Shown: piece by piece, positions 1-64,000 of the stretch
Layout of the letters: each line of letters opens with the position of its first letter
Position numbering within the stretch: the stretch's first letter is position 1
Virus record (IMG/VR): IMGVR_UViG_3300027749_000096
Location: 8,006-72,005 of that record
Strand: one strand, 5' to 3'
Origin: a virus
DNA length: 64,000 bases
Position numbers and translations under genes: made by a program
The notes under the pieces: generated by a model
What the model was told of the DNA's origin: nothing
The model's database searches: none
Seen by the model: the letters and a program-made list of their open reading frames with translations, nothing else

Positions 1-150
1 ATTAACTAAGTCTTTACGGATTTCATCCATCCATAGTTTACCACTTTTTCTACAAGATTGAATACCATACTTCTGTCTACGAAATTCATCATAAACAGAG
101 TTAGCAAAATTTACTAAGTATTTTTCTCTTTGTGGTAATAAGTTTCTCAT
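1..150 (-). CDS. hypothetical virion-module protein, partial (runs off window)
   Basis: ATG at 150, open to position 1 (MRNLLPQREKYLVNFANSVYDEFRRQKYGIQSC...); translated by hand. Confidence 0.7.
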   Translation of the reverse strand, partial: MRNLLPQREKYLVNFANSVYDEFRRQKYGIQSCRKSGKLWMDEIRKDLVN

Positions 151-152
151 TA

Positions 153-284
153 TTAAGGTTTTTTAGCATTAGCCAGCTTTTGTTCATAAGCATTAATACA
201 TGCTGAACAACATTGTTTCCCATCTGAAGCTGATCTTTTTTGACAACCACAACTAATTGGGGCATTACAATTTGGACAATTCAT
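153..284 (-). CDS. 43-aa Cys-rich peptide
   Basis: Hand-translated MNCPNCNAPISCGCQKRSASDGKQCCSACINAYEQKLANAKKP; A-rich leader; fills intergenic gap. Confidence 0.7.
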   Translation of the reverse strand: MNCPNCNAPISCGCQKRSASDGKQCCSACINAYEQKLANAKKP

Positions 285-310
285 TTTATTTGGTTTTTTT
301 TATGAATAAA

Positions 311-853
311 TTAACAATAACTTCCGTATTTCTGTAATCTTGATTGAGCATACATAAGCAGTTCCATCCCTTCTTGTAAATCATTACATTGTTCCACTTT
401 AGCTTTAGCTGCATCAATATAAGATTTAATAAGTCTAAGTTCATTTAGCTGATCTTTTACATCAGGTTCTGGTTCACATGCTGCTAGTTCCACCTTACAA
501 AGTTCATTATAATATTTATTTGTAATCATACAAACTCTAAGATAATGATATTGAACAAACACTTTATCATTTGGACTTACAGAATATCTTATAGTGTAGA
601 TACCATCAGGTAGACGTTCACTAATTGTACCACATCCAGCACTTTGTATACCAAGAGTACATCCGTTTAGAATAAGATTGAATCCTGATATAACATCTAT
701 AGCCACTGGTTCATTAAAACCTGGGGATGTAATTTCTAATTTGTTACAAGTAACAGGCACATGAGGGTCATATATACTAGTATCTAGTACACGGAACACT
801 GAACAATTATTTGTATCTGGTACATCTAAACTTAACTGGTGTTTGTAAGCCAT
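311..853 (-). CDS. putative virion structural protein
   Basis: 180-aa ORF in structural block, behind the candidate late promoter motif. Confidence 0.5.
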   Translation of the reverse strand: MAYKHQLSLDVPDTNNCSVFRVLDTSIYDPHVPVTCNKLEITSPGFNEPVAIDVISGFNLILNGCTLGIQSAGCGTISERLPDGIYTIRYSVSPNDKVFVQYHYLRVCMITNKYYNELCKVELAACEPEPDVKDQLNELRLIKSYIDAAKAKVEQCNDLQEGMELLMYAQSRLQKYGSYC

Positions 854-894
854 TTTATAAACTTTATAGATTTAAAGAGAAAGTATCTCCTCAA

Positions 895-906
895 TAATAA
901 TATACT
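895..906 (-). promoter_or_regulatory. candidate late promoter motif (TATATTAT core)
   Basis: AGTATATTATTA on minus strand; same motif at 3067, 13052, 23985, 49713. Confidence 0.5.
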
Positions 907-929
907 ATTTTTTGAGCAGTTTTCAAAAT

Positions 930-964
930 AAAAAAAGGGAGAGACATGAAGTCTTCTCCCTTTT
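930..964 (-). terminator. intrinsic terminator after 676-aa structural gene
   Basis: GGGAGAGAC/GTCTTCTCCC stem flanked by A and T tracts. Confidence 0.75.
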
Positions 965-984
965 CGGTTTTAAGGATTATGATA

Positions 985-3015
985 TTAATAAGTTTCCAAA
1001 GTAACTGTATTACCAGCTGCTGTACAAGCACCAACTACATAGTTAGTTAAAGATGCTGTTGAAGTACCAGTTGGAACATTGAACACTAACAAATATTGAT
1101 CGTTATCAAAAGTACCACTTGGGTTATTAAATCTAGGAACACTGTGTAAAACCATAACTTGATCATACAATGAAGTTCTAGAAATGTTAGCCAAAGCTGG
1201 GTTTTGTTCAATCTCTCTCATTCTTAAGCTTTCTACACGAGCACTATCAGGATAAGCTAATTGTAAGTAACGGTCAGATAAGATCATGTCACGTAGTACA
1301 GTTTCACCACTACCTGAAGTTTGTACAGCTGGTTGAATTATTGTAGCAGTATTAGCTGTAGTATTTACACCAGTGTTACTATTTGAAGTAGTAAAGCAGT
1401 TAACAGCACAAGGATCACCAGACTCATCAGTTAATGAAGTGTAGATTAACAATGGTTCTAAATCATATTTATCTGTTGGAGTGAAAGTACAAATACCAAA
1501 TTTAGTTTCAATATAAGCAGCACTTAATTCAATATGTGGGGGTTGTGTATAACTAAATGAAGCAGCATCAGTAGCAGCTTGATAAATTATAGCACCATTT
1601 GTAGTACCACTTAAGTTAGCAGCAATTGTTGCATTAGTTGCAATTCCAGCAGAAACTACAGCTGAACCCCCAACACCAACTTGAGTACCTGTACCTGGGA
1701 TAACTGTAGCAGCACCTACTTGAGGAGTGTCAATTGCACCAGAATAAAGATCATTGTAATAGTTAACACTAACAGTAGAACTAATTGTAGGAGCAATTTG
1801 TTGAGCTGGATAAGTAATTGTAATATCAGTATTAGTAGTAAATGCAGTTACAAATGCATTAGGAGGAATACCTTGACCAGCTGTTGTTCCAGAAATTGGA
1901 ACCCAAGCTACAGAACCTACAGCTTTTTGACCTATAGCAACACCAGTTGTACTAGAGACAGCTAATTTAACTGAAGTAGTTGTAGCAGCAGTTAAAATAG
2001 AACTAGCAGAAATATTTACAGAATATTTATATACTCTAGCTTGAACCATTGTATTAAAAATAGGACTCAAATTAATTTGATCAGCCCAATTTAATAATGT
2101 AACAACTGGATCTTTTTGTAAAGTAGGATCTACAGTGCTGCAACAACCTGTATAAGAATCTAATGTTCTATACATGTTGTGAGATAAGAAACGTAAAGCT
2201 GGACTACCTTTAACATCTACACGTAGACGGTAAGTACTGTCACAAGCTAAACCACAAGTTACTGGAACTTGAACAACATTTTGTAAAGCTTGTTTAGCAG
2301 CAATTTTAATTACACGGCTAACATACTTAGGGTTGATTGTTTTAGTCTTTACAGATTCTTTGTAACCACCAAGAGCAGGACTAATTTTATCACTGTTAAA
2401 GTAAGAACCTTGAGCAATGATGAATGGTTGAGCACTTACTGATTGAACAGCTGTACCATTTGGATTAAAGAAACCAATTTGACCAGCAGTTAAAGATGCA
2501 GTTGAACCACTAGATAATGTTGGAACTGAAAGTCCAAAAGTAATAGGAGCAGTTGTAGCAATTGTAGCAGTTACAGAATTAGATAAAGTAACTAAAGTAG
2601 AAGTAACAGCAGTAACAGTAGTGTTAGCTGGAATACTTGTACCTGTTACTGTTTGACCTACTGAAACACCAGTTGTAGCAGTAAACTCTAATACATTTGG
2701 AGCATTAAAAGAAGCACTTGGAGTAGTAGCCAACGGAGTTGTTGGAACACCAATAGTAATTACTGTTACACCAGATACTAATTTAGCAGTAATTGGAAGT
2801 GACAAAGTAATTGTATTAGTTCCAGGGACTGCTGCAACAACTGTTGTACCAGGTTGAATACCAATACCAGAAACTGATTGACCAGCTAATACACCAGTAT
2901 CATCAGTTAAAGTTATTACAGTACCTGTTGTGGTACCTAATGTAGCTGTACTAAGTGAAGCAACAGCTACTGAAGAAGGAAGGAAGCTCTTCCTAAAAGC
3001 GTGAGGAAAATACAT
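985..3015 (-). CDS. abundant virion structural protein (auxiliary capsid-like) with three internal beta-rich repeats
   Basis: Thr/Val/Ala/Ser-rich; codon usage like the MCP; repeats TGVxxGQxVxGxxIxxxTxV; position in structural block. Confidence 0.6.
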   Translation of the reverse strand: MYFPHAFRKSFLPSSVAVASLSTATLGTTTGTVITLTDDTGVLAGQSVSGIGIQPGTTVVAAVPGTNTITLSLPITAKLVSGVTVITIGVPTTPLATTPSASFNAPNVLEFTATTGVSVGQTVTGTSIPANTTVTAVTSTLVTLSNSVTATIATTAPITFGLSVPTLSSGSTASLTAGQIGFFNPNGTAVQSVSAQPFIIAQGSYFNSDKISPALGGYKESVKTKTINPKYVSRVIKIAAKQALQNVVQVPVTCGLACDSTYRLRVDVKGSPALRFLSHNMYRTLDSYTGCCSTVDPTLQKDPVVTLLNWADQINLSPIFNTMVQARVYKYSVNISASSILTAATTTSVKLAVSSTTGVAIGQKAVGSVAWVPISGTTAGQGIPPNAFVTAFTTNTDITITYPAQQIAPTISSTVSVNYYNDLYSGAIDTPQVGAATVIPGTGTQVGVGGSAVVSAGIATNATIAANLSGTTNGAIIYQAATDAASFSYTQPPHIELSAAYIETKFGICTFTPTDKYDLEPLLIYTSLTDESGDPCAVNCFTTSNSNTGVNTTANTATIIQPAVQTSGSGETVLRDMILSDRYLQLAYPDSARVESLRMREIEQNPALANISRTSLYDQVMVLHSVPRFNNPSGTFDNDQYLLVFNVPTGTSTASLTNYVVGACTAAGNTVTLETY

Positions 3016-3066
3016 AGTTTTTAAAATTTAAGGGGTTTATAAATAAAATTTTTTAATGTGTGTTTA

Positions 3067-3080
3067 TAATATAATATAAG
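3067..3080 (-). promoter_or_regulatory. candidate late promoter motif
   Basis: CTTATATTATATTA upstream of 3015 start. Confidence 0.5.
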
Positions 3081-3083
3081 GAA

Positions 3084-3548
3084 TTATTTTAAGAATAACA
3101 ATTTATATTTTGTTGAATCAATTAAACTTTTAACATTGTCAAGTTCATTAACTATTTCACTGTGTGGCATAACTGATTGTAAAGACTGTACTTTATCTTT
3201 TATTTTTCTAAGATAGTCTATACCTTCTTCTACAGTATTTAATTCTGCTGGGGCTGTATTAGGAAGTTCTAATATTTTTTCTTCAGCTCCTTGGAAGTGT
3301 TCTACTAAATCATCAGCATGTTCACCTATTTCATCATAAAAATGACCTAAAGCTTTATGAGCTGCATAAGAACCAAGCCCAGTCACTTTAAGATGTAATT
3401 TATGAAAGCTTGTTACACAGTTTAACAAGTCTTGAGCTAATGCTGCTGTTTGCATACATAGAGCACATGTTTCAGATCCACCATCCATAGAAACCATAAC
3501 AGTTACTGGATTAGATGAAAATATACTATTTCTAGATATTTTTTGCAT
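3084..3548 (-). CDS. ferritin/Dps-like four-helix protein (DUF5856-like)
   Basis: H-x2-H...SYAAHKALGHFYDEIGEHADDLVE...YKLLFLK pattern. Confidence 0.7.
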   Translation of the reverse strand: MQKISRNSIFSSNPVTVMVSMDGGSETCALCMQTAALAQDLLNCVTSFHKLHLKVTGLGSYAAHKALGHFYDEIGEHADDLVEHFQGAEEKILELPNTAPAELNTVEEGIDYLRKIKDKVQSLQSVMPHSEIVNELDNVKSLIDSTKYKLLFLK

Positions 3549-3558
3549 ATTTTATAAT

Positions 3559-4260
3559 TTAACTATTTGTTTGTACAGCTTGTTGTTCTCTTTGATATTG
3601 TGTAACACTTTCAATATCACCAGCTAATATCATAGCTGTATTGTCAGCTATTATTTCAGCTACATCATCATTAAACTCACATTCTTGATCTGATGTATAA
3701 AAAGTACCTGTTGCTATATCTATACAACCATTGAATTTAATTTCTCTAGGTTTTCTATAATATATTAAATGACATTCAGGAATAGTAAATTCACCATTTG
3801 TATAAACTTTAAGTTTATTACTCATTATAGTTGAAACAGTTTCAGCCCAGTCAAAGTTAGGTTGTTTATTTTTATCATCTAATATGATTGATATATTAGC
3901 TTCTTCTACTTGATACACTGTCATCCTACGTGGAGGACAACATTCTTTCTCAGCAAATACATCTGTTCTAACATAGTGAAGATAATCATCTGGTAGATTA
4001 GAGCATTCATAATAAATACCTTTATCCACCATTGTTACTTCTACATGTTTTAATAACTTCTGTACATCATCAACTATTCCACTACTTTGTTCAGCACCTT
4101 CTTTACGAGTATTAATAGCATATAGTTGTCTTCTAGTCCACTCAATCTGAGCTTTATTAGCTGCTTCTTGAATCTGCCAACATTCTAGATTATCATAATC
4201 CAATGAGGCTAACTTATTCAGTCTCTGCTTTATTTTAATCTGTAAGAGGTTATTATTCAT
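3559..4260 (-). CDS. putative head-tail connector/tail ring protein
   Basis: N-terminal LNKLAS...NKAQIEW helix and YYRKP motif; position downstream of MCP as in crAss-like phages. Confidence 0.55.
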   Translation of the reverse strand: MNNNLLQIKIKQRLNKLASLDYDNLECWQIQEAANKAQIEWTRRQLYAINTRKEGAEQSSGIVDDVQKLLKHVEVTMVDKGIYYECSNLPDDYLHYVRTDVFAEKECCPPRRMTVYQVEEANISIILDDKNKQPNFDWAETVSTIMSNKLKVYTNGEFTIPECHLIYYRKPREIKFNGCIDIATGTFYTSDQECEFNDDVAEIIADNTAMILAGDIESVTQYQREQQAVQTNS

Positions 4261-4263
4261 AGT

Positions 4264-4509
4264 TTAACATTTCCATTTTTTTCTTGCTAATCTTAATCTA
4301 CTATTTGGATCTTTTGCTGCATTAGGAAACTTTTTCATTTGACCTGCAGATCTAGCACAAAATGATTTTTTTCTAGGACCTCCTTGAGGTTGAGGAGCTT
4401 TGAGATGAGAACCTGGATGACTACTATTATAAGAAGCTCTACCTTTAGCATTTAAACCACCTGTAGGATTTTTACCTTCTTTTCTGGTCCAAGCTGGAGT
4501 CTTTGCCAT
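4264..4509 (-). CDS. small basic protein (DUF6321-like)
   Basis: GGLNAKGR...RKKSFCARS...KDPNSRLRLARKKWKC. Confidence 0.6.
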   Translation of the reverse strand: MAKTPAWTRKEGKNPTGGLNAKGRASYNSSHPGSHLKAPQPQGGPRKKSFCARSAGQMKKFPNAAKDPNSRLRLARKKWKC

Positions 4510-4513
4510 ATTA

Positions 4514-4747
4514 TTATTTTTTATAAGGATGTTCTTTATGCCATTTTTTAACTGAAGCTACTCCCTGTTTAACAGTTTTAGCTTTAGATTTTTGAGTAAG
4601 GTCTATAGTGTCCCATTTTCCTTTATCTGATGTAGGATGAGTAACCATAATATCACCCTTCTTACCTTTACCTAAACCTGTAGCACTTTCTTTTTTATAT
4701 ACTACATGTTTCTCACCACCTGCTGTAACTTTAGTTTTCTTAGCCAT
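4514..4747 (-). CDS. small Lys-rich protein
   Basis: 77-aa ORF, tightly packed. Confidence 0.6.
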   Translation of the reverse strand: MAKKTKVTAGGEKHVVYKKESATGLGKGKKGDIMVTHPTSDKGKWDTIDLTQKSKAKTVKQGVASVKKWHKEHPYKK

Positions 4748-5721
4748 TATTTTGGTAATCCTGCTTTAAAAGTTGTTGTTAAATCAGTAAAAGTTGATGC
4801 TCCTTTTGCTAGTTTTTGAAAACTAACTACATCTATATATGCTTCATATCCATCATCTACATTTATAAAAGTACCACTCATAAAAAATATATCTCTTGTA
4901 CTACCATTAATTAAATTTGCTCCACCTATTGATTTTATACCTGTAGTACCTACTAAAAATGTTTGACCAGCAGCTCTTATAATTTCTGTAGCTATTACCA
5001 TTTGAGCAGGTGTAACTGATCCAGTTAATGGAGCTAGTAATGTTCTATTAGCTGGTTGTGCTATTATATTAGTTAAAAAGAATTGTTGATAATCATCAAC
5101 AAAATTTGATTGTACAGGTGTACCAGCATTACTAATAGCCCAACTTACAGCTGCAGCCACTGCACCACATGAAGTATTTTGTCCTGTTTGTCCTCTTCTA
5201 ATTATAGAACCAACTGTCCCATTACTAGATATACCTATATGAGGCATATTCATAACAAACAGATTTCCTGTATTAGTGACATGACTAGCATAAGCTCCCA
5301 GTCCAGTGATACCTGTATGAGGATAACCAGCTAAACCACCAGACATAAATGGTCCTAAAAAATCATTCAATGATAAAGGATGTTGTCCTAAGTTATCATT
5401 ATCTACAAAATTAGCAGCATTAATATCATCAGAACAAACTGATAAAGACATCAATGTATCATTAGCAGGATAGCCTAAGTTCTTTAAAAACTTCTTGGTA
5501 TATTCTCCAAATGCTTGAGCTGATACAGCATTAGGGTATGTAACTCTAACTGTATTAGTATAAGAAGTTGGATTTCTATATTCTGTGTTTTCATTTATCA
5601 CCTCAATCCAATCTCCTGGTTTAGGTTTTCTAAATGAATAAGTTAATGTACCAGCAGCTATTGAACCATCTGGCTTACGTAGTACATAAGGTTTTTTAGG
5701 TTTGGTATTATTACTTCTCAT
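4747..5721 (-). CDS. LCIB/LCIC-family (theta-class) carbonic anhydrase-like protein with short basic N-terminal module
   Basis: SVCSDD, FMSGGLAGYP, ASHV, MPHIGI, RRGQ, SCGA: Cys/His/Cys zinc triad and spacing as in the LCIB_C_CA domain. Confidence 0.75.
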   Translation of the reverse strand: MRSNNTKPKKPYVLRKPDGSIAAGTLTYSFRKPKPGDWIEVINENTEYRNPTSYTNTVRVTYPNAVSAQAFGEYTKKFLKNLGYPANDTLMSLSVCSDDINAANFVDNDNLGQHPLSLNDFLGPFMSGGLAGYPHTGITGLGAYASHVTNTGNLFVMNMPHIGISSNGTVGSIIRRGQTGQNTSCGAVAAAVSWAISNAGTPVQSNFVDDYQQFFLTNIIAQPANRTLLAPLTGSVTPAQMVIATEIIRAAGQTFLVGTTGIKSIGGANLINGSTRDIFFMSGTFINVDDGYEAYIDVVSFQKLAKGASTFTDLTTTFKAGLPK

Positions 5722-5722
5722 T

Positions 5723-5866
5723 TTATTTTTTAGATTTTATTTTCTTTTCTTGTTTAAGCATTTCAGCAGATGGTTTTTTTCCAGAGCCTTTATTTTCACG
5801 GATGGAATCCCATAATCCATGTTGAGAAACAGAACCATCTTTACGTTTAATCATTTGCTTACTCAT
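5723..5866 (-). CDS. 47-aa Lys-rich protein
   Basis: Hand-translated MSKQMIKRKDGSVSQHGLWDSIRENKGSGKKPSAEMLKQEKKIKSKK; exactly fills gap. Confidence 0.7.
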   Translation of the reverse strand: MSKQMIKRKDGSVSQHGLWDSIRENKGSGKKPSAEMLKQEKKIKSKK

Positions 5867-5867
5867 A

Positions 5868-6050
5868 CTATTTTACTTTAATAAGACTAGCCACTTTAAC
5901 AGTATCAATCTTAATACTGTCTTTTACTTTTACACTGTCAATACCTTTTAAAGAAACTGTATCAACAGAATTAACTACTTCTGAATTAGATTGACAACTA
6001 TTTAATGCAACTAATGATACTAACACTAAACTTACAATTACTTTTTTCAT
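5868..6050 (-). CDS. small lipoprotein
   Basis: MKK + hydrophobic stretch + lipobox LNSC; DS/DT-rich Bacteroidota-style tail. Confidence 0.65.
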   Translation of the reverse strand: MKKVIVSLVLVSLVALNSCQSNSEVVNSVDTVSLKGIDSVKVKDSIKIDTVKVASLIKVK

Positions 6051-6070
6051 GTTTTTATTTTGAGGGTTTA

Positions 6071-6442
6071 TTACTTTTTTTTCTTAGCACCTGCTATTTT
6101 ATCAGCAAATGTTATTTTATTTTTAGGGGGAGCTAATGCAGCAAACTTCTTTTGAGATGGTGTCATACTTTTAACAGTTCCACCTTTTTTCATTTGAGTG
6201 TCTCTCATCATAGTTCCATTAGACATACCACCCATTTCCATTTTCTTTTTAATAGATCCACCAATTTTCATATAACCCATTTTAATTGCAGCTTTTTTAT
6301 CAGCAGCCATATCTTTTTCAGAACCTTCTTTGTCATGAGCTCCTTTAGCATCCATCTTCTTATCATAAGAAGATTTTTCATAAGCAGCCATTCCACCTTT
6401 TTTCTTGGGACCTATTGATCCACCTTTTTTCATGCTATACAT
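6071..6442 (-). CDS. Lys/Met/Gly-rich basic protein with repeated M-x-x-G-G motifs
   Basis: MKKGG, KKKGG, MKIGG, MEMGG, MKKGG. Confidence 0.7.
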   Translation of the reverse strand: MYSMKKGGSIGPKKKGGMAAYEKSSYDKKMDAKGAHDKEGSEKDMAADKKAAIKMGYMKIGGSIKKKMEMGGMSNGTMMRDTQMKKGGTVKSMTPSQKKFAALAPPKNKITFADKIAGAKKKK

Positions 6443-6475
6443 ATTATTTATTTTTTTCTATTTTTAGCCATTGCT

Positions 6476-6994
6476 TTAAAAGTCTTTATGTTTTTGAAGA
6501 TACTCCAGTAATCTTTCTGCAGTGTTTACATTATCATCAATTTGTCCAAGAAATCTATTACAATTTCCACATAACAAACCTCTAACTTTTCCTGTCTTGT
6601 GACAGTGATCAACTGCTAATGATCTATCTAGCTTATCTTCATGTTTATGACAAATATAACATCTGGAATCTTGTTCAGATAACATTTCATTATATTTCTC
6701 AGGAGTAATACCATATTTTTTCTTAAGTATATGTGCTCTCTGCTTATCTAAGTTATATAGTTTTTTACTTCTAGTTATATAACATTCTTTACAATACCAG
6801 CCATTTTTAGGTCTATCTAAAATATCTTTCCAAGTATCACAATTTGTACAAAAGAATTTACCATTTTTATATAAATTATAAGTTTCAGCTTCAATTTTAA
6901 GTAACTCTTCAATAGATATACCTTTTCTTTTAGCTCTTCTAGCTATTTGATAAGGATGTTGATTTCTTATAGATTCTTTTTTAATTCCACTCAT
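6476..6994 (-). mobile_element. free-standing endonuclease VII-family (His-Me finger) homing endonuclease
   Basis: KKYGITPEKYNEML..Q...CYIC...LAVDHCHKTGKVRGLLCGNCN; flanked by duplicated AAGACTTTT. Confidence 0.85.
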
Positions 6995-7149
6995 TTTTTC
7001 TTACTCATCTTGCGAAAAGTCTTAGCTAAATTATAACGTTTAGAACCAGGAGGACATGTAGAACTACCAAACTTAGAACCTGTACAAGGTTTATCAGTTC
7101 TCATTCCTTTAACAGCTCCTTGTATCCAATTTTTTTTACCTTTAGCCAT
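6991..7149 (-). CDS. 52-aa basic protein
   Basis: Hand-translated MAKGKKNWIQGAVKGMRTDKPCTGSKFGSSTCPPGSKRYNLAKTFRKMSKKK; ATGA overlap with endonuclease. Confidence 0.75.
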   Translation of the reverse strand: MAKGKKNWIQGAVKGMRTDKPCTGSKFGSSTCPPGSKRYNLAKTFRKMSKKK

Positions 7150-7162
7150 AACTTATAAATTT

Positions 7163-8179
7163 TTATTGATTCCAATGTTTTTCTACTTTCTTAGTTAAGT
7201 CCCCAAGAATTTCTTCATTTAAAGGATTTCTAAGATATTCAACTACATCAGTTAGGTTACGTCCTAATAATGTTGTAGTTTGCATATGATAAATAAATCC
7301 ATCAGCTTTGGTAGCAATATATCTATAGTAATTACTTTCTTTCACTATAGCTTTAATTTTCAAAGCTTCCATATCTAAATTAGCAGCCTCAATAAACTTC
7401 TCTGCAGTTTTTCTTTTGTTCTTATCTACAGACTCTCCGTTAATAAACTTATCCATGTTATCATAGATGATGTCATTAGGAGTGGTTTTTTTATACTGAG
7501 CACCGTTGATGTCAAGTGTCTTAGCTACTAAGAATAACTTATTCTGATTTTTATTATAAAGTTTCTCTAATTCAGAAAGAGCTTTATTTCTAAGTTTCTT
7601 AACTTCTGTATTAACCGATGCACTCTCTTCAAGTCTATCTAAATAAAACTTAGGAGGGGTAGCCATTCTACGTGCTTCTTCTAAAGATTTAGCCACCATA
7701 GAAAATCCACCAGCTTCAATTGCATAAAGTCTAATTAAATCATATGGGTCTGTAGCTGGTTCTAAATGAACTGGTTCATTTCCACATCTGATTTTAATCT
7801 TATCCCAGAAATCACTATTATCTAGTTTAAGTAATTTTACTTTATTCCAGAACATTTCATCATTAGCATCAATAACATTAGCAGCTAGTTCTTTTTCTAA
7901 CTGAGCCACTATGCTTCTAATTTGTTTCACCTTAGCTTCTTGATCTTCTAAAGGAAGATTCTTAACTTCAGGAGCATACTCATTTAATCCTGTAAGGTAT
8001 CTTTTAATACCATTAATTTCTAAACAAGCAATAGTTTCTTCATGAAAAGCTCCATCAAAAAGACTAAGTCCATATTTCTGTAAGCCCATGTTATCTACTT
8101 GAACATCAAAATAAGGACGGATTGCAATACTAGATTTCTTGTTCTGTGGATACTTTTCCACAATTGTTACATTACTCAT
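7163..8179 (-). CDS. conserved morphogenesis protein downstream of MCP
   Basis: 338-aa ORF; synteny with crAss-like capsid module. Confidence 0.5.
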   Translation of the reverse strand: MSNVTIVEKYPQNKKSSIAIRPYFDVQVDNMGLQKYGLSLFDGAFHEETIACLEINGIKRYLTGLNEYAPEVKNLPLEDQEAKVKQIRSIVAQLEKELAANVIDANDEMFWNKVKLLKLDNSDFWDKIKIRCGNEPVHLEPATDPYDLIRLYAIEAGGFSMVAKSLEEARRMATPPKFYLDRLEESASVNTEVKKLRNKALSELEKLYNKNQNKLFLVAKTLDINGAQYKKTTPNDIIYDNMDKFINGESVDKNKRKTAEKFIEAANLDMEALKIKAIVKESNYYRYIATKADGFIYHMQTTTLLGRNLTDVVEYLRNPLNEEILGDLTKKVEKHWNQ

Positions 8180-8253
8180 TGGTTGGTTTTTTGTTTTTTT
8201 TATATATCTAATTCGGATTTATTCCGAATAAAGTATTCTGTTTTTACATCAAA

Positions 8254-8793
8254 TTATGATGTAGCAAAAGGGGTAGTTATTGTACCACTTGCTAAAATTG
8301 TACCACTTACATTCCATACTGTTGAAGAAATACATTCTACAACAATTCTAGTTCCTTTAAGACCACCAGTTGTAGTACCACTTTGGGTAATAGCAACATG
8401 TGTAGATCCATCTCCTGAAAATAATTTAGGACCAGCTGTAGAACCAGGAGTTGTAGCTTCTAATCCAATTAAAACTGTTCCTTGTAAAAACTGACTAGCA
8501 GAAGCAGTTATAACTTTAAAATTATTACTTGTTATAGTGGTATTTACTATAAATGTATATTTTAATCCAACTTTTGCAGAAGGAAGAGTAAACACAATAC
8601 CAGCTGCTCTATCAGATAAAACTACAGAACCAGATTGAGTTTCACTTAATGTTACAGTGGAACTTGACCCTGAAATTGTATTAATTTTATTTAAATTGTC
8701 AATAATAGTATTTAAATGACCAAACTTTGCTAAAGACATATCAGCTCCTTTTATTAAATTATCATCTGGTGATTTTGGACTAAATTTTTTCAT
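8254..8793 (-). CDS. putative capsid decoration/fibre protein
   Basis: Beta-rich domain (FTLPSAKVGLKYTF...GT) typical of phage decoration proteins. Confidence 0.5.
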   Translation of the reverse strand: MKKFSPKSPDDNLIKGADMSLAKFGHLNTIIDNLNKINTISGSSSTVTLSETQSGSVVLSDRAAGIVFTLPSAKVGLKYTFIVNTTITSNNFKVITASASQFLQGTVLIGLEATTPGSTAGPKLFSGDGSTHVAITQSGTTTGGLKGTRIVVECISSTVWNVSGTILASGTITTPFATS

Positions 8794-8826
8794 TGTTATA
8801 TTTTTTTAATTTGTCTTAAATAATTG

Positions 8827-8884
8827 AACCTAAGAAGAGTTGCCAGCTCTCTATGTGATCAGCATAGTGGGCATACCTTAGATT
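8827..8884 (-). ncRNA. candidate compact structured RNA (3-helix junction + pseudoknot)
   Basis: AAUCUAAGG/UCUUAGGUU, CUAUG/CAUAG, AGAG/CUCU and UGCC/GGCA pairings. Confidence 0.5.
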
Positions 8885-8912
8885 GTATACAGATGCTATC
8901 TGTATAGGGGGA

Positions 8913-9092
8913 TTAACATTTTTTTCCTTTCATACTACCACCCATTTTCATTTTAGTCATTGCTGACTTAGGTGCAGAAGAAGAAACTACTCCTTTACCA
9001 GCATTCTTACCTACCATAACACCTTTTGTAGATGCAGCAGGACGACCACTAGTTGGAGCAGAAGATTTTGGGGTTTTTGGATTACCAGCCAT
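8913..9092 (-). CDS. 59-aa basic protein ending MKMGGSMKGKKC
   Basis: Hand-translated MAGNPKTPKSSAPTSGRPAASTKGVMVGKNAGKGVVSSSAPKSAMTKMKMGGSMKGKKC. Confidence 0.75.
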   Translation of the reverse strand: MAGNPKTPKSSAPTSGRPAASTKGVMVGKNAGKGVVSSSAPKSAMTKMKMGGSMKGKKC

Positions 9093-9096
9093 GTTA

Positions 9097-10041
9097 TTAT
9101 AATTTTAAATTGTTTGTAAAATATGTTTTATAAATTTGATATTTTCGGTCTAAAGATATACAAGAATCTTTATATAAATAGTTTGCTATTTTTTTAGCAT
9201 CTTCTCCATAATAAGAAACTCTGTAAAAATTTTTACCAGAAACTTGTGTTGGATACTTTTTATCAGTTTGAATTATTTTAGAACAAAAAAATATAAATTC
9301 AAATATTGTTTCAAGAGTTCCACATAACATTAAATGTTTCATTTTATCTTTAGTAAAATAAATACCCCCATCTCCATCTATACATCCTCTCCAAAAATCT
9401 TTGGATTGTTTTAATAAATCATGAGGAATTATAGAAACACTTTTATTATGTGTAAAACCTAAATCAACTAAACGATCTCTAATTTTTTTAGAATTAACTC
9501 TCATTCTTGAACAATCACCTTTACCTTTTTTAACATCTCTATTAGATTTTAGAAAAGCTTTAAATTTTTCTAAATGATCTATATCATTGTTATGTAAGGT
9601 TAGTTCAATAGAAGCTTCTTTATTTTGTTCTATGTGACCGTCTGTATATAACATCCCAATCCAATATAAAGCTTCACAAGTTAACTCATCAAAAACATTA
9701 TGATCTATTTCAGTTTCATACCTAATGTGAGCCTGGTTTGAAAGATTCCTATATTCTACATCTTTAGATTTAAGAAATTCTCTTATAGTTTTACGTGTTA
9801 AATTTAACTCTTTTTCTATAAAAATTTGAGACTTCCCCTCCTGATATAAAGATAAGACTTTTTCAAAACATTCTTTTCTTTTTTCTTCTTGTTCTAGATT
9901 ATAATCTATACCAACATTTGAAAGAACTTTTTTAACACTTGGTTGTGAGGAAGATGTTAACTTACATATTTCAGTTAACATCTTTCCTTCTTTGTACAAC
10001 CTTATTATTTCTTCGGATTTTTCTAAACTTATTTTTTTCAT
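9097..10041 (-). mobile_element. free-standing LAGLIDADG homing endonuclease with N-terminal HTH repeats
   Basis: YWIGMLYTDG and FWRGCIDGDG motifs, C-terminal LDRK. Confidence 0.85.
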
Positions 10042-10100
10042 TTGTATCTATTTAATACAAATGTAATCATAAATCATCAATAATCCAAATTTATTTTTAT

Positions 10101-11720
10101 TTAAAAGGATCCACCAGTAACAGGGTTTCTCATAACTATTTTCAATACCTTAGTTGGATCTTTAACCCAGATAGCAGGCATTGTTTGAGTCATAAATACT
10201 CTATAACCATTGAAGTTACCAGAGCTTTGGAAACCTTGTGTTCTACCCATATAGTCCATTGTACCATTTTGATAGAACCATTTCAATTGATTATCCCAGC
10301 TTAATTTCAACAAGAAGATGTTGTCATTAGTATTATCTGTGATGTCAAAGATAATGAAATTATATGAACTTAATGGGAAACCATCAATAATTGGATTCTC
10401 AATATCATTTGTATGAACATTGTCAAATGCAGGGTTCAATACAAATTTAACGTTAGCTAAGAATGGGATGATGTAACTAGTGTATGCAAAACCAAAGTTT
10501 AAATCCATACCTGTACCAGTAACAGCTCCTAGTTCATGAGCATTAAGAACTAAACCAGAATTAACTGCTTCTTTCTTAATTGCTTCATTAACAAGTTTCA
10601 TACCACCCATACCTGTTTGTACAATCAAAGATCTTTGAGGATCTGGTCCTTTAAATTCAACTTTACCATTGAAGAAGTTGAAGATTTCAGATTTAAACAA
10701 GTCTAAGTTGAAAGAAGCTTTGTTATAGATTCTCTTATAAGAGTTATCTAATTGCTTCCAAAGACCCACTGATAAACGAATATCATCTGGTCCATCTTGT
10801 CTAACCTTACCACCTTGACCCCACATTAAGTAAGTTTCAATGTCATTAGCAATCTTAGTTAAGTGTGCTGCTTCTAATGTAGTTAAGAAAGAACGTGTAA
10901 GTTGACCATTAGCATAAGCTTTCTTTACATAGTCTTTACCCATTTTCTCAGCCATTGTTTCCAAGTTGGTAACAGATGGATCTACATTTTTGTCAAAGTT
11001 TCTCCACATTTCAATAACTGGGATAGTACCATCAGCTTTCATACCACCTTTCATCATTAAGTCTGCACGACTAGAAATAGAATAGTGTACGTGAGCTTCT
11101 GCTCCACCAACATAGTTATAGAATTCACGGAAACCAGCTGATACATTACCTAAGTCTGAGAATCTTTCTCCATACTCTCCACGAGCAGAACCTTTTCTGA
11201 AAACTTTAGTACCAACTTTCAAATACTTATTGTCTAAGTATTTAGTGTTGTCATTGTTCACCAACTGTACAGTGTAGATAAAACCATCACCAGCTGGGAT
11301 GATATCATCAACTGTAATGTACATTTCCACACCATTGTACTTGTCATAAGTGATAATATCACCATGACCAAATGAACGTTTGTTCAATTTGATTTTAAAT
11401 GTTTGACCATCAATACCTTTAGTAGCATTACCTGTTTCAATGTCTTCAGTAATGTAAGGAAGATCCTGAGCTACAGGTATCTGCCATTTGTACTCACCAC
11501 GGTTATTATCTACTGAAATAACATTCTTTCCACCAAAACTAGACATTTGGTATAACGGCATTTCTACTTTTTGAGCCATTGCCCATAAGTCCACTGGACC
11601 TAAATCTGTAGGTTCAGCTGATTTAAGGAGGTTAGAAAGGTGATAAGAGTCTACGTGTGAGCTTGTTTGATAATGGTTATCACGTAGAAATATACCATTA
11701 TTTAAAACTGGAGTTGCCAT
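10101..11720 (-). CDS. major capsid protein (crAss-like)
   Basis: 539 aa; optimized codons; position after portal and scaffold; TGMGG, NPAFD, WVKDPTK motifs. Confidence 0.85.
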   Translation of the reverse strand: MATPVLNNGIFLRDNHYQTSSHVDSYHLSNLLKSAEPTDLGPVDLWAMAQKVEMPLYQMSSFGGKNVISVDNNRGEYKWQIPVAQDLPYITEDIETGNATKGIDGQTFKIKLNKRSFGHGDIITYDKYNGVEMYITVDDIIPAGDGFIYTVQLVNNDNTKYLDNKYLKVGTKVFRKGSARGEYGERFSDLGNVSAGFREFYNYVGGAEAHVHYSISSRADLMMKGGMKADGTIPVIEMWRNFDKNVDPSVTNLETMAEKMGKDYVKKAYANGQLTRSFLTTLEAAHLTKIANDIETYLMWGQGGKVRQDGPDDIRLSVGLWKQLDNSYKRIYNKASFNLDLFKSEIFNFFNGKVEFKGPDPQRSLIVQTGMGGMKLVNEAIKKEAVNSGLVLNAHELGAVTGTGMDLNFGFAYTSYIIPFLANVKFVLNPAFDNVHTNDIENPIIDGFPLSSYNFIIFDITDNTNDNIFLLKLSWDNQLKWFYQNGTMDYMGRTQGFQSSGNFNGYRVFMTQTMPAIWVKDPTKVLKIVMRNPVTGGSF

Positions 11721-11749
11721 AGGGCTTTAAATTTTAAGGGGTTATTAAA

Positions 11750-13018
11750 TTATCTTTTAAAAATATTTTGAGGTTTACTTATTTTTCTAGGTTTATCTTG
11801 TTCTTCTTCCTGATAAGTAGATATGTTCTTACGAGACTGTTCAGTTTTTAATTGTCTAACTGTTTGTTCTACAGCTTGAGTTTTACCTTGTTTCATAAGA
11901 TTACCACGGTATTCATCAGGGTTGGATAGTAACCAAAGAGCTTCTGCTATTAAAGGATAGTTAGGTTCTACAAATTGATACCTCTCTAAAAGATGTCCTA
12001 ATAAGTTAGTAGGTTTACCTGATATAGAAGCATATTGTGGTTGAACCAATCCTGTATATAACTGAGCTTGAACTTTCTTATCCAATTTAAGACCATTAAT
12101 TTCTGCTGGTCTTAAAGCTTCAAATACATTCTTCTGATATGCATCAGCAGCATTTTGTTGTTGTTGTTTTCTGTATTCTTGTTCCTGAAGTTGAGACAAA
12201 ACAATTTTTTCCTGCATCTGATCAAGCTTAGGTTTAAACTGTTTAGCTTTCTTTTCAAGTGTACCAAGATCTTTCCAAGTTGTTAATTCTTCATCAATTT
12301 CTTCAGGTGTACCAAAGTTAGTAGCTTGTAAATATTGACGTACAATATGTTCTTGGTCATTATCATCAGATGGATCCATTTCTCTAACAGCTTCCACTTG
12401 AGCTAAAGCTTGAAACAATCCTTTTAAATCTTGTCCTCCATCAGCTACATATTTAGCAGCATATTGAAGTTCTTCTGGAAGAGACTGAAAAAACTCTTGT
12501 GGAGTAGAAGCAGCCACTTCATCTTTTATGTTATTAACATTAGCTTGCCAAAGTTCTTCTACATCTTTTTCTCCAAGTCCACCAAGATAGTCATCAAGAG
12601 ATTGTTTAGTTTCATCATAATCATCAAAAGCAAACATCTCACTGTTCTCTATCCTTTTCTTTAAGAATTCAACTAATCCAGATTTTTCTGTTTTAGGTCT
12701 TCCTTTTTTAGGAGATTCATCTATTTCTGTAGGATCAGACTCATCTAAAATTTCATTTAAAGCTGCTTTAATATCATCATTACCTTCTACATTATTTGTT
12801 GTAGAATTAAATGTTTTAGCACTGTCTTTTTTAGAATCATCCTCATCTAAAAAATCTAGATTAACTTGTTTTTTACTGAAGATGTTGGGTTTAATTTCTG
12901 TAGGTTCTCCACTTGGAGTAACTATACTACTAGCTGCTGGAGCCCCATCAAATAAACTATCAATATCTAAATCTACTTGTTGTACATTTGTCTGTACATT
13001 TCCTTGATTAAATTCCAT
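11750..13018 (-). CDS. putative scaffolding protein
   Basis: Acidic, coiled-coil, lies between portal and MCP. Confidence 0.55.
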   Translation of the reverse strand: MEFNQGNVQTNVQQVDLDIDSLFDGAPAASSIVTPSGEPTEIKPNIFSKKQVNLDFLDEDDSKKDSAKTFNSTTNNVEGNDDIKAALNEILDESDPTEIDESPKKGRPKTEKSGLVEFLKKRIENSEMFAFDDYDETKQSLDDYLGGLGEKDVEELWQANVNNIKDEVAASTPQEFFQSLPEELQYAAKYVADGGQDLKGLFQALAQVEAVREMDPSDDNDQEHIVRQYLQATNFGTPEEIDEELTTWKDLGTLEKKAKQFKPKLDQMQEKIVLSQLQEQEYRKQQQQNAADAYQKNVFEALRPAEINGLKLDKKVQAQLYTGLVQPQYASISGKPTNLLGHLLERYQFVEPNYPLIAEALWLLSNPDEYRGNLMKQGKTQAVEQTVRQLKTEQSRKNISTYQEEEQDKPRKISKPQNIFKR

Positions 13019-13051
13019 TTTTCTGTTGGTTTTTTATGTGTATCTCTACAT

Positions 13052-13064
13052 TAATAATATAATA
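13052..13064 (-). promoter_or_regulatory. candidate late promoter motif
   Basis: TATTATATTATTA upstream of scaffold/MCP. Confidence 0.5.
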
Positions 13065-13113
13065 CTTTAAACTATATAAATTTACATTTAGTTATTTTTA
13101 AATAACGAAGGTG

Positions 13114-13131
13114 TGGATTATAGAGCTATAA
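13114..13131 (-). promoter_or_regulatory. 18-bp palindromic site, copy 1
   Basis: TTATAG-CT-CTATAATCCA; identical copy at 33898-33915. Confidence 0.5.
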
Positions 13132-15885
13132 TTATTTTTCTTTCTTTTTATCAGATTGTTTAAAGTCATATTTGTTCTTATTTTCTCTAGCTATCTGAAG
13201 TTGTTTATCAGCTATCTGTTGTTGAGCCTGAAGCTTCTCTCTTTCTATATTATGTTTTTCTTGAGTTTGAGCAGTTCTATTAATTTCCTTTTCACGGTCA
13301 AAATTCATAGCTTCCTGATAGTTCTGTTGTTCTTGAATTTTAGACATAGCATCTATATAATCAGACTGGTTATTTTTATTAAGATCAACCATAGCTCCCA
13401 TACCAGAAGCTCTAATCTGAGCCTCAAGAATTCTAGCTTTTCTATCTTTCTCAGACTCATCAGCTTTAAATTGATTAGAAGCTTGTAATGCAGCTTGTTC
13501 AGCTTGGATTTGTTTATCCTGCATTTCTTGTTGATGTTGTTGTTCCTGTTGTTTCTGAGCATTAACTTTTTCTTCAGCAGATTTAAGAACACCTGTAAGT
13601 TCAGCAATAGACTCTGATTTAATTACATTACCTAAGTCATATATAGAAGCTCCTGTAGCATTATTAGTGAGAGCTAGTTGTTTAAGCTGCTCCATTATAG
13701 CACGAGAATTAGTTTTAGTTGTACAGAATATATTTAAATCTCTAAGAAGTAAATCTGTTCCATTCATTTGGAAATTTATCTTCTCATCAGCTCCAGTGAT
13801 ATATTGTAGACGTAAACTAGGTTTTTTAGAATTATAATATTGAGCTAAATCAGTTCTCATTTGATGCACTCTAGGCATCAAGTTATCTGAGTGTTGTATA
13901 AAGTATTGTTCTGTTTGAGCATAAGAAGCATTAGCTGCTTGTTCCACCCCTGTAGCAGTTTGTTGTTGAGCAATCTGCATACCCATCCTTTGTTGATTCA
14001 ATCCAATAACTTCAAAAGCTTGAGTTTTAAAATAGGTGGCTAATTGTATCCTAGATAGTAAACGTTGAGTTTGTTCTAAGTTCAACACTTGATAGTGCTG
14101 AAAATTAAGAGCATTCTCTGTATTAGTGATACTAGTGTCTAAAGGAAGCATTTGGAAGTTTTTCATAGCTACATAAGCTTTAGCTAGATTGTTCTTACCC
14201 CAATCTTCTCCCAATGAGTGACGTGGTAAAGCATTCTGATCTAACATAATAACTGTACCTAATTCATCCACAAGAATATCTGCTATCTGATTGTTTACAA
14301 TGTTATATCCAATCTGAAATGGTTTCATTAAATCTACAAGAGATACTGAACGGGTATTTCTATCCCCAAATACAGATCCTTCTACAGGAAGTTTACATCC
14401 ATAAACTGTAGCATCCCCTTTAAACTGAAAAGGTACACGTCCAGGTCTACCACCATTAAGTCCTAAATATATAGGATTTATACCTCCAGGATTATTCATA
14501 CCCCAGAAAGCTGGTCTGTTAGGTCCAATCTTTACACCACCCCAAACTTCATTAATCCATATCCAATCTATATGTTCTCCAAACACTAAATTATCTTTAG
14601 TATTTTGTTTCCATATAGAATTATCATATTGTGGTTTGTCTGTAACCTTATATTCTTCTGATATAATATCTTGTATAATATCTCCTTCTGTAGTTATCTT
14701 AGTAAGGTGCCCAACTTTTCTTTGACTCTTCCAATAAATAGTTGACACTCTAAGCATATAACTTTTACCAAAATCTTGCAAGTCTTCTGAGTCTGAAAGT
14801 ATCCACTGTACAATATCTCCAAATTGACTTCCAGCATCATATAAAGACGTAAACTGTCTATACCCCAAACTAGGCATTTGTGTATTCCATTCATGAGTTC
14901 TCTTTGGGTCATAATAGCTTCCATCATTTTGCATTCCTTGTATAGCATACCCAGCTGAACGTGCAGGATATATAGCTTCTAAAGCTTCTAATTGTTGATC
15001 ATTCATCATCCATCCATACTTATCTACAACATCTGATATAGACATCATATCTAATTTACCCACCCAATTACCTTGGGATACATAACGTACATCAGGACTT
15101 TTATGGTAGAAAGTAAGTAGGGGATTCCATAGTTCCACCTCATAATCATCTTCCATCATATTAAAATGCCAGAACTCTCTATCTGTAATAAGACTATCTC
15201 TAAAAGCTCTTTCTTCTAATTCCTGCATTCTAAATCTTTCTTCATCAACTTTCATTTGATGATCAGCCCATTCTTCAATCATTGATCTATAATCTTTCTT
15301 AAAGAACTGTTCTATTTCAGGAAGGCTTTTAAGTTTTTCAGGATTTAATTGTTGTTGAGCTTCTTCACTAGATGGATCTAATCCCATCTCCATTATAGTA
15401 GCCATTTGTTTTTGTTGAGCCTGTTGTAATAACACCTTCTCAATCATTCCTCTTTTCTCTTCTAACATCTCATTATATGACATGTCATCAACAGCTCTAA
15501 ACATTATTCTTGAACTTCTTTTAGAAAATTCATTTGTAAGAACATTAATTACATTAGGAATAATAGGATAGAATTTAAGCTCAAATGCTGATACATCTTC
15601 TTTAGTTAATGTATCAATAAGATCAGCCATCTCATTATCTTCTTCTACAATATAATCTTGTTTATCAATAATACCTTTAGCTAATTTATAATTCTTCATT
15701 AAACGTCTAGCATTACGTCTAAGTTGTTTCATACCCTGAAACTCTAACCAGTCAAGATTCCATGCTCTCCATTGATCATCCTTTTCTTTTTCTGGTACAA
15801 ACTGAAATGGTTGGATTAAAGTTCCCATCTTGTTGTACTCAACCTTTGCCCCCTTTTTGAGATCTAATGCATTATATATCTTCAT
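13132..15885 (-). CDS. portal protein
   Basis: 917 aa directly after terminase; YPIIPNVINVL, SLVDLMKPFQIGYN; Gln-rich C-terminal coiled coil. Confidence 0.85.
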   Translation of the reverse strand: MKIYNALDLKKGAKVEYNKMGTLIQPFQFVPEKEKDDQWRAWNLDWLEFQGMKQLRRNARRLMKNYKLAKGIIDKQDYIVEEDNEMADLIDTLTKEDVSAFELKFYPIIPNVINVLTNEFSKRSSRIMFRAVDDMSYNEMLEEKRGMIEKVLLQQAQQKQMATIMEMGLDPSSEEAQQQLNPEKLKSLPEIEQFFKKDYRSMIEEWADHQMKVDEERFRMQELEERAFRDSLITDREFWHFNMMEDDYEVELWNPLLTFYHKSPDVRYVSQGNWVGKLDMMSISDVVDKYGWMMNDQQLEALEAIYPARSAGYAIQGMQNDGSYYDPKRTHEWNTQMPSLGYRQFTSLYDAGSQFGDIVQWILSDSEDLQDFGKSYMLRVSTIYWKSQRKVGHLTKITTEGDIIQDIISEEYKVTDKPQYDNSIWKQNTKDNLVFGEHIDWIWINEVWGGVKIGPNRPAFWGMNNPGGINPIYLGLNGGRPGRVPFQFKGDATVYGCKLPVEGSVFGDRNTRSVSLVDLMKPFQIGYNIVNNQIADILVDELGTVIMLDQNALPRHSLGEDWGKNNLAKAYVAMKNFQMLPLDTSITNTENALNFQHYQVLNLEQTQRLLSRIQLATYFKTQAFEVIGLNQQRMGMQIAQQQTATGVEQAANASYAQTEQYFIQHSDNLMPRVHQMRTDLAQYYNSKKPSLRLQYITGADEKINFQMNGTDLLLRDLNIFCTTKTNSRAIMEQLKQLALTNNATGASIYDLGNVIKSESIAELTGVLKSAEEKVNAQKQQEQQHQQEMQDKQIQAEQAALQASNQFKADESEKDRKARILEAQIRASGMGAMVDLNKNNQSDYIDAMSKIQEQQNYQEAMNFDREKEINRTAQTQEKHNIEREKLQAQQQIADKQLQIARENKNKYDFKQSDKKKEK

Positions 15886-15890
15886 GATTA

Positions 15891-15992
15891 TTAATTAGTT
15901 ATAGTGTAAAATATTTCTGTAATAGAAGATGTAGCATTTGAATATACAAATTCACCAGCACATACATCTGAAAGTGTCATAGTGTATTCCAT
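15891..15992 (-). CDS. possible 33-aa peptide between terminase and portal
   Basis: MEYTMTLSDVCAGEFVYSNATSSITEIFYTITN fills gap, start overlaps terminase stop. Confidence 0.3.
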   Translation of the reverse strand: MEYTMTLSDVCAGEFVYSNATSSITEIFYTITN

Positions 15993-18214
15993 TATCTTAT
16001 GTTTTTAAAAGGATTTCTTGATGGTCTCATCATTGATGACCCTGCTCTACCAGTCCCCATATGTTTAAAGGGACTATAGTTTAATTTACTAAATTTTTGT
16101 GAGTTATCCAAATGTATATTTGTAACTTCTGTACGTTTAGACATTCCTCTGTTAGATTGTTGTACTTTAGCAAAAGCTACAAGAGAACAAAATGCTACAA
16201 GTCTATCCACGTTTAGTCCATCTTGGTACATCTCCATTTCTTTTAATAACATAGGATCAGGGATTCTTTCCACTCCATATATTATTTTTATTATGTTTCC
16301 ATTTACATCTGTTTCATGATCAAGCTCCTCTTGTAGATATTCTATACCATAGGAAAGAATGTTTCCTTTAAAGAGTGTACCAACGTTTTTCCAACCATAT
16401 TCTTGGAATACATTTCTATTAGCTCCAATGTCTTTTAAAAATAACACCATGTCTTTTGGTACCAAATACCTTTGCTTTCTTTGAGAAATCATGTATTGTA
16501 TAAACAAAGCTACGTTGTTCTCTACAAGTGTCCAGGCATTATACCATTCTATAAGTATTTCTAAACGTTCATGTGTTTTTTTAATATCATCAAATCTACC
16601 ACACCAGCTTGCTACTATTCCATCTCTTTCTATATGACTTTTAACATCTCCGTTATCATCATCCTTTATAATCTCTACAGGATTTTTATATACATATATA
16701 GAACATAAAGAATCTGATGTATTTGTTTTACCCTCACTCACTGGATCCACACTAGCATAGTACATACCAAATGTTGGATTCTTACATGGACGTTCATACA
16801 CACATATAACTCCTTCTTTATCTTCAGCTTTTTTATTAAAAGGAAACTCCATAATAGGAGCTTTTCTAGATTGTTTATCTATAATTTTACCTTCATCATT
16901 TCTTGTAAGTTCCAGATACTCAACACTATAGGTCTTTTCTTCTATACGTTGCATTTGTTTAGAAACCAAATGGGGAGGAAATATAGATTCTTTTCTTGTA
17001 GCAAAAGCTTCTTCTATATTAGTGGGTTTCTGAGATATACGTAGTTGGTACTGGTCTGGGGGTAAATCTTTATACCACTGTTTTCTTTCTTCTATTATAG
17101 CCTCTAAAGCTTCTTTAACTAAAGAGTTACCAGCTTCATCTATATAAGGAGGCATACTCCATTGTTCAGGAATAAACAGTCCTGTTTCTCCAATAGTTCC
17201 TTTCTTATCTATTAGATTAGTTTTAACAGCAAACATTCCATATCTGTGTGGGAACAACATCATACTCTTTAAGGGTTGACATTGTTCTAAATCACCCACA
17301 GATCCTGCTGCTATAAATGTACCAGTGGTCACCATACCACTCTGCATAGCTGGTCTCATAAACTCATAAGTGTCCATCATCTTAGGAGCAATACCTGCCT
17401 CCTCATGGAAGAAATAAGTTACAGGACCACCCACACCATTTGTAGGATCTTTCTCAAAAGATGTACCTGTGATGATAGACTTATTTCCTTTATAAGTGTC
17501 ACGGTTGTTTATCCTAACTTTAATACGTTGCTGCCAAGAGAATATTTTATCTGGTTCAGATGGTCTATACCAAGCTGTATGTTCATTAAGGAAGTTTCTA
17601 TATTCATTTAGCATTCTCCAAGAACCTTTCTCAGAAATGTAGTCTTTAAGGCTGGCACCTATTTTATTTACAGATCCTTCTTCAAACCAATATTGATTAA
17701 TCAACTTAGCCATATGGAAATATGAAGAAGCTATCTGACGTTTCTTTAATATAGAAATATGTTTATAAGATAGTTCTCCTAACACTTCATATAAAGCCAT
17801 ATGGTATTGAGTGTCTCTTACATCAGCAAACCCAAACTTTTTTATTTCTTTATTATAAATAGGTAGGAAGTTTATCCACATGTAATAGTCTCTAGTGAGG
17901 TACCATGTTACTCCATTCTCTATGAATATCACTCCCCATCTACATTTAGCTTTTTGATCATTCCAATATTCTATAAAGTCTTTACTCTTTAAAGGAGCTT
18001 GACAATAGAATCCATAAGATTGAAATCTTCTAGCTTCATTATTAAAATGTCTAGAAATATTTACAGTGAAGTTATATCCCTCATCAGGACCAGCATCTTT
18101 AAATACTGAACGTACAAAGTCTCTAAGTTCTTCTCTAGTTTGAAATGTTGTAGTTCCCCATTTACCATCTGTCCATGTAGGAATTTCAGCATATAATTTG
18201 TTTGTATTAAGCAT
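15992..18214 (-). CDS. terL: terminase large subunit
   Basis: LKKRQIASS Walker A-like, FFHEEAG Walker B, ASVDPV RNase H-like nuclease, VENN, NVDR. Confidence 0.9.
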   Translation of the reverse strand: MLNTNKLYAEIPTWTDGKWGTTTFQTREELRDFVRSVFKDAGPDEGYNFTVNISRHFNNEARRFQSYGFYCQAPLKSKDFIEYWNDQKAKCRWGVIFIENGVTWYLTRDYYMWINFLPIYNKEIKKFGFADVRDTQYHMALYEVLGELSYKHISILKKRQIASSYFHMAKLINQYWFEEGSVNKIGASLKDYISEKGSWRMLNEYRNFLNEHTAWYRPSEPDKIFSWQQRIKVRINNRDTYKGNKSIITGTSFEKDPTNGVGGPVTYFFHEEAGIAPKMMDTYEFMRPAMQSGMVTTGTFIAAGSVGDLEQCQPLKSMMLFPHRYGMFAVKTNLIDKKGTIGETGLFIPEQWSMPPYIDEAGNSLVKEALEAIIEERKQWYKDLPPDQYQLRISQKPTNIEEAFATRKESIFPPHLVSKQMQRIEEKTYSVEYLELTRNDEGKIIDKQSRKAPIMEFPFNKKAEDKEGVICVYERPCKNPTFGMYYASVDPVSEGKTNTSDSLCSIYVYKNPVEIIKDDDNGDVKSHIERDGIVASWCGRFDDIKKTHERLEILIEWYNAWTLVENNVALFIQYMISQRKQRYLVPKDMVLFLKDIGANRNVFQEYGWKNVGTLFKGNILSYGIEYLQEELDHETDVNGNIIKIIYGVERIPDPMLLKEMEMYQDGLNVDRLVAFCSLVAFAKVQQSNRGMSKRTEVTNIHLDNSQKFSKLNYSPFKHMGTGRAGSSMMRPSRNPFKNIR

Positions 18215-18491
18215 TAAGTATTTTTTCTATAAATTCTTTATTTCCTTTAACCTTATGTAATAAATCTAATAAGGTATCTAATTCTTTACTTCTTAGTATA
18301 TCAGGAGATGAAAAATCATTCCAATATTCATTATATGTTTCACGTGGAATAGCTGCCCATTGATCTCTTAAAGAGTTATAATGAAACACCCAATCTTCTA
18401 AATAAGATTTTGAATTATAAAATGGTTCTGAATCCTGGTAAGTTTCTTGTATCATAATTTTAATTTTAAATAATTCCTTTAGATTTAGCAA
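18207..18491 (-). CDS. hypothetical protein
   Basis: ORF overlapping terL start. Confidence 0.55.
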   Translation of the reverse strand: MLNLKELFKIKIMIQETYQDSEPFYNSKSYLEDWVFHYNSLRDQWAAIPRETYNEYWNDFSSPDILRSKELDTLLDLLHKVKGNKEFIEKILNA

Positions 18492-18592
18492 TAGGGTAGC
18501 CTATATTTTCCATACCTATTCTTATAGACTTACACATTTTTGTTTTAATCTTCTTAAGTTTTTTTTTAGTTTTTGTTTTTAACATTATAAGT

Positions 18593-18886
18593 TTATTTAT
18601 TAGAAGCTTGATCTTTTAATAATTCATTAAATTGTTTCATTGCATCATTAATTTTAGTTTGATAATGTGATACAAATGATTCAAACTCAGGATTGGTTTT
18701 TTTCAAGTTATCTAAATTTGTAATTGACTCATTGAATTTACCTAGTATCATATCTACAGGTACTTCTCCTGTTTTTAATTTATCTACAACATCAGTGATA
18801 AATTTCTTTTCCTCTTCAGTTTTAACTGTAGGATCATTCAAATACTCATTTAGTTTTTCTTCAATTTCTTTAGAATTTTCTGTCAT
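18593..18886 (-). CDS. hypothetical protein
   Basis: ORF, A-rich leader. Confidence 0.55.
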   Translation of the reverse strand: MTENSKEIEEKLNEYLNDPTVKTEEEKKFITDVVDKLKTGEVPVDMILGKFNESITNLDNLKKTNPEFESFVSHYQTKINDAMKQFNELLKDQASNK

Positions 18887-18910
18887 GTTTTTTTATTTTA
18901 TAATTAATAA

Positions 18911-19423
18911 TTATTGGTCATAAGCAAGATTTTGATTCCCTCTTACAGAAGATTGTTGTTCTTCCATTAAGTCTTTAAATACTCCTTTAAAAGATTGTCT
19001 TACAGCATCATACTTCTCAGCCATTCTAAGAAGAGCTGGACTTGACCCATCCCTACCAAATGTTAAAGTTTCTGTAGCCATACTTTTAGCCATGTTATCT
19101 AAGAATATTTTAATTCCATAATAAGCTCTAAATGTAGGAGTTTCATACATCTTCTTACACATGTTTAAAGCATGTATTATTTTATCATCATCTAAACTAA
19201 AGTCAGCATTTATTTCTCTTAATATCATAGATTCCTTATCTTCTTCAGGTATATCAAAGAATGGATTCATATCTGGGTTAGGACAAGACATATAAAAAAT
19301 ATACGTATATATCTGTAAATATTCATCTGGATACGTATCCATTATGTCTTTAAGAAACTTTAATGTATAACAATGTTCACTAGGAATCACCTTACCATTA
19401 CTTATATCAAATATCCGTACCAT
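18911..19423 (-). CDS. hypothetical protein, possible terminase small subunit
   Basis: Helical 170-aa protein upstream of terL; positional inference only. Confidence 0.35.
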   Translation of the reverse strand: MVRIFDISNGKVIPSEHCYTLKFLKDIMDTYPDEYLQIYTYIFYMSCPNPDMNPFFDIPEEDKESMILREINADFSLDDDKIIHALNMCKKMYETPTFRAYYGIKIFLDNMAKSMATETLTFGRDGSSPALLRMAEKYDAVRQSFKGVFKDLMEEQQSSVRGNQNLAYDQ

Positions 19424-19427
19424 AATT

Positions 19428-19622
19428 TTATTTTCTTTCTAATGAAATGTTTTTACAAAATTTTAATTCTTTATTATTCAATGTCCATATTTCCCCATCA
19501 TCCATAGCACAAGTAAATAATAAGTTATGCTCTTGACTATAATCTATAACTAAGAAAGCATACCCCTCCATATTATCTGATATTCTTTTTATGGGGAGCA
19601 TTGGGTTTAACTGGATTATCAT
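19428..19622 (-). CDS. hypothetical protein
   Basis: 64-aa ORF. Confidence 0.55.
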   Translation of the reverse strand: MIIQLNPMLPIKRISDNMEGYAFLVIDYSQEHNLLFTCAMDDGEIWTLNNKELKFCKNISLERK

Positions 19623-19854
19623 TATTTACTATTTGAGGTTGTCTTAAAAAATCTCTATTTGAACTCTTCCCCATTTTTCTAAGAAGAGAATGTCCTCTTA
19701 GTTCATGATCATGCACCCATGTAACAATTCCTTTATGCTGATGTAGTTCTGTAAGATAACACTTATGTGCATTATTCTCTGGTGTAAGAAGTCCATCATC
19801 AAAACTATTAAGAAGGTCTTCTAATAATTTAATTTCATTATTCTCCATATTCAA
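19573..19854 (-). CDS. hypothetical protein
   Basis: ORF overlapping both neighbours. Confidence 0.5.
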   Translation of the reverse strand: MNMENNEIKLLEDLLNSFDDGLLTPENNAHKCYLTELHQHKGIVTWVHDHELRGHSLLRKMGKSSNRDFLRQPQIVNNDNPVKPNAPHKKNIR

Positions 19855-20488
19855 AGTTTAAAATTTTTCCCACTAAGTCACTTCTGTGATTGTGCTTAAG
19901 TTTAACCCATTCAATGCCTTCAATCTTTTTACTAAGTTCTATAGCATAAGATAACCCATTAAAAGGATCTTTAATATCTGTTTGTTCATTATCTCCATTG
20001 ATAATTATCTTACCATGTTTTCCAAGCCTAGTTAGAATAGCTAACATCTCAGCTTTAGAAAGGTTTTGGGCTTCCTCTACAATAAGAACATCATCAATAG
20101 TTTTACCTCTGATAAATTGTACAGGAAGAGCATTAACTTTTTTACTAGATATGATTTCATCTATCCTCACCTTATCATAACACTTAATTAAGTTCTCTTG
20201 GAAAGCTTCTAAATAAGGATCAAACTTTTCATTTAAACTTCCTGGTAGAAAACCTAATGAATGACCCACTTCTACAGCAGCTCTAGTAACTAAGATTTGT
20301 TCATATTGTTTTTTAAATAAAAAATCTAAAGCTGTTACAGCTGACACTAAACTTTTACCACATCCTGCTCTACCTGTAATAATAACTATTTGATTATCAA
20401 TGATTAATCTTTTAGTATCTTTCTGTTCTTCATTGAGTGATATTTTATATTTAATTTCACCCTTTAAAACTTTCTTTTCTTTTTCCAT
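19838..20488 (-). CDS. phoH: PhoH-family ATPase
   Basis: GRAGCGKS, LGFLPG, FIRGKT, EEAQN, LTRLG, GDNEQTD, HRS. Confidence 0.9.
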   Translation of the reverse strand: MEKEKKVLKGEIKYKISLNEEQKDTKRLIIDNQIVIITGRAGCGKSLVSAVTALDFLFKKQYEQILVTRAAVEVGHSLGFLPGSLNEKFDPYLEAFQENLIKCYDKVRIDEIISSKKVNALPVQFIRGKTIDDVLIVEEAQNLSKAEMLAILTRLGKHGKIIINGDNEQTDIKDPFNGLSYAIELSKKIEGIEWVKLKHNHRSDLVGKILNFEYGE

Positions 20489-21318
20489 TAAGATTTAACT
20501 TTTAGATTATGTTTATTATCTTCCAACCAATGTATAATATCAATAGTTTCTTTCTTTAAATAAGGCAAATCATATTGCACTACTTCAGTGACAATAGGAT
20601 TACCATCAGTATCAAGAGCAGATATAGGGTTGTCAAACCTATCCCGTCCTGCCTCTTCAAACATGATGTGATGAATTGTAATGGTACCTGCAGTAAGCTT
20701 AGGATTATGTTTAAGAATAATAAACATATACATACTAAGCTGAATAGCATAATGATTAAGATTACAATCATCAAGATGATTGAGAGGAGAAGACATTTTT
20801 TGAGAAACACCTTCCCAATTAGTAAATCCTTCAAGTTTAATTTCTTTATTAGTTTTATAATCTGTTATATGTACCACCCCATTAATAACTTCCACTAAAT
20901 CAGATTGACCACAGATGCCAGCAGATTTTAAATACACCATGTGTTCAGGGTAGACACCATTACCTATTTTTTGATTAGGTGAATATTTAATTCCTTCTTT
21001 CTCTATAGGTTTAAAAATAGGAACAGTGGTTCCATATCTTTCCATGTTCTCTAATCCACATATATCAGCTTCACGTTGGTTGTGATACCAAGTACCTAAA
21101 GTTGTAGCTCTATTAGCTTCAGACTTCCAAGCTTCTTTAATTTCTGCAGGGGTCATCCCATACCATTTACTCTTTTTACTTTTAGCCACTTTAGCAGCTA
21201 TTTTTTCTGCATCAAATGGTTGTTTAAAGTTTGATATTAAACTAGTTACACTTAACCAATTAGTATCATCCCCACTTGTGTATTTGTGATTGTGTGCTGT
21301 AAATTGTAATATACTCAT
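20488..21318 (-). CDS. PD-(D/E)XK exonuclease
   Basis: SVT, GTWYH, E-H-M-V, GQSD, DYKT, YAIQLSMY. Confidence 0.8.
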   Translation of the reverse strand: MSILQFTAHNHKYTSGDDTNWLSVTSLISNFKQPFDAEKIAAKVAKSKKSKWYGMTPAEIKEAWKSEANRATTLGTWYHNQREADICGLENMERYGTTVPIFKPIEKEGIKYSPNQKIGNGVYPEHMVYLKSAGICGQSDLVEVINGVVHITDYKTNKEIKLEGFTNWEGVSQKMSSPLNHLDDCNLNHYAIQLSMYMFIILKHNPKLTAGTITIHHIMFEEAGRDRFDNPISALDTDGNPIVTEVVQYDLPYLKKETIDIIHWLEDNKHNLKVKS

Positions 21319-21650
21319 AATGCTAATTTTAAATTTAGTTGGTCTTCCTCTTGTTGAGAAAGTTCAGCATCCCAATAGTTATTAGGACAAGCAGAACTAA
21401 GACTTCTTGTTTTAAATGATAGTGAACATCCACATCCTCCTTTAAGTTGGTTGCAACATGGAGCAGTTCCTACCACCATACATCCATCCCCTGATTCATC
21501 ATATAAATCAGATGGGCATAATCTACAAATCCTCATTCTCTCTGCAGCTATTTCTTCTACGTCCTCACGTTTAAATACACTATTAGTAATACCCTCTATT
21601 ATCTGTCCTTTGTTTTTCCAAATAGATATTATATTATTTTTTAATGACAT
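21315..21650 (-). CDS. Cys-rich zinc-binding protein
   Basis: R-x2-IC-x2-C...C...CGC...CP-x3-W. Confidence 0.6.
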   Translation of the reverse strand: MSLKNNIISIWKNKGQIIEGITNSVFKREDVEEIAAERMRICRLCPSDLYDESGDGCMVVGTAPCCNQLKGGCGCSLSFKTRSLSSACPNNYWDAELSQQEEDQLNLKLAL

Positions 21651-22026
21651 TGGTACGTTTTTTATGTAATTTAATAAAATCTTTTCTCTGACCTTCTTCC
21701 TTCATAACTTCTTTAACAGCTTTTAAGTTTAATAAGTTTTCCACTGTTTTAAATCTAGCTGTCATTTGCTGCAATCCTTTTTGTTTATTAGACTCTTCCC
21801 ATTTTTCTAAAAACTTAATTTCTTCATCTAGCTTCCAATGCTTTACAACAAAATCTCCTAAATTAGAAATATGTATTCTAGAATGTTTCATACTACTAAG
21901 AGACTTTCTAACTTCTTGCCAGTAGTAGTTTATTACATCTTCTACAAGCTTATCAGGTATAGATAGTTCTTCAGCTACTACAGGAATATACTCTTTAGAT
22001 TTTTTAGGTCTCAGCAACGTATACAA
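21634..22026 (-). CDS. HU/IHF-like DNA-binding protein
   Basis: VAEELSIP..VEDVI...RIHISNLGDF. Confidence 0.6.
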   Translation of the reverse strand: MYTLLRPKKSKEYIPVVAEELSIPDKLVEDVINYYWQEVRKSLSSMKHSRIHISNLGDFVVKHWKLDEEIKFLEKWEESNKQKGLQQMTARFKTVENLLNLKAVKEVMKEEGQRKDFIKLHKKRTNVIKK

Positions 22027-22369
22027 ATTTAAAATTAAGAAGAATGTTTCCTACAGAACAAACCTTCATCTCTGGATTAATAAATATTTTTTTCTTATTC
22101 TTCCCTTCCTTTACAAGAAGGTTTTTCTTTTCCACCTTTCTAAGAGAGTTACGTACAGATTGAATAGAAGAAAATATATTCTTAGAAAAAGCTTTCTGAC
22201 AAAAACTAGAAAGTTCTTGATCTCCTTCTATAGCAAGATAGGTGAGACAGTTTAAATCTGCTTCACTAATTGATATTTTATTTATATAACAATGTGTAAG
22301 TATTTGGTACTGTACAATTTCCCATTTATTCAACTTTGCTTTCTTATCTATTTGATTTACAATAGCCAT
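22004..22369 (-). CDS. winged-helix-like protein
   Basis: QSVRNSLRKVEKKNLLVK. Confidence 0.4.
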   Translation of the reverse strand: MAIVNQIDKKAKLNKWEIVQYQILTHCYINKISISEADLNCLTYLAIEGDQELSSFCQKAFSKNIFSSIQSVRNSLRKVEKKNLLVKEGKNKKKIFINPEMKVCSVGNILLNFKFVYVAET

Positions 22370-22806
22370 TATAGTTCTAATTTAAAACTCATATAATCTT
22401 CTTTAGTGTTGTTCCAGTCTTTATATAAAAGAATAGGAACAGCTCCAAAGTTTTCAAATATTTTCCAGCTGGCTCCCTTACGGGCTTCCCCTATTAAATA
22501 TTTAAATTCAGAATTAGTCCCCCACTCTATAGCTAGTTTTATAAGGTCATGACCTATTCCTTTTCTCTGATGTGATGGAAGAACAGTGAAACTATCTACA
22601 TGTAGCACGTTGGTTGATTGCCACGATAGTAATACTTCTGCTATCAATTCAGAGTTTTCTTTAAGCCATATACCCTGGAAGTTTTTTTCCTCTTGTAACA
22701 TATACAGTTTATATCCAGTGTCCCATCTAAGTTCTTTAGGATGTTCCTTTTCAAACTTAATGGTTTCATTATAATCCTTTAATTTATACAGGGGGGACAT
22801 ATTCAT
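22369..22806 (-). CDS. GNAT acetyltransferase
   Basis: VLPSHQRKGIGHDL motif A; FENFG. Confidence 0.8.
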   Translation of the reverse strand: MNMSPLYKLKDYNETIKFEKEHPKELRWDTGYKLYMLQEEKNFQGIWLKENSELIAEVLLSWQSTNVLHVDSFTVLPSHQRKGIGHDLIKLAIEWGTNSEFKYLIGEARKGASWKIFENFGAVPILLYKDWNNTKEDYMSFKLEL

Positions 22807-22808
22807 TC

Positions 22809-23198
22809 TTATACTTTTCTAAGTGTACGTTCTTTTTTTACTGGTTCTTCTTCTTTTGTTTCAACTGTTGATTCTGGTTCTTGTGTTCCTTGTCCAGGAA
22901 TTAACACCTCATCTCCTAGTTGTACACCAGCCTCTACTAAGTCTGGGTTATTATCCAAATCTTCTTGAGTGATGGTATGAGGAATAGCTCCTTCTGGTAC
23001 ATCACTAGACTGACGTTGAGGGTTGGTGATCTGAGCAATCATACTCAAAGCCTTAAGCTCCTCCATTCTTTGTACTGCTAACCTAGTGTTAAGTTCTTGT
23101 AATTCAACTTGAACTTTCTTCACTTCAATTTGTTCAGATAGAAATTTAATAACTTCTTCTTTAGTTGGAGCTTGTTGCTCTGTCTGTTCTTTTTTCAT
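22809..23198 (-). CDS. hypothetical protein
   Basis: 129-aa ORF. Confidence 0.55.
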   Translation of the reverse strand: MKKEQTEQQAPTKEEVIKFLSEQIEVKKVQVELQELNTRLAVQRMEELKALSMIAQITNPQRQSSDVPEGAIPHTITQEDLDNNPDLVEAGVQLGDEVLIPGQGTQEPESTVETKEEEPVKKERTLRKV

Positions 23199-23204
23199 TG
23201 TTTT

Positions 23205-23462
23205 TTATTTAAGTGTTAATACTTTTACTACATTCATTTGAGCATTAAGAATTTCTCCTATAGTATGACTATACAATTGATTTCTTAATTGAACTGTATT
23301 TATATTATGTCCATCATATGCATCAAATTGTTTCCAATGTTCATTTAATAAATCAGCAAGTTCTGCACACAGCTCTTTAGCTCTATTTACTTTAGGATCT
23401 CCACTAGGATTAAATGTTAGCCCTACTAATTTTTCTCCAAATGTCATTTCTCTTGTTTCCAT
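23205..23462 (-). CDS. Acb2/Tad1-like helical-hairpin protein (putative signalling-nucleotide sponge)
   Basis: FNPSGD..V...KEL.AEL.D...AQMNVVK helical-hairpin pattern. Confidence 0.5.
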   Translation of the reverse strand: METREMTFGEKLVGLTFNPSGDPKVNRAKELCAELADLLNEHWKQFDAYDGHNINTVQLRNQLYSHTIGEILNAQMNVVKVLTLK

Positions 23463-23477
23463 TATTTTATTTTTTAA

Positions 23478-23780
23478 TTATAAATCTAAATCATTATCTG
23501 AGCCTGGGATATCCTCATCTTCTGTATCATAATAAAATTCTTTATACTTCTTAAAGAACTCTTTATAAGGAGTGTCTATAATATATGTATCCCCTCCCTT
23601 AGTATATATAGATGTACACCCATATGCAAGAGCTCCCTCTTCATCTGATGTAAGTTTGGCTGCCTCAATACAATCCATATCAAATATAAAAGGCATCCAT
23701 TTACCATTATCCTCTATACCAAGAGCCTCCAGCTTAGAGAGGTCTAAAGAAACACATTGTAAATTACATTCATGTAACAT
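23478..23780 (-). CDS. hypothetical protein
   Basis: 100-aa acidic ORF. Confidence 0.55.
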   Translation of the reverse strand: MLHECNLQCVSLDLSKLEALGIEDNGKWMPFIFDMDCIEAAKLTSDEEGALAYGCTSIYTKGGDTYIIDTPYKEFFKKYKEFYYDTEDEDIPGSDNDLDL

Positions 23781-23781
23781 A

Positions 23782-23985
23782 TTATATAGTTGTTTGTTGT
23801 TTAGGTGAAACTGAATACTTATTATAGTTTATATACTTACTCTTGTTATTCCCCTTAATAATACCAGCTACAATCATTCTTTCTGTTATTCCATCCCTTA
23901 CATCAATAACAGGAATTATTCTTTTCATCCCATCCCTGTTTATACTTTCTCTATAATGGGAATCTGTGTGTGGAGTCTTACTCAT
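23782..23985 (-). CDS. hypothetical protein, first gene of minus block
   Basis: ATG abuts promoter motif (possibly leaderless). Confidence 0.45.
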   Translation of the reverse strand: MSKTPHTDSHYRESINRDGMKRIIPVIDVRDGITERMIVAGIIKGNNKSKYINYNKYSVSPKQQTTI

Positions 23986-23998
23986 AATATAATATACT
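23985..23998 (-). promoter_or_regulatory. candidate late promoter motif
   Basis: AGTATATTATATTA at start of minus block. Confidence 0.5.
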
Positions 23999-24237
23999 TT
24001 AAATGTTTAAACTTAGCAAATTTATTATTCTAATTTATATACCCCTATATAAACTTATCCCCCCTTTATTCACATACATATTACACCCCCTCCCTCTTTT
24101 TTATATTAATTTTTTTTTGTAGAAAAAAGTTTGATGTTAGAGAATGGGATTACCTATTGGTCAAAACCCCCACTCCGTTTTGGTGGACAGGTGTGTCCCC
24201 CATAATTCATATTTATAAACGCATAAAACTTAACAAA

Positions 24238-24543
24238 ATGCAAAAAGAATTTAAAGCAGTAGTAGAAACAGTATCTGATGTAGTGAAAACTAAAAAGAAT
24301 GACAGCAGAAGTACATATAATGTATGTACAGTTAAATTTCTTAACGGTAGTCTACAAGGTAAAACTTACTTTGCACAACGTACTTTAACAAACAAAGACG
24401 GTGTAGAGAAGAAACCTGTTACCAAAGGACAAGAAGTACTTGTGTATTTATCACTTGTAGATAACAAACCGTTCTTTGAAATCAGTTCTGGTAGCAGTGA
24501 TGTAGACAGTGCTGATGACATTATGGCTGCACTTGGGTTATAG
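24238..24543 (+). CDS. small beta-rich (OB-fold-like) protein
   Basis: Likely start ATG 24238 (A-rich leader) within ORF 24157-24543; acidic tail. Confidence 0.5.
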   Translation: MQKEFKAVVETVSDVVKTKKNDSRSTYNVCTVKFLNGSLQGKTYFAQRTLTNKDGVEKKPVTKGQEVLVYLSLVDNKPFFEISSGSSDVDSADDIMAALGL

Positions 24544-24555
24544 AACCCAAACACA

Positions 24556-24590
24556 ACACACACATATTAAACAATATGTGTGTGTTTTTT
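24556..24590 (+). terminator. intrinsic terminator
   Basis: ACACACATATT/AATATGTGTGT stem + T tract. Confidence 0.7.
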
Positions 24591-24671
24591 AATTGACCTT
24601 ACAAGAGTCTACCAACAGATTCTACCTATACATATTTCTTTTATTTCTTAACACACTAAATTCATTTAACA

Positions 24672-24809
24672 ATGAAACAAATTAATCTCACAATCAGAGA
24701 ATGGTTCACCTTTAAAGAAATTGCTACCTTCATGTATGAGTTTACAGTTAATAAAGACTCTGTCATAATTAAGTGTGAAGCTCATTACTTAGAACCACTA
24801 GGTTACTAA
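24672..24809 (+). CDS. 45-aa hypothetical protein
   Basis: Hand-translated MKQINLTIREWFTFKEIATF...LEPLGY. Confidence 0.5.
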   Translation: MKQINLTIREWFTFKEIATFMYEFTVNKDSVIIKCEAHYLEPLGY

Positions 24810-25501
24810 ACAAATTAAGACCTGTATAATATACATATATAAACTCATATAGACATATTTATTTTATACAGGTCTTTGTTACTATTTTAGCCTAAAAAAG
24901 TTGTCTCCAGCCTGTGGACATACCTGACTTTACTATTGATAATCAATTAGTTGTGTGTGAGGGTGATGATGGGTGGAAACACCTCAATCTATTCTATTAA
25001 CACACAGAATGTGCTGAAAAAAACAAAAAATTTGTGGATGAGATGGCTATAACTCTTTAGAGATGAATAAACTCTTACAAACTTGTGGGGCTTCTATGTT
25101 ATTTATACATTAGTATTATCAGTACTACGTATATATTCAAACACTCTGATAAGGTGTTAATAACAAGATGGTGCAGACTTAAAAATCAAGTAGTGCTTAT
25201 ATATAGGGATAACAGATACCTATTTATATAGCTCTTTAAGGCAGTGATGTCACAATTCTGTAATGTTGTACAAACCACCTCAACATTTAGTCTATAGGTT
25301 TGTGGTAAACCTAACTAACAATATCTATTTATCTATAAGGATAAATTAGATGCTTCTGATGTTTAGATGTTAGACCGTCACTTCTTATATGGTTATAAGG
25401 AGATACATTAGCAGTTTATTATTATTTATGACACATTTAACGGGGCTGAGACCACAGCCCAAAGTCTTAACTCAAATCCTTTGTCTGTAGGATATATACA
25501 G

Positions 25502-25726
25502 ATGACAACAATTATGAAAAGTTTTAGAATTGAATGGGATACATTAAGAAATGGTCAATTCCCAACAGAACAAATGGAATCTTGTGGATTATCTGTATCT
25601 GTAACTAAGTTATCTGTATTTAAACAAGAGATAGAGTTAACTTCTACTACAGATGAAGATATTACACCATATTTAGCATTTGAAATAGGATGTTTAGTCA
25701 CTGCTAGTGTTTATTCTAATAGATAA
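25502..25726 (+). CDS. hypothetical protein
   Basis: ORF 25481-25726, ATG at 25502 more likely. Confidence 0.45.
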   Translation: MTTIMKSFRIEWDTLRNGQFPTEQMESCGLSVSVTKLSVFKQEIELTSTTDEDITPYLAFEIGCLVTASVYSNR

Positions 25727-25727
25727 A

Positions 25728-26111
25728 CTCCGTCTGATCAACGGGGGCTTAATTATAGTGGTTAAGCAGGAAAAGAGTTATGGGTAACAACCATAAATGT
25801 TGATTATGACTCAAACAAAAGGTGAAGACCATTCCTAGAGGGTAAAACTAATCCTATAAATCAACTGTAGGTATTCCCTGGAAGACTGGCTATTAAGGAA
25901 GCATAGTTAACACTCATATTGTCTGATGTATCAGAAGTGTTCTACCTTTTTACCAGTCTTTACGGAATAAAAGCAGTTGTAACAAATACTAGTTAGTAAG
26001 CATATAAACTGTGAAGGTTTATGTTGAAATAAGGCTGGAAGAGTGTTACCACAAAACTTGTAATTCAGAGGTCAAGAACCTGCTTACATGTTACAACTGA
26101 GTGCAGAGGGG
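25728..26111 (+). ncRNA. candidate large structured RNA, element A
   Basis: 11-bp CAGTTGTAACA/TGTTACAACTG stem; TATTCC..AAGACTGG/CCAGTCTT..GGAATA; several hairpins; no ORF. Confidence 0.55.
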
Positions 26112-26209
26112 AATAAAGTATTGTTGCTTTTTCTTTAACCAAGCAAACATCCAGTAAGTTACTGGCGTTGGGTCACCATAACAGACAAGTGACATTTTTT
26201 AAAAAACTT

Positions 26210-26386
26210 AATAACTTTGCAAGTTGTTGAGCACACCAGTTTCTTTGAGACCTTCTAAACAACTTTCTAAAATTATTTATATTACCTAGGAATCTGATAT
26301 AAATAAGGGTACAATCCATTAAGTAATGATATAGGTATATTGCCGAACTGTTTAGAAATAAAACTCAAAGTTTTAGGTGTAAAACA
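26210..26386 (+). ncRNA. candidate structured RNA, element C
   Basis: Nested ACACC/GGTGT, TTTGAG/CTCAAA, TTCTAAACA/TGTTTAGAA. Confidence 0.45.
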
Positions 26387-26431
26387 CAAACTCAAAAAGG
26401 ATATGTCTTCCTTATAATAGACAGGAATGTT

Positions 26432-26614
26432 ATGATTAGTTCAAAAATTGATTTAGATGAAATTGAACATTTAAAAATGGAACAATACATCAAAAGAATT
26501 GCAGAAATAAGAAGTGAAATAGAATTAACATATTCTAATCCCTCATTATCTGGTACAGCTAAAGATTTAGCTACAATTGCTGATCAAGAAGAAGAAATGA
26601 AGTATCAACAATAA
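26432..26614 (+). CDS. hypothetical protein
   Basis: 60-aa ORF. Confidence 0.45.
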   Translation: MISSKIDLDEIEHLKMEQYIKRIAEIRSEIELTYSNPSLSGTAKDLATIADQEEEMKYQQ

Positions 26615-26670
26615 CTATTTGAGTTTAGGGGGAGATGTGAAAACATTGAACCCTAAGCTTTAAACTAATT

Positions 26671-26853
26671 CCTTTTGCATATTCTTCTTGATTAATAAAG
26701 TCCTGTATTTAAATGGGATGCTGGAATACCAGATAATTAAAAGAAGACAGTTGTAATAGATGGCTTATAGCAAAGTAACCTAACCATTTCCTTTAGGAAA
26801 ATAAAAGTAGAGTAGGTCTAGACTTCCAATATTACAACTGTTTATGCAAAGGG
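26671..26853 (+). ncRNA. candidate structured RNA, element B (related to A)
   Basis: CCTTTTGCATA/TATGCAAAGGG closing stem and ACAGTTGTAATA/TATTACAACTGT stem. Confidence 0.55.
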
Positions 26854-26887
26854 TATAATATTTAATCAATTTTTAAAACAAAAAACA

Positions 26888-27223
26888 ATGAAAATAATTT
26901 ATGATAAGGATCTTTCTGGTAATCTAGCAGTATATATCCACTGTAAAACTGCTGGGGATTATTATGACATCAATAACAAAATGTATGTACACTCTGAATA
27001 TGATACAGAATGGGATCAATTAATGGCTAGATTAGTAGAATTAAAATACTTTAACCATTATGACAAACAAGAATTAAAAAGTGCTGGTAATGTTATTATA
27101 CTTCTTGAATTTATAAGCTGTTCTCAAAAAGATATGCTTATAAAAGAACTTAATGTTTATTTAGAAGGAATAAAAGACGGACATTGTATATATGAAGTTA
27201 AATTTAGAAATCTTGACAATTAA
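26888..27223 (+). CDS. hypothetical early protein
   Basis: ORF with A-rich leader. Confidence 0.6.
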   Translation: MKIIYDKDLSGNLAVYIHCKTAGDYYDINNKMYVHSEYDTEWDQLMARLVELKYFNHYDKQELKSAGNVIILLEFISCSQKDMLIKELNVYLEGIKDGHCIYEVKFRNLDN

Positions 27224-27236
27224 AAACAAAACAACA

Positions 27237-27464
27237 ATGAAATATTCAAACACAAGAATGTTTATAGAATACATTCTAATTGCATTTAGTACATATCTTA
27301 TTCTATCTTTGGTTATATCTATTATAGGGGGATTTAATTATAGAGAAGTATTATGCTCCACTAATCAAATCTGTGCTCTTATGTTTATTTATTGGTGGAT
27401 TCCACTACCTAGAATGATAGATATGGAAAATGAAAACAACAATTTTATAACAAAAACAAAATAA
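27237..27464 (+). CDS. small membrane protein (2 TM)
   Basis: Two hydrophobic segments; ATG 27237 has A-rich leader. Confidence 0.55.
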   Translation: MKYSNTRMFIEYILIAFSTYLILSLVISIIGGFNYREVLCSTNQICALMFIYWWIPLPRMIDMENENNNFITKTK

Positions 27465-27466
27465 AA

Positions 27467-27592
27467 ATGAAAAAAGAATTAACTCTAGGACAAATTTTCC
27501 TAATTATGTTATTAATTATTGGTATGTGTAGCTGTAGTAGAACAAGCTGCCCTTCACATGACAGTAAATACTTCTATCATAATAGAATGTAA
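27467..27592 (+). CDS. 41-aa lipoprotein-like peptide
   Basis: Hand-translated MKKELTLGQIFLIMLLIIGMCSCSRTSCPSHDSKYFYHNRM. Confidence 0.5.
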   Translation: MKKELTLGQIFLIMLLIIGMCSCSRTSCPSHDSKYFYHNRM

Positions 27593-27681
27593 TATGAACA
27601 GATTTATTCAATTTATTAGGCTAATTAAATACCTATTCACAAAATGACATTTAAATTCATTATACAAAAAATAAACAAACA

Positions 27682-28089
27682 ATGAACACTATAAGACAAT
27701 TAGCAATGCAATGGAGTAATAATTTACCACCAGCAAATAAAGATTATTTAATGTATATTTATTATAATATTAGTGGTAGAGATTTTTCTGATTTAACAGG
27801 TAGAGAAATAGAAAACATATTCTATAATGAGGTAATTCTAAAATGGTATGTTGATAAATTTGGTAAGATAGAATTTGATTATATTGAAGAAGAAATAGAA
27901 AACATCTACCTTAAAGAACATTCTAAAGAAGAACCTAAACAAGAAACTACTCTTGAAGATATTAAACTTGAAGTAGTTTTAGAAAGTTCACATTGTCAAT
28001 TTTCTGTGGTTGAAAATAAATTAGCAACAATATACAGAAATCAAGAAAAAATATTAACAGCTATTAAACTATTAAACAATGGAAAATAA
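27682..28089 (+). CDS. hypothetical protein
   Basis: 135-aa ORF, internal EIENI repeat. Confidence 0.55.
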   Translation: MNTIRQLAMQWSNNLPPANKDYLMYIYYNISGRDFSDLTGREIENIFYNEVILKWYVDKFGKIEFDYIEEEIENIYLKEHSKEEPKQETTLEDIKLEVVLESSHCQFSVVENKLATIYRNQEKILTAIKLLNNGK

Positions 28090-28294
28090 AGAAACACTTG
28101 AAGAAGCTGCTGAAAAGTATGCTGAACCATTTGACAATAGATTTTGGGTATCAGCAACATTTAAAGAAGGTGCTGAATGGCAAGCTGAAAGAATGTATAG
28201 TGAGGAAGATATGAAATCAGCATTTTTTAGTGGTGGTGATATGAGAGATATAGAAGAATTTAACTATTGGTTTAAACAATATAAAAAGAAATAA
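28079..28294 (+). CDS. hypothetical protein (ETLEEAAE...GAEWQAERMYSEED type)
   Basis: ORF. Confidence 0.6.
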   Translation: MENKETLEEAAEKYAEPFDNRFWVSATFKEGAEWQAERMYSEEDMKSAFFSGGDMRDIEEFNYWFKQYKKK

Positions 28295-28348
28295 AATTAT
28301 TTATAACAAACAACAAGAGAGACCCTCTTAAAACTGTATCAATGGAGA

Positions 28349-28564
28349 ATGAATCATTCAAAGAAGTTGTATAATGGCTTAGAAGCTGTTAAAACAAGAC
28401 GTAGAGCTGTTATTGAAAGACTGGACAGACAAATAGCTGCTGGCACTAAAATAGTGTCTAAAAAAGCCTCTAATGGAGTCAGACTGATTGCTGAAGAAGA
28501 ATTAACAGAATCTGATGTTAAACGTATTAAAAAAGAACTATCTGTTCTTAAGGAAAGAATCTAA
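28349..28564 (+). CDS. hypothetical protein
   Basis: ORF. Confidence 0.55.
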   Translation: MNHSKKLYNGLEAVKTRRRAVIERLDRQIAAGTKIVSKKASNGVRLIAEEELTESDVKRIKKELSVLKERI

Positions 28565-28565
28565 G

Positions 28566-28654
28566 GGATACCAGGCAAAAATGAGCTCTAAGTAATACCA
28601 TTATATTATATATATATTTATGGTAATACTAGGGGCTCAAATTTGCCTGGTACC
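28566..28654. repeat. long imperfect inverted repeat (hairpin)
   Basis: TACCAGGCAAA..TGAGCTCTA..GTAATACCAT / ATGGTAATAC TAGGGGCTCA..TTTGCCTGGTA. Confidence 0.75.
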
Positions 28655-28701
28655 AAAACAGTAAAAAATCACATTAACAAACACAAATTAAATTTATTAT
28701 T

Positions 28702-28959
28702 ATGATGGAATTAGTAGCTATGTTAGCTAAAACAATGTCTTATGATCAAATTGTAGAAAAAATACAAATTGATATTGATGAGTATAAAGAAGCTAAACTT
28801 CTTGGTAAAGACTTAGAGAAAAGTCAAGATCTTTTAAAATTCACTTGTTATCTATTAATACTAAACACTATGGAAGGTGAAGCTAAAGATATTATTAAAG
28901 ATATGGATAGAGTGAAGACACGTATGAGCATGTTTGAAGAAGGGACCAACAAGAACTAA
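28702..28959 (+). CDS. hypothetical protein
   Basis: ORF. Confidence 0.55.
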   Translation: MMELVAMLAKTMSYDQIVEKIQIDIDEYKEAKLLGKDLEKSQDLLKFTCYLLILNTMEGEAKDIIKDMDRVKTRMSMFEEGTNKN

Positions 28960-28985
28960 TTTTATAACATTAAATATTTATAGAA

Positions 28986-30125
28986 ATGGAAATAATCCAA
29001 ATACTTAATTTTTCAGAAGGATATACACAGTTTATGTCTATGGAAAGTGGTGTAGCTAAAAACATACAATTCTATAAGAATATATGTCATGCTACATTTA
29101 GTGAAGCTAACATTTTAAAAAAAGATGGATGTATTCATTATTCTTATAGCACTGTTAAAATACAAAAAACAAAGGATAGTTATTACATTAAACGTGTTGG
29201 TAAAGATGGTTTCACTATTGATGAAAAAGGTAAATTAAAAATATGGTTTAACAAGAGTGTATTCCAAATACCTTTAATTCAAGAAATATTCAAATATTTT
29301 AGATTTAATTGGTTAAATCCGTGTGTTATTCCTTATATTACTAAAACTATTCTTGAAAAAATGTTTGCTGGTAAAATAACTAATAATTTAGATGTTGTTA
29401 AACAATATCTTAAACTTATGAAAATTAAAGCCAGCCCTGCATTATTTTATAAACTGATCAATTTTAATTATTTTAGTAAACAAAATATATTACAACATAT
29501 TTCTGTTGCTGAAAATGTTGATAATTTTATAAAATATGCTCTTTTTATGAGTAGTAAAAAGTATCCAGTTAGAATACCTGAAGAAGTAAAAGAAAAAGAA
29601 AGTATTATATCAGATATGATAAAGGAAGCACAGATTTTAAATAAAAAGATTAATTATAACTGGTCATTATTAAGACTGAAAACAGAACATAGTAAATGGA
29701 CTAAGGAAATAATGAAAGCAGAAATGGATCTTTTAGAAGATGTGTCTGTACCAAATGCTGATATCATTGATAAATATACACCTGCAGAATTTAAACTTTT
29801 AAAAACACAGAAAGAAGTTTTTGTTGAAGGTACTATAATGAATCATTGTTTGTATACAGCATATTGGCATAGTATTAAAACTGGTAGATATTTAGCTTAT
29901 CATGTAAAATATAATAATGAAGAATGTACTCTTGGTTTAACTTTAAATGTTAATAATGATAAACTAGATGTTACATATCAACAATGTTATTTAGCACATA
30001 ATAAACTAATTACACCAACTATGAAGAACTTTACAACTAGTTTTGTTGAGGATTTAAACCAAAAAATTAAGACAGAAAAAATTATTATTAATCAACCTGA
30101 AACATCTGAAATGTCATGGGTATAA
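28986..30125 (+). CDS. PcfJ-like domain protein
   Basis: C-terminal L-x-T-x-KE-x3-EG-x2-MNHC-x3-Y...CTL...Q-x5-N. Confidence 0.65.
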   Translation: MEIIQILNFSEGYTQFMSMESGVAKNIQFYKNICHATFSEANILKKDGCIHYSYSTVKIQKTKDSYYIKRVGKDGFTIDEKGKLKIWFNKSVFQIPLIQEIFKYFRFNWLNPCVIPYITKTILEKMFAGKITNNLDVVKQYLKLMKIKASPALFYKLINFNYFSKQNILQHISVAENVDNFIKYALFMSSKKYPVRIPEEVKEKESIISDMIKEAQILNKKINYNWSLLRLKTEHSKWTKEIMKAEMDLLEDVSVPNADIIDKYTPAEFKLLKTQKEVFVEGTIMNHCLYTAYWHSIKTGRYLAYHVKYNNEECTLGLTLNVNNDKLDVTYQQCYLAHNKLITPTMKNFTTSFVEDLNQKIKTEKIIINQPETSEMSWV

Positions 30126-30139
30126 CAAAAAATTTATTT

Positions 30140-30277
30140 ATGGAAGAAAGAGAATTTCCCCCACATATAGAAGAACAAAATGATGGGAAAAAACTATGGA
30201 TTATAGAAGACTATAGAATTTGGGCATTTAGTTATGAACAAGCTCTTGAACTTCTATCTCTTATTAAATCATTTTAA
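30140..30277 (+). CDS. 45-aa hypothetical protein
   Basis: Hand-translated, packed in operon. Confidence 0.5.
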   Translation: MEEREFPPHIEEQNDGKKLWIIEDYRIWAFSYEQALELLSLIKSF

Positions 30278-30279
30278 AA

Positions 30280-30459
30280 ATGAAAACAATGAATTACATT
30301 AAAGAATTATTTTTTGGTGTAAGGGCTCAGGGACAACGTGTTTCTGAGCCTATGTTACCAAAAGAAAGACCTATGAATGATAAAGATTTTAATCAATGGT
30401 CTAAAAAGTTTAACGTTGGTGCAAGGTATGGACACAGAGGCTCATTTTATAACAATTAA
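30280..30459 (+). CDS. 59-aa hypothetical protein
   Basis: Hand-translated, packed in operon. Confidence 0.5.
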   Translation: MKTMNYIKELFFGVRAQGQRVSEPMLPKERPMNDKDFNQWSKKFNVGARYGHRGSFYNN

Positions 30460-30464
30460 TCAAT

Positions 30465-31031
30465 ATGAACAAAAGAAAAATAGACTATTCTAAGTCTTAT
30501 AAAAAAAAAATTGTTCAACAAATAGTATTTGATAGTTTTAAAGAAAGAGGATTTACACAATTAATTGGACTAGCAGGTCCAAATATTACAGACTATCTTT
30601 CTTTTGTTAAATCTAAAGGAATAAAACAAGCAGAAGTGTATGAAAGAGATTATATTAATCTCATCTACCAAATGCAAGATTTTAAACCACCAATCAAAAC
30701 CACTGTTAAATATCAAGATATATTACATGCTGATATAAAAGAAAATGTAATATATGATCTTGATTTTTGTTGCACTATTACAAATGCAGAAGAGCATATA
30801 AAAAAGTTTAAAAAGAATGCTATTTTTACATTAGCCTTAAGAGGTATAGGATTAGTGCCTACATTGGAAAAATTTTGTGAATTAGTAAGCAAAATTAAAT
30901 CTAATATACATTTAAATGTACATCAGACACCTAATTTCAAAATGCATTTAATGTATTTTGAAAAAACATCATACACTGTGTATCATTATTGTGATACTAG
31001 TGCAATGATTGTTATCAAACCAAATTTTTAA
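30465..31031 (+). CDS. possible class I SAM-methyltransferase-like protein
   Basis: LIGLAG, VYERD, YQDI, YDLDFC loosely resemble motifs I-IV. Confidence 0.35.
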   Translation: MNKRKIDYSKSYKKKIVQQIVFDSFKERGFTQLIGLAGPNITDYLSFVKSKGIKQAEVYERDYINLIYQMQDFKPPIKTTVKYQDILHADIKENVIYDLDFCCTITNAEEHIKKFKKNAIFTLALRGIGLVPTLEKFCELVSKIKSNIHLNVHQTPNFKMHLMYFEKTSYTVYHYCDTSAMIVIKPNF

Positions 31032-31055
31032 AAAATCAATTTAAATTAAAAAAAC

Positions 31056-31403
31056 ATGAGAAAAACAGTAAAATTTTATTCAGAACAAGAATCAGAACAA
31101 GTTAGAGAATTTGCAATGACAGGATTACCAGTTAAAGGACTAATTGAAGATTTTTGTAGAATAAGTGATAGATCTTTTCATTCAGTGGCATGTAGAATCT
31201 ATGAGATAAGAAATAGACTTAATATTCCTAGAAATATTAAAACAGGAAAAACAATAAAAGATGTTAAAACTTCCAAAGCTGAATTAACACCTGTAAAAGA
31301 TCAAAGTAAAGTGAACATAGGCATAGGAGAATTTAATATCCCAATTAAAAGTTGGGGAATTACTCAACATAAAGACGGATTTTATTTTAATGTAAAGTTC
31401 TAA
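31056..31403 (+). CDS. hypothetical protein (Myb/HTH-like N-terminus)
   Basis: YSEQE...RSFHSVACR. Confidence 0.45.
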   Translation: MRKTVKFYSEQESEQVREFAMTGLPVKGLIEDFCRISDRSFHSVACRIYEIRNRLNIPRNIKTGKTIKDVKTSKAELTPVKDQSKVNIGIGEFNIPIKSWGITQHKDGFYFNVKF

Positions 31404-31405
31404 TA

Positions 31406-31681
31406 ATGAATCCAAGACTTAAAAATGGATATGGAATGGTCTCTAGCTCTGTAGTTAGAGACCCTTCTATTTCATTAAGAGATAAGGGTCTTTATGCTTA
31501 TTTAGCTAGTTATGCTGATACAGATAATACACTTACAGTTAGTGTAAACAAAGCAGCCTCTGAATGTAATGTAGATGTTTCTACAATAAGAAGGATTATA
31601 AGCCAGCTTAAAAAAGATGGTGTTATAATTAGAGAATCTAGAAAGACTGGAGAGTCTTATAAAACAATTTTAAATAAATAA
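31406..31681 (+). CDS. winged HTH protein (HTH_36-like)
   Basis: RDPSISLRDKGLYAYL...TIRRIISQLKKDGVI. Confidence 0.7.
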   Translation: MNPRLKNGYGMVSSSVVRDPSISLRDKGLYAYLASYADTDNTLTVSVNKAASECNVDVSTIRRIISQLKKDGVIIRESRKTGESYKTILNK

Positions 31682-31709
31682 ATTAAAAAACAAAACAAAA
31701 AAACAAGTT

Positions 31710-32276
31710 ATGGACTTAAAACAAACAAACAATTTAGACCTATCTATTAATAAAGATGATTTAATAGATATAATGATTGATAACAAGCTTACAGAGCTTG
31801 AAGCAGAACTTAATGTGGTTACAAATAAGAAAGAATCTTTAGATAAAGTAATTTCAAATAATCATAATGAAGTGGGTGAAAAACATACTAAGTATTTGTT
31901 AAAGAAATATTTACCAAAAACTATTGTTACAGATGAAGTTCCTGTTGTTAATGCTACTTATTATTCTAATGCTACATTAAAATTTAAATACTCAGAGTAT
32001 GATGTTGTAATAAATAATTGTGATTGTAGAGATTTATCAGCTTTTAGTAAAACTAAAGAAAAAGAAAATGAGAAGTTAAGAGAACAAATTAAAGAATTGA
32101 ATACTAAAATTGCAGAAATTAATCTTGAAATAACTAATATTCAAAAATCTCCTAAACGTTTAAAAGCTCAAATGCTTAAAAACTTCTTAGGAACTTCTAA
32201 AGATGGACAACAAGTGTTGGAATTAATTAATTCAAAAACTAAAATTACTGCTAAATCATTATTAGCTGGTAACTAG
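31710..32276 (+). CDS. coiled-coil hypothetical protein
   Basis: ORF. Confidence 0.55.
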   Translation: MDLKQTNNLDLSINKDDLIDIMIDNKLTELEAELNVVTNKKESLDKVISNNHNEVGEKHTKYLLKKYLPKTIVTDEVPVVNATYYSNATLKFKYSEYDVVINNCDCRDLSAFSKTKEKENEKLREQIKELNTKIAEINLEITNIQKSPKRLKAQMLKNFLGTSKDGQQVLELINSKTKITAKSLLAGN

Positions 32277-32284
32277 TAACATAA

Positions 32285-32452
32285 TTACACGATTTAGGGA
32301 GCCGTTTTAGTATAAACTAGAATCTTGGAGTCAAGCAATGAACAATAGTAAAAGTATATAGCCTGCAAAACTGTTGTGTATGTTTTTTATTAAGTAATCA
32401 AGAAGACTTTAGCAGAATTATGACACAGAAAAAACGTCCCCTAAATGTGTAA
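32285..32452 (+). ncRNA. candidate intergenic structured RNA
   Basis: Long-range stem TTACAC.ATTTAGGG..CGTTTT / AAAACG..CCCTAAATGTGTAA. Confidence 0.4.
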
Positions 32453-32485
32453 ATAATTAAAATAATAATTAAAAAACTAAAAAAC

Positions 32486-32821
32486 ATGAGAAAATTCAGA
32501 GTTTATGACACTTTTAATGATGGTGGTGAAACACATGATTATGATGTAACTATTGAAGACACTGATAAAGGTGATAAATACACTTTATTTAGAAGTAATG
32601 GTGGTAATTGGGCTGATGATTGTAAAGGAGAAGAAATGTTTTCTTTATTAGATACAGGTAATGGAGTTATATTTCCTAAAAATATTTATTCTAAAGACGT
32701 AGATTATCATACTTTAGCTGAGTTGTTTGTTCTGTTATCAGTTATAAACAAAACAGATCCTTTTCCTATATATGGAGGCAGGGTAGAAGAAGTTATTGAA
32801 TCAACTAATTTTAATATATAA
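32486..32821 (+). CDS. hypothetical protein
   Basis: ORF. Confidence 0.6.
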   Translation: MRKFRVYDTFNDGGETHDYDVTIEDTDKGDKYTLFRSNGGNWADDCKGEEMFSLLDTGNGVIFPKNIYSKDVDYHTLAELFVLLSVINKTDPFPIYGGRVEEVIESTNFNI

Positions 32822-32823
32822 CA

Positions 32824-33150
32824 ATGGATGCATTTTCATTAGCTAAAGGACTCCACAATATTAATATGGCTCTTATGTATTTTAAAATTGTGAAAATAGA
32901 TTGTGAAGGACAGGTTAAAAATAGCTTTAATGGATATATAAACAAATGTGAATATATCATTAATGATGTTAAATCTAGTTTAGGAAAAGAAATACGTGAT
33001 GTATTTAATGAAGAATTAAGAGATTCTTTAGAGATATTTGATATTAATGATAAAATATTACATTTAAACTCTGATCAAAGAGTATTGATTGATAATATTT
33101 TAGATGACATTATCAAAGGAAAAGATGTAAAAATTATTGTAGAAGATTAA
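32824..33150 (+). CDS. hypothetical protein
   Basis: ORF. Confidence 0.6.
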   Translation: MDAFSLAKGLHNINMALMYFKIVKIDCEGQVKNSFNGYINKCEYIINDVKSSLGKEIRDVFNEELRDSLEIFDINDKILHLNSDQRVLIDNILDDIIKGKDVKIIVED

Positions 33151-33160
33151 AATAAAAAAA

Positions 33161-33727
33161 ATGACTAAAGAACAAATTAAAATGGTAAGGGAAGACTATT
33201 TAAGTTTTATAACAGGAACTGTACAAGAACATGGAGAAATAGGAGCAGCAATTGCTGTATTTGCTGATGTTATTGATAGTAAGGATGATAAGCCAGCTCT
33301 TATAGAAATTCCTATACCTAGTGAGTTTTTAAAAGATGATAGCACTAAAGAACATTTTGTTGAGAGAGTTCTTCCTGATCTCATCAAGGAATTTAAAAAA
33401 CGTTTTGTAGCTCATTCTGTACTTTGGACTTGTGAAGCTTGGTTAAGAACAGCTCCAAAAGAAGAAATAGATAGTATAGAAAACTATAAAGATATTCCTA
33501 TTAAGACTGAAGCTATTGTAATAATTATTGATTCTAAAGATGAAACAGAAGCTGTAATTTATGAAATAGTACGTCCTGCTTTATCTGTTTCTGATACTGG
33601 GGAGTTAGTAGAAAAAGAACAAAAGAACAAAGTTGAGTTAGTAGAAATGCCAGAATTATGTAGTGTTTTTAAAGACGAAGGTTTTTCTGGTAGATTTTCA
33701 AACCTTTATAAAAAGTTTACTGATTAA
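33161..33727 (+). CDS. hypothetical protein (EAW motif)
   Basis: ORF. Confidence 0.6.
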   Translation: MTKEQIKMVREDYLSFITGTVQEHGEIGAAIAVFADVIDSKDDKPALIEIPIPSEFLKDDSTKEHFVERVLPDLIKEFKKRFVAHSVLWTCEAWLRTAPKEEIDSIENYKDIPIKTEAIVIIIDSKDETEAVIYEIVRPALSVSDTGELVEKEQKNKVELVEMPELCSVFKDEGFSGRFSNLYKKFTD

Positions 33728-33897
33728 TGAATTTAAAACATCTGTTTGGTCCTTACATAAAAAACTTAGAAAAAGAATGTGATGACTTGAAAAAAGAAGT
33801 TAGTGATATTAGAATGAAGCTTGCAGAAAAACAAGAACATATTAACACCACTAATAAATATTATAAAAAGAAGATAAAAGAACTAACTAAAAATTAG
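33727..33897 (+). CDS. 56-aa coiled-coil protein
   Basis: Hand-translated, TAATG overlap. Confidence 0.45.
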   Translation: MNLKHLFGPYIKNLEKECDDLKKEVSDIRMKLAEKQEHINTTNKYYKKKIKELTKN

Positions 33898-33915
33898 TTA
33901 TAGCTCTATAATCCA
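33898..33915 (+). promoter_or_regulatory. 18-bp palindromic site, copy 2
   Basis: TTATAGCTCTATAATCCA identical to minus-strand 13114-13131. Confidence 0.5.
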
Positions 33916-33983
33916 TGGAATATGTTGGTTTTGAATTTTATATAAATTTTTTTTATTATTTTTATTAGATAAAATTAGATAAA

Positions 33984-34235
33984 ATGCATTACCAACTTCC
34001 TAATGGACGAGTGATAGAAATGAGTACTGAACAATATTTTGAAATGTCTGATGAAGAATTAGAATACTTAATAGCCTTTAATTATGGGGATTTAATAGAA
34101 AACCCCTGGCACGGTTCTATATTGAACAAGATAGATTTAACAGAAGATGATGTTAAAATATTCAAAGAACTCACAGATATACCTGATTTGGAAAAACTTT
34201 CAGATTTAGATATAGACTTTGAAGTTGATGATTAA
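33984..34235 (+). CDS. acidic hypothetical protein
   Basis: ORF. Confidence 0.6.
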   Translation: MHYQLPNGRVIEMSTEQYFEMSDEELEYLIAFNYGDLIENPWHGSILNKIDLTEDDVKIFKELTDIPDLEKLSDLDIDFEVDD

Positions 34236-34253
34236 CATAAAAAACAAAAAAAC

Positions 34254-34724
34254 ATGAGTAAAGTTACAGTTGTAGCAGACAAAAACGGAAATGTAATTGG
34301 TATTTCCCAAAATAACCCTGATTATGGTTATATGAGAGTAGAACAACAAGCTATTCAGATTAATAATGAAGGCTGGTTGAGAAATGTAAAAAGATCTGCC
34401 CTAATAAAAGGTAGAACAGAAGATCTTTTAAGTACAGGATATGTTGAAGGAACAACTCTTCCTGGTAAAATTGTAGTGGTGGAATCATTAATTCCATTTA
34501 ACACTGAAAATCCTGATAGAGATTTAAAAATAGCTGGTGATACAGGTATTATATGTCGTGTAGATGATCAACCTATTTATAGACAATCATTCTATACATC
34601 AAATCCTAATGCTGTAGATGAGTTATTAACTCATGATAATAGCACTGAAATCAAAGAAGTTTTAGCTGCACAGAAAGCAATGAGTTCTATGATGGGTAGT
34701 AAACAAGGAGAACCAGTTTTATAG
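34254..34724 (+). CDS. hypothetical protein
   Basis: ORF followed by terminator. Confidence 0.65.
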   Translation: MSKVTVVADKNGNVIGISQNNPDYGYMRVEQQAIQINNEGWLRNVKRSALIKGRTEDLLSTGYVEGTTLPGKIVVVESLIPFNTENPDRDLKIAGDTGIICRVDDQPIYRQSFYTSNPNAVDELLTHDNSTEIKEVLAAQKAMSSMMGSKQGEPVL

Positions 34725-34744
34725 AACAACAATTATAGAAATGT

Positions 34745-34775
34745 AAAGGGAGTCTAATAAAGGCTCCCTTTTTTT
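34745..34775 (+). terminator. intrinsic terminator
   Basis: AAAGGGAGTC/GGCTCCCTTT + T tract. Confidence 0.75.
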
Positions 34776-34801
34776 ATATTCACAATTAAATAAATTTTAA
34801 A

Positions 34802-35329
34802 ATGACAAAATTTAATGAACAGAAATCAATTTCTGCTAACTCCAATGGTATAATAGTATCTTATGGAGAAAACAACAAACACCAATTTATGAGGTATGAC
34901 TTCATAAAAAAGATTCAACAAGAAGGTACTGTTAAGTATCAAAAGATTGAGGAAAATGTTTTAAAACTATCTCTAAAACAACAAGACATTTATTCTAAAG
35001 TTGTTTATGGTTTCACTGCATATTCTATACATGAAATTAATGTAATGACTGAAGAACAGAAAAGAAATGTTAAAATAACATTTACTAAAGCTCAGAGAAT
35101 ACTACGTAATTGGAAACAAGACATCACTTTTACAAACGTAGATAATTTTCTATTAGCATTATTTCCTAATAGTAAAATAGTAAAACACCTAACTAATGTT
35201 AAAGGACATTTAGATGAACTAGAAGATGATACATTTAGTTTTAAAGAACTGGGGCTTAAAAAGATTGACATTATTAATAAACTTTTAGAAGTTGGTTTAT
35301 TACCAAAAAACTTTTATCAATTAAGATAA
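34802..35329 (+). CDS. hypothetical protein
   Basis: ORF. Confidence 0.6.
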   Translation: MTKFNEQKSISANSNGIIVSYGENNKHQFMRYDFIKKIQQEGTVKYQKIEENVLKLSLKQQDIYSKVVYGFTAYSIHEINVMTEEQKRNVKITFTKAQRILRNWKQDITFTNVDNFLLALFPNSKIVKHLTNVKGHLDELEDDTFSFKELGLKKIDIINKLLEVGLLPKNFYQLR

Positions 35330-35350
35330 TAATATTATTTTTACAGCCTT

Positions 35351-35752
35351 ATGGGAATACAAGCTAAATTGAAAATATGTACAGGATGTGAAGAACCTAG
35401 TTACATATACAAGTCTGAAGGTAAGAATGGGAAGTATTGCAAAAGTTGTTGGTTTAAAAAAGAAAAGCCTAAAGCTATTGCTCCTGTTTCTAAAAAGAAA
35501 AAGGAAGAAATGGATATTTATTCTAAACTTAGAACAGCTTTTTTTGTTATTCACCCATATTGTGAAGTAAAACTTCCTGGTTGTACAGGAGAAGCTACAG
35601 ATGTACATCATAAAGCTGGTAGAATAGGTGAATACTATTTAAAAACTTCTGAATGGTTAGCTGTTTGTAGGACTTGTCATAAATTTATAGAAGAAAATCC
35701 TATTATTGCAAAAGAATTAAATTTTTCAAAAAATAGATTAGGAAATATGTAG
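35351..35752 (+). CDS. Zn-finger/HNH-like nuclease protein
   Basis: CxxC...CxxC then CE...C...DVHH..GR...WLAVCRTCH. Confidence 0.65.
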   Translation: MGIQAKLKICTGCEEPSYIYKSEGKNGKYCKSCWFKKEKPKAIAPVSKKKKEEMDIYSKLRTAFFVIHPYCEVKLPGCTGEATDVHHKAGRIGEYYLKTSEWLAVCRTCHKFIEENPIIAKELNFSKNRLGNM

Positions 35753-35787
35753 ATAATGTCATATATTGTATATATAACATATCAATT

Positions 35788-36534
35788 ATGACACTATCTA
35801 CATATACTACTGAAAATATTGAATCTTTAAAAAAAACAGGTGTTTATAAAATATACCACAATTTTTTTCCAGATAAAATATATATAGGTAGTGCTGCATC
35901 TACAAATTTTAGAAATGATAATAAAGGATTTTTAGGAAGATGGAAATCACATCTTTCACAATTAAAACTAAATAAGCATCATTCAAAGTATTTACAAAGA
36001 GTTGTAAATAAATATGGTATTGATAATCTTAAATTTGAAATTTTAGAAATATGTGACTTTTTAGAATGTTTAACTAAAGAACAATTTTATATTGATTTAT
36101 ATAATCCTGTATATAACAGTTGCAAAATTGCAAAAAGCTGTTTAGGAATAAAACGTCATAATTTATATAAAAATGTACATCAATATAATATGTTTGGAGT
36201 TTATATTAAATCTTATGATAATATTACAAATGCAGAAATTGAAACAAAAATAGATAGAGCATCTATATCAAAAGCTGCAAAAGGTACTAGACCTAGTGCT
36301 GGAGGTTTTATGTGGAGTTTTGATATTACAAAACCTCCTATACCGTTAAGAGTAATTGAACAATATAATTTAAATAATGAACTTATTAATAGATATACAT
36401 CTTTAGAAGAAGTAAAAAAGACATTAAACATTAAAAGTAGTACTGCTATAAGAAATTGTTTTATTGGTAAACAAAAACAAGCATATGGTTTTAAATGGAT
36501 TGATGTTATAAACAATTGGACATTTAGTTCATGA
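35788..36534 (+). mobile_element. free-standing GIY-YIG homing endonuclease with NUMOD1-type repeats
   Basis: GVYKI...YIGS, RW..H...L, EQFYID, YN; two VxQY...S...A.GF.W modules. Confidence 0.85.
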
Positions 36535-36609
36535 TGAACTATCTTCAGAAGAAGCTGTATCATTAGGACTTAAACTTATAGATAGTTAATTTTTTTTGTA
36601 TTAAATTGC

Positions 36610-36644
36610 GTCCCTGTATTTCTATACTGGGGACTTTTATTTTT
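36610..36644 (+). terminator. intrinsic terminator
   Basis: GTCCC.GTAT/ATAC.GGGGAC + T tract. Confidence 0.6.
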
Positions 36645-36771
36645 AACAACTAAATAAATCAAATATGAAGATTTGTAAATTTATAGACAAGATAGGGGAT
36701 TGGATTAATAACCATCCTTTTGAGATAATTTCAATAATTATAGTATTAATCATAATTTTAAAATAATTATT

Positions 36772-37080
36772 ATGTGTACAGCAATATGTATTAGTGATAA
36801 AAACCGTCCTAAAGAAATACCACAAAATAAATGGTTAAAAGAAGGACAGGAGTATGAGATTATATTTACAACATTATGTAAACCCCAAAATGAAGTGGGA
36901 GTGCATCTTGCTGAAATAGATTTAGATGAGTCTTGTGCACCCTATGAGTTTTTTTTATTAAACAGATTTGCTTTTACAGAAGAAAATTTAAAACTATTAC
37001 AAGAGCTAATAAAAAACTGCAATGACACTGATTTCTCAATTACAGAATTATTGGAACAAACTGTTCTCCAGGAGGTATAA
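36772..37080 (+). CDS. hypothetical protein
   Basis: ORF. Confidence 0.6.
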   Translation: MCTAICISDKNRPKEIPQNKWLKEGQEYEIIFTTLCKPQNEVGVHLAEIDLDESCAPYEFFLLNRFAFTEENLKLLQELIKNCNDTDFSITELLEQTVLQEV

Positions 37081-37270
37081 AGTAGGAGATAAAGTAGAAT
37101 TTATATACAAAGTAAATAATATTCCTAATAAAATGACAGGAGTTATTTATGAGATAAATGAAAGATCTATGTTTCCATATTGTATAAAACTTTGCAATTC
37201 TTTTAGTTATAATGGTTGGCAAGTTAGTTATATAAACATAGATAAAAAACACATATTATGCAAAACTTAA
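37022..37270 (+). CDS. small SH3/KOW-like protein
   Basis: YKVGDKV...GVI...PY. Confidence 0.4.
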   Translation: MTLISQLQNYWNKLFSRRYKVGDKVEFIYKVNNIPNKMTGVIYEINERSMFPYCIKLCNSFSYNGWQVSYINIDKKHILCKT

Positions 37271-38799
37271 AAAATAAGTATATAGAAATTTCTTCAGAGG
37301 AAGAAATGCAGAAAGCCTCTAATTGGCTTACATTATTAGGATATAAAAATGAATATTCAAATCCACAAATAAATAAAGAGACTTTTGTATATTTATTTAT
37401 AGGAATAGGTAAAAATTTTCATTTTAATGATACTTCTGAAAAAAGTTCTCATTGGAAACCATTCTCTCTATTATATGAGGAAGGAATGCCTTGGGATAAG
37501 GAAGAAGATTTATTATCTAAAGCTAAAAGACTCTATCCTATAGGTACACAATATAAATGTGCTACTGGAGGTTATGAGGTATATACAGTGGAAAGTATGG
37601 ATTGGGCTCCTTCTCCAGCCGATACTGTGTATGGAGAAGATGGTAAAGGATGTATATATAAACATGGTAAATGGGCAGAGATTGTAGATGAAATTAAACT
37701 TATAGAGAAATGGAGTGCTAGTACTTATGTAGTTTTCTTTAACAATTCAACTCTTCATGGAGTTAAATTAGGCACTATAGATAAAATTAAATATAATTTA
37801 GATAGCTCTAAAGATTCTTTCTTTGTGGATTATGGATGTTGTTCTAGAAGTAGATTAGATGTAGATGTTAAATGGTTTGCTACATTAGAAGAAGCAAAGA
37901 AGTTTGCAGCTACAATTAAACAATCTGTAGAAAAGAAAGAATTTATTCCTGATGATAATCTTTCTAGTTATATAGGTAGATATTTAGAAGCTTTAGTAGA
38001 TCTTCCAAATGGAGGAAAAGTTAAAAAAGGAGAATATGGTTTAATTATAAATCATTCCCAAGCAAACTTTCCTTCTCATGTAGGTTATTGTTGTTCTGAA
38101 GCTTTAAAAAAGAATAATTTAAATATAAGATATAGACTTATGCCTGAAGGATTTACACCACTTGTTAAAGAAGAAGAATGGAAACCACAAGTAGGAGATT
38201 GGGTAGTTACAGATAATTTATCTAATGGAAGGGGTGGAATGTATTATGGAAATTTAGGACAAGTGTGGCAAATAGGAAGTATTAATGATGATTGGTATAA
38301 ACCTATTGAAAGTATGAAATTTACAGGAGGTTCTTTAAAGTTACACAATTTAAGAAAAGTTATTCTAGCAGAAATAAATTCTGTAAGTTATATAGGTAAA
38401 AAAGAAGAACTATTAGAACAAGCTAAGAAGAAATATCCTGTAGGAACAAGATATAAATCTGCTAGCTATAGTGAAACAGAATATGTTGTTGAGAAACAGA
38501 CATTTGAATACACTAGTGATGGTGATATACATGGTGAAGATGGTAAAGGTATTTTATATAGAAAGGGTAAGTGGGCAGAGATTATAGAACCACCTAAAGC
38601 AGAGGTTCTTACATCAAATCAAACCACTTATCAACCAATAGTAACATCCTATTCATATAATGGGGTTAAAGCAACATTAGAAAACATGTATCCAGATTTT
38701 AAATCAACAGAAACACATCAATCAATCAATATAGCAGGTAAACAATTCTCACCTATTAAAGCAGAATTAATCAAAGTAAAACAATTAAAAATTAATTAA
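37258..38799 (+). CDS. modular hypothetical protein with duplicated ~65-aa domain
   Basis: LL-x2-AK-x2-YP-x-GT-x-YK...GEDGKG-x2-Y-x2-GKWAEI twice. Confidence 0.7.
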   Translation: MQNLKNKYIEISSEEEMQKASNWLTLLGYKNEYSNPQINKETFVYLFIGIGKNFHFNDTSEKSSHWKPFSLLYEEGMPWDKEEDLLSKAKRLYPIGTQYKCATGGYEVYTVESMDWAPSPADTVYGEDGKGCIYKHGKWAEIVDEIKLIEKWSASTYVVFFNNSTLHGVKLGTIDKIKYNLDSSKDSFFVDYGCCSRSRLDVDVKWFATLEEAKKFAATIKQSVEKKEFIPDDNLSSYIGRYLEALVDLPNGGKVKKGEYGLIINHSQANFPSHVGYCCSEALKKNNLNIRYRLMPEGFTPLVKEEEWKPQVGDWVVTDNLSNGRGGMYYGNLGQVWQIGSINDDWYKPIESMKFTGGSLKLHNLRKVILAEINSVSYIGKKEELLEQAKKKYPVGTRYKSASYSETEYVVEKQTFEYTSDGDIHGEDGKGILYRKGKWAEIIEPPKAEVLTSNQTTYQPIVTSYSYNGVKATLENMYPDFKSTETHQSINIAGKQFSPIKAELIKVKQLKIN

Positions 38800-38813
38800 A
38801 AAAAACAATTAAC

Positions 38814-39239
38814 ATGGTAAATTTAACTATTACACAAAGAGTATTAGCATTTTTAGGATTAACAGCTGAAGACCGTATAAATGGGTTTTATTTAAAGCAG
38901 CAATCTCAGTTGAACAAAGACATCAAGAATTTAAATAAAAATCTTGATACAATATCTGACAACCATGAAGAAGCATTAGAAGATTTACAGGAAAAATTAG
39001 ATGATGCTAAGATTAGAGTGGAAGAAGCTTATCAAGGAGTAACACCTGAAGATGTAGCTACAAATGAGAAAGCAGCTAGTTTTGCTGATAAGTATTGGTA
39101 TACTGTAGAACAAGCTGAATATGTTGTAGCTAGTATAGAAAAACAAATAGAAAAAGCTAAAGAACAATATACAGCTACTATAGAGTCTGTTCAAAAACAA
39201 ATTACTGAAAGACAAAGAAGACTTGCTAAATTAGCATAA
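38814..39239 (+). CDS. coiled-coil protein
   Basis: ORF. Confidence 0.6.
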   Translation: MVNLTITQRVLAFLGLTAEDRINGFYLKQQSQLNKDIKNLNKNLDTISDNHEEALEDLQEKLDDAKIRVEEAYQGVTPEDVATNEKAASFADKYWYTVEQAEYVVASIEKQIEKAKEQYTATIESVQKQITERQRRLAKLA

Positions 39240-39258
39240 TTTTTTAATTGATGTGTGT

Positions 39259-39292
39259 AAAGGGAGTGTATGAAATACTACACTCCTTTTTT
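39259..39292 (+). terminator. intrinsic terminator
   Basis: GGAGTGTA/TACACTCC + T tract. Confidence 0.75.
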
Positions 39293-39305
39293 ATAAATTT
39301 ATTTT

Positions 39306-39503
39306 ATGAGTAAACAACAAACAGCAGTAGAATGGTTAATAGAACAATATGTTAATGAAAATTATGGCAACGAAGTAGGAGAACAAGCTAAAGAAATGGA
39401 AAAGCAGCAGATAATTGATGCTTATGATAGAGCCAAGTTTTATGACTATTTGATTGGATATGGTAAAAAATATTATAATGAAACTTTTAATAAACAAAAA
39501 TGA
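39306..39503 (+). CDS. hypothetical protein (QTAVEWL...QAKEMEKQQIIDAY type)
   Basis: ORF. Confidence 0.6.
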   Translation: MSKQQTAVEWLIEQYVNENYGNEVGEQAKEMEKQQIIDAYDRAKFYDYLIGYGKKYYNETFNKQK

Positions 39504-39516
39504 ATAAACTAACAAA

Positions 39517-39717
39517 ATGAGTTATATAAAATGCACGTCTTGTAAAAAACAAGTATTTAAGGACTATTCAAATCCCAATATACATTATTCATCAAAAGAA
39601 AATGATACTAAGAATTTTAAGTGTAGCTGGTGTGAAAATTATGAATCTTTAAAAGTAGGGGATTGGTATCAAAATGAAAAAGGTGAGTATCATCAAAAGA
39701 AAAAAAGTAAACAATGA
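39517..39717 (+). CDS. small Zn-ribbon protein
   Basis: CTSC...CSWC. Confidence 0.5.
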   Translation: MSYIKCTSCKKQVFKDYSNPNIHYSSKENDTKNFKCSWCENYESLKVGDWYQNEKGEYHQKKKSKQ

Positions 39718-39816
39718 ATAAACTATTACTAGCAATATTAGTTTGGGAAACAACTAAATACTTTGCAAAAAAGATTTGGTATTATTTACATAATAAATTT
39801 TAAAACTGAAACAATT

Positions 39817-40140
39817 ATGATACAACCTAAAATACAAGAAGTATATATAGAATTTACAGACTCAGTATTTAATGAAGAATACGATGGATTTACATTATGT
39901 AATTCTAATGGAAAATATATTCAAGATTTAGTTGAAATGAATTGCTATTGTTTCACACCAGAAGAATTTGAAACATTTAAAAGAGAATTTGGTAAAGGGT
40001 TATTAGAGAAAGCAGCAGATTCAGCTTATATTGATAATAATCATCAACAAGGAGATTATTGGGATTCAGATGATTTTGAAGTAAACAAAGAATCAATTAC
40101 TGAAGTATTAGATGATTATTTACTAAATAATAAAATATAG
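39817..40140 (+). CDS. hypothetical protein
   Basis: ORF 39763-40140, ATG 39817 more likely. Confidence 0.55.
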   Translation: MIQPKIQEVYIEFTDSVFNEEYDGFTLCNSNGKYIQDLVEMNCYCFTPEEFETFKREFGKGLLEKAADSAYIDNNHQQGDYWDSDDFEVNKESITEVLDDYLLNNKI

Positions 40141-40144
40141 AATT

Positions 40145-40450
40145 ATGAAAATAACAGCAACATTATTTGAAAAGACATATCGTGGAGAGAGAGTTTCTAT
40201 ACCTATTTCTGATTTACCTCCAGAGTTATTAACACCTGAGAATAATATAATGATAAATGTTGAAAGAGGAGAATTTGGTAATAGTGGTTGGGATGAAGGA
40301 GAAACTTCTGTAGTTATAACTCATTATAGAGAACAAACAGAAGAAGAGAAGAAACAATTTAAACTTCATTTGGAAGCATTAAAAGCTAAACGTACAGAAG
40401 AAAGATATACAGAGTATCTAAAACTTAAAAAAGAATTTGAAACAAATTAA
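40145..40450 (+). CDS. hypothetical protein
   Basis: ORF. Confidence 0.55.
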   Translation: MKITATLFEKTYRGERVSIPISDLPPELLTPENNIMINVERGEFGNSGWDEGETSVVITHYREQTEEEKKQFKLHLEALKAKRTEERYTEYLKLKKEFETN

Positions 40451-40456
40451 TTATTT

Positions 40457-40696
40457 ATGACAGTAGAACAATTTAACGAAAAATATAAAGACTATTTAGA
40501 GAAAGGTCATTATGGATTATCCGTTGATGGTGATGAATTTATTGAGTGGTTAGACGGACAATTTGAAAAGTTTATTACATATCCAGGATTTAAGTTTACA
40601 CAAATAAAAGAAAAATTTGGAATGGGTAGATTTTATTGTGATGGATTACCAGGTGAATTAATTGATGAAGTGGAAGATAAAATAAGTAAATTATGA
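40457..40696 (+). CDS. hypothetical protein (QIKEKFGxxRFY family)
   Basis: Recurrent phage motif. Confidence 0.6.
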   Translation: MTVEQFNEKYKDYLEKGHYGLSVDGDEFIEWLDGQFEKFITYPGFKFTQIKEKFGMGRFYCDGLPGELIDEVEDKISKL

Positions 40697-41055
40697 AAAT
40701 TAGAATAAACAATCTTGAATTTAAAAGATACACATCTACTAAAAAAGATAAACCATTATATGAAATAGTAAAATGGTATACAAATATTTATTTTGGTAAA
40801 GAAGAAGAATACAGAAAAGATGGGTATGTAGATAGTTTTGGTGATAATTTTTTACAGAAAGGAGAAAGTAGTATTTCAAAGGGTTCTTTTATCTTACCAG
40901 AAACTTGTATTGTTATTGCTTTTATAGAAAAGGGCAGTGAAGACTGGGAATTAAGAAGTGTTGGAGAAAGACTATTAGAACTAACACCTGAAGAATGGGA
41001 AGACTTTCATCAAGTGTATACAATAGGACAATCTAAACTGAATAAAAGTATTTAA
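40693..41055 (+). CDS. hypothetical protein
   Basis: ORF. Confidence 0.55.
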   Translation: MKIRINNLEFKRYTSTKKDKPLYEIVKWYTNIYFGKEEEYRKDGYVDSFGDNFLQKGESSISKGSFILPETCIVIAFIEKGSEDWELRSVGERLLELTPEEWEDFHQVYTIGQSKLNKSI

Positions 41056-41227
41056 AAATAGTGAACCCAGATGTTTTCATTTTACCTTGTACCCTTGCCT
41101 CATGGTTGGTTTAGACATAGTTCATCTGCATATATTGAAACTATCAACTGGGTTTTTTGAATCTAAATATAAGGTGATCAGGGGGGTCTAGCTGTACCAG
41201 AACAGCTATTTTTTTAAACATTTTAAA

Positions 41228-41557
41228 ATGAACAAAAAAGATATTGATATAGATATAGTAAAACAATTTGTAGATAATGATACTTTAGTTAAAATGGCAA
41301 CTCTTCAAGCAGAAAAAAAAGCTAAAGAGTTTAAGTATCTATTAAATGTTATTAAAGATAAAAAATATCATGATAAGTTATACGGTCAGTTAAAAGGTAC
41401 TATTGGATATGATGGTAAAACTAAACTTTGGGTTAACCAATATATAGGTAGAATAAACAAAGATACAGTTGTAGATAAATCTGCAATATGTTTAAAGTAT
41501 TCTTCTATTATGAGAAATAAAGCTAAAGATGCTATATTAAAAGAACTTTTAAAATGA
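41228..41557 (+). CDS. hypothetical protein
   Basis: ORF. Confidence 0.55.
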   Translation: MNKKDIDIDIVKQFVDNDTLVKMATLQAEKKAKEFKYLLNVIKDKKYHDKLYGQLKGTIGYDGKTKLWVNQYIGRINKDTVVDKSAICLKYSSIMRNKAKDAILKELLK

Positions 41558-42675
41558 ATAAGAGAGAACAAATTCAAGCTGATGCTTTAAAAATAGCATT
41601 AGATAATAGAAGATCAAGTGCTGCAGTTAGCATGGGGGTTGGTAAAACTCTTATAGGACTAAAGTATATTGATCATTTACAGAAAGCAAATATGAATAAG
41701 CTTAATGTGTTAGTAGTAGCACCTAAACTTAGTATATTTAAATCTTGGAAGGATGATGCTTTGAAGTTTAACATGGATATACTAGGATTAGAGTTTACAA
41801 CCTATCTCTCTTTAAATAAGTTTGATCCAAATAAATATGATGTTCTTGTTCTAGATGAAGCCCACTCTTTATTAAATTCACATATAGGATTTTTAGGTCA
41901 CTACAATGGTAGAATACTAGGACTCACTGGTACACCCCCAAGATATGCTGATTCTGAAAAAGGACTAATGATGAATACATTTTGTCCTGTAAAGTTTAAA
42001 TACATCACTGATGATGCTGTAGATGATGACATTCTTAATGATTATAGAATTATAGTGCACAAGATGAGGCTTTCTAGTAGTAATACTATAAAGGTGACTC
42101 TTAAAAGTAATAAAGAATTTTATACATCAGAAACTAAAAACTATAATTATTGGACAGAAAGAGTGTATGAAGCTAATGGACCTAAACAAAAACAGATAGC
42201 TTCTATAATGAGAATGAAAGCTTTAATGGATTTTCAAACCAAAGAGAATTATGCTAATAAGTTATTTAAGGATATGGATCAGAAATGTATTCTATTCTGT
42301 AATACACAAGCCCAGGCTGATAGAATGTGTACTCATTCAGTTCATTCTAACAATGTAGATTCTGATGAAAATTTAGAATTATTTAAAGAAGGAATGATTG
42401 AAAGACTATCTTGTGTCAATCAACTTAATGAAGGAGTTAATATACCAGAACTAAGAAGTGCTATTATTATGCATTCTTTTGGTAATGAACGTAAAGCCCA
42501 ACAAAAGCTGGGTAGATTGTTAAGACTTAACCCAACAGAAATAGCTACAGCTCATATACTATGTTATAAAGACACTGTAGATGAACAATGGGTTAATGAA
42601 GCTTTAAAAGATTTGGATGAAAATAAAATTAAATATTTTGACGTAGATGACTCAACATTTAAACGGAAAGTATAG
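41554..42675 (+). CDS. superfamily 2 DExH helicase
   Basis: MGVGKT, LDEAH, GLTGT, LNEGVNIP, QKLGRLLR. Confidence 0.9.
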   Translation: MNKREQIQADALKIALDNRRSSAAVSMGVGKTLIGLKYIDHLQKANMNKLNVLVVAPKLSIFKSWKDDALKFNMDILGLEFTTYLSLNKFDPNKYDVLVLDEAHSLLNSHIGFLGHYNGRILGLTGTPPRYADSEKGLMMNTFCPVKFKYITDDAVDDDILNDYRIIVHKMRLSSSNTIKVTLKSNKEFYTSETKNYNYWTERVYEANGPKQKQIASIMRMKALMDFQTKENYANKLFKDMDQKCILFCNTQAQADRMCTHSVHSNNVDSDENLELFKEGMIERLSCVNQLNEGVNIPELRSAIIMHSFGNERKAQQKLGRLLRLNPTEIATAHILCYKDTVDEQWVNEALKDLDENKIKYFDVDDSTFKRKV

Positions 42676-43039
42676 AAAAGTAAATGGAATACTAGAACCT
42701 ACTAGTTTAGGAATGAAGAAACAATATGAATTGTTTGTTTCTAGTTTAAAAGATGGAGCCATTATAGAATTCTTCTATGAAGAACAACATGATGATGGAA
42801 CACTTCCACAATTAGCTAAGATACATGTTATGATTAAACATCTATCTATGCATATAGGAGAATCAGTAGAAAATATGAAGTTGTTAGTTAAAGACAGAGC
42901 TGGGCTTTGTATAGCTAGAGAAGTATCTGGTAAAGAATACTTTCTAGCTAAAAGTTTTGCAGATTGTTCTAGAGAAGAACTAGCTTTAGCTATACAAGCA
43001 GCTACAGAAATAGGAGAACAAGTTGGTTTCATCTTTTAA
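42647..43039 (+). CDS. NinB/YbcN-like protein
   Basis: T..QLAKIH..I..L...GES...MK...KSFADCS.EEL. Confidence 0.45.
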   Translation: MTQHLNGKYRKVNGILEPTSLGMKKQYELFVSSLKDGAIIEFFYEEQHDDGTLPQLAKIHVMIKHLSMHIGESVENMKLLVKDRAGLCIAREVSGKEYFLAKSFADCSREELALAIQAATEIGEQVGFIF

Positions 43040-43769
43040 TATTAATACTGTGACAGAACAAGTAAATCTTGAAGAAATAAAAATCAAACTTATAGAAAAG
43101 CTTAAACCATCTGGTTGGGCTGTTAAATTAAAAGGATTTGTACAAAGCTCAGACTTTGACAAAGTGTTAGAAACATTACATAATCTAAGAGAAGATGGTA
43201 AAAGATTCACTCCTCCTCTTAAACTTGTATTTAGAGCATTTGAAGAATGTCCTGTAGATAAATTAAAGATTGTAATGATAGGGATGGATCCATATCCATA
43301 TTTATCAGTGGCTGATGGGATTGCATTTAGTTGTAGTTTGACAGACAAGGTACAACCAAGTCTAAAGAACATATTTGCTTCTATAAACAGTACAGTGTAC
43401 CCAGATCAAAGTGTAGAACATGACCCAGATCTTAAAAGATGGTCTAACCAAGGAGTGTTATTATTAAACTCAGCTTTAACATGTCAAGTGGATAAAATAG
43501 GAAGTCATTTCAATGTATGGAAAGACTTTATAGCTTACACATTAGATACACTAAATTACACTAACAGTGGACTTGTGTTTGTTCTAATGGGTAAACAAGC
43601 CCAAGATTTAGAATCATTAATTAATGAGGAAAAACATCACATAATTAAAGTGAGCCATCCAGCTTCTGCAGCTTATACTAAAACTATATGGGATTGTCAA
43701 GACTTATTTAATAAATGTAATTCTATTATAGAAGGACAGAATGGAAAAGACTTTAAAATAGTATGGTAG
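43023..43769 (+). CDS. ung: uracil-DNA glycosylase (family 1)
   Basis: GMDPYP, GIAFS, PSLKNI, WSNQGVLLLN, HPAS; start may be GTG 43050. Confidence 0.9.
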   Translation: MVSSFNINTVTEQVNLEEIKIKLIEKLKPSGWAVKLKGFVQSSDFDKVLETLHNLREDGKRFTPPLKLVFRAFEECPVDKLKIVMIGMDPYPYLSVADGIAFSCSLTDKVQPSLKNIFASINSTVYPDQSVEHDPDLKRWSNQGVLLLNSALTCQVDKIGSHFNVWKDFIAYTLDTLNYTNSGLVFVLMGKQAQDLESLINEEKHHIIKVSHPASAAYTKTIWDCQDLFNKCNSIIEGQNGKDFKIVW

Positions 43770-43770
43770 T

Positions 43771-43932
43771 ATGGAACATTTAGAATTTAACAAAGAAAAA
43801 TTTATAGATTTTAAGAAAGAATATAAAAAGGCTGTAGATAATGAAGAGCCGTCTTTTATATTCCAAAATAAAGAAATAGTAACAGGATATGCAAAATATC
43901 TTATTGAGTATTTAGAAACACAAATTAATTAA
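43771..43932 (+). CDS. 53-aa hypothetical protein
   Basis: Hand-translated, packed in operon. Confidence 0.5.
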   Translation: MEHLEFNKEKFIDFKKEYKKAVDNEEPSFIFQNKEIVTGYAKYLIEYLETQIN

Positions 43933-43949
43933 TTAAAAAACACAACAAA

Positions 43950-44288
43950 ATGGCAATCAACAAAGTAGACTTAACAGTTAGTCAATTATTAAATGACCTT
44001 AATGAAGGGTATACATGGCTTAAGAAAGATGATTTAGGGTATGGTAGTATAGAAATGAAGTATGGTGCTAATCCAGTGCAGATAGCAACAATTAGAAAAC
44101 ACCCAGCTCTTAAAGATGCTGAAACAACTTTAACTGTGTTTAATATTATAGATGATACAGCTAAACAAGATGTAAAAGTAACTCCTAAAGTTAATAAAAC
44201 AATAGAGAGAATAGAAAAAGTAGAAGAACAACAGCCTGAATTAGTTGTAGAAACATCTAATGCTGTAGATCTTTTCTCAAACCTTTAA
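43950..44288 (+). CDS. hypothetical protein
   Basis: ORF. Confidence 0.6.
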   Translation: MAINKVDLTVSQLLNDLNEGYTWLKKDDLGYGSIEMKYGANPVQIATIRKHPALKDAETTLTVFNIIDDTAKQDVKVTPKVNKTIERIEKVEEQQPELVVETSNAVDLFSNL

Positions 44289-44293
44289 TAAAT

Positions 44294-45751
44294 ATGATGA
44301 GTACTAATAATACAAAATATGTTAGACCATCTAACTTAGTATATAAATTTAATGTAGGAGATAAAGTGAAAGTGATCTATCCTGGTTCAGGATGTGGAGA
44401 TTATGATATAGGAAAAGAAGTTAGAATAGTAAGAAAAGGTAAATATGCAGATGATCCTGCTTATGAAGTGTCTCCAGCTATAGGAAATAGTAAAACAGGA
44501 AGTTTTGATAAAATGATAGGAGAGAAGGCTTTTGTACTAGTAGAATCAGTACAAGATTTACTTGATAGAACAAAAAATTTAAATTTAAACACACACACAA
44601 AGTCAATTAAAATGGCAAAAATTAGAACAAAATCAATTACAAAGAAAGTTACTCAAGAAGTAAGAACAATTGAAACATCCTTAATTAATAAGGAAGAAGT
44701 ATTTAAAATGTTAGCATTAGCAGAAGCTACAGGGCTTCCATGTTTATTAATTGGTGAACCAGGTACAGGTAAAACCAAAACTGTTATAGATTATGCTAAA
44801 GCATGGTTGAATAAAGATGGTAATATGACAGCAGAAGACTTTATGAGTAAAATCTATATTCTAGAAACTGATGAAGGTACTAAATCAAGTGAGGTGAAGG
44901 GTATTCCTGATCTTCAAGAGTTGTTTACAAATAACAACTATAAACTTAACACCCCAATTGCTGAAGCAGAAATTGTAATCATCAATGAGGTGGATAAAGC
45001 TAGTAGTGGTATCAGAAATGCTATGTTGGGTGTGATGAATGAGAAGTTCTTATTTAATGGTAAACATAAAATACCTTGTAAATGGAAGTTATTTATTGCT
45101 ACATGTAATGAAATACCTAAAGATGAACAAGATAGTCCATTCTGGGATAGATTTATGTTAAAGACTAATGTAAATAGAGTATCTGCAGGTGATATTAGTA
45201 AGTATTATTCTAAAGGAGATAGAAACTACAGAGAAAGTTTTAAAATGGGTATTCCAAATAAAGCTGAACTAGACACTGTAGATGTACCAGTTAAGAAATT
45301 AGATAAATATCTAGAAGTGGGTTATCAACACAGTAGTGATAGAACTTTGACTTTTGTACCTAAATTAGCAAAAGCTGTTAGTTATATCTGGGATATTAGT
45401 ATTGATAAAGCTCTTGTAAAAACTGCTCAAATTATGATTGGTCAATCTGCAGGTAGTGAATTACAAAATAAACTAATGTCTGCTGAGGTTAAAGCTGTTA
45501 TGAGTAAGGTGGAAATGCTTCAATCATTTACAACTAATGAACAACTAGAACAAGCTGTAGTTGAAATTGAGAGCTTAATTAATGTTTATGCTACTAGAGA
45601 TTCTATTGATGAAGATCAAGTACAAGAAATAGAAAGGTCTATGCATTATATTTTAAGTAATCATTCTGCACGTAAAGATGATTATCAAACAGCTGAAGCA
45701 TTTGATAGTATGCTAGAAGGAGAAGAAGAAACTACTAAAATCCCTTTTTAG
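44294..45751 (+). CDS. MoxR/RavA-like AAA+ ATPase
   Basis: LLIGEPGTGKT, IINEVDKASSGIRNAML, ATCN, FWDRF, SDR. Confidence 0.85.
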   Translation: MMSTNNTKYVRPSNLVYKFNVGDKVKVIYPGSGCGDYDIGKEVRIVRKGKYADDPAYEVSPAIGNSKTGSFDKMIGEKAFVLVESVQDLLDRTKNLNLNTHTKSIKMAKIRTKSITKKVTQEVRTIETSLINKEEVFKMLALAEATGLPCLLIGEPGTGKTKTVIDYAKAWLNKDGNMTAEDFMSKIYILETDEGTKSSEVKGIPDLQELFTNNNYKLNTPIAEAEIVIINEVDKASSGIRNAMLGVMNEKFLFNGKHKIPCKWKLFIATCNEIPKDEQDSPFWDRFMLKTNVNRVSAGDISKYYSKGDRNYRESFKMGIPNKAELDTVDVPVKKLDKYLEVGYQHSSDRTLTFVPKLAKAVSYIWDISIDKALVKTAQIMIGQSAGSELQNKLMSAEVKAVMSKVEMLQSFTTNEQLEQAVVEIESLINVYATRDSIDEDQVQEIERSMHYILSNHSARKDDYQTAEAFDSMLEGEEETTKIPF

Positions 45752-45859
45752 GTAAAGGTCTTTGGCAAACAATGACAGAACAGGGGAATACAATAACTTA
45801 TTCCCCTCTTTCTTATTCTTATACAGCTAATGATCTTAAACACTTATTAAATAATATTT

Positions 45860-47368
45860 ATGGCAGCAGGTAGACAATATAAGAATGCATATACCATTCT
45901 TGAAAAAGTAAAGAAAGGAGAGATAGACTCCTATTATAGAAATGAAGATAGTTTATTTAGTAAAATAAATTTCTACAAAAAACCAGATCTTATAAATCCA
46001 CATCTTCATTATATTGATGAAAGTAGACTTAAACGTATTGTAAGTGATCATATGGTTGACCAAAAAATAGTTACTAATATATATGAAAGTTTTCACAAAG
46101 GAGTTGAGAATAAAAAATTACCTACAGATAAACAACCTGGGTTTGGTAGTTTTTATGAAAAGTTTCAAGAAAACTATACTAAGTTTCCAAAGCATTTGAG
46201 TAATGATATATTTAAAATGTATTATAATCAAATGGAGAAACTTAATTTTGAAGATAGAGATGATACAAACACCACTAAGTTTAAAATCTTAGAAAAAGCT
46301 AATAATCCTGTTGGTAAGATAATGAGTGAGAACAGTAGTTTGAAGTCAGCTATTTTTACTAGAAATGTAGTTTCTTATTTTGTTGGAAGAATGACTATAA
46401 TGGATTTTATAGAACCTGAAACTTCTGAAGATTTTAAAAATGATATAAATGGAGATGGAGATTCAGGTGGAGGGGATGGTCTTCTAGATAAAATGATGAA
46501 TAGTAAACAAGCTAATAATGACTTTGATAAAACTATTCAAGATGCTCAAGACTTATGTAACAAAATGGATGGAGCTATGGATGAAGAAACCCAGCAGCAA
46601 ATGTTTGATAATATTCTTAAAGGAGGAAATCAAGCTGGTAAAATAAGTCCTGAATATCTTAATAAAATGATAGCTAAGCTTGAAAACATCACTCTTTCTA
46701 TGGATAGTGTTAAAAATCAAATTAAAAAACTTGTAGATAAATCTGTAAGTTATTTTAGTGCTAAGAAAATAACCATCTATGAAGATTTGTTTAATAGTGA
46801 TAATATAGCAGGACTAGATGAGTTTGAGTTATTACATCCTAAGATTAGAAAAATATTTGCTGAGGATTTACAGATTAAGAGTACTAAAAGTATTGGTAAA
46901 ATAGATATTTATATTGATATTTCTGGTAGTATGAGTAGTAGATCTGGAACTATAAATAAAGATGGTAATCCTATAAACAAACTAGAGTTTTGTAAAGCAT
47001 TTGCTGCTAAGCTTAAACAAATGGATATGTTGAATAACATTTATACTTTTAATACTAAAGTTAATAAGATTAAAAATAATATGTTATCCATATCTATGAT
47101 AGATGATGATGGAGGCACTGATATTGATACTGTAATTAAGAGTATAGAAGCTAATAATGAAAATGCTTTAGTATTAACTGATGCTGAAGACCGTTGTAAT
47201 TTATATTCAGATAAAGCATATTTTATTGGTGTACAGGGTGCTAGATTTAGTTATTTTAAAGATGATGTTATTAAAGAATATTCTCAAAAAGACCAAGTTA
47301 TAGTATTTGATGGTACTAAAATAAGTAAGGTGGATACTGAAGGTGAAATAGTTAAGGAAAACAAGTAG
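45860..47368 (+). CDS. VWA-domain protein (ViaA/CoxE-like MoxR partner)
   Basis: MIDAS DISGSMS, GGTDI, LTDAED. Confidence 0.85.
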   Translation: MAAGRQYKNAYTILEKVKKGEIDSYYRNEDSLFSKINFYKKPDLINPHLHYIDESRLKRIVSDHMVDQKIVTNIYESFHKGVENKKLPTDKQPGFGSFYEKFQENYTKFPKHLSNDIFKMYYNQMEKLNFEDRDDTNTTKFKILEKANNPVGKIMSENSSLKSAIFTRNVVSYFVGRMTIMDFIEPETSEDFKNDINGDGDSGGGDGLLDKMMNSKQANNDFDKTIQDAQDLCNKMDGAMDEETQQQMFDNILKGGNQAGKISPEYLNKMIAKLENITLSMDSVKNQIKKLVDKSVSYFSAKKITIYEDLFNSDNIAGLDEFELLHPKIRKIFAEDLQIKSTKSIGKIDIYIDISGSMSSRSGTINKDGNPINKLEFCKAFAAKLKQMDMLNNIYTFNTKVNKIKNNMLSISMIDDDGGTDIDTVIKSIEANNENALVLTDAEDRCNLYSDKAYFIGVQGARFSYFKDDVIKEYSQKDQVIVFDGTKISKVDTEGEIVKENK

Positions 47369-47375
47369 AAAAAGT

Positions 47376-47406
47376 AAAGACCCTATAAACAATAGGGTCT
47401 TTTTTT
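47376..47406. terminator. bidirectional terminator between convergent blocks
   Basis: AAAGACCCTAT/ATAGGGTCTTT with A and T tracts. Confidence 0.75.
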
Positions 47407-47460
47407 CTTTTATCCTGTAGCAGAGAGGGTTATTCTACAAGAGTGGTTGTATATAGAGGG

Positions 47461-47586
47461 TTATTTTCCTTGTCCTTTGTAAGGTTTAGGTCTTGAGTTA
47501 TGTTTGTTATAAGATTTTTTAGCAGACCCACCTTTACGTCTACCAAAGTTTACTTTTGTTGATACAGAATTAGAACCTTTTGCCAT
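47461..47586 (-). CDS. 41-aa basic peptide (ends KPYKGQGK)
   Basis: Hand-translated MAKGSNSVSTKVNFGRRKGGSAKKSYNKHNSRPKPYKGQGK. Confidence 0.7.
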   Translation of the reverse strand: MAKGSNSVSTKVNFGRRKGGSAKKSYNKHNSRPKPYKGQGK

Positions 47587-47590
47587 TAGC

Positions 47591-48085
47591 TTATATATTT
47601 ACGTATTGAGTATTAGTTATAAAGTCTTTATTTTGATATTTAGCATATAGCTGTTTCCAAGACAGTCCAAATGTTTTCTCAAAATGTGGTGTGTCTATAA
47701 TAGTTTTCCAATCACCACCCCATGTATATCCAGCTTCTTTAAATATTTTTATCACTTTAAAGAAATTAGGACCTGTCTTCCATGATTTTGAGTCATCATA
47801 TTTATATGTTCCATCTGGTTGTTTAAATAACCAGCAGATGTCTATAGCCAGTCCATAATTGTGTAAAGAACTTCCTCCTTTAGCATTTGTTACAATGCTT
47901 CCTGGTTTAGTTCTTCCTTGAGCATACAAATCATTTTGTTCTTCTATGGTTCTTAATCCTTGTACCACTCTGATAGCTAAATTATCTTCTACAGCAGACT
48001 CAGCTTTATCAATAAGCTGTTTCACTTCTTCTCTGATTTTAGGGTGAAGATGTGATATTCTTTCTTCTGATATTTTATCTTTCAT
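47591..48085 (-). CDS. endolysin, M15 family L-Ala-D-Glu peptidase
   Basis: GLRTIEEQ..LYAQGR, SLHNYGLAID, WGGDW...DTPHFE. Confidence 0.9.
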   Translation of the reverse strand: MKDKISEERISHLHPKIREEVKQLIDKAESAVEDNLAIRVVQGLRTIEEQNDLYAQGRTKPGSIVTNAKGGSSLHNYGLAIDICWLFKQPDGTYKYDDSKSWKTGPNFFKVIKIFKEAGYTWGGDWKTIIDTPHFEKTFGLSWKQLYAKYQNKDFITNTQYVNI

Positions 48086-48088
48086 GTG

Positions 48089-48694
48089 TTACAGTTTTAT
48101 TTTCCAGAAAGTAGATACACCATAGTTAACTATTCCATTAGGAGAAATACCAGCCTGTACACCAAATATTTGTTCTTTCTTATTCTTTAATAGGAAAGAA
48201 GTTGTAAATTGGTTAAGCTGTTGTTTATTACCTTGTATTCCTATTCCCCAGAACACTTGTGTTTTAGGAGGAGGAATTATTGTAATAGTTTCTTTTATAA
48301 TTGGATATTTAAATTTATAATTAATCTGTCTAGCTCTAACTAAATTAGAACTAACAGTGTCAGTAATCTTTATATATCCTATAGAATCTATTCTAAGAGA
48401 ATCTTTTTGTATATTGGTTGCTAGAAACTTAGCCACTAATGCTTGATATTGTAACACTAGTTTATTATAATTAGTGTCAGCAATATACTCTTTAGTGTAA
48501 TGATCTACAGGAAAAGGTATAGACTCTACAATTTGTGGTTTAGATGTTGTAGTGGACTCTTTCTTAATCCATACAGTGTCTCTAACAGTTGTAATACTAG
48601 GAGCTATAGTGTTTTTTCCTCCACATTTTTGTAGAAAAAGAATAACTATTAATACAATTATAACTATGTCTGTAATTCTAAGCTGTTGTTTCAT
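48089..48694 (-). CDS. putative spanin-like envelope protein
   Basis: N-terminal hydrophobic anchor + Cys, coiled segment, C-terminal beta strands ending FWKIKL; in lysis cassette. Confidence 0.5.
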   Translation of the reverse strand: MKQQLRITDIVIIVLIVILFLQKCGGKNTIAPSITTVRDTVWIKKESTTTSKPQIVESIPFPVDHYTKEYIADTNYNKLVLQYQALVAKFLATNIQKDSLRIDSIGYIKITDTVSSNLVRARQINYKFKYPIIKETITIIPPPKTQVFWGIGIQGNKQQLNQFTTSFLLKNKKEQIFGVQAGISPNGIVNYGVSTFWKIKL

Positions 48695-48884
48695 TTGTAA
48701 AGAAGTTTGATGTAAATTTAGCTATTGCTGCAATTATCATTACACCTGTAGCTAGTTTAGTGTGTTCACTAAATGCTGCAAATGATGCTATTGTAACAGA
48801 AGCTGCTAAAATACTATCAGCTATTTTTCTAATAAATTTAGGAGTTGGAGCCCAATACGAGCTGGATGTAATATTAAATTTCAT
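48678..48884 (-). CDS. putative holin
   Basis: 68 aa, two TM segments, WAPTPKF..K. Confidence 0.6.
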   Translation of the reverse strand: MKFNITSSSYWAPTPKFIRKIADSILAASVTIASFAAFSEHTKLATGVMIIAAIAKFTSNFFTNETTA

Positions 48885-48897
48885 ATATTATTGATTT

Positions 48898-49281
48898 TTA
48901 AACTAATGTTACTGCTCTCCATACACCATTAATAGAAACAAGAATGATATAACTAGTAGCAGGTATGACAGTCAATGGATCAGTATTTCCATATTGTAAT
49001 GGTTGATTAATTTCACTAACAACTTGACTACTTACAGTATCTGTATTAATAACAGTTATTGTTTGTCCATTGCAAAGAGCTGGATCAGGAAAAATAATAG
49101 GAAAAGCTATACTATTAGCTGCAATAATTTCATAAATACCTCTACCAGGCATAGTATATGAAGTAACAGAACTATTTAATGAAATATTTGAATAAGTGGG
49201 TTGTTTCTGAAGAGCAAGTATTTTAACTTTCTTTAGAAGATATTGCAAACTTTGAAATATTCCTTGAGGATATTGTGCCAT
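48898..49281 (-). CDS. beta-rich, possibly virion-associated protein
   Basis: FP...GQTITVIN...NGVW. Confidence 0.4.
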   Translation of the reverse strand: MAQYPQGIFQSLQYLLKKVKILALQKQPTYSNISLNSSVTSYTMPGRGIYEIIAANSIAFPIIFPDPALCNGQTITVINTDTVSSQVVSEINQPLQYGNTDPLTVIPATSYIILVSINGVWRAVTLV

Positions 49282-49291
49282 TATATTAAGT

Positions 49292-49633
49292 TTATAAGGT
49301 TGTGTTATTAATTGTTTTAGTTATTAGTAATGATTGTTCATCAGGTTTAACAGCTACTATTTTAGTAAACAATGGACTGTTATCTTTAACAGGCTCTTCT
49401 GGAATGTTATTAGTATTTTTAACAATTACAGGTTGTTTATATATAACAGTTTCAAGTCTGTCCACTCTCCTTTGTAAATTTTCAACATTAGTTTTATTTA
49501 CAATGCTAGTTGAAGTATTGAGAGCAACACTTGTCTTAATTGTTTGAAGATCAGTCCATATCATTAGCCCTAGTATACTAACCAATGATGGAAATAACCA
49601 AATTTTAACTTTGTCAGCTGAGGGTAGAGCCAT
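49292..49633 (-). CDS. single-TM coiled-coil protein (holin/antiholin-like)
   Basis: ATG 49633 more likely than 49690; TM followed by coiled coil. Confidence 0.45.
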   Translation of the reverse strand: MALPSADKVKIWLFPSLVSILGLMIWTDLQTIKTSVALNTSTSIVNKTNVENLQRRVDRLETVIYKQPVIVKNTNNIPEEPVKDNSPLFTKIVAVKPDEQSLLITKTINNTTL

Positions 49634-49712
49634 TATTAAATAGATTAAAAAATTTTTACAAAATATATATAGTATATAACAAAAGAACATAAATTTGCTG
49701 CCCTTTTATATA

Positions 49713-49726
49713 TAATATAATATACG
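49713..49726 (-). promoter_or_regulatory. candidate late promoter motif for lysis cassette
   Basis: CGTATATTATATTA. Confidence 0.5.
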
Positions 49727-49760
49727 AATATTACATGACTTTTTAAAAAATAATAAATTA

Positions 49761-50258
49761 ATGAATACAAAGAAATATGCCATCTCATTAGAAGGTAAGC
49801 TTATAGAAGAATTTAAAAGAAAATTCTTTGATAAATTAGGGTATGAACCTGTTGTCCATGCTGGTTCTAGATTGAAGACAGAAGATGGTAAAGATGTAGC
49901 AACAATATCATTAGGTGAACTAAAAGATTGTTTTACTCCATTTCTACCTCTTCTTAGGGGAGTACCTGCAGAACTTGATAATAGATCAAGAAAGAAAGAC
50001 TTAGTAGAACTAAGGGTGATATTTTCATTTATTGCTAGAAGTATGGGATATACTTTAGAAGATATTGGAGATGTGTTAGGTAAAAAAGATCACACCACTG
50101 TTATACATTCTATAACATGTTTTAAAAACTGGGTAGCTGTTGATCCTATTTTTAGAGATAAATTTAATATAATCCTTAATTACATAGTAGTTATACAAAA
50201 CAAACAAAATGAGTCATCAACATTGGAACACACTGATCAAATGGAACATCAGTCCTAA
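49761..50258 (+). CDS. DnaA C-terminal (domain IV)-like DNA-binding protein
   Basis: SRKKDLVELR...TLEDIGDVLGKKDHTTVIHSI. Confidence 0.8.
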   Translation: MNTKKYAISLEGKLIEEFKRKFFDKLGYEPVVHAGSRLKTEDGKDVATISLGELKDCFTPFLPLLRGVPAELDNRSRKKDLVELRVIFSFIARSMGYTLEDIGDVLGKKDHTTVIHSITCFKNWVAVDPIFRDKFNIILNYIVVIQNKQNESSTLEHTDQMEHQS

Positions 50259-50781
50259 TCAAATCTATTTATTAGATTGTTACCGTAGTAAGATTAAACC
50301 TTCTAAAATAATTAATGAAGAAGGTGAACGTTTAGTATGTCAAGCAAAAGATTTATTGGATGGAAATAATAATCTAACTAATAAAGCAAGTATAATATTA
50401 GATGAGTATGAAACTTTTCTTGTAAAAGCTAAGAAAGTGGTGGCTAGTCAAGTACTAGGGGAAGATATGAATGAACGTATTAAAGAATACAGAGAAATAT
50501 TTCCTCCTAAAAGACTTCCATCTGGACAATTAGCTAGACAAAGTGTTCAAGAATTGAAAGACAAGTTTGTATGGTTCTTTAAAACATACCCAGAATATGA
50601 CTGGGATTTAGTATTAGATGCTACAGACTATTATAATGAAATCTTTAGTAAAAAAGATTATGCATATATGGCTACCAGTAGTAATTTTATTAAAAAAACA
50701 GAAATAACTAAAGAGGTGTCTTCAAAACTTGCTGATTATTGTCAGCAAATAATAGATGACCCTAAAATTTTAAATCAATAA
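50209..50781 (+). CDS. putative replication initiator/helicase-loader-like protein
   Basis: Position before DnaB; E-Y-R-E-I-F-P...Y-M...F-I pattern. Confidence 0.35.
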   Translation: MSHQHWNTLIKWNISPNQIYLLDCYRSKIKPSKIINEEGERLVCQAKDLLDGNNNLTNKASIILDEYETFLVKAKKVVASQVLGEDMNERIKEYREIFPPKRLPSGQLARQSVQELKDKFVWFFKTYPEYDWDLVLDATDYYNEIFSKKDYAYMATSSNFIKKTEITKEVSSKLADYCQQIIDDPKILNQ

Positions 50782-50785
50782 ACAC

Positions 50786-50974
50786 ATGACTAGAAAAGAA
50801 AAGATGATTCACAGTTTAATAATATCATGTTTGTTTAGTTTATTAAGTTGGTTTACAATAGATAGATTTATAATAAAAGTATCATTTTGGCAATACTTTT
50901 TTATTGAATTTATTTTGATTTTATCACTTAAATTATTTAACTTTACAAAGCAAAGATTAAACCTAAATTTATAA
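50786..50974 (+). CDS. small membrane protein
   Basis: Two hydrophobic segments. Confidence 0.5.
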   Translation: MTRKEKMIHSLIISCLFSLLSWFTIDRFIIKVSFWQYFFIEFILILSLKLFNFTKQRLNLNL

Positions 50975-52902
50975 TGAATTTACTAAATACACCTATTAAA
51001 GATAGACCTTTTGGTATAAGGAGTTATGTAGAAATTCTTGAAGAAGGTTTAAATTACATTGAGGATAGAAGACTAGGTAAGATTAAATCTTTAACATTAC
51101 CGTGGGATGGATTAAATAATGCAGGTGTAGCTGGTTTAGAATGGGGATCAATGATAACTATAGGTGCTAGACCTGGTTGTTTATCTGGAGATACTGTTCT
51201 TGATATTTATAGACACTACAATAAAAAAAATCATAGAAATGGATCTAGAAAATACACATTAAAAGAATTATACTATAAATTTAACGGCTTACTTGTACCA
51301 AGAAATTCCAAAAATGATAAAAGAAATGGTAATTATTGGGATTTAACAGTGCCTTCAAAACTTTATAGTTATAATAAGAATGAACAGTATTTAGATTTAA
51401 ATAATATTGTTAATGTTATAGAATCAGGTATAAAAGAAACTTTTACTGTTATAACAGAATCAGGAAAACAATTAAGAGCAACAAAAGATCATAGATTTTT
51501 AATATCTGAAAATGATGAATATCTTGAATTAGAAAATTTAAACATTGGGGATTATGTATATTGTAGAACTGACAAACATATAAATAAAGGAAGAAAACCA
51601 AGACCTTATAGATTTGAATATACTACAAAAATGCCATATTATCCATCAGCTAAAGAAAAAAAAGTTAAATGTAATAATATTGAATATACACATCATAGAA
51701 TTAAAAAGACTAGAGCTGTTTATGATGCTGCTTTAAACAATGTTACATTAGATGTATTTTTAGAAAATGTAAAAACTAATCCTAATCATAATTATAAGTT
51801 TTCAGATCTTAATATGGACATTCATCATATAGATGAAAACCATCAAAATGATGTTCCTGAAAACTTAATTTTGCTTAGTAAAGAAGAACATGCTAGATTA
51901 CATTCATCGGTTACTTATATAGATAGAATTAACAGAAAGAAAATTGTTAAAGAAAAAATCATATCAATTGTAAGTTTTGGAAAAGAAATGACTTATGATA
52001 TAGAAATGACCAGTCCTTATAATAATTTTGTTGCTAATGAATTTGTTGTTCATAATTCAGGTAAGACAATGTTTGTATCTCAAATACTAAGAGAATCTAA
52101 AATGCTTAATCCAACACAAAATTTTAATATTTTAGAATTTCAATTTGAGATGGGAGCTAGACAAACTGCAGCTAGAGATTTTGCTTCCCAGGTTAGTTTA
52201 GATTATAATCAAGTACTTAGTACTCATAAACAATTAGATGAGTTTTCTGTAAAACTTATGAGACAATATATTGCAGACACTAAAGTGTTTCAAGGTTTTG
52301 GTAACTATAGAGTTCAGATTAATGACCCTCTTACAGTTACTAATATGGAACAAGCCATATATAAAACTTATGAAGGACTTGGTGGTAAGCCTCTTATTGT
52401 ATCTATAGATCATAGCTTCTTAGTAAAAAAAGATAGAGATGAGAAAGAAAAACTTAACACTTTATATAACACTGTAGAAATGTTAATGAAGGTGAAGAAT
52501 AAACTACCAATAGTGGTATTTATGATTTCACAATTAAACAGAAGTATTGATGACCCATTAAGAAAAATGCCTGGTACAGTGGGTAACTACCCTACTAGTG
52601 CAGATATATTTGGTGGTGATGCTTTACAACAGGGTTCTGATATGGTGTTAGTTCTTACAAGACCTTTTAAAGCTGATATAGAAATATATGGTAGAAAAGA
52701 GTATGTTTGCAAAACTGATGATATTTTTGGTCACATTCTTAAAGCTAGAAATAGTGCTGATGATACTAACTTATTGTTTCTTAAAGCAGAGTTTTCTAAA
52801 CAAAGAATGATAGAAATTCCTGAACCTGTTTCTAATAACCCAACAGGAGCTCCACCAAAAAGAAGAACAGCTCAAAAATATAATAATTCACAAACCCCAT
52901 AA
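50974..52902 (+). CDS. dnaB: DnaB-like replicative helicase containing an intein
   Basis: Walker A GARPG|SGKT split by intein; FQFEM, SIDH, SQLNR, ILKAR. Confidence 0.9.
   Translation: MNLLNTPIKDRPFGIRSYVEILEEGLNYIEDRRLGKIKSLTLPWDGLNNAGVAGLEWGSMITIGARPGCLSGDTVLDIYRHYNKKNHRNGSRKYTLKELYYKFNGLLVPRNSKNDKRNGNYWDLTVPSKLYSYNKNEQYLDLNNIVNVIESGIKETFTVITESGKQLRATKDHRFLISENDEYLELENLNIGDYVYCRTDKHINKGRKPRPYRFEYTTKMPYYPSAKEKKVKCNNIEYTHHRIKKTRAVYDAALNNVTLDVFLENVKTNPNHNYKFSDLNMDIHHIDENHQNDVPENLILLSKEEHARLHSSVTYIDRINRKKIVKEKIISIVSFGKEMTYDIEMTSPYNNFVANEFVVHNSGKTMFVSQILRESKMLNPTQNFNILEFQFEMGARQTAARDFASQVSLDYNQVLSTHKQLDEFSVKLMRQYIADTKVFQGFGNYRVQINDPLTVTNMEQAIYKTYEGLGGKPLIVSIDHSFLVKKDRDEKEKLNTLYNTVEMLMKVKNKLPIVVFMISQLNRSIDDPLRKMPGTVGNYPTSADIFGGDALQQGSDMVLVLTRPFKADIEIYGRKEYVCKTDDIFGHILKARNSADDTNLLFLKAEFSKQRMIEIPEPVSNNPTGAPPKRRTAQKYNNSQTP
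51178..52056 (+). mobile_element. intein (293 aa) with HNH endonuclease domain
   Basis: CLSGDT start, TxDHRF block B, TYDIE...NNFVANEFVVHN|S end; DIHHIDENHQND..ENL...EHARLH. Confidence 0.92.
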
Positions 52903-52926
52903 TTCACAATTTAAAAAACACAGAGT

Positions 52927-53514
52927 ATGTCAATCATGCACAGTATGTCTGAAGAAGACAAAACAAAGTACAAGTTCCAAAAGACAAAAGAAATGAGAGA
53001 TTTTAACAAAGATCTCATTAATGATTTAGGAATTTCAATTTATGAGTTCAACATGAAAACACAGTTTTATGATGAACAAGGTAGACTGGTGGTAGGAATC
53101 TTTCCATCAGAGTTTAAAAAACCAAAAGGATTTTTCTTTGAGCTTATAGACTCAAACTTAAATCCAATAGATTCAGAAAGAAAAGTTTATAGAATTCCTC
53201 CTACAGAAGGATTTGAGGATGAATATGAACTTACAGCCAAAGGTTCTTTTTTAGTTCCTATTGAAGAATTGAAGACAGTACACAGAAGTTCTGTTGCAAT
53301 TAGTAAGTTGTCTGCTTTTACAGGTACAGAGAAGCCTGTATTTAAAGTGACAGAGAAAGCTCAAGAAATTCAAAAGTCAATTCCTAAAGCTCCTGCTCTT
53401 ATGGAGGATGCTTTATATAGTGAAATGACTATTAGAGATTTTTATGCTATCAAAACAGGTAAACCAGTTAGTACAAGACAATGGTTGAATGAATTAGTAA
53501 GAAACACAAAATAA
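52927..53514 (+). CDS. hypothetical protein
   Basis: ORF; C-terminal MTIRDFYAI. Confidence 0.6.
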   Translation: MSIMHSMSEEDKTKYKFQKTKEMRDFNKDLINDLGISIYEFNMKTQFYDEQGRLVVGIFPSEFKKPKGFFFELIDSNLNPIDSERKVYRIPPTEGFEDEYELTAKGSFLVPIEELKTVHRSSVAISKLSAFTGTEKPVFKVTEKAQEIQKSIPKAPALMEDALYSEMTIRDFYAIKTGKPVSTRQWLNELVRNTK

Positions 53515-53525
53515 ACAAAACACAT

Positions 53526-54215
53526 ATGGCTGCAACAAGAGTGCTGATTCTAGCTGAATCAGGTGGTGGTAAATCCACTAGTATAGAAACTTTAGACCCT
53601 AAAGAAACATTTATTATAAATGTAGCAAGTAAAGGATTACCATTTGCTAAATGGAAGTCAAAGTATAAAGAATGGAGTAAAGAAAACCCTACAGGTAATC
53701 TTTATCAAAATTCTAGTGCTCCTTCTATTATAGCTTGTATGGAGTATGTTAATTCAAAAAGACCAGAAATAAAAACTCTCATTATAGATGATTTATTTTA
53801 TATGTCAGCTTTTGAATTATTTGACAAAGCAAATGAAACAGGGTATGCTAAGTTTACTAGTATTGCAATTTCTTTAAAGAAGGTGGCAACACTTCCTCAA
53901 ACATTTAGAGAGGATCTATCTGTATTTTATCTAACTCATCCAGAAGAGTCTACAGACATTGAAGGACGTAGAATCATTAAAACAAAAATGACAGGTAAAA
54001 TGGTGGAGCAACAATTAAATTTTGAAGGACTTTTTGAAACTGTTCTTTATGCAAGACCTAGAAAGAGTAAGGAAACTAAAGAAATGGAATATGGTTTTGA
54101 AACAAAAACAGATGGTACAACTCCTACTAAAACTCCAAAAGGAATGTTTACAGAGAGCTTTATACCAAATGATTTATTGTATGTAAAATCTGCAATCCAT
54201 AAGTATGAAAATTAA
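53526..54215 (+). CDS. AAA_24/Sak4-like ATPase (ssDNA annealing)
   Basis: AESGGGKSTS, IIDD, LTH, GKMV, KTPKGMF, IPND. Confidence 0.8.
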   Translation: MAATRVLILAESGGGKSTSIETLDPKETFIINVASKGLPFAKWKSKYKEWSKENPTGNLYQNSSAPSIIACMEYVNSKRPEIKTLIIDDLFYMSAFELFDKANETGYAKFTSIAISLKKVATLPQTFREDLSVFYLTHPEESTDIEGRRIIKTKMTGKMVEQQLNFEGLFETVLYARPRKSKETKEMEYGFETKTDGTTPTKTPKGMFTESFIPNDLLYVKSAIHKYEN

Positions 54216-54249
54216 TAATTTATTTTAAACAAAACAAAAACAAAACAAC

Positions 54250-54861
54250 ATGTTTAGTACAGCAGGACAAGAAGTAAAAGGTGGAGGATTAGGAAAATCT
54301 TTTAACCCAGGAGTAGTTTATGCACACATCTATAGTGCAACAGTTAGAACATCTCAGTCAGGTAAGAAGTCTTTAGAGATAACTCTTGAGGGACCATCTA
54401 TTCCTAACTTTGAAGGATGGGCTATTGATAAAGAAAATCCAGAAGGAGCTAAGTTTGCAGGACAAACAGCAAGAGTTAGTGCAACAGTTTATACCACTGA
54501 ATTTAATAGTGATGATATTAATAAGAATGATATTCTTAATAAAATCATTATTATTTCTAATGAGTTAGGATTTAGAAAAGAAATTGATGCTTTATCTGAT
54601 GATGGTTCAATTACATCAATTGAACAATGGGTAGAAGCAGCTGTTGAAGTTCTTAAAGGACAAGATGCTTATTGGTTCTTAGCAGGTAAAGAAGATGAGT
54701 ATAATGGAAAGGTGATTACTAAATTATCTCTTCCTAAATACAAGTTTTGTTCTACTGATGAATCAAAAGTTCCTAAGTTTGATAAAACAAACAAATATCA
54801 TTTTACTGCACTAGCTAGTAAAGCAGTTACTAGTTTTGAAGCAAATGATTTTGAAATGTAA
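54250..54861 (+). CDS. putative single-stranded DNA-binding protein
   Basis: Position between Sak4-like ATPase and primase; PGV start; acidic-aromatic tail DFEM. Confidence 0.5.
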   Translation: MFSTAGQEVKGGGLGKSFNPGVVYAHIYSATVRTSQSGKKSLEITLEGPSIPNFEGWAIDKENPEGAKFAGQTARVSATVYTTEFNSDDINKNDILNKIIIISNELGFRKEIDALSDDGSITSIEQWVEAAVEVLKGQDAYWFLAGKEDEYNGKVITKLSLPKYKFCSTDESKVPKFDKTNKYHFTALASKAVTSFEANDFEM

Positions 54862-54890
54862 AATTTAAAATTTAAAATTTTATTTATAAG

Positions 54891-54920
54891 AAGGAGTGTA
54901 TATTTTTACACTCCTTTTTT
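54891..54920 (+). terminator. intrinsic terminator
   Basis: AAGGAGTGTA/TACACTCCTT + T tract. Confidence 0.75.
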
Positions 54921-54932
54921 ATTTATTAGAAT

Positions 54933-55898
54933 ATGTTTAACACCAAGAATTTAGTACATGATGTAAAGAATGTTCCTGTCCCTTGGATATTTGAACACTT
55001 TGCATCCCTTAAAGAAAAATTAGTTGGGCAGGATGTAAAGATTAAAAGTGTTTTTAATAAAGCTGATAAAGTTCCTAGTATGTGTATATACACGGATAGA
55101 GCTAACAGCTATAGATATAAAGATTTTTCATCTGGTAAAAGTGGTAGTGCAATAGATTTTGTAAAAGAACTAAAGCATCTATCTTTTTATGAAGCTGCTC
55201 AGTTAATAGTACAAGTATATAATGATTATGTTCTACATAATAATGGAGGATATGATTTAAAGGAATTTCAAAAGGCTTCTAGATATAAAGTGACTAGTTA
55301 TGCTTTTAGAACATGGACTACACAGGATCAATATTTCTGGACTCAGTTTAATATTGGATCTAAACTACTAGAAGAATATTGTGTAAGACCTTTAGATTAT
55401 TATTGTATGACTAAAGATGATAAAAATCTTTGTATAACAGGACTTTATCTCTATGGTTATTTTAAGAAAGACGGCACACTATATAAAATATATCAGCCTA
55501 AAACTTTAGATAAGAAATTTATTAAAGTGACAGACTATATTCAAGGATTTGAACAGATACATCATCATAAAAATTTACTTATTACATCCAGTCTTAAAGA
55601 TGTAATGTCTATAAAGTCTCTCAAACTTAAAATAGATGTTATAGCTCCAGACAGTGAGAACACTATGATTAAAGATGACATCATGGATGACTTTATTGAA
55701 AGCTATGATAAAATAATTATTATGTTTGACAATGATGAACCAGGTATAAAAGCTATGAAAACTTATAAGGAAAAGCATCCTTTTGTAGAAATAGCTCTTC
55801 TTCCTATGAGTAAAGATGTATCAGATAGTATTAAAGATTTTGGAGCTAAAGAAGTTAGAAACAGAATAGTTCCTATATTAGACAAAAAAATAAACTAA
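54933..55898 (+). CDS. DNA primase (Toprim)
   Basis: ITSSLKDVM, PDSE, FDNDEPG, KDVSD. Confidence 0.8.
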   Translation: MFNTKNLVHDVKNVPVPWIFEHFASLKEKLVGQDVKIKSVFNKADKVPSMCIYTDRANSYRYKDFSSGKSGSAIDFVKELKHLSFYEAAQLIVQVYNDYVLHNNGGYDLKEFQKASRYKVTSYAFRTWTTQDQYFWTQFNIGSKLLEEYCVRPLDYYCMTKDDKNLCITGLYLYGYFKKDGTLYKIYQPKTLDKKFIKVTDYIQGFEQIHHHKNLLITSSLKDVMSIKSLKLKIDVIAPDSENTMIKDDIMDDFIESYDKIIIMFDNDEPGIKAMKTYKEKHPFVEIALLPMSKDVSDSIKDFGAKEVRNRIVPILDKKIN

Positions 55899-56305
55899 TG
55901 GCTAAAATAAAATCAGTTAGGAAAAACACTTCTCCTAAGAAACCCAAAAAAGTAATTAATAAACCTTTTGCTGATGGTACAATGAGCAGTAGTCAATTCT
56001 TTGGTATGATAAGAAGTTGTTTAAGACAGAAATCTAGATGGTGGCATAGTATAAAAGTATGTAAAGAAAGAGCAAAGATTCCTTATAAAGGTCCAAATAA
56101 AAGAAGAAAGTTTTCTTATATATGTGAACTATGTAAAGGAGAATTTGATGCTAAAAATATTAATATACATCATTTGGATGAATGTGGGGCTTTAAATTCT
56201 TTTGAGGATATTTCTGGTTTTGTTAAAAGATTATTTTGTGACAGTGATAAATTAGTTTGTATTTGTACTACATGTCATGATGGTATTCACAATAAAAATA
56301 ACTAA
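55898..56305 (+). CDS. HNH-type Zn-binding nuclease-like protein
   Basis: CELC...NIHH...L..ICTTCHD. Confidence 0.6.
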   Translation: MAKIKSVRKNTSPKKPKKVINKPFADGTMSSSQFFGMIRSCLRQKSRWWHSIKVCKERAKIPYKGPNKRRKFSYICELCKGEFDAKNINIHHLDECGALNSFEDISGFVKRLFCDSDKLVCICTTCHDGIHNKNN

Positions 56306-56308
56306 ATT

Positions 56309-56497
56309 ATGAAAAAAGATAAACAATATTACATAGACAGAGCTAAAAAAGGTAAAGAAAATCAAAAACAAATGGTAGAAAAAGTGGTGGAAATGATTAT
56401 GGATGAAACATATAATTATAAAGATGTTATTAGAGATTGCTTATATGAAAGTTTCTCTAAATGTCCTCAACACGAATTAAAAACTTGGTTAAATTAA
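56309..56497 (+). CDS. hypothetical protein
   Basis: ORF. Confidence 0.5.
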   Translation: MKKDKQYYIDRAKKGKENQKQMVEKVVEMIMDETYNYKDVIRDCLYESFSKCPQHELKTWLN

Positions 56498-56511
56498 AAA
56501 AAATAAAAACT

Positions 56512-56871
56512 ATGGGAAGATATTATTCAGGAAGTATAGAAGGTAAATTTTGGTTTGCTGTACAATCAAGTGATGCAGCAGATAGATTTGGTGTAACTGG
56601 TCAACAACCATCAACACTCAATTATTATTTTGAAGAAGGTAATTTACAGGATGTTGAAGATGAAATTAAAGTTATAGAAGAGTTATTAGGAGATAAAAAA
56701 AGAATATTAGATGAATTTTTTAATACTAATAATGGATACACTGATGAAATGATTGAAGGTTTAGGGATCACTCCACAAGAATTAAAAGAGTATGCTGATC
56801 TAGGTTTAGGAATTAAAATTAGAGATTGTATTAAAGAAGAAGGTTCTTGTTCATTTGAAGCAGAATATTAA
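56512..56871 (+). CDS. hypothetical protein (MGRYYSG.IEGKFWFAVQSS type)
   Basis: ATG 56512 has A-rich leader. Confidence 0.6.
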   Translation: MGRYYSGSIEGKFWFAVQSSDAADRFGVTGQQPSTLNYYFEEGNLQDVEDEIKVIEELLGDKKRILDEFFNTNNGYTDEMIEGLGITPQELKEYADLGLGIKIRDCIKEEGSCSFEAEY

Positions 56872-56911
56872 AAAATGCTGTTAATAACCAACAAATATTA
56901 AATATATACTA

Positions 56912-57190
56912 ATGAGATTAATTAAATGGAAATATAAACCAAATGGCTGGTGTCCTGTACAAGCAGAAGGATGGTTTTTAGGAACTTATTTTTATTTTAG
57001 ATCTAGATGGGATCAAGCAACAATAGAATTCTGTTCTACAGAAGAAGATTGGGATAAAAATAATATTGATTCTTTCTATGTCTTATATAAAACAGCTCCT
57101 TATAAAGCAGGTTGGTTAAGTAAATGGCTTTGTAGATTATTAATTTACAAAGGATGCTTTATGTATTATTTTAAAATTAAACAAAAATGA
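56912..57190 (+). CDS. hypothetical protein
   Basis: CPVQAEG...FYFRSR. Confidence 0.55.
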   Translation: MRLIKWKYKPNGWCPVQAEGWFLGTYFYFRSRWDQATIEFCSTEEDWDKNNIDSFYVLYKTAPYKAGWLSKWLCRLLIYKGCFMYYFKIKQK

Positions 57191-57319
57191 AAAAATTCAC
57201 AGTGTGGGTGGGAGGTGTAGAAGTAACTGATTACCTCCTTACAAAACAAGAAGCTAAACAAATAGCTTTAGAGTATATAATTCAAGGATACACAGATGTA
57301 AAAATAAAAACTTATTAAT

Positions 57320-57508
57320 ATGAAAAAGATTATAATATTAGATTTTAGTACAACTAAAGTACATGTCTTTCCATATGATGAAAATATATATTCTGATGGA
57401 GAAGGTTTTATAAATAATGAATGGATAGAAGAAGAATATGGATTGGGATTAAAAGAATCTCAATGTCAATGGATGATAACAGATGATTTAGTAATACAAA
57501 TACATTAA
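57320..57508 (+). CDS. hypothetical protein
   Basis: ORF. Confidence 0.55.
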   Translation: MKKIIILDFSTTKVHVFPYDENIYSDGEGFINNEWIEEEYGLGLKESQCQWMITDDLVIQIH

Positions 57509-57510
57509 TT

Positions 57511-57711
57511 ATGTCTCCAGAACAAAAAGCAGAAGAATTAGTAGATAAAATGTTATATTGTTATCAAGATCATATTGACAAATATACTGCCAAACAATGT
57601 GCATTAATAGCAGTAGATGAAATAATATCAATAAATATTAGTACACCAACTGATTATGGAGCAAGTTGGACATATTGGAATCAAGTCAAAAGAGAAATTG
57701 AAAAATTATAA
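57511..57711 (+). CDS. hypothetical protein (AKQCALIAVDEII type)
   Basis: ORF. Confidence 0.6.
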   Translation: MSPEQKAEELVDKMLYCYQDHIDKYTAKQCALIAVDEIISINISTPTDYGASWTYWNQVKREIEKL

Positions 57712-57941
57712 AACTTGTACAAGAATTACCAGGAAACCCATTTGAACACACATTAAAAGCTTTTGGATATGAGTAAAATAGAAATTAAAGAAGAAGCAAC
57801 TAAAAAAGTTGATAAGTTAAAAATTCTAGTAGGATTTTTAGAATATGAAGAAGCTTATACCTTTGATATTAAATCACAGGAACGTATAAGAAAGATGTTG
57901 AAAGATTTAGGATATTGGAAACCAATTAAAACTAAAAAATA

Positions 57942-58997
57942 ATGGAGTTAGAAGAAATTATGCAAGAGTCTATAAAACTTATGGAGAATGATTTTTATAG
58001 TAAACCGTTTGAATTCTCTTATAGTAGTTTAAATAAGTTGATGTGGAATCCACAGGCTTTTTATCAGATGTATGTACTTGGTAATAGAGAAGAGAAAACA
58101 GAATCTTATTTAGTAAATGGTAAGATTATACATTGTCTTCTACTGGAACCAGAAAAGTTTGATCAACAGTTTATAGTTAGCCCAGGTAAACTTCCAGGTG
58201 ACAGTGTGAGAGTTTTAGTAGATAGAGTGTATGCTCATGCTAAAGAACTACAAGATAATGGTGATACAAGAACTGAATTTACAGATTTTACTAATGCAGT
58301 ACTTGATGTTCTTAAAGACATGAATCTTCATCAAAGTTTAGTTGATGATAAAAAGACTGGAGTTACAGGAGATCAAAAACGTATAGATAAAGTGTATACA
58401 CCAGAAGCTATGAACTATTGGGAATTTCTTAAAGCCAAAGGAACTAAGATACTTATAGATCAAGAGAACTATGACTTCTGTAAAACAGGTGTAGATCTTA
58501 TTAAGTCAAACAAAGATATATGCAGTCTTATAGGATGTGATGTAACAGAGTTTGACAACAAAGAGGTTTATAATGAATTACCACTGAATTGTAGTATGAT
58601 AGATAAATCTTTTGGGCTAAAAGGTATTGTTGATAATTTAGTAATTGATCATGATAAGAAAATAATCTATATTAATGATATAAAGACCACCTCAAAAGAT
58701 CTTAAAGATTTTCCTGAGTCAATTGAGTTTTATAACTATTGGATGCAAGCAGCTATATATACAACAATGGTGGCTGTAAAATATATGAATTTAATTGATC
58801 ATAATAAATATCAAATTAAATTTCATTTTGTAGTAATTGATAAGATGTATCAAGTGTATGCTTTTCCAGTGAGACATGAAACTATGACTGCATGGTTTAA
58901 TAAACTTACAGATGTTTTAAATAAAGCTGAATGGCATTATTCTAACAAAGATTTCACTCTTCCTTATGAATTTGCTACAGGAAGTGTAACCCTATAA
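57942..58997 (+). CDS. PD-(D/E)XK exonuclease (RecE/DUF3799-like)
   Basis: FSYSSL, G...H..LLEP, KGIVD, DIKTT, YWMQAAIY. Confidence 0.8.
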   Translation: MELEEIMQESIKLMENDFYSKPFEFSYSSLNKLMWNPQAFYQMYVLGNREEKTESYLVNGKIIHCLLLEPEKFDQQFIVSPGKLPGDSVRVLVDRVYAHAKELQDNGDTRTEFTDFTNAVLDVLKDMNLHQSLVDDKKTGVTGDQKRIDKVYTPEAMNYWEFLKAKGTKILIDQENYDFCKTGVDLIKSNKDICSLIGCDVTEFDNKEVYNELPLNCSMIDKSFGLKGIVDNLVIDHDKKIIYINDIKTTSKDLKDFPESIEFYNYWMQAAIYTTMVAVKYMNLIDHNKYQIKFHFVVIDKMYQVYAFPVRHETMTAWFNKLTDVLNKAEWHYSNKDFTLPYEFATGSVTL

Positions 58998-59009
58998 AAA
59001 TTTAAAGAA

Positions 59010-59567
59010 ATGATAGATAAACTCTACAGTAAATATTTCCAAAAATCAAGATCCTTCTTATATCCTGTACTAGGAATAAAGAAGAAGAGCAGTGTTATAC
59101 CTACAGGTACTTATGTTTCTATTAAAGATAAGATAGGTCCTGAAGATATGAAACTTATTTGTACGTTTAAAAACGATACATCTGAAGAGTTTAAAACTTT
59201 TGAAAACCAAATGCTTTTATCTAATCCTTTATTTTCAAAGAAGATAAGTACAAATGATATCAACATTTATGTGTTTGACTTAGAGATTTATAAAACCGAT
59301 TATTTTAATTTCATCTTGGGAAAATATTCTTTATTTTCTAAACAATTAAAAAGGGCTATTAAAAATTATTACGGTGAACAATCTGCAGAATATGAAATAG
59401 TGGATAGTTATTTAAATCCAGAAAAGTATTTTGAAAACTATGCTAAACTCTTAGGTGTTGATGTTTCTGTATTAAAAGAAGTGGGGGAATTATGTAATCC
59501 TTGTGATATTGATAAAGAAACTTTAAAAATTTCTGTAAAAGAATTACAAAGTGTAGTTAAAATGTAA
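59010..59567 (+). CDS. hypothetical protein
   Basis: ORF. Confidence 0.6.
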   Translation: MIDKLYSKYFQKSRSFLYPVLGIKKKSSVIPTGTYVSIKDKIGPEDMKLICTFKNDTSEEFKTFENQMLLSNPLFSKKISTNDINIYVFDLEIYKTDYFNFILGKYSLFSKQLKRAIKNYYGEQSAEYEIVDSYLNPEKYFENYAKLLGVDVSVLKEVGELCNPCDIDKETLKISVKELQSVVKM

Positions 59568-59589
59568 TAGTTTTGTAAAAAATAAAAAT

Positions 59590-59997
59590 ATGAACAAATC
59601 AATGATGTTAATAACGTCTAGCTGGGGACAGAAAAAGACGTTTAAAATGATACCAGCAACACCAGATTGCATCTTTAATGAAGCAATCTTTGACTTAGAT
59701 AGTAAAGTATTAGCTCTCATCTCTAAAGAGAAGAAAGAAAGCTTACATATGGTGGCTAAAGTGAATGAATTTGGAGATGTAGTTCCTATGAAGATAGGAA
59801 GAAGATCTAATGGTAAAGACTTTGCTGAAGAACGTAAGTCTTTAGAAACATTCTATGAGTATTATATTGAAGATGTTACTGAAATAAAAGATATAGTTAG
59901 TAAATTAGCTGTTAATTCAGATACTTTTGACGTTATTTCTTTTATTGATGCAGTACCAGATGTTCCAAAAACAGGAAGTTTGATTAATAGTTTGTAG
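59590..59997 (+). CDS. hypothetical protein
   Basis: ORF. Confidence 0.6.
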   Translation: MNKSMMLITSSWGQKKTFKMIPATPDCIFNEAIFDLDSKVLALISKEKKESLHMVAKVNEFGDVVPMKIGRRSNGKDFAEERKSLETFYEYYIEDVTEIKDIVSKLAVNSDTFDVISFIDAVPDVPKTGSLINSL

Positions 59998-60015
59998 TTT
60001 TGTTTATATTTGCTA

Positions 60016-60048
60016 AAAAGCAGGAAGAGAAATCTTTCTGCTTTTTTT
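60016..60048 (+). terminator. intrinsic terminator
   Basis: AAAAGCAGGAAGA/TCTTTCTGCTTTT + T tract. Confidence 0.7.
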
Positions 60049-60094
60049 ATCTTAATTAATTAAAGGGGAAACAGCTTAACTGAATATTATAGAA

Positions 60095-62032
60095 ATGATA
60101 GAAAAAATAAACCCACATTGGGTGATGGATTTTGAAACTATTGTAGATTGTTTCATAGCAGTGTTCCAACATTACAAAACAACAGAAACTAAAATATTTG
60201 TTGTTCATCAATCCAGAAATGACTTCCCAGAATTTGTTAAGTTTCTAAATGAATGTAAAACAGAAAACCAATGGCACATATCCTATAATGGATTAGCTTT
60301 TGATGCTCAGATTACACAGAAGATTCTTAATGAACAGAAAAAACTCTTAAAACTTGATACTCAATCACTTGTAAATTTTATTTACAATTATGCTCAAGAA
60401 GTAATTGATAAAACTTCAAGAGGTGACTTTGCTGAATTTGCTCCATACAAGCTTAAGATTAAACAGATAGATTTGTTTAAGCTTAATCACTGGGATAATA
60501 AAGCCAAGATGAGTAGTCTTAAATGGATACAGTATTCTATGGACTGGAATAATGTTGAAGAAATGCCTCATAAACACTCTGAACCTGTGTTAATGATGGA
60601 ACAACTCAACATGATCATTAATTATTGTATTAATGATGTTCAATCCACTAAAGAGATATACAATCATTCTAAAGAACAAATCACTCTTAGACAAACTCTC
60701 ACTAAAGAATATGGAATAGATTTATATTCTGCTTCTGAACCACGTATTTCTAAAGAACTATTTTTACATTTCTTAGAACAAAGAACAGGAATGTCTAAAT
60801 CAGAACTTAAAGAACTACGTTCTCCTAGAACTTATATAGTGCTGGCTGATTGTATTCTTCCTTATGTTAAGTTTCAAACTCCTGAATTTCAAAAAGTGTT
60901 AGATTATTTCCGTACACAGGTTATTACATCTACTAAAGACGGATTTAAATACACTCTTAATTATAAAGGAGTAAAAACTGACTATGGACTAGGTGGTATT
61001 CATGGTGCAGCACAAGCAGGAGTTTATGAAGCTAAACTAGGATGGACTATTATGACTAGTGACGTTACTAGTTTCTATCCTAACTTAGCTATTAAAAATA
61101 ATTTTGCTCCAGCTCATCTACCACAGAAAGAATTTGGACAATTGTATGAGTGGTTCTTTGAAGAAAGAAAGAAAATACCTAAGACAGATCCTAAGAATTA
61201 TGTGTATAAGATTATTCTTAACAGTACTTATGGTTTAACTGGTGATGCTAACAGCTTCCTGTATGATCCTAGAATGACTATGCAGATTACTATTAATGGT
61301 CAACTACTTCTATCTATGCTCTATGAGATGTTATGTTTAGCTATACCTGAAGCCCAGCCTCTTATGCAGAATACAGATGGTTTAGAGATGATAATTCCTA
61401 ATGATAAAGTGGATGTCTATTTAAAAGTTTGTACAGAATGGGAAAAGCTCACTCAGCTAGCTCTTGAACATGATGAATATAGTAAGATGATTATTAGAGA
61501 TGTAAACAACTATATGGCTGTTACACAAAAAGGTAAGGTGAAATCTAAGGGAGCATTTGAGTGGGAAGACTTAGATAAAAAAAAGGTGGCTGTATTTCAT
61601 AAAAATAAAAGTTTTCTAATTATTCCTAAAGCAATTTATGCTTACTTTGTAAATGGAATTAAACCAGAAGATTTCTTAGAAAAAAATGAAAACATATTTG
61701 ACTATTGTGGAGCTGTCAAAGGAAAAGGAGGATGGTATTTTGAAGAAAGATTTATTAAAGATGGAGTAGTTTATAAGAATAAACTTCAAAAGATTATCCG
61801 TTATTATATTTCTAATGATGGAAATAAAATAGTTAAATGTCATCAGGATGGTAGAGAAATACAAGTGGAAGCTGGTGAATGGTTACAAACTACAGTGAAT
61901 AAACTAGATGGTTCTAAAGAATTTAATACATATAACATAAATAAAAAGTATTATCTAGAAGCCATCTATAAAGAAATAGAAGGAATTCAATCTGTAAATT
62001 ATAATAAACCAACACAACTTTCTTTATTTTAA
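60095..62032 (+). CDS. family B DNA polymerase
   Basis: Exo DFE, YN..FD, YC.ND; pol DVTSFYP, K..LNS.YG, NTDG, DVNNY. Confidence 0.9.
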   Translation: MIEKINPHWVMDFETIVDCFIAVFQHYKTTETKIFVVHQSRNDFPEFVKFLNECKTENQWHISYNGLAFDAQITQKILNEQKKLLKLDTQSLVNFIYNYAQEVIDKTSRGDFAEFAPYKLKIKQIDLFKLNHWDNKAKMSSLKWIQYSMDWNNVEEMPHKHSEPVLMMEQLNMIINYCINDVQSTKEIYNHSKEQITLRQTLTKEYGIDLYSASEPRISKELFLHFLEQRTGMSKSELKELRSPRTYIVLADCILPYVKFQTPEFQKVLDYFRTQVITSTKDGFKYTLNYKGVKTDYGLGGIHGAAQAGVYEAKLGWTIMTSDVTSFYPNLAIKNNFAPAHLPQKEFGQLYEWFFEERKKIPKTDPKNYVYKIILNSTYGLTGDANSFLYDPRMTMQITINGQLLLSMLYEMLCLAIPEAQPLMQNTDGLEMIIPNDKVDVYLKVCTEWEKLTQLALEHDEYSKMIIRDVNNYMAVTQKGKVKSKGAFEWEDLDKKKVAVFHKNKSFLIIPKAIYAYFVNGIKPEDFLEKNENIFDYCGAVKGKGGWYFEERFIKDGVVYKNKLQKIIRYYISNDGNKIVKCHQDGREIQVEAGEWLQTTVNKLDGSKEFNTYNINKKYYLEAIYKEIEGIQSVNYNKPTQLSLF

Positions 62033-62053
62033 AAAATTAAAAATTAAAACACA

Positions 62054-62716
62054 ATGATCATAGCACTAAATGGCTACTCTGGGGTCGGAAAAGACACAGT
62101 GGGTATTATCATACAATACCTACTGTCCAATTCTGTAGGTAACACAACTGTAGAAGAAGCTGTTACTAATTATAATGACCACGAATGGTGGTTAGAAGAA
62201 AACTCTGAATGGGAAATTAAAAAGTTTGCTGGGAAGCTTAAAGACATAGCTTCCCACCTTACAGGTATAGACATAGAAGATTTTGAAGACCAAGAGTTTA
62301 AAAAGACTAACTTAGGTTTTGAATGGTGGACCACATGTAACGAAGGTTATCAACCTATGACTATAAGAGAATTCTTACAGAAATTAGGTACAGATGCTCT
62401 TAGAATGGGACTACATGATAATGTATGGGTGAATGCTTTGTTTGCTGATTATAAAGGACCAAAAATGAGTGAGTACAATCCAAGTAATTGGATTATTACA
62501 GACACTAGATTTCCTAATGAAGCTCAAGCTGTAAAAGATAAGGGTGGTTTAGTTATCAGAATAGATAGACCAGGAGTTAAACCTATCAATAATCATCCTT
62601 CAGAAGTAGCACTTGATGATTGGAAGTTTGATTACAAAATAGCTAATGTATCTGATATATATGCTCTTAAAGAAACAGTGGAAGTTATTTTAAAACATGC
62701 TAAAATTATAAAATAA
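62054..62716 (+). CDS. deoxynucleoside monophosphate kinase
   Basis: GYSGVGKDT, FAGKLK, REFLQKLGT, DTRFPNE, HPSE. Confidence 0.85.
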   Translation: MIIALNGYSGVGKDTVGIIIQYLLSNSVGNTTVEEAVTNYNDHEWWLEENSEWEIKKFAGKLKDIASHLTGIDIEDFEDQEFKKTNLGFEWWTTCNEGYQPMTIREFLQKLGTDALRMGLHDNVWVNALFADYKGPKMSEYNPSNWIITDTRFPNEAQAVKDKGGLVIRIDRPGVKPINNHPSEVALDDWKFDYKIANVSDIYALKETVEVILKHAKIIK

Positions 62717-63337
62717 TTGGAAAAGTTATCTAAAGCAGAACAAATTTTATATAATATATGTTTAAAACAAACAGAAGAACTATTTATGAAAGAAGTTGAA
62801 AATATACATGAAGAATTAAAATATTATACTCCAGATATAGAAGATATAAAGGTTGGATATGAGTGTGAAATTCATACTATGACTACTGGAGGACTAATTA
62901 TATTAGATATGTTAGATAAAGAAGAATCAAAAACTATACAACAACCTAATATAGAATACTGGGTACCAATTAAATGTGATTTAGACATATGGGATAATAA
63001 AACACCTCATCAAATAGTAAAATTATTAAATAATAATCAAGTAAGAACTCCCTATTTAACTAAAGAACAAATAGAAGCTGAAGGATGGATATTTAAAATA
63101 AAAAGTGTAGATTTATGGTTTGAATCAGATGCTGAAAAAGCTAGTAATTTACAAGATTTTTATGGTTATAAATGTTATAAATTATTTTTAAATTATGGTT
63201 TACATGACAATAAGATTAAAATAAAGGGAGATTTTACTGGAGGTTGTAATTTCAATAAGGCTGATACTTTATTTGAAGGATTTTGTCCTAGTGTTAATGA
63301 ACTAAGAATTATATGTAAACTATTAAATATAAAATAA
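62717..63337 (+). CDS. hypothetical protein
   Basis: ORF; start uncertain. Confidence 0.55.
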   Translation: MEKLSKAEQILYNICLKQTEELFMKEVENIHEELKYYTPDIEDIKVGYECEIHTMTTGGLIILDMLDKEESKTIQQPNIEYWVPIKCDLDIWDNKTPHQIVKLLNNNQVRTPYLTKEQIEAEGWIFKIKSVDLWFESDAEKASNLQDFYGYKCYKLFLNYGLHDNKIKIKGDFTGGCNFNKADTLFEGFCPSVNELRIICKLLNIK

Positions 63338-63564
63338 TGATTAGCCCTATAGAAACAGATGACATATATGTAAAAGTGTATGATCCTGAAAAGAAAAAAG
63401 TGATAGCTACATATGATAGTTATGCTCAGGCTGCAAGAAAGCTTGGGCTTACAGATAAAGTGGTGAATAATGCTTGTGCTAATAAGACAAGAAGGTATTC
63501 TCCATTTTTAAATAAAGAAGTTGCTATTAGAATATCTGCAAAACCTAAAACAGAAATAAAATGA
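63337..63564 (+). CDS. small NUMOD1/HTH-like DNA-binding protein
   Basis: YDSYAQAARKLG...V..AC. Confidence 0.55.
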   Translation: MISPIETDDIYVKVYDPEKKKVIATYDSYAQAARKLGLTDKVVNNACANKTRRYSPFLNKEVAIRISAKPKTEIK

Positions 63565-64000
63565 GTAAAATTTTACACATCTCTGATACACATGGATTCC
63601 ATCAACAATTTCCTATGAGTAGATTTGAAGGAATAGATATTGTTGTACATAGTGGTGATTGTTCTAACTATAGAGATTTAGTTTTAAATGAAAGAGAAGT
63701 TAGAAATTTTATTGAATGGTATAAAGAAGTACCTGTTAAGCATAAAATTTATTCGGCAGGTAATCATGATACCAGCATAGATAAAAGAAGAGTTACTCCT
63801 GCAGATTTTCATGAAGCAGGTATAACCTATCTTGAAAATAATGGAACCACTATAGAAGGTATAAAGTTTTGGGGAAGTCCATACACTCCTAAATTTGGTG
63901 AATGGTCTTTTATGAAGAGTAGAGAAACCATTAACAGAGTGTGGGAAAATATTCCTAAAGACACTGATGTACTTATAGTGCACGGACCACCAAAAGGGAT
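63561..64000 (+). CDS. calcineurin-like metallophosphoesterase, partial
   Basis: Hand-translated MSKILHISDTHG...HSGD...AGNHD...HGPP. Confidence 0.85.
   Translation, partial: MSKILHISDTHGFHQQFPMSRFEGIDIVVHSGDCSNYRDLVLNEREVRNFIEWYKEVPVKHKIYSAGNHDTSIDKRRVTPADFHEAGITYLENNGTTIEGIKFWGSPYTPKFGEWSFMKSRETINRVWENIPKDTDVLIVHGPPKG

Follow-up and report, generated by a model that had tools for sequence, protein, structure and literature searches.

What are the two short non-coding elements, A and B, that sit among small open reading frames at the head of a rightward gene block in a phage genome? A sequence-only reading had taken them for related RNAs with covarying end helices and unrelated interiors, and had offered two ideas of their nature: CRISPR-repeat mimics, or members of a new processed or self-excising RNA family. 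They are probably structural pieces of phage early transcripts and not CRISPR decoys.

The stretch of DNA that was analysed (the window) comprises 64 kb of a 72-kb IMG/VR virus record and has about 30% G+C. Head and packaging genes (portal, terminase, major head protein) occupy the minus strand up to about 22 kb, and replication genes the plus strand from about 24 kb. Near-identical DNA is found in runs labelled freshwater or lake metagenomes. The search for tRNAs, over the whole window, found none, and neither RtcB nor RNA-ligase Pfam families were found in the 72-kb record, which is itself 56% complete. BLAST of positions 24800-27300 against phage GenBank gave a sole match, of 49 nt, to a crAss-like record; a synteny search via the 111-aa neighbour gave no relatives; and a promoter scan was uninformative (24 sites against 20.5 expected). 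Rfam, applied to the whole window at gathering score and to the region 25300-27300 at E up to 10, matched neither A nor B. It found only one neighbouring ribozyme, 540 nt upstream:

25053..25191, plus strand: Hatchet ribozyme, outside A and B (Rfam RF02678, 76.6 bits against a gathering score of 51)

This Hatchet heads a 411-nt circular RNA contig, 25056-25466, whose junction lies at the Hatchet 5' end. At the 3' end of the circle (25464-25468) no second Hatchet, hammerhead or pistol was found, either by eye or with Rfam at E up to 10.

A and B share a hairpin base, CAGUUGUAAYA/URUUACAACUG, followed by a tail, RUGCARAGGG. The positions previously given for the four arms are all exact: CAGTTGTAACA lies at 25974-25984 in A with its exact complement at 26089-26099, and CAGTTGTAATA at 26748-26758 in B with its exact complement at 26830-26840. 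The G-rich tails are also where they had been placed, GTGCAGAGGG at 26101-26110 and ATGCAAAGGG at 26844-26853. With up to one mismatch the 11-mer occurs 18 times in the window against 4.89 expected, a count that none of 100 shuffles reaches.

Homologues are abundant beyond the window. In IMG/VR, 92 stretches carry CAGTTGTAAYA-N60-90-TRTTACAACTG exactly (79 unique instances after removal of duplicates), a pattern for the 5' half, TAATGCACCA-N7-13-TTCCCAAGG, occurs in at least 120, and a regular expression recovers at least 144 unique compact copies from IMG/VR. Among the 79 unique instances the usual reading is ...UUAAUGCACCA-(2-5 nt)-CUCAC-UUCCCAAGG-GUGAG-P5-A-GUGCA-GAGGG.... Its order and wording match the Rfam consensus of twister type P1 (uUAAcgCcGCC ... 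GUCCCAAGCC ... gGcgGAGGGa), which we took from the Rfam output on an unrelated sub-threshold match in another sequence (L019). Canonical members have a UAA loop, P2, P4 with a CCCAAGG loop, GAGGG, a T1 pseudoknot and a long P5 arm.

We counted this structure (P1, P2, P4, P5 and the T1 pseudoknot) on an alignment, A1, of 121 of the 144 unique compact copies, omitting one overlapping match on the opposite strand and the 22 copies that exceed 185 nt; 500 shuffles and slid structures served as controls. Cells of the structure are paired in 90.8% of cases, against 80.0% in the shuffles and 32-51% in the slid controls. Double changes occur in 25 of 29 pairs, and on no measure does any of the 500 shuffles come up to the alignment. 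Covariation is seen at each of the five P4 pairs, and in P2 the change from C-G to U-A is present in 4 and 7 sequences. T1 reaches 99.4% pairing; A-U replaces C-G there in 4 sequences at 35/250 and in 3 at 36/249. Pairing in P1 comes to only 63.8%. The C after P2 and the G of AAGG, which might form a T2 pseudoknot, do not vary. TAA is also invariant across the 121 rows, most of which came from a pattern that required TAA. Columns 65 and 210 correspond to the inner-helix pair that differs between A and B, and they read UA in 71 rows, GC in 7, UG in 7, CG in 5 and AU in 4. The C-G versus U-A exchange on which the sequence-only reading had based its inner end helix is thus one instance of covariation across a family.

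The Rfam twister and twister-sister models match none of the canonical members, including those with a P5 of about 20 nt, and no other Rfam model matches A, B or the canonical members searched. Since the family has the order and the covariation of twister and yet no Rfam match, it is twister-like by architecture and uncatalogued. We infer that it is a variant of the known self-cleaving twister ribozyme, with cleavage putative. The expectation of a new processed or self-excising RNA family therefore holds for the family at large, a twister variant missed by Rfam with covariation in its helices and in T1, and fails for A and B, which have no catalytic core. In the literature on phage twisters, tRNAs or circular RNAs we found no description of a family with a conserved P5, though one may exist.

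Members lie between the genes of freshwater phages, as a rule 30-40 nt upstream of the next one. Only 10 of 60 family loci have a tRNA within about 1.5 kb; any link to tRNAs is therefore not strict. When our model of the family, R1, was run on 13 pattern matches in genome contigs, it confirmed only small contigs of metagenome-assembled genomes (MAGs), namely one of Chitinophagaceae (56 bits), one of a further bacterium (48 bits) and one of Paludibacter (about 23 bits); these are too weak for naming the phage host.

Among the matches to the 5'-half pattern the P5 base reads CAGTTGTAATA in 44 of the 116 matches listed, and most others are one or two letters off. Some members carry compensated variants (CAGATGTACAC/GTGTACATCTG and CACTTGTAACA/TGTTACAAGTG) and in some P5 is very short, with arms of only about 20 nt in the intact copies L105, L109 and L133. 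The enclosed sequences had been described as unrelated, and they are: BLAST groups the 183 unique P5 interiors into clusters with no more than 4 members, no enriched motif was found among them, and near-identical relatives exchange them. They nevertheless fold. P5 arms have a mean z of -1.89 against shuffles, and 97% of 163 lie below 0. P5 interiors are hypervariable yet consistently folded, and a conserved scaffold with variable cargo, as had been suggested from two copies, is borne out at the level of the family by its conserved P5 base and tail. A T-loop or tRNA T-arm-like motif gave five regular-expression matches in the 183 interiors, of which only those in L046 and L053 are convincing. 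An antisense target was considered for A and B and rejected: shuffles of their interiors and 5' domains match the window over stretches at least as long as the real sequences do.

The 79 unique matches to the P5 pattern were sorted by what accompanies P5:

36 of 79: compact twister-like class
18 of 79: extended class with a CCC-type loop
19 of 79: family tail and no CCC-type loop (two are loop variants)
6 of 79: no family tail

About a quarter of the copies found through their P5 arms (19 of 79) are therefore without the catalytic loop and keep a paired scaffold. In 8 of these 19 core-less forms, and in L058b from the group that has no family tail, an unbroken closing helix of 7 bp or more abuts P5. 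The closing helices differ in sequence and stay paired (CCUCUGCACU/AGUGCAGAGG, CUCUUUGCACU/AGUGCAAAGGG, CCUUUGUACU/AGUGCAAAGG, AUAUUCUUU/AAAGAGUAU). Three more copies (L049, L054 and L060), and also L227, have a short AA/GA or AA/AA internal loop. R1 scores core-less members elsewhere at 34-61 bits.

A and B lack the core as well. Both have the P5 stem base and the tail RUGCARAGGG, which form the 3' half of the family fold. At the place of the cleavage loop (UAA, cut between N and A) element A has at best UGA-UGUAU, and B has a UUU that is paired. An L4 CCC that would pair with an L1 GGG (T1/PK1) is present in neither. A search for TYCCCAAGG with at most one mismatch between 24 and 28 kb found none, nor is there a CCC-type loop in the P4-position domain of B or the 5' domain of A. 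The twister models RF03160, RF02684 and RF03154 have no match in the window at gathering score, nor in 25300-27300 at E up to 10. Because A and B are without UAA and without the CCCAAGG L4 loop, the T1 pseudoknot is lost too.

Element B consists of these parts:

26671..26681, plus strand: 5' strand of the closing helix, CCUUUUGCAUA, 11 bp with 26843-26853, identical in the orthologue L233
26682..26747, plus strand: domain at the P4 position, a hairpin base UUCUUCUUGAUUAAU/AUAAUUAAAAGAAGA with two small inner hairpins (MFE fold)
26748..26840, plus strand: P5 hairpin, arms 26748-26758 and 26830-26840, 71-nt interior (R1 local match, 19 bits, E 0.0031)
26841..26853, plus strand: spacer UU and tail UAUGCAAAGGG, the 3' strand of the closing helix (MFE fold); ORF 26888-27223 starts 34 nt further on

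B is a closed three-way junction formed by the closing helix, the hairpin at the P4 position and P5. The outer helix proposed for it earlier, CCTTTTGCATA (26671-26681) with TATGCAAAGGG (26843-26853), is confirmed: it has 11 bp, lies within the MFE fold (z -3.67) and is unchanged in the metagenome orthologue L233. Read from 5' to 3', the element runs CCUUU-UGCAU, hairpin, P5 and UU-U-AUGCA-AAGGG, and CCUUU-UGCAU is fully paired with AUGCA-AAGGG, so that the whole tail is consumed by the 11-bp helix. Where the family has UAA, B has UUU, and it has AAGGG for GAGGG. The P2 pair set UGCAU/AUGCA is kept, and CCUUU zips up the loop and pseudoknot strand.

Relatives of B keep this skeleton and alter what hangs on it. 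L233 has the same closing helix, P5, tail and stem UGAUUAA...UUAAUCA, and differs in the inner part of the middle hairpin; the same stem base, UGAUUAA/UUAAUCA, is also present in extended family members. In a DNA relative (X5) the arms and the tail are kept, with many interior indels, and 37 nt of the middle hairpin (26696-26732) are absent. Among P5 interiors, the one in B resembles only that of L065, a compact member of the twister-type family, at about 70%.

Element A is built differently:

25727..25973, plus strand: module X, the 5' domain, a folded RNA (92% identity over 246 nt in L229)
25728-25746, plus strand: first hairpin of module X (local fold)
about 25876-25970, plus strand: long hairpin, part of module X
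25974..26099, plus strand: P5 hairpin, arms 25974-25984 and 26089-26099, exact complements that R1 aligns, 104-nt interior
26100..26111, plus strand: tail AGUGCAGAGGGG, identical to what the twister-type family has as P2 3' strand and GAGGG, and aligned to the R1 consensus AGUGCAGAGGG

Element A folds better than shuffles (z -3.15), and it is P5 and tail fused behind a separately conserved 246-nt folded module. An IMG/VR relative, L229, is 85-92% identical and has in common with our record the Hatchet, the next 273 nt and the whole 5' domain of A (25727-25973). About 15 nt past the end of that domain (near 25988) it diverges into unrelated, probably coding sequence, with no recognisable P5 helix and no tail. 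Within the shared part two changes are compensatory: C25731-G25744 of the first hairpin becomes U-A, and a G-C pair in GAAGACUGG/CCAGUCUUU, inside module X, becomes A-U. By these alignments, module X is conserved on its own as a folded RNA. One of its sub-hairpins recurs in L104, L017 and L036; an exact 24-mer of the module has no match in IMG/VR. The interior of A has no relative among the 183 P5 interiors, and further conserved non-coding modules lie downstream of the element.

The outer helix of A is doubtful. The candidate, CUCC-G-UCUG (25728-25736) with CAGAGGGG (26103-26110), has only 8 bp and a bulge, and its 5' strand also pairs in the local hairpin 25728-25746. Since L229 keeps the 5' domain at 92% without P5 or tail, and since the hairpin competes for the same strand, this helix is unsupported. 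Of the two covarying end helices that had been claimed, the inner one and the tail stand and the outer helix of A does not; the scaffold idea loses the same helix.

Does A retain a core of another kind? Full-length R1, which includes the 5' half (UAAUGCACCA, P4 and the CCCAAGG loop), gives only the local P5 match in B. It aligns A end to end with 39.9 bits (E 1.3e-9), with a weak 5' half that overlaps another supported helix. In that half UGA-UGUAU-CA (25922-25931) takes the position of the family's UAA-UGCAC-CA, and its UGUAU can pair with GUGCA of the tail GUGCA-GAGGGG through two G-U pairs. A may accordingly retain a vestigial or weak core. The stretch behind UGA-UGUAU-CA lies in a module X helix supported by covariation, there is no L4 loop, and a G stands at the position corresponding to the catalytic A, the general acid. 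We therefore take element A for an orphan 3' half that follows another module and not for a closed copy of the scaffold of B.

Position relative to genes is a family trait. Of 148 unique tails, 26 are followed at 30-39 nt by the first ATG that begins an ORF of 40 codons or more; measured from a control anchor placed 100 nt further downstream, the figure drops to 6 of 148. The distance from the tail of B to ORF 26888, 34 nt, is typical of the family. A Shine-Dalgarno role of GAGGGG was considered and rejected: the ATG of a long ORF lies 5-14 nt downstream in only 3 of 148 tails.

Contigs from two RNA libraries cover A, and in neither library does one cover B. This evidence consists of contigs, from which ends cannot be defined and in which DNA contamination is possible. 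In the 100% identical run X4 two contigs fall in 24800-27300, at 25069-25413 and 25733-26335. In X8, a relative with 95-99% identity, contigs cover 25773-25970 and 26091-26241, the latter at a depth of 135.6; directly before 26091 its letters are unlike ours and represent another P5 interior. Contigs of both runs bridge 25924, the site of the only twister-like UGA, a weak hint against cleavage in A. The ORFs 25481-25726 and 26432-26614 have no cover in either run, and gaps in contigs prove nothing. Patchy RNA cover on the non-coding blocks fits stable RNAs.

Taken together, we consider it somewhat better than an even bet that A and B derive from the twister-type family, do not cleave, and are retained in the early transcript for structure or processing. 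The two halves of this statement differ in strength. Derivation from the twister-type family with loss of the core is very probable; a role as stabiliser or in processing, suggested by position and fold, is far less secure. Canonical copies would cut between U and AA and then remain at the 5' end of the downstream RNA as a compact block. B would provide the same block without cutting, shortly upstream of ORF 26888, or would alternatively offer its stacked closing helix and P5 base, about 22 bp, to a double-strand RNase. As stable folded blocks, A and B may protect or define RNA ends. The P5 and tail of A would be one module of a longer modular RNA, and the long P5 arm a folded, freely exchangeable add-on.

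Selection on RNA is not the only way to arrive at such shapes. A and B might be decaying, functionless relics of twister-type copies, produced by module recombination and by DNA template switching that extends palindromes. This we hold to be unlikely, and it is the alternative that survives best. A does look like an orphan P5 and tail on another module, which L229 possesses without them; modules are shuffled among close relatives; and in core-less copies the 5' strand and the tail are often almost perfectly complementary, the outcome expected of template switching at a hairpin. The closing helices could therefore stem from palindrome extension in DNA instead of selection on RNA. Decay, however, would hardly respect the skeleton of B, in which closing helix, P4 stem, P5 arms and tail persist in L233 and the X5 relative as the inner parts are exchanged. 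B also retains the family spacing to the next gene, the tail of L058b has diverged strongly and still pairs with its own 5' strand, and A is abundant in two RNA libraries.

A more ambitious proposal, and one that we think improbable, makes the arm the point of the element. The 11-bp P5 base and the tail would form a portable, twister-derived socket, kept after catalysis was lost and the ribozyme had become dispensable, that displays exchangeable folded arms of 60-170 nt with functions of their own (binding of proteins or nucleic acids, as protein traps, decoys or anti-defence RNAs). It would belong to a series of stable RNAs, processed and in part circular, with which the early operon opens. 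Compact, extended and core-less forms have nothing in common but P5 base and tail, the interiors vary without ceasing to fold better than shuffles, they are swapped between close relatives, and two of them carry tRNA T-arm-like motifs. Yet the interiors have no conserved motif, those of A and B show no excess complementarity to the phage window, and the intact copies with arms of only about 20 nt imply that the element can do without cargo. In known twisters, moreover, the optional P3 and P5 stems vary and have no known function.

Slightly less probable again is that A, B or both still cleave themselves, through a non-canonical or remodelled twister core or an unrecognised ribozyme fold nearby. 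The end-to-end R1 alignment of A, with UGA-UGUAU-CA in place of UAA-UGCAC-CA, speaks for it, as does a neighbourhood rich in ribozymes with a Hatchet close upstream; a high-throughput assay also found that natural twisters tolerate many structural imperfections, according to PMC11662667. The same paper, however, gives the A after the scissile bond as the general acid, a change of which inactivates twisters, and here A has G and B has U. A CCC loop for T1 is missing from both elements, contigs in both RNA libraries run across 25924, and no Rfam ribozyme model matches A or B at E up to 10. Cas13b or Cas9 decoys that mimic CRISPR repeats are scarcely credible: the idea has in its favour only that the P5 arms read GTTG...CAAC, which is the base of the P5 helix, whereas those arms pair with each other as a single helix in a ribozyme-type fold that covariation supports, and tolerate compensated changes, they recur in more than 200 elements that are otherwise twister-like, there is no repeat-spacer array, and no Rfam CRISPR-DR model matches them at E up to 10 (the sole weak match, 26195-26234 with E = 1, lies outside A and B). 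Repeat-like GTTG...CAAC hairpins in phage DNA should accordingly not be taken as CRISPR mimics.

If A and B are what we favour, non-cleaving derivatives with a structural part to play, they belong to a natural series that leads from ribozyme to plain structural RNA within a huge phage branch of the twister class that is invisible to Rfam. Ribozymes are enriched near each other and near phage genes, for a purpose described as unknown in PMC10085705. The core-less series gives a handle on the role of intergenic ribozymes in phage operons: if core-less copies before genes still matter, then selection acts on the fold and not on the cut.

How do A and B compare with known systems? The closest is twister type P1 with its optional P5 (Rfam RF03160; class reviewed in PMC6154101). 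The canonical family shares with it the order of P1, UAA/GAGGG internal loop and P2, and both have a P4 with a CCCAAG loop, a T1 CCC:GGG with compensatory changes and a stem at the P5 position. It differs in having CA instead of GCC after P2, UUCCCAAGG instead of GUCCCAAGCC, and a P5 whose base is conserved in sequence and whose arm is 20-200 nt long; the Rfam twister models leave it unmatched even where P5 is short. A and B share with twister type P1 the P2 3' strand, (G/A)AGGG and P5. They have no UAA, no CCC loop and no T1, and so lack the defining features of a twister.

Twister-sister (Rfam RF02681) has a twister-like P4 loop and no pseudoknots, as PMC6154101 describes it, and B is likewise without T1. 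Where B has a continuous helix, however, twister-sister retains a conserved internal loop that contains a C-A cleavage site. Its Rfam model does not match A or B at E up to 10.

Phage polycistronic transcripts carry 5'-UTR stabilisers and RNase III processing hairpins, the early RNase III sites of T7 among them. B resembles these in being intergenic, in lying shortly before a gene and in presenting about two turns of stacked helix (closing helix and P5 base). It has no sequence relation to them, and its origin from a ribozyme scaffold would be unusual. From intact twister-type copies, A and B stand apart as a core-less class, B as a closed junction and A as an orphan 3' half.

A contig of RNA run X8, which comes from a 95–99% relative of the phage, closes into a 411-nt circle with a Hatchet ribozyme at the head of the circularizing stretch. 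In the window this stretch lies 5′ of element A, a P5 hairpin and tail without a twister core, and other conserved modules lie 3′ of it:

25053-25468: Hatchet ribozyme and circle-forming stretch (Rfam match, 76.6 bits)
26112-26169: 58-nt module, directly 3′ of the tail of element A
26196-26248 (5′ box) and 26365-26398 (3′ box): bipartite conserved element, recurring in 12 loci

The circle joins 25464 back to 25054, with four ambiguous letters (UCUU) at the joint, and its depth in X8 is 188.7 versus about 10 in the flanks. Both ends are read through without a break in DNA runs X3 and X5 and in L229, an IMG/VR relative. No ribozyme for the 3′ cut was found at 25464-25468, either by eye or with Rfam (E up to 10). 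Alternatively, the assembly may have collapsed a tandem Hatchet present in the relative into a circle.

A small ORF (25481-25726) separates the Hatchet block from module X, the conserved folded 5′ domain of element A. In place of this small ORF, L229 has an unrelated one (1544-1887), and the flanking non-coding modules are retained there at 85–92% identity.

The bipartite element is absent from Rfam; a weak CRISPR-DR33 match (search of the region, E up to 10) falls on its 5′ box. That box reads AAAAAACTTAATAACTTYCCAAGTTGTTGAGGACACCAGTTTCTTTGAT and the 3′ box TATCAAAGTTTTAGGTGTAAAACACA, separated by a variable 60–190 nt across the 12 loci. The boxes are complementary, CUUUGAUA pairing with UAUCAAAG, and the window copy carries a compensatory GAG/CUC change in this pairing. 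In many loci the element directly follows a twister-type tail, and in many a gene starts 15–45 nt 3′ of its second box. The 58-nt module is found again in seven loci (L038, L045, L062, L102, L142, L179 and L200; 77–90% identity), each time about 50 nt 5′ of compact twister-type copies.

Twister-type copies also occur in tandem and mixed arrangements. Copies stand back to back in L118 (~600-630) and L123 (~385-401): a new UAAUGCACC begins 2 nt past the preceding tail in L118 and 2 nt past a tail-less P5 3′ arm in L123. A separate type-P1 twister match in L019 (855-923; 48.5 bits, under the Rfam gathering score of 67.2) lies about 100 nt 5′ of a P5-type copy, and therefore two twister kinds adjoin. 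A GOLLD-like RNA (L133:1-391; 90.1 bits, under the gathering score of 150, the match being cut at the locus start) stops about 10 nt before two successive copies.

tRNA-like sequences were seen as well. T-arm-like motifs lie inside two P5 interiors, in L046 and L053 (GCAGTTCGATTCTGC, ATAGGTTCAAGTCCTAT); a tRNA-like 3′ end (...GGTTCGAGTCC...CACCA) adjoins a core-less element at L227:~200-260; and a tRNA-Gln begins 3 nt past the twister-type tail in L040.

Low-GC freshwater 'hatchet cccRNAs' of 357–567 nt are described as viroid-like in a preprint (10.1101/2022.07.19.500677). The 411-nt Hatchet circle of X8 fits them, which suggests that these reportedly viroid-like RNAs are transcripts of DNA phages.
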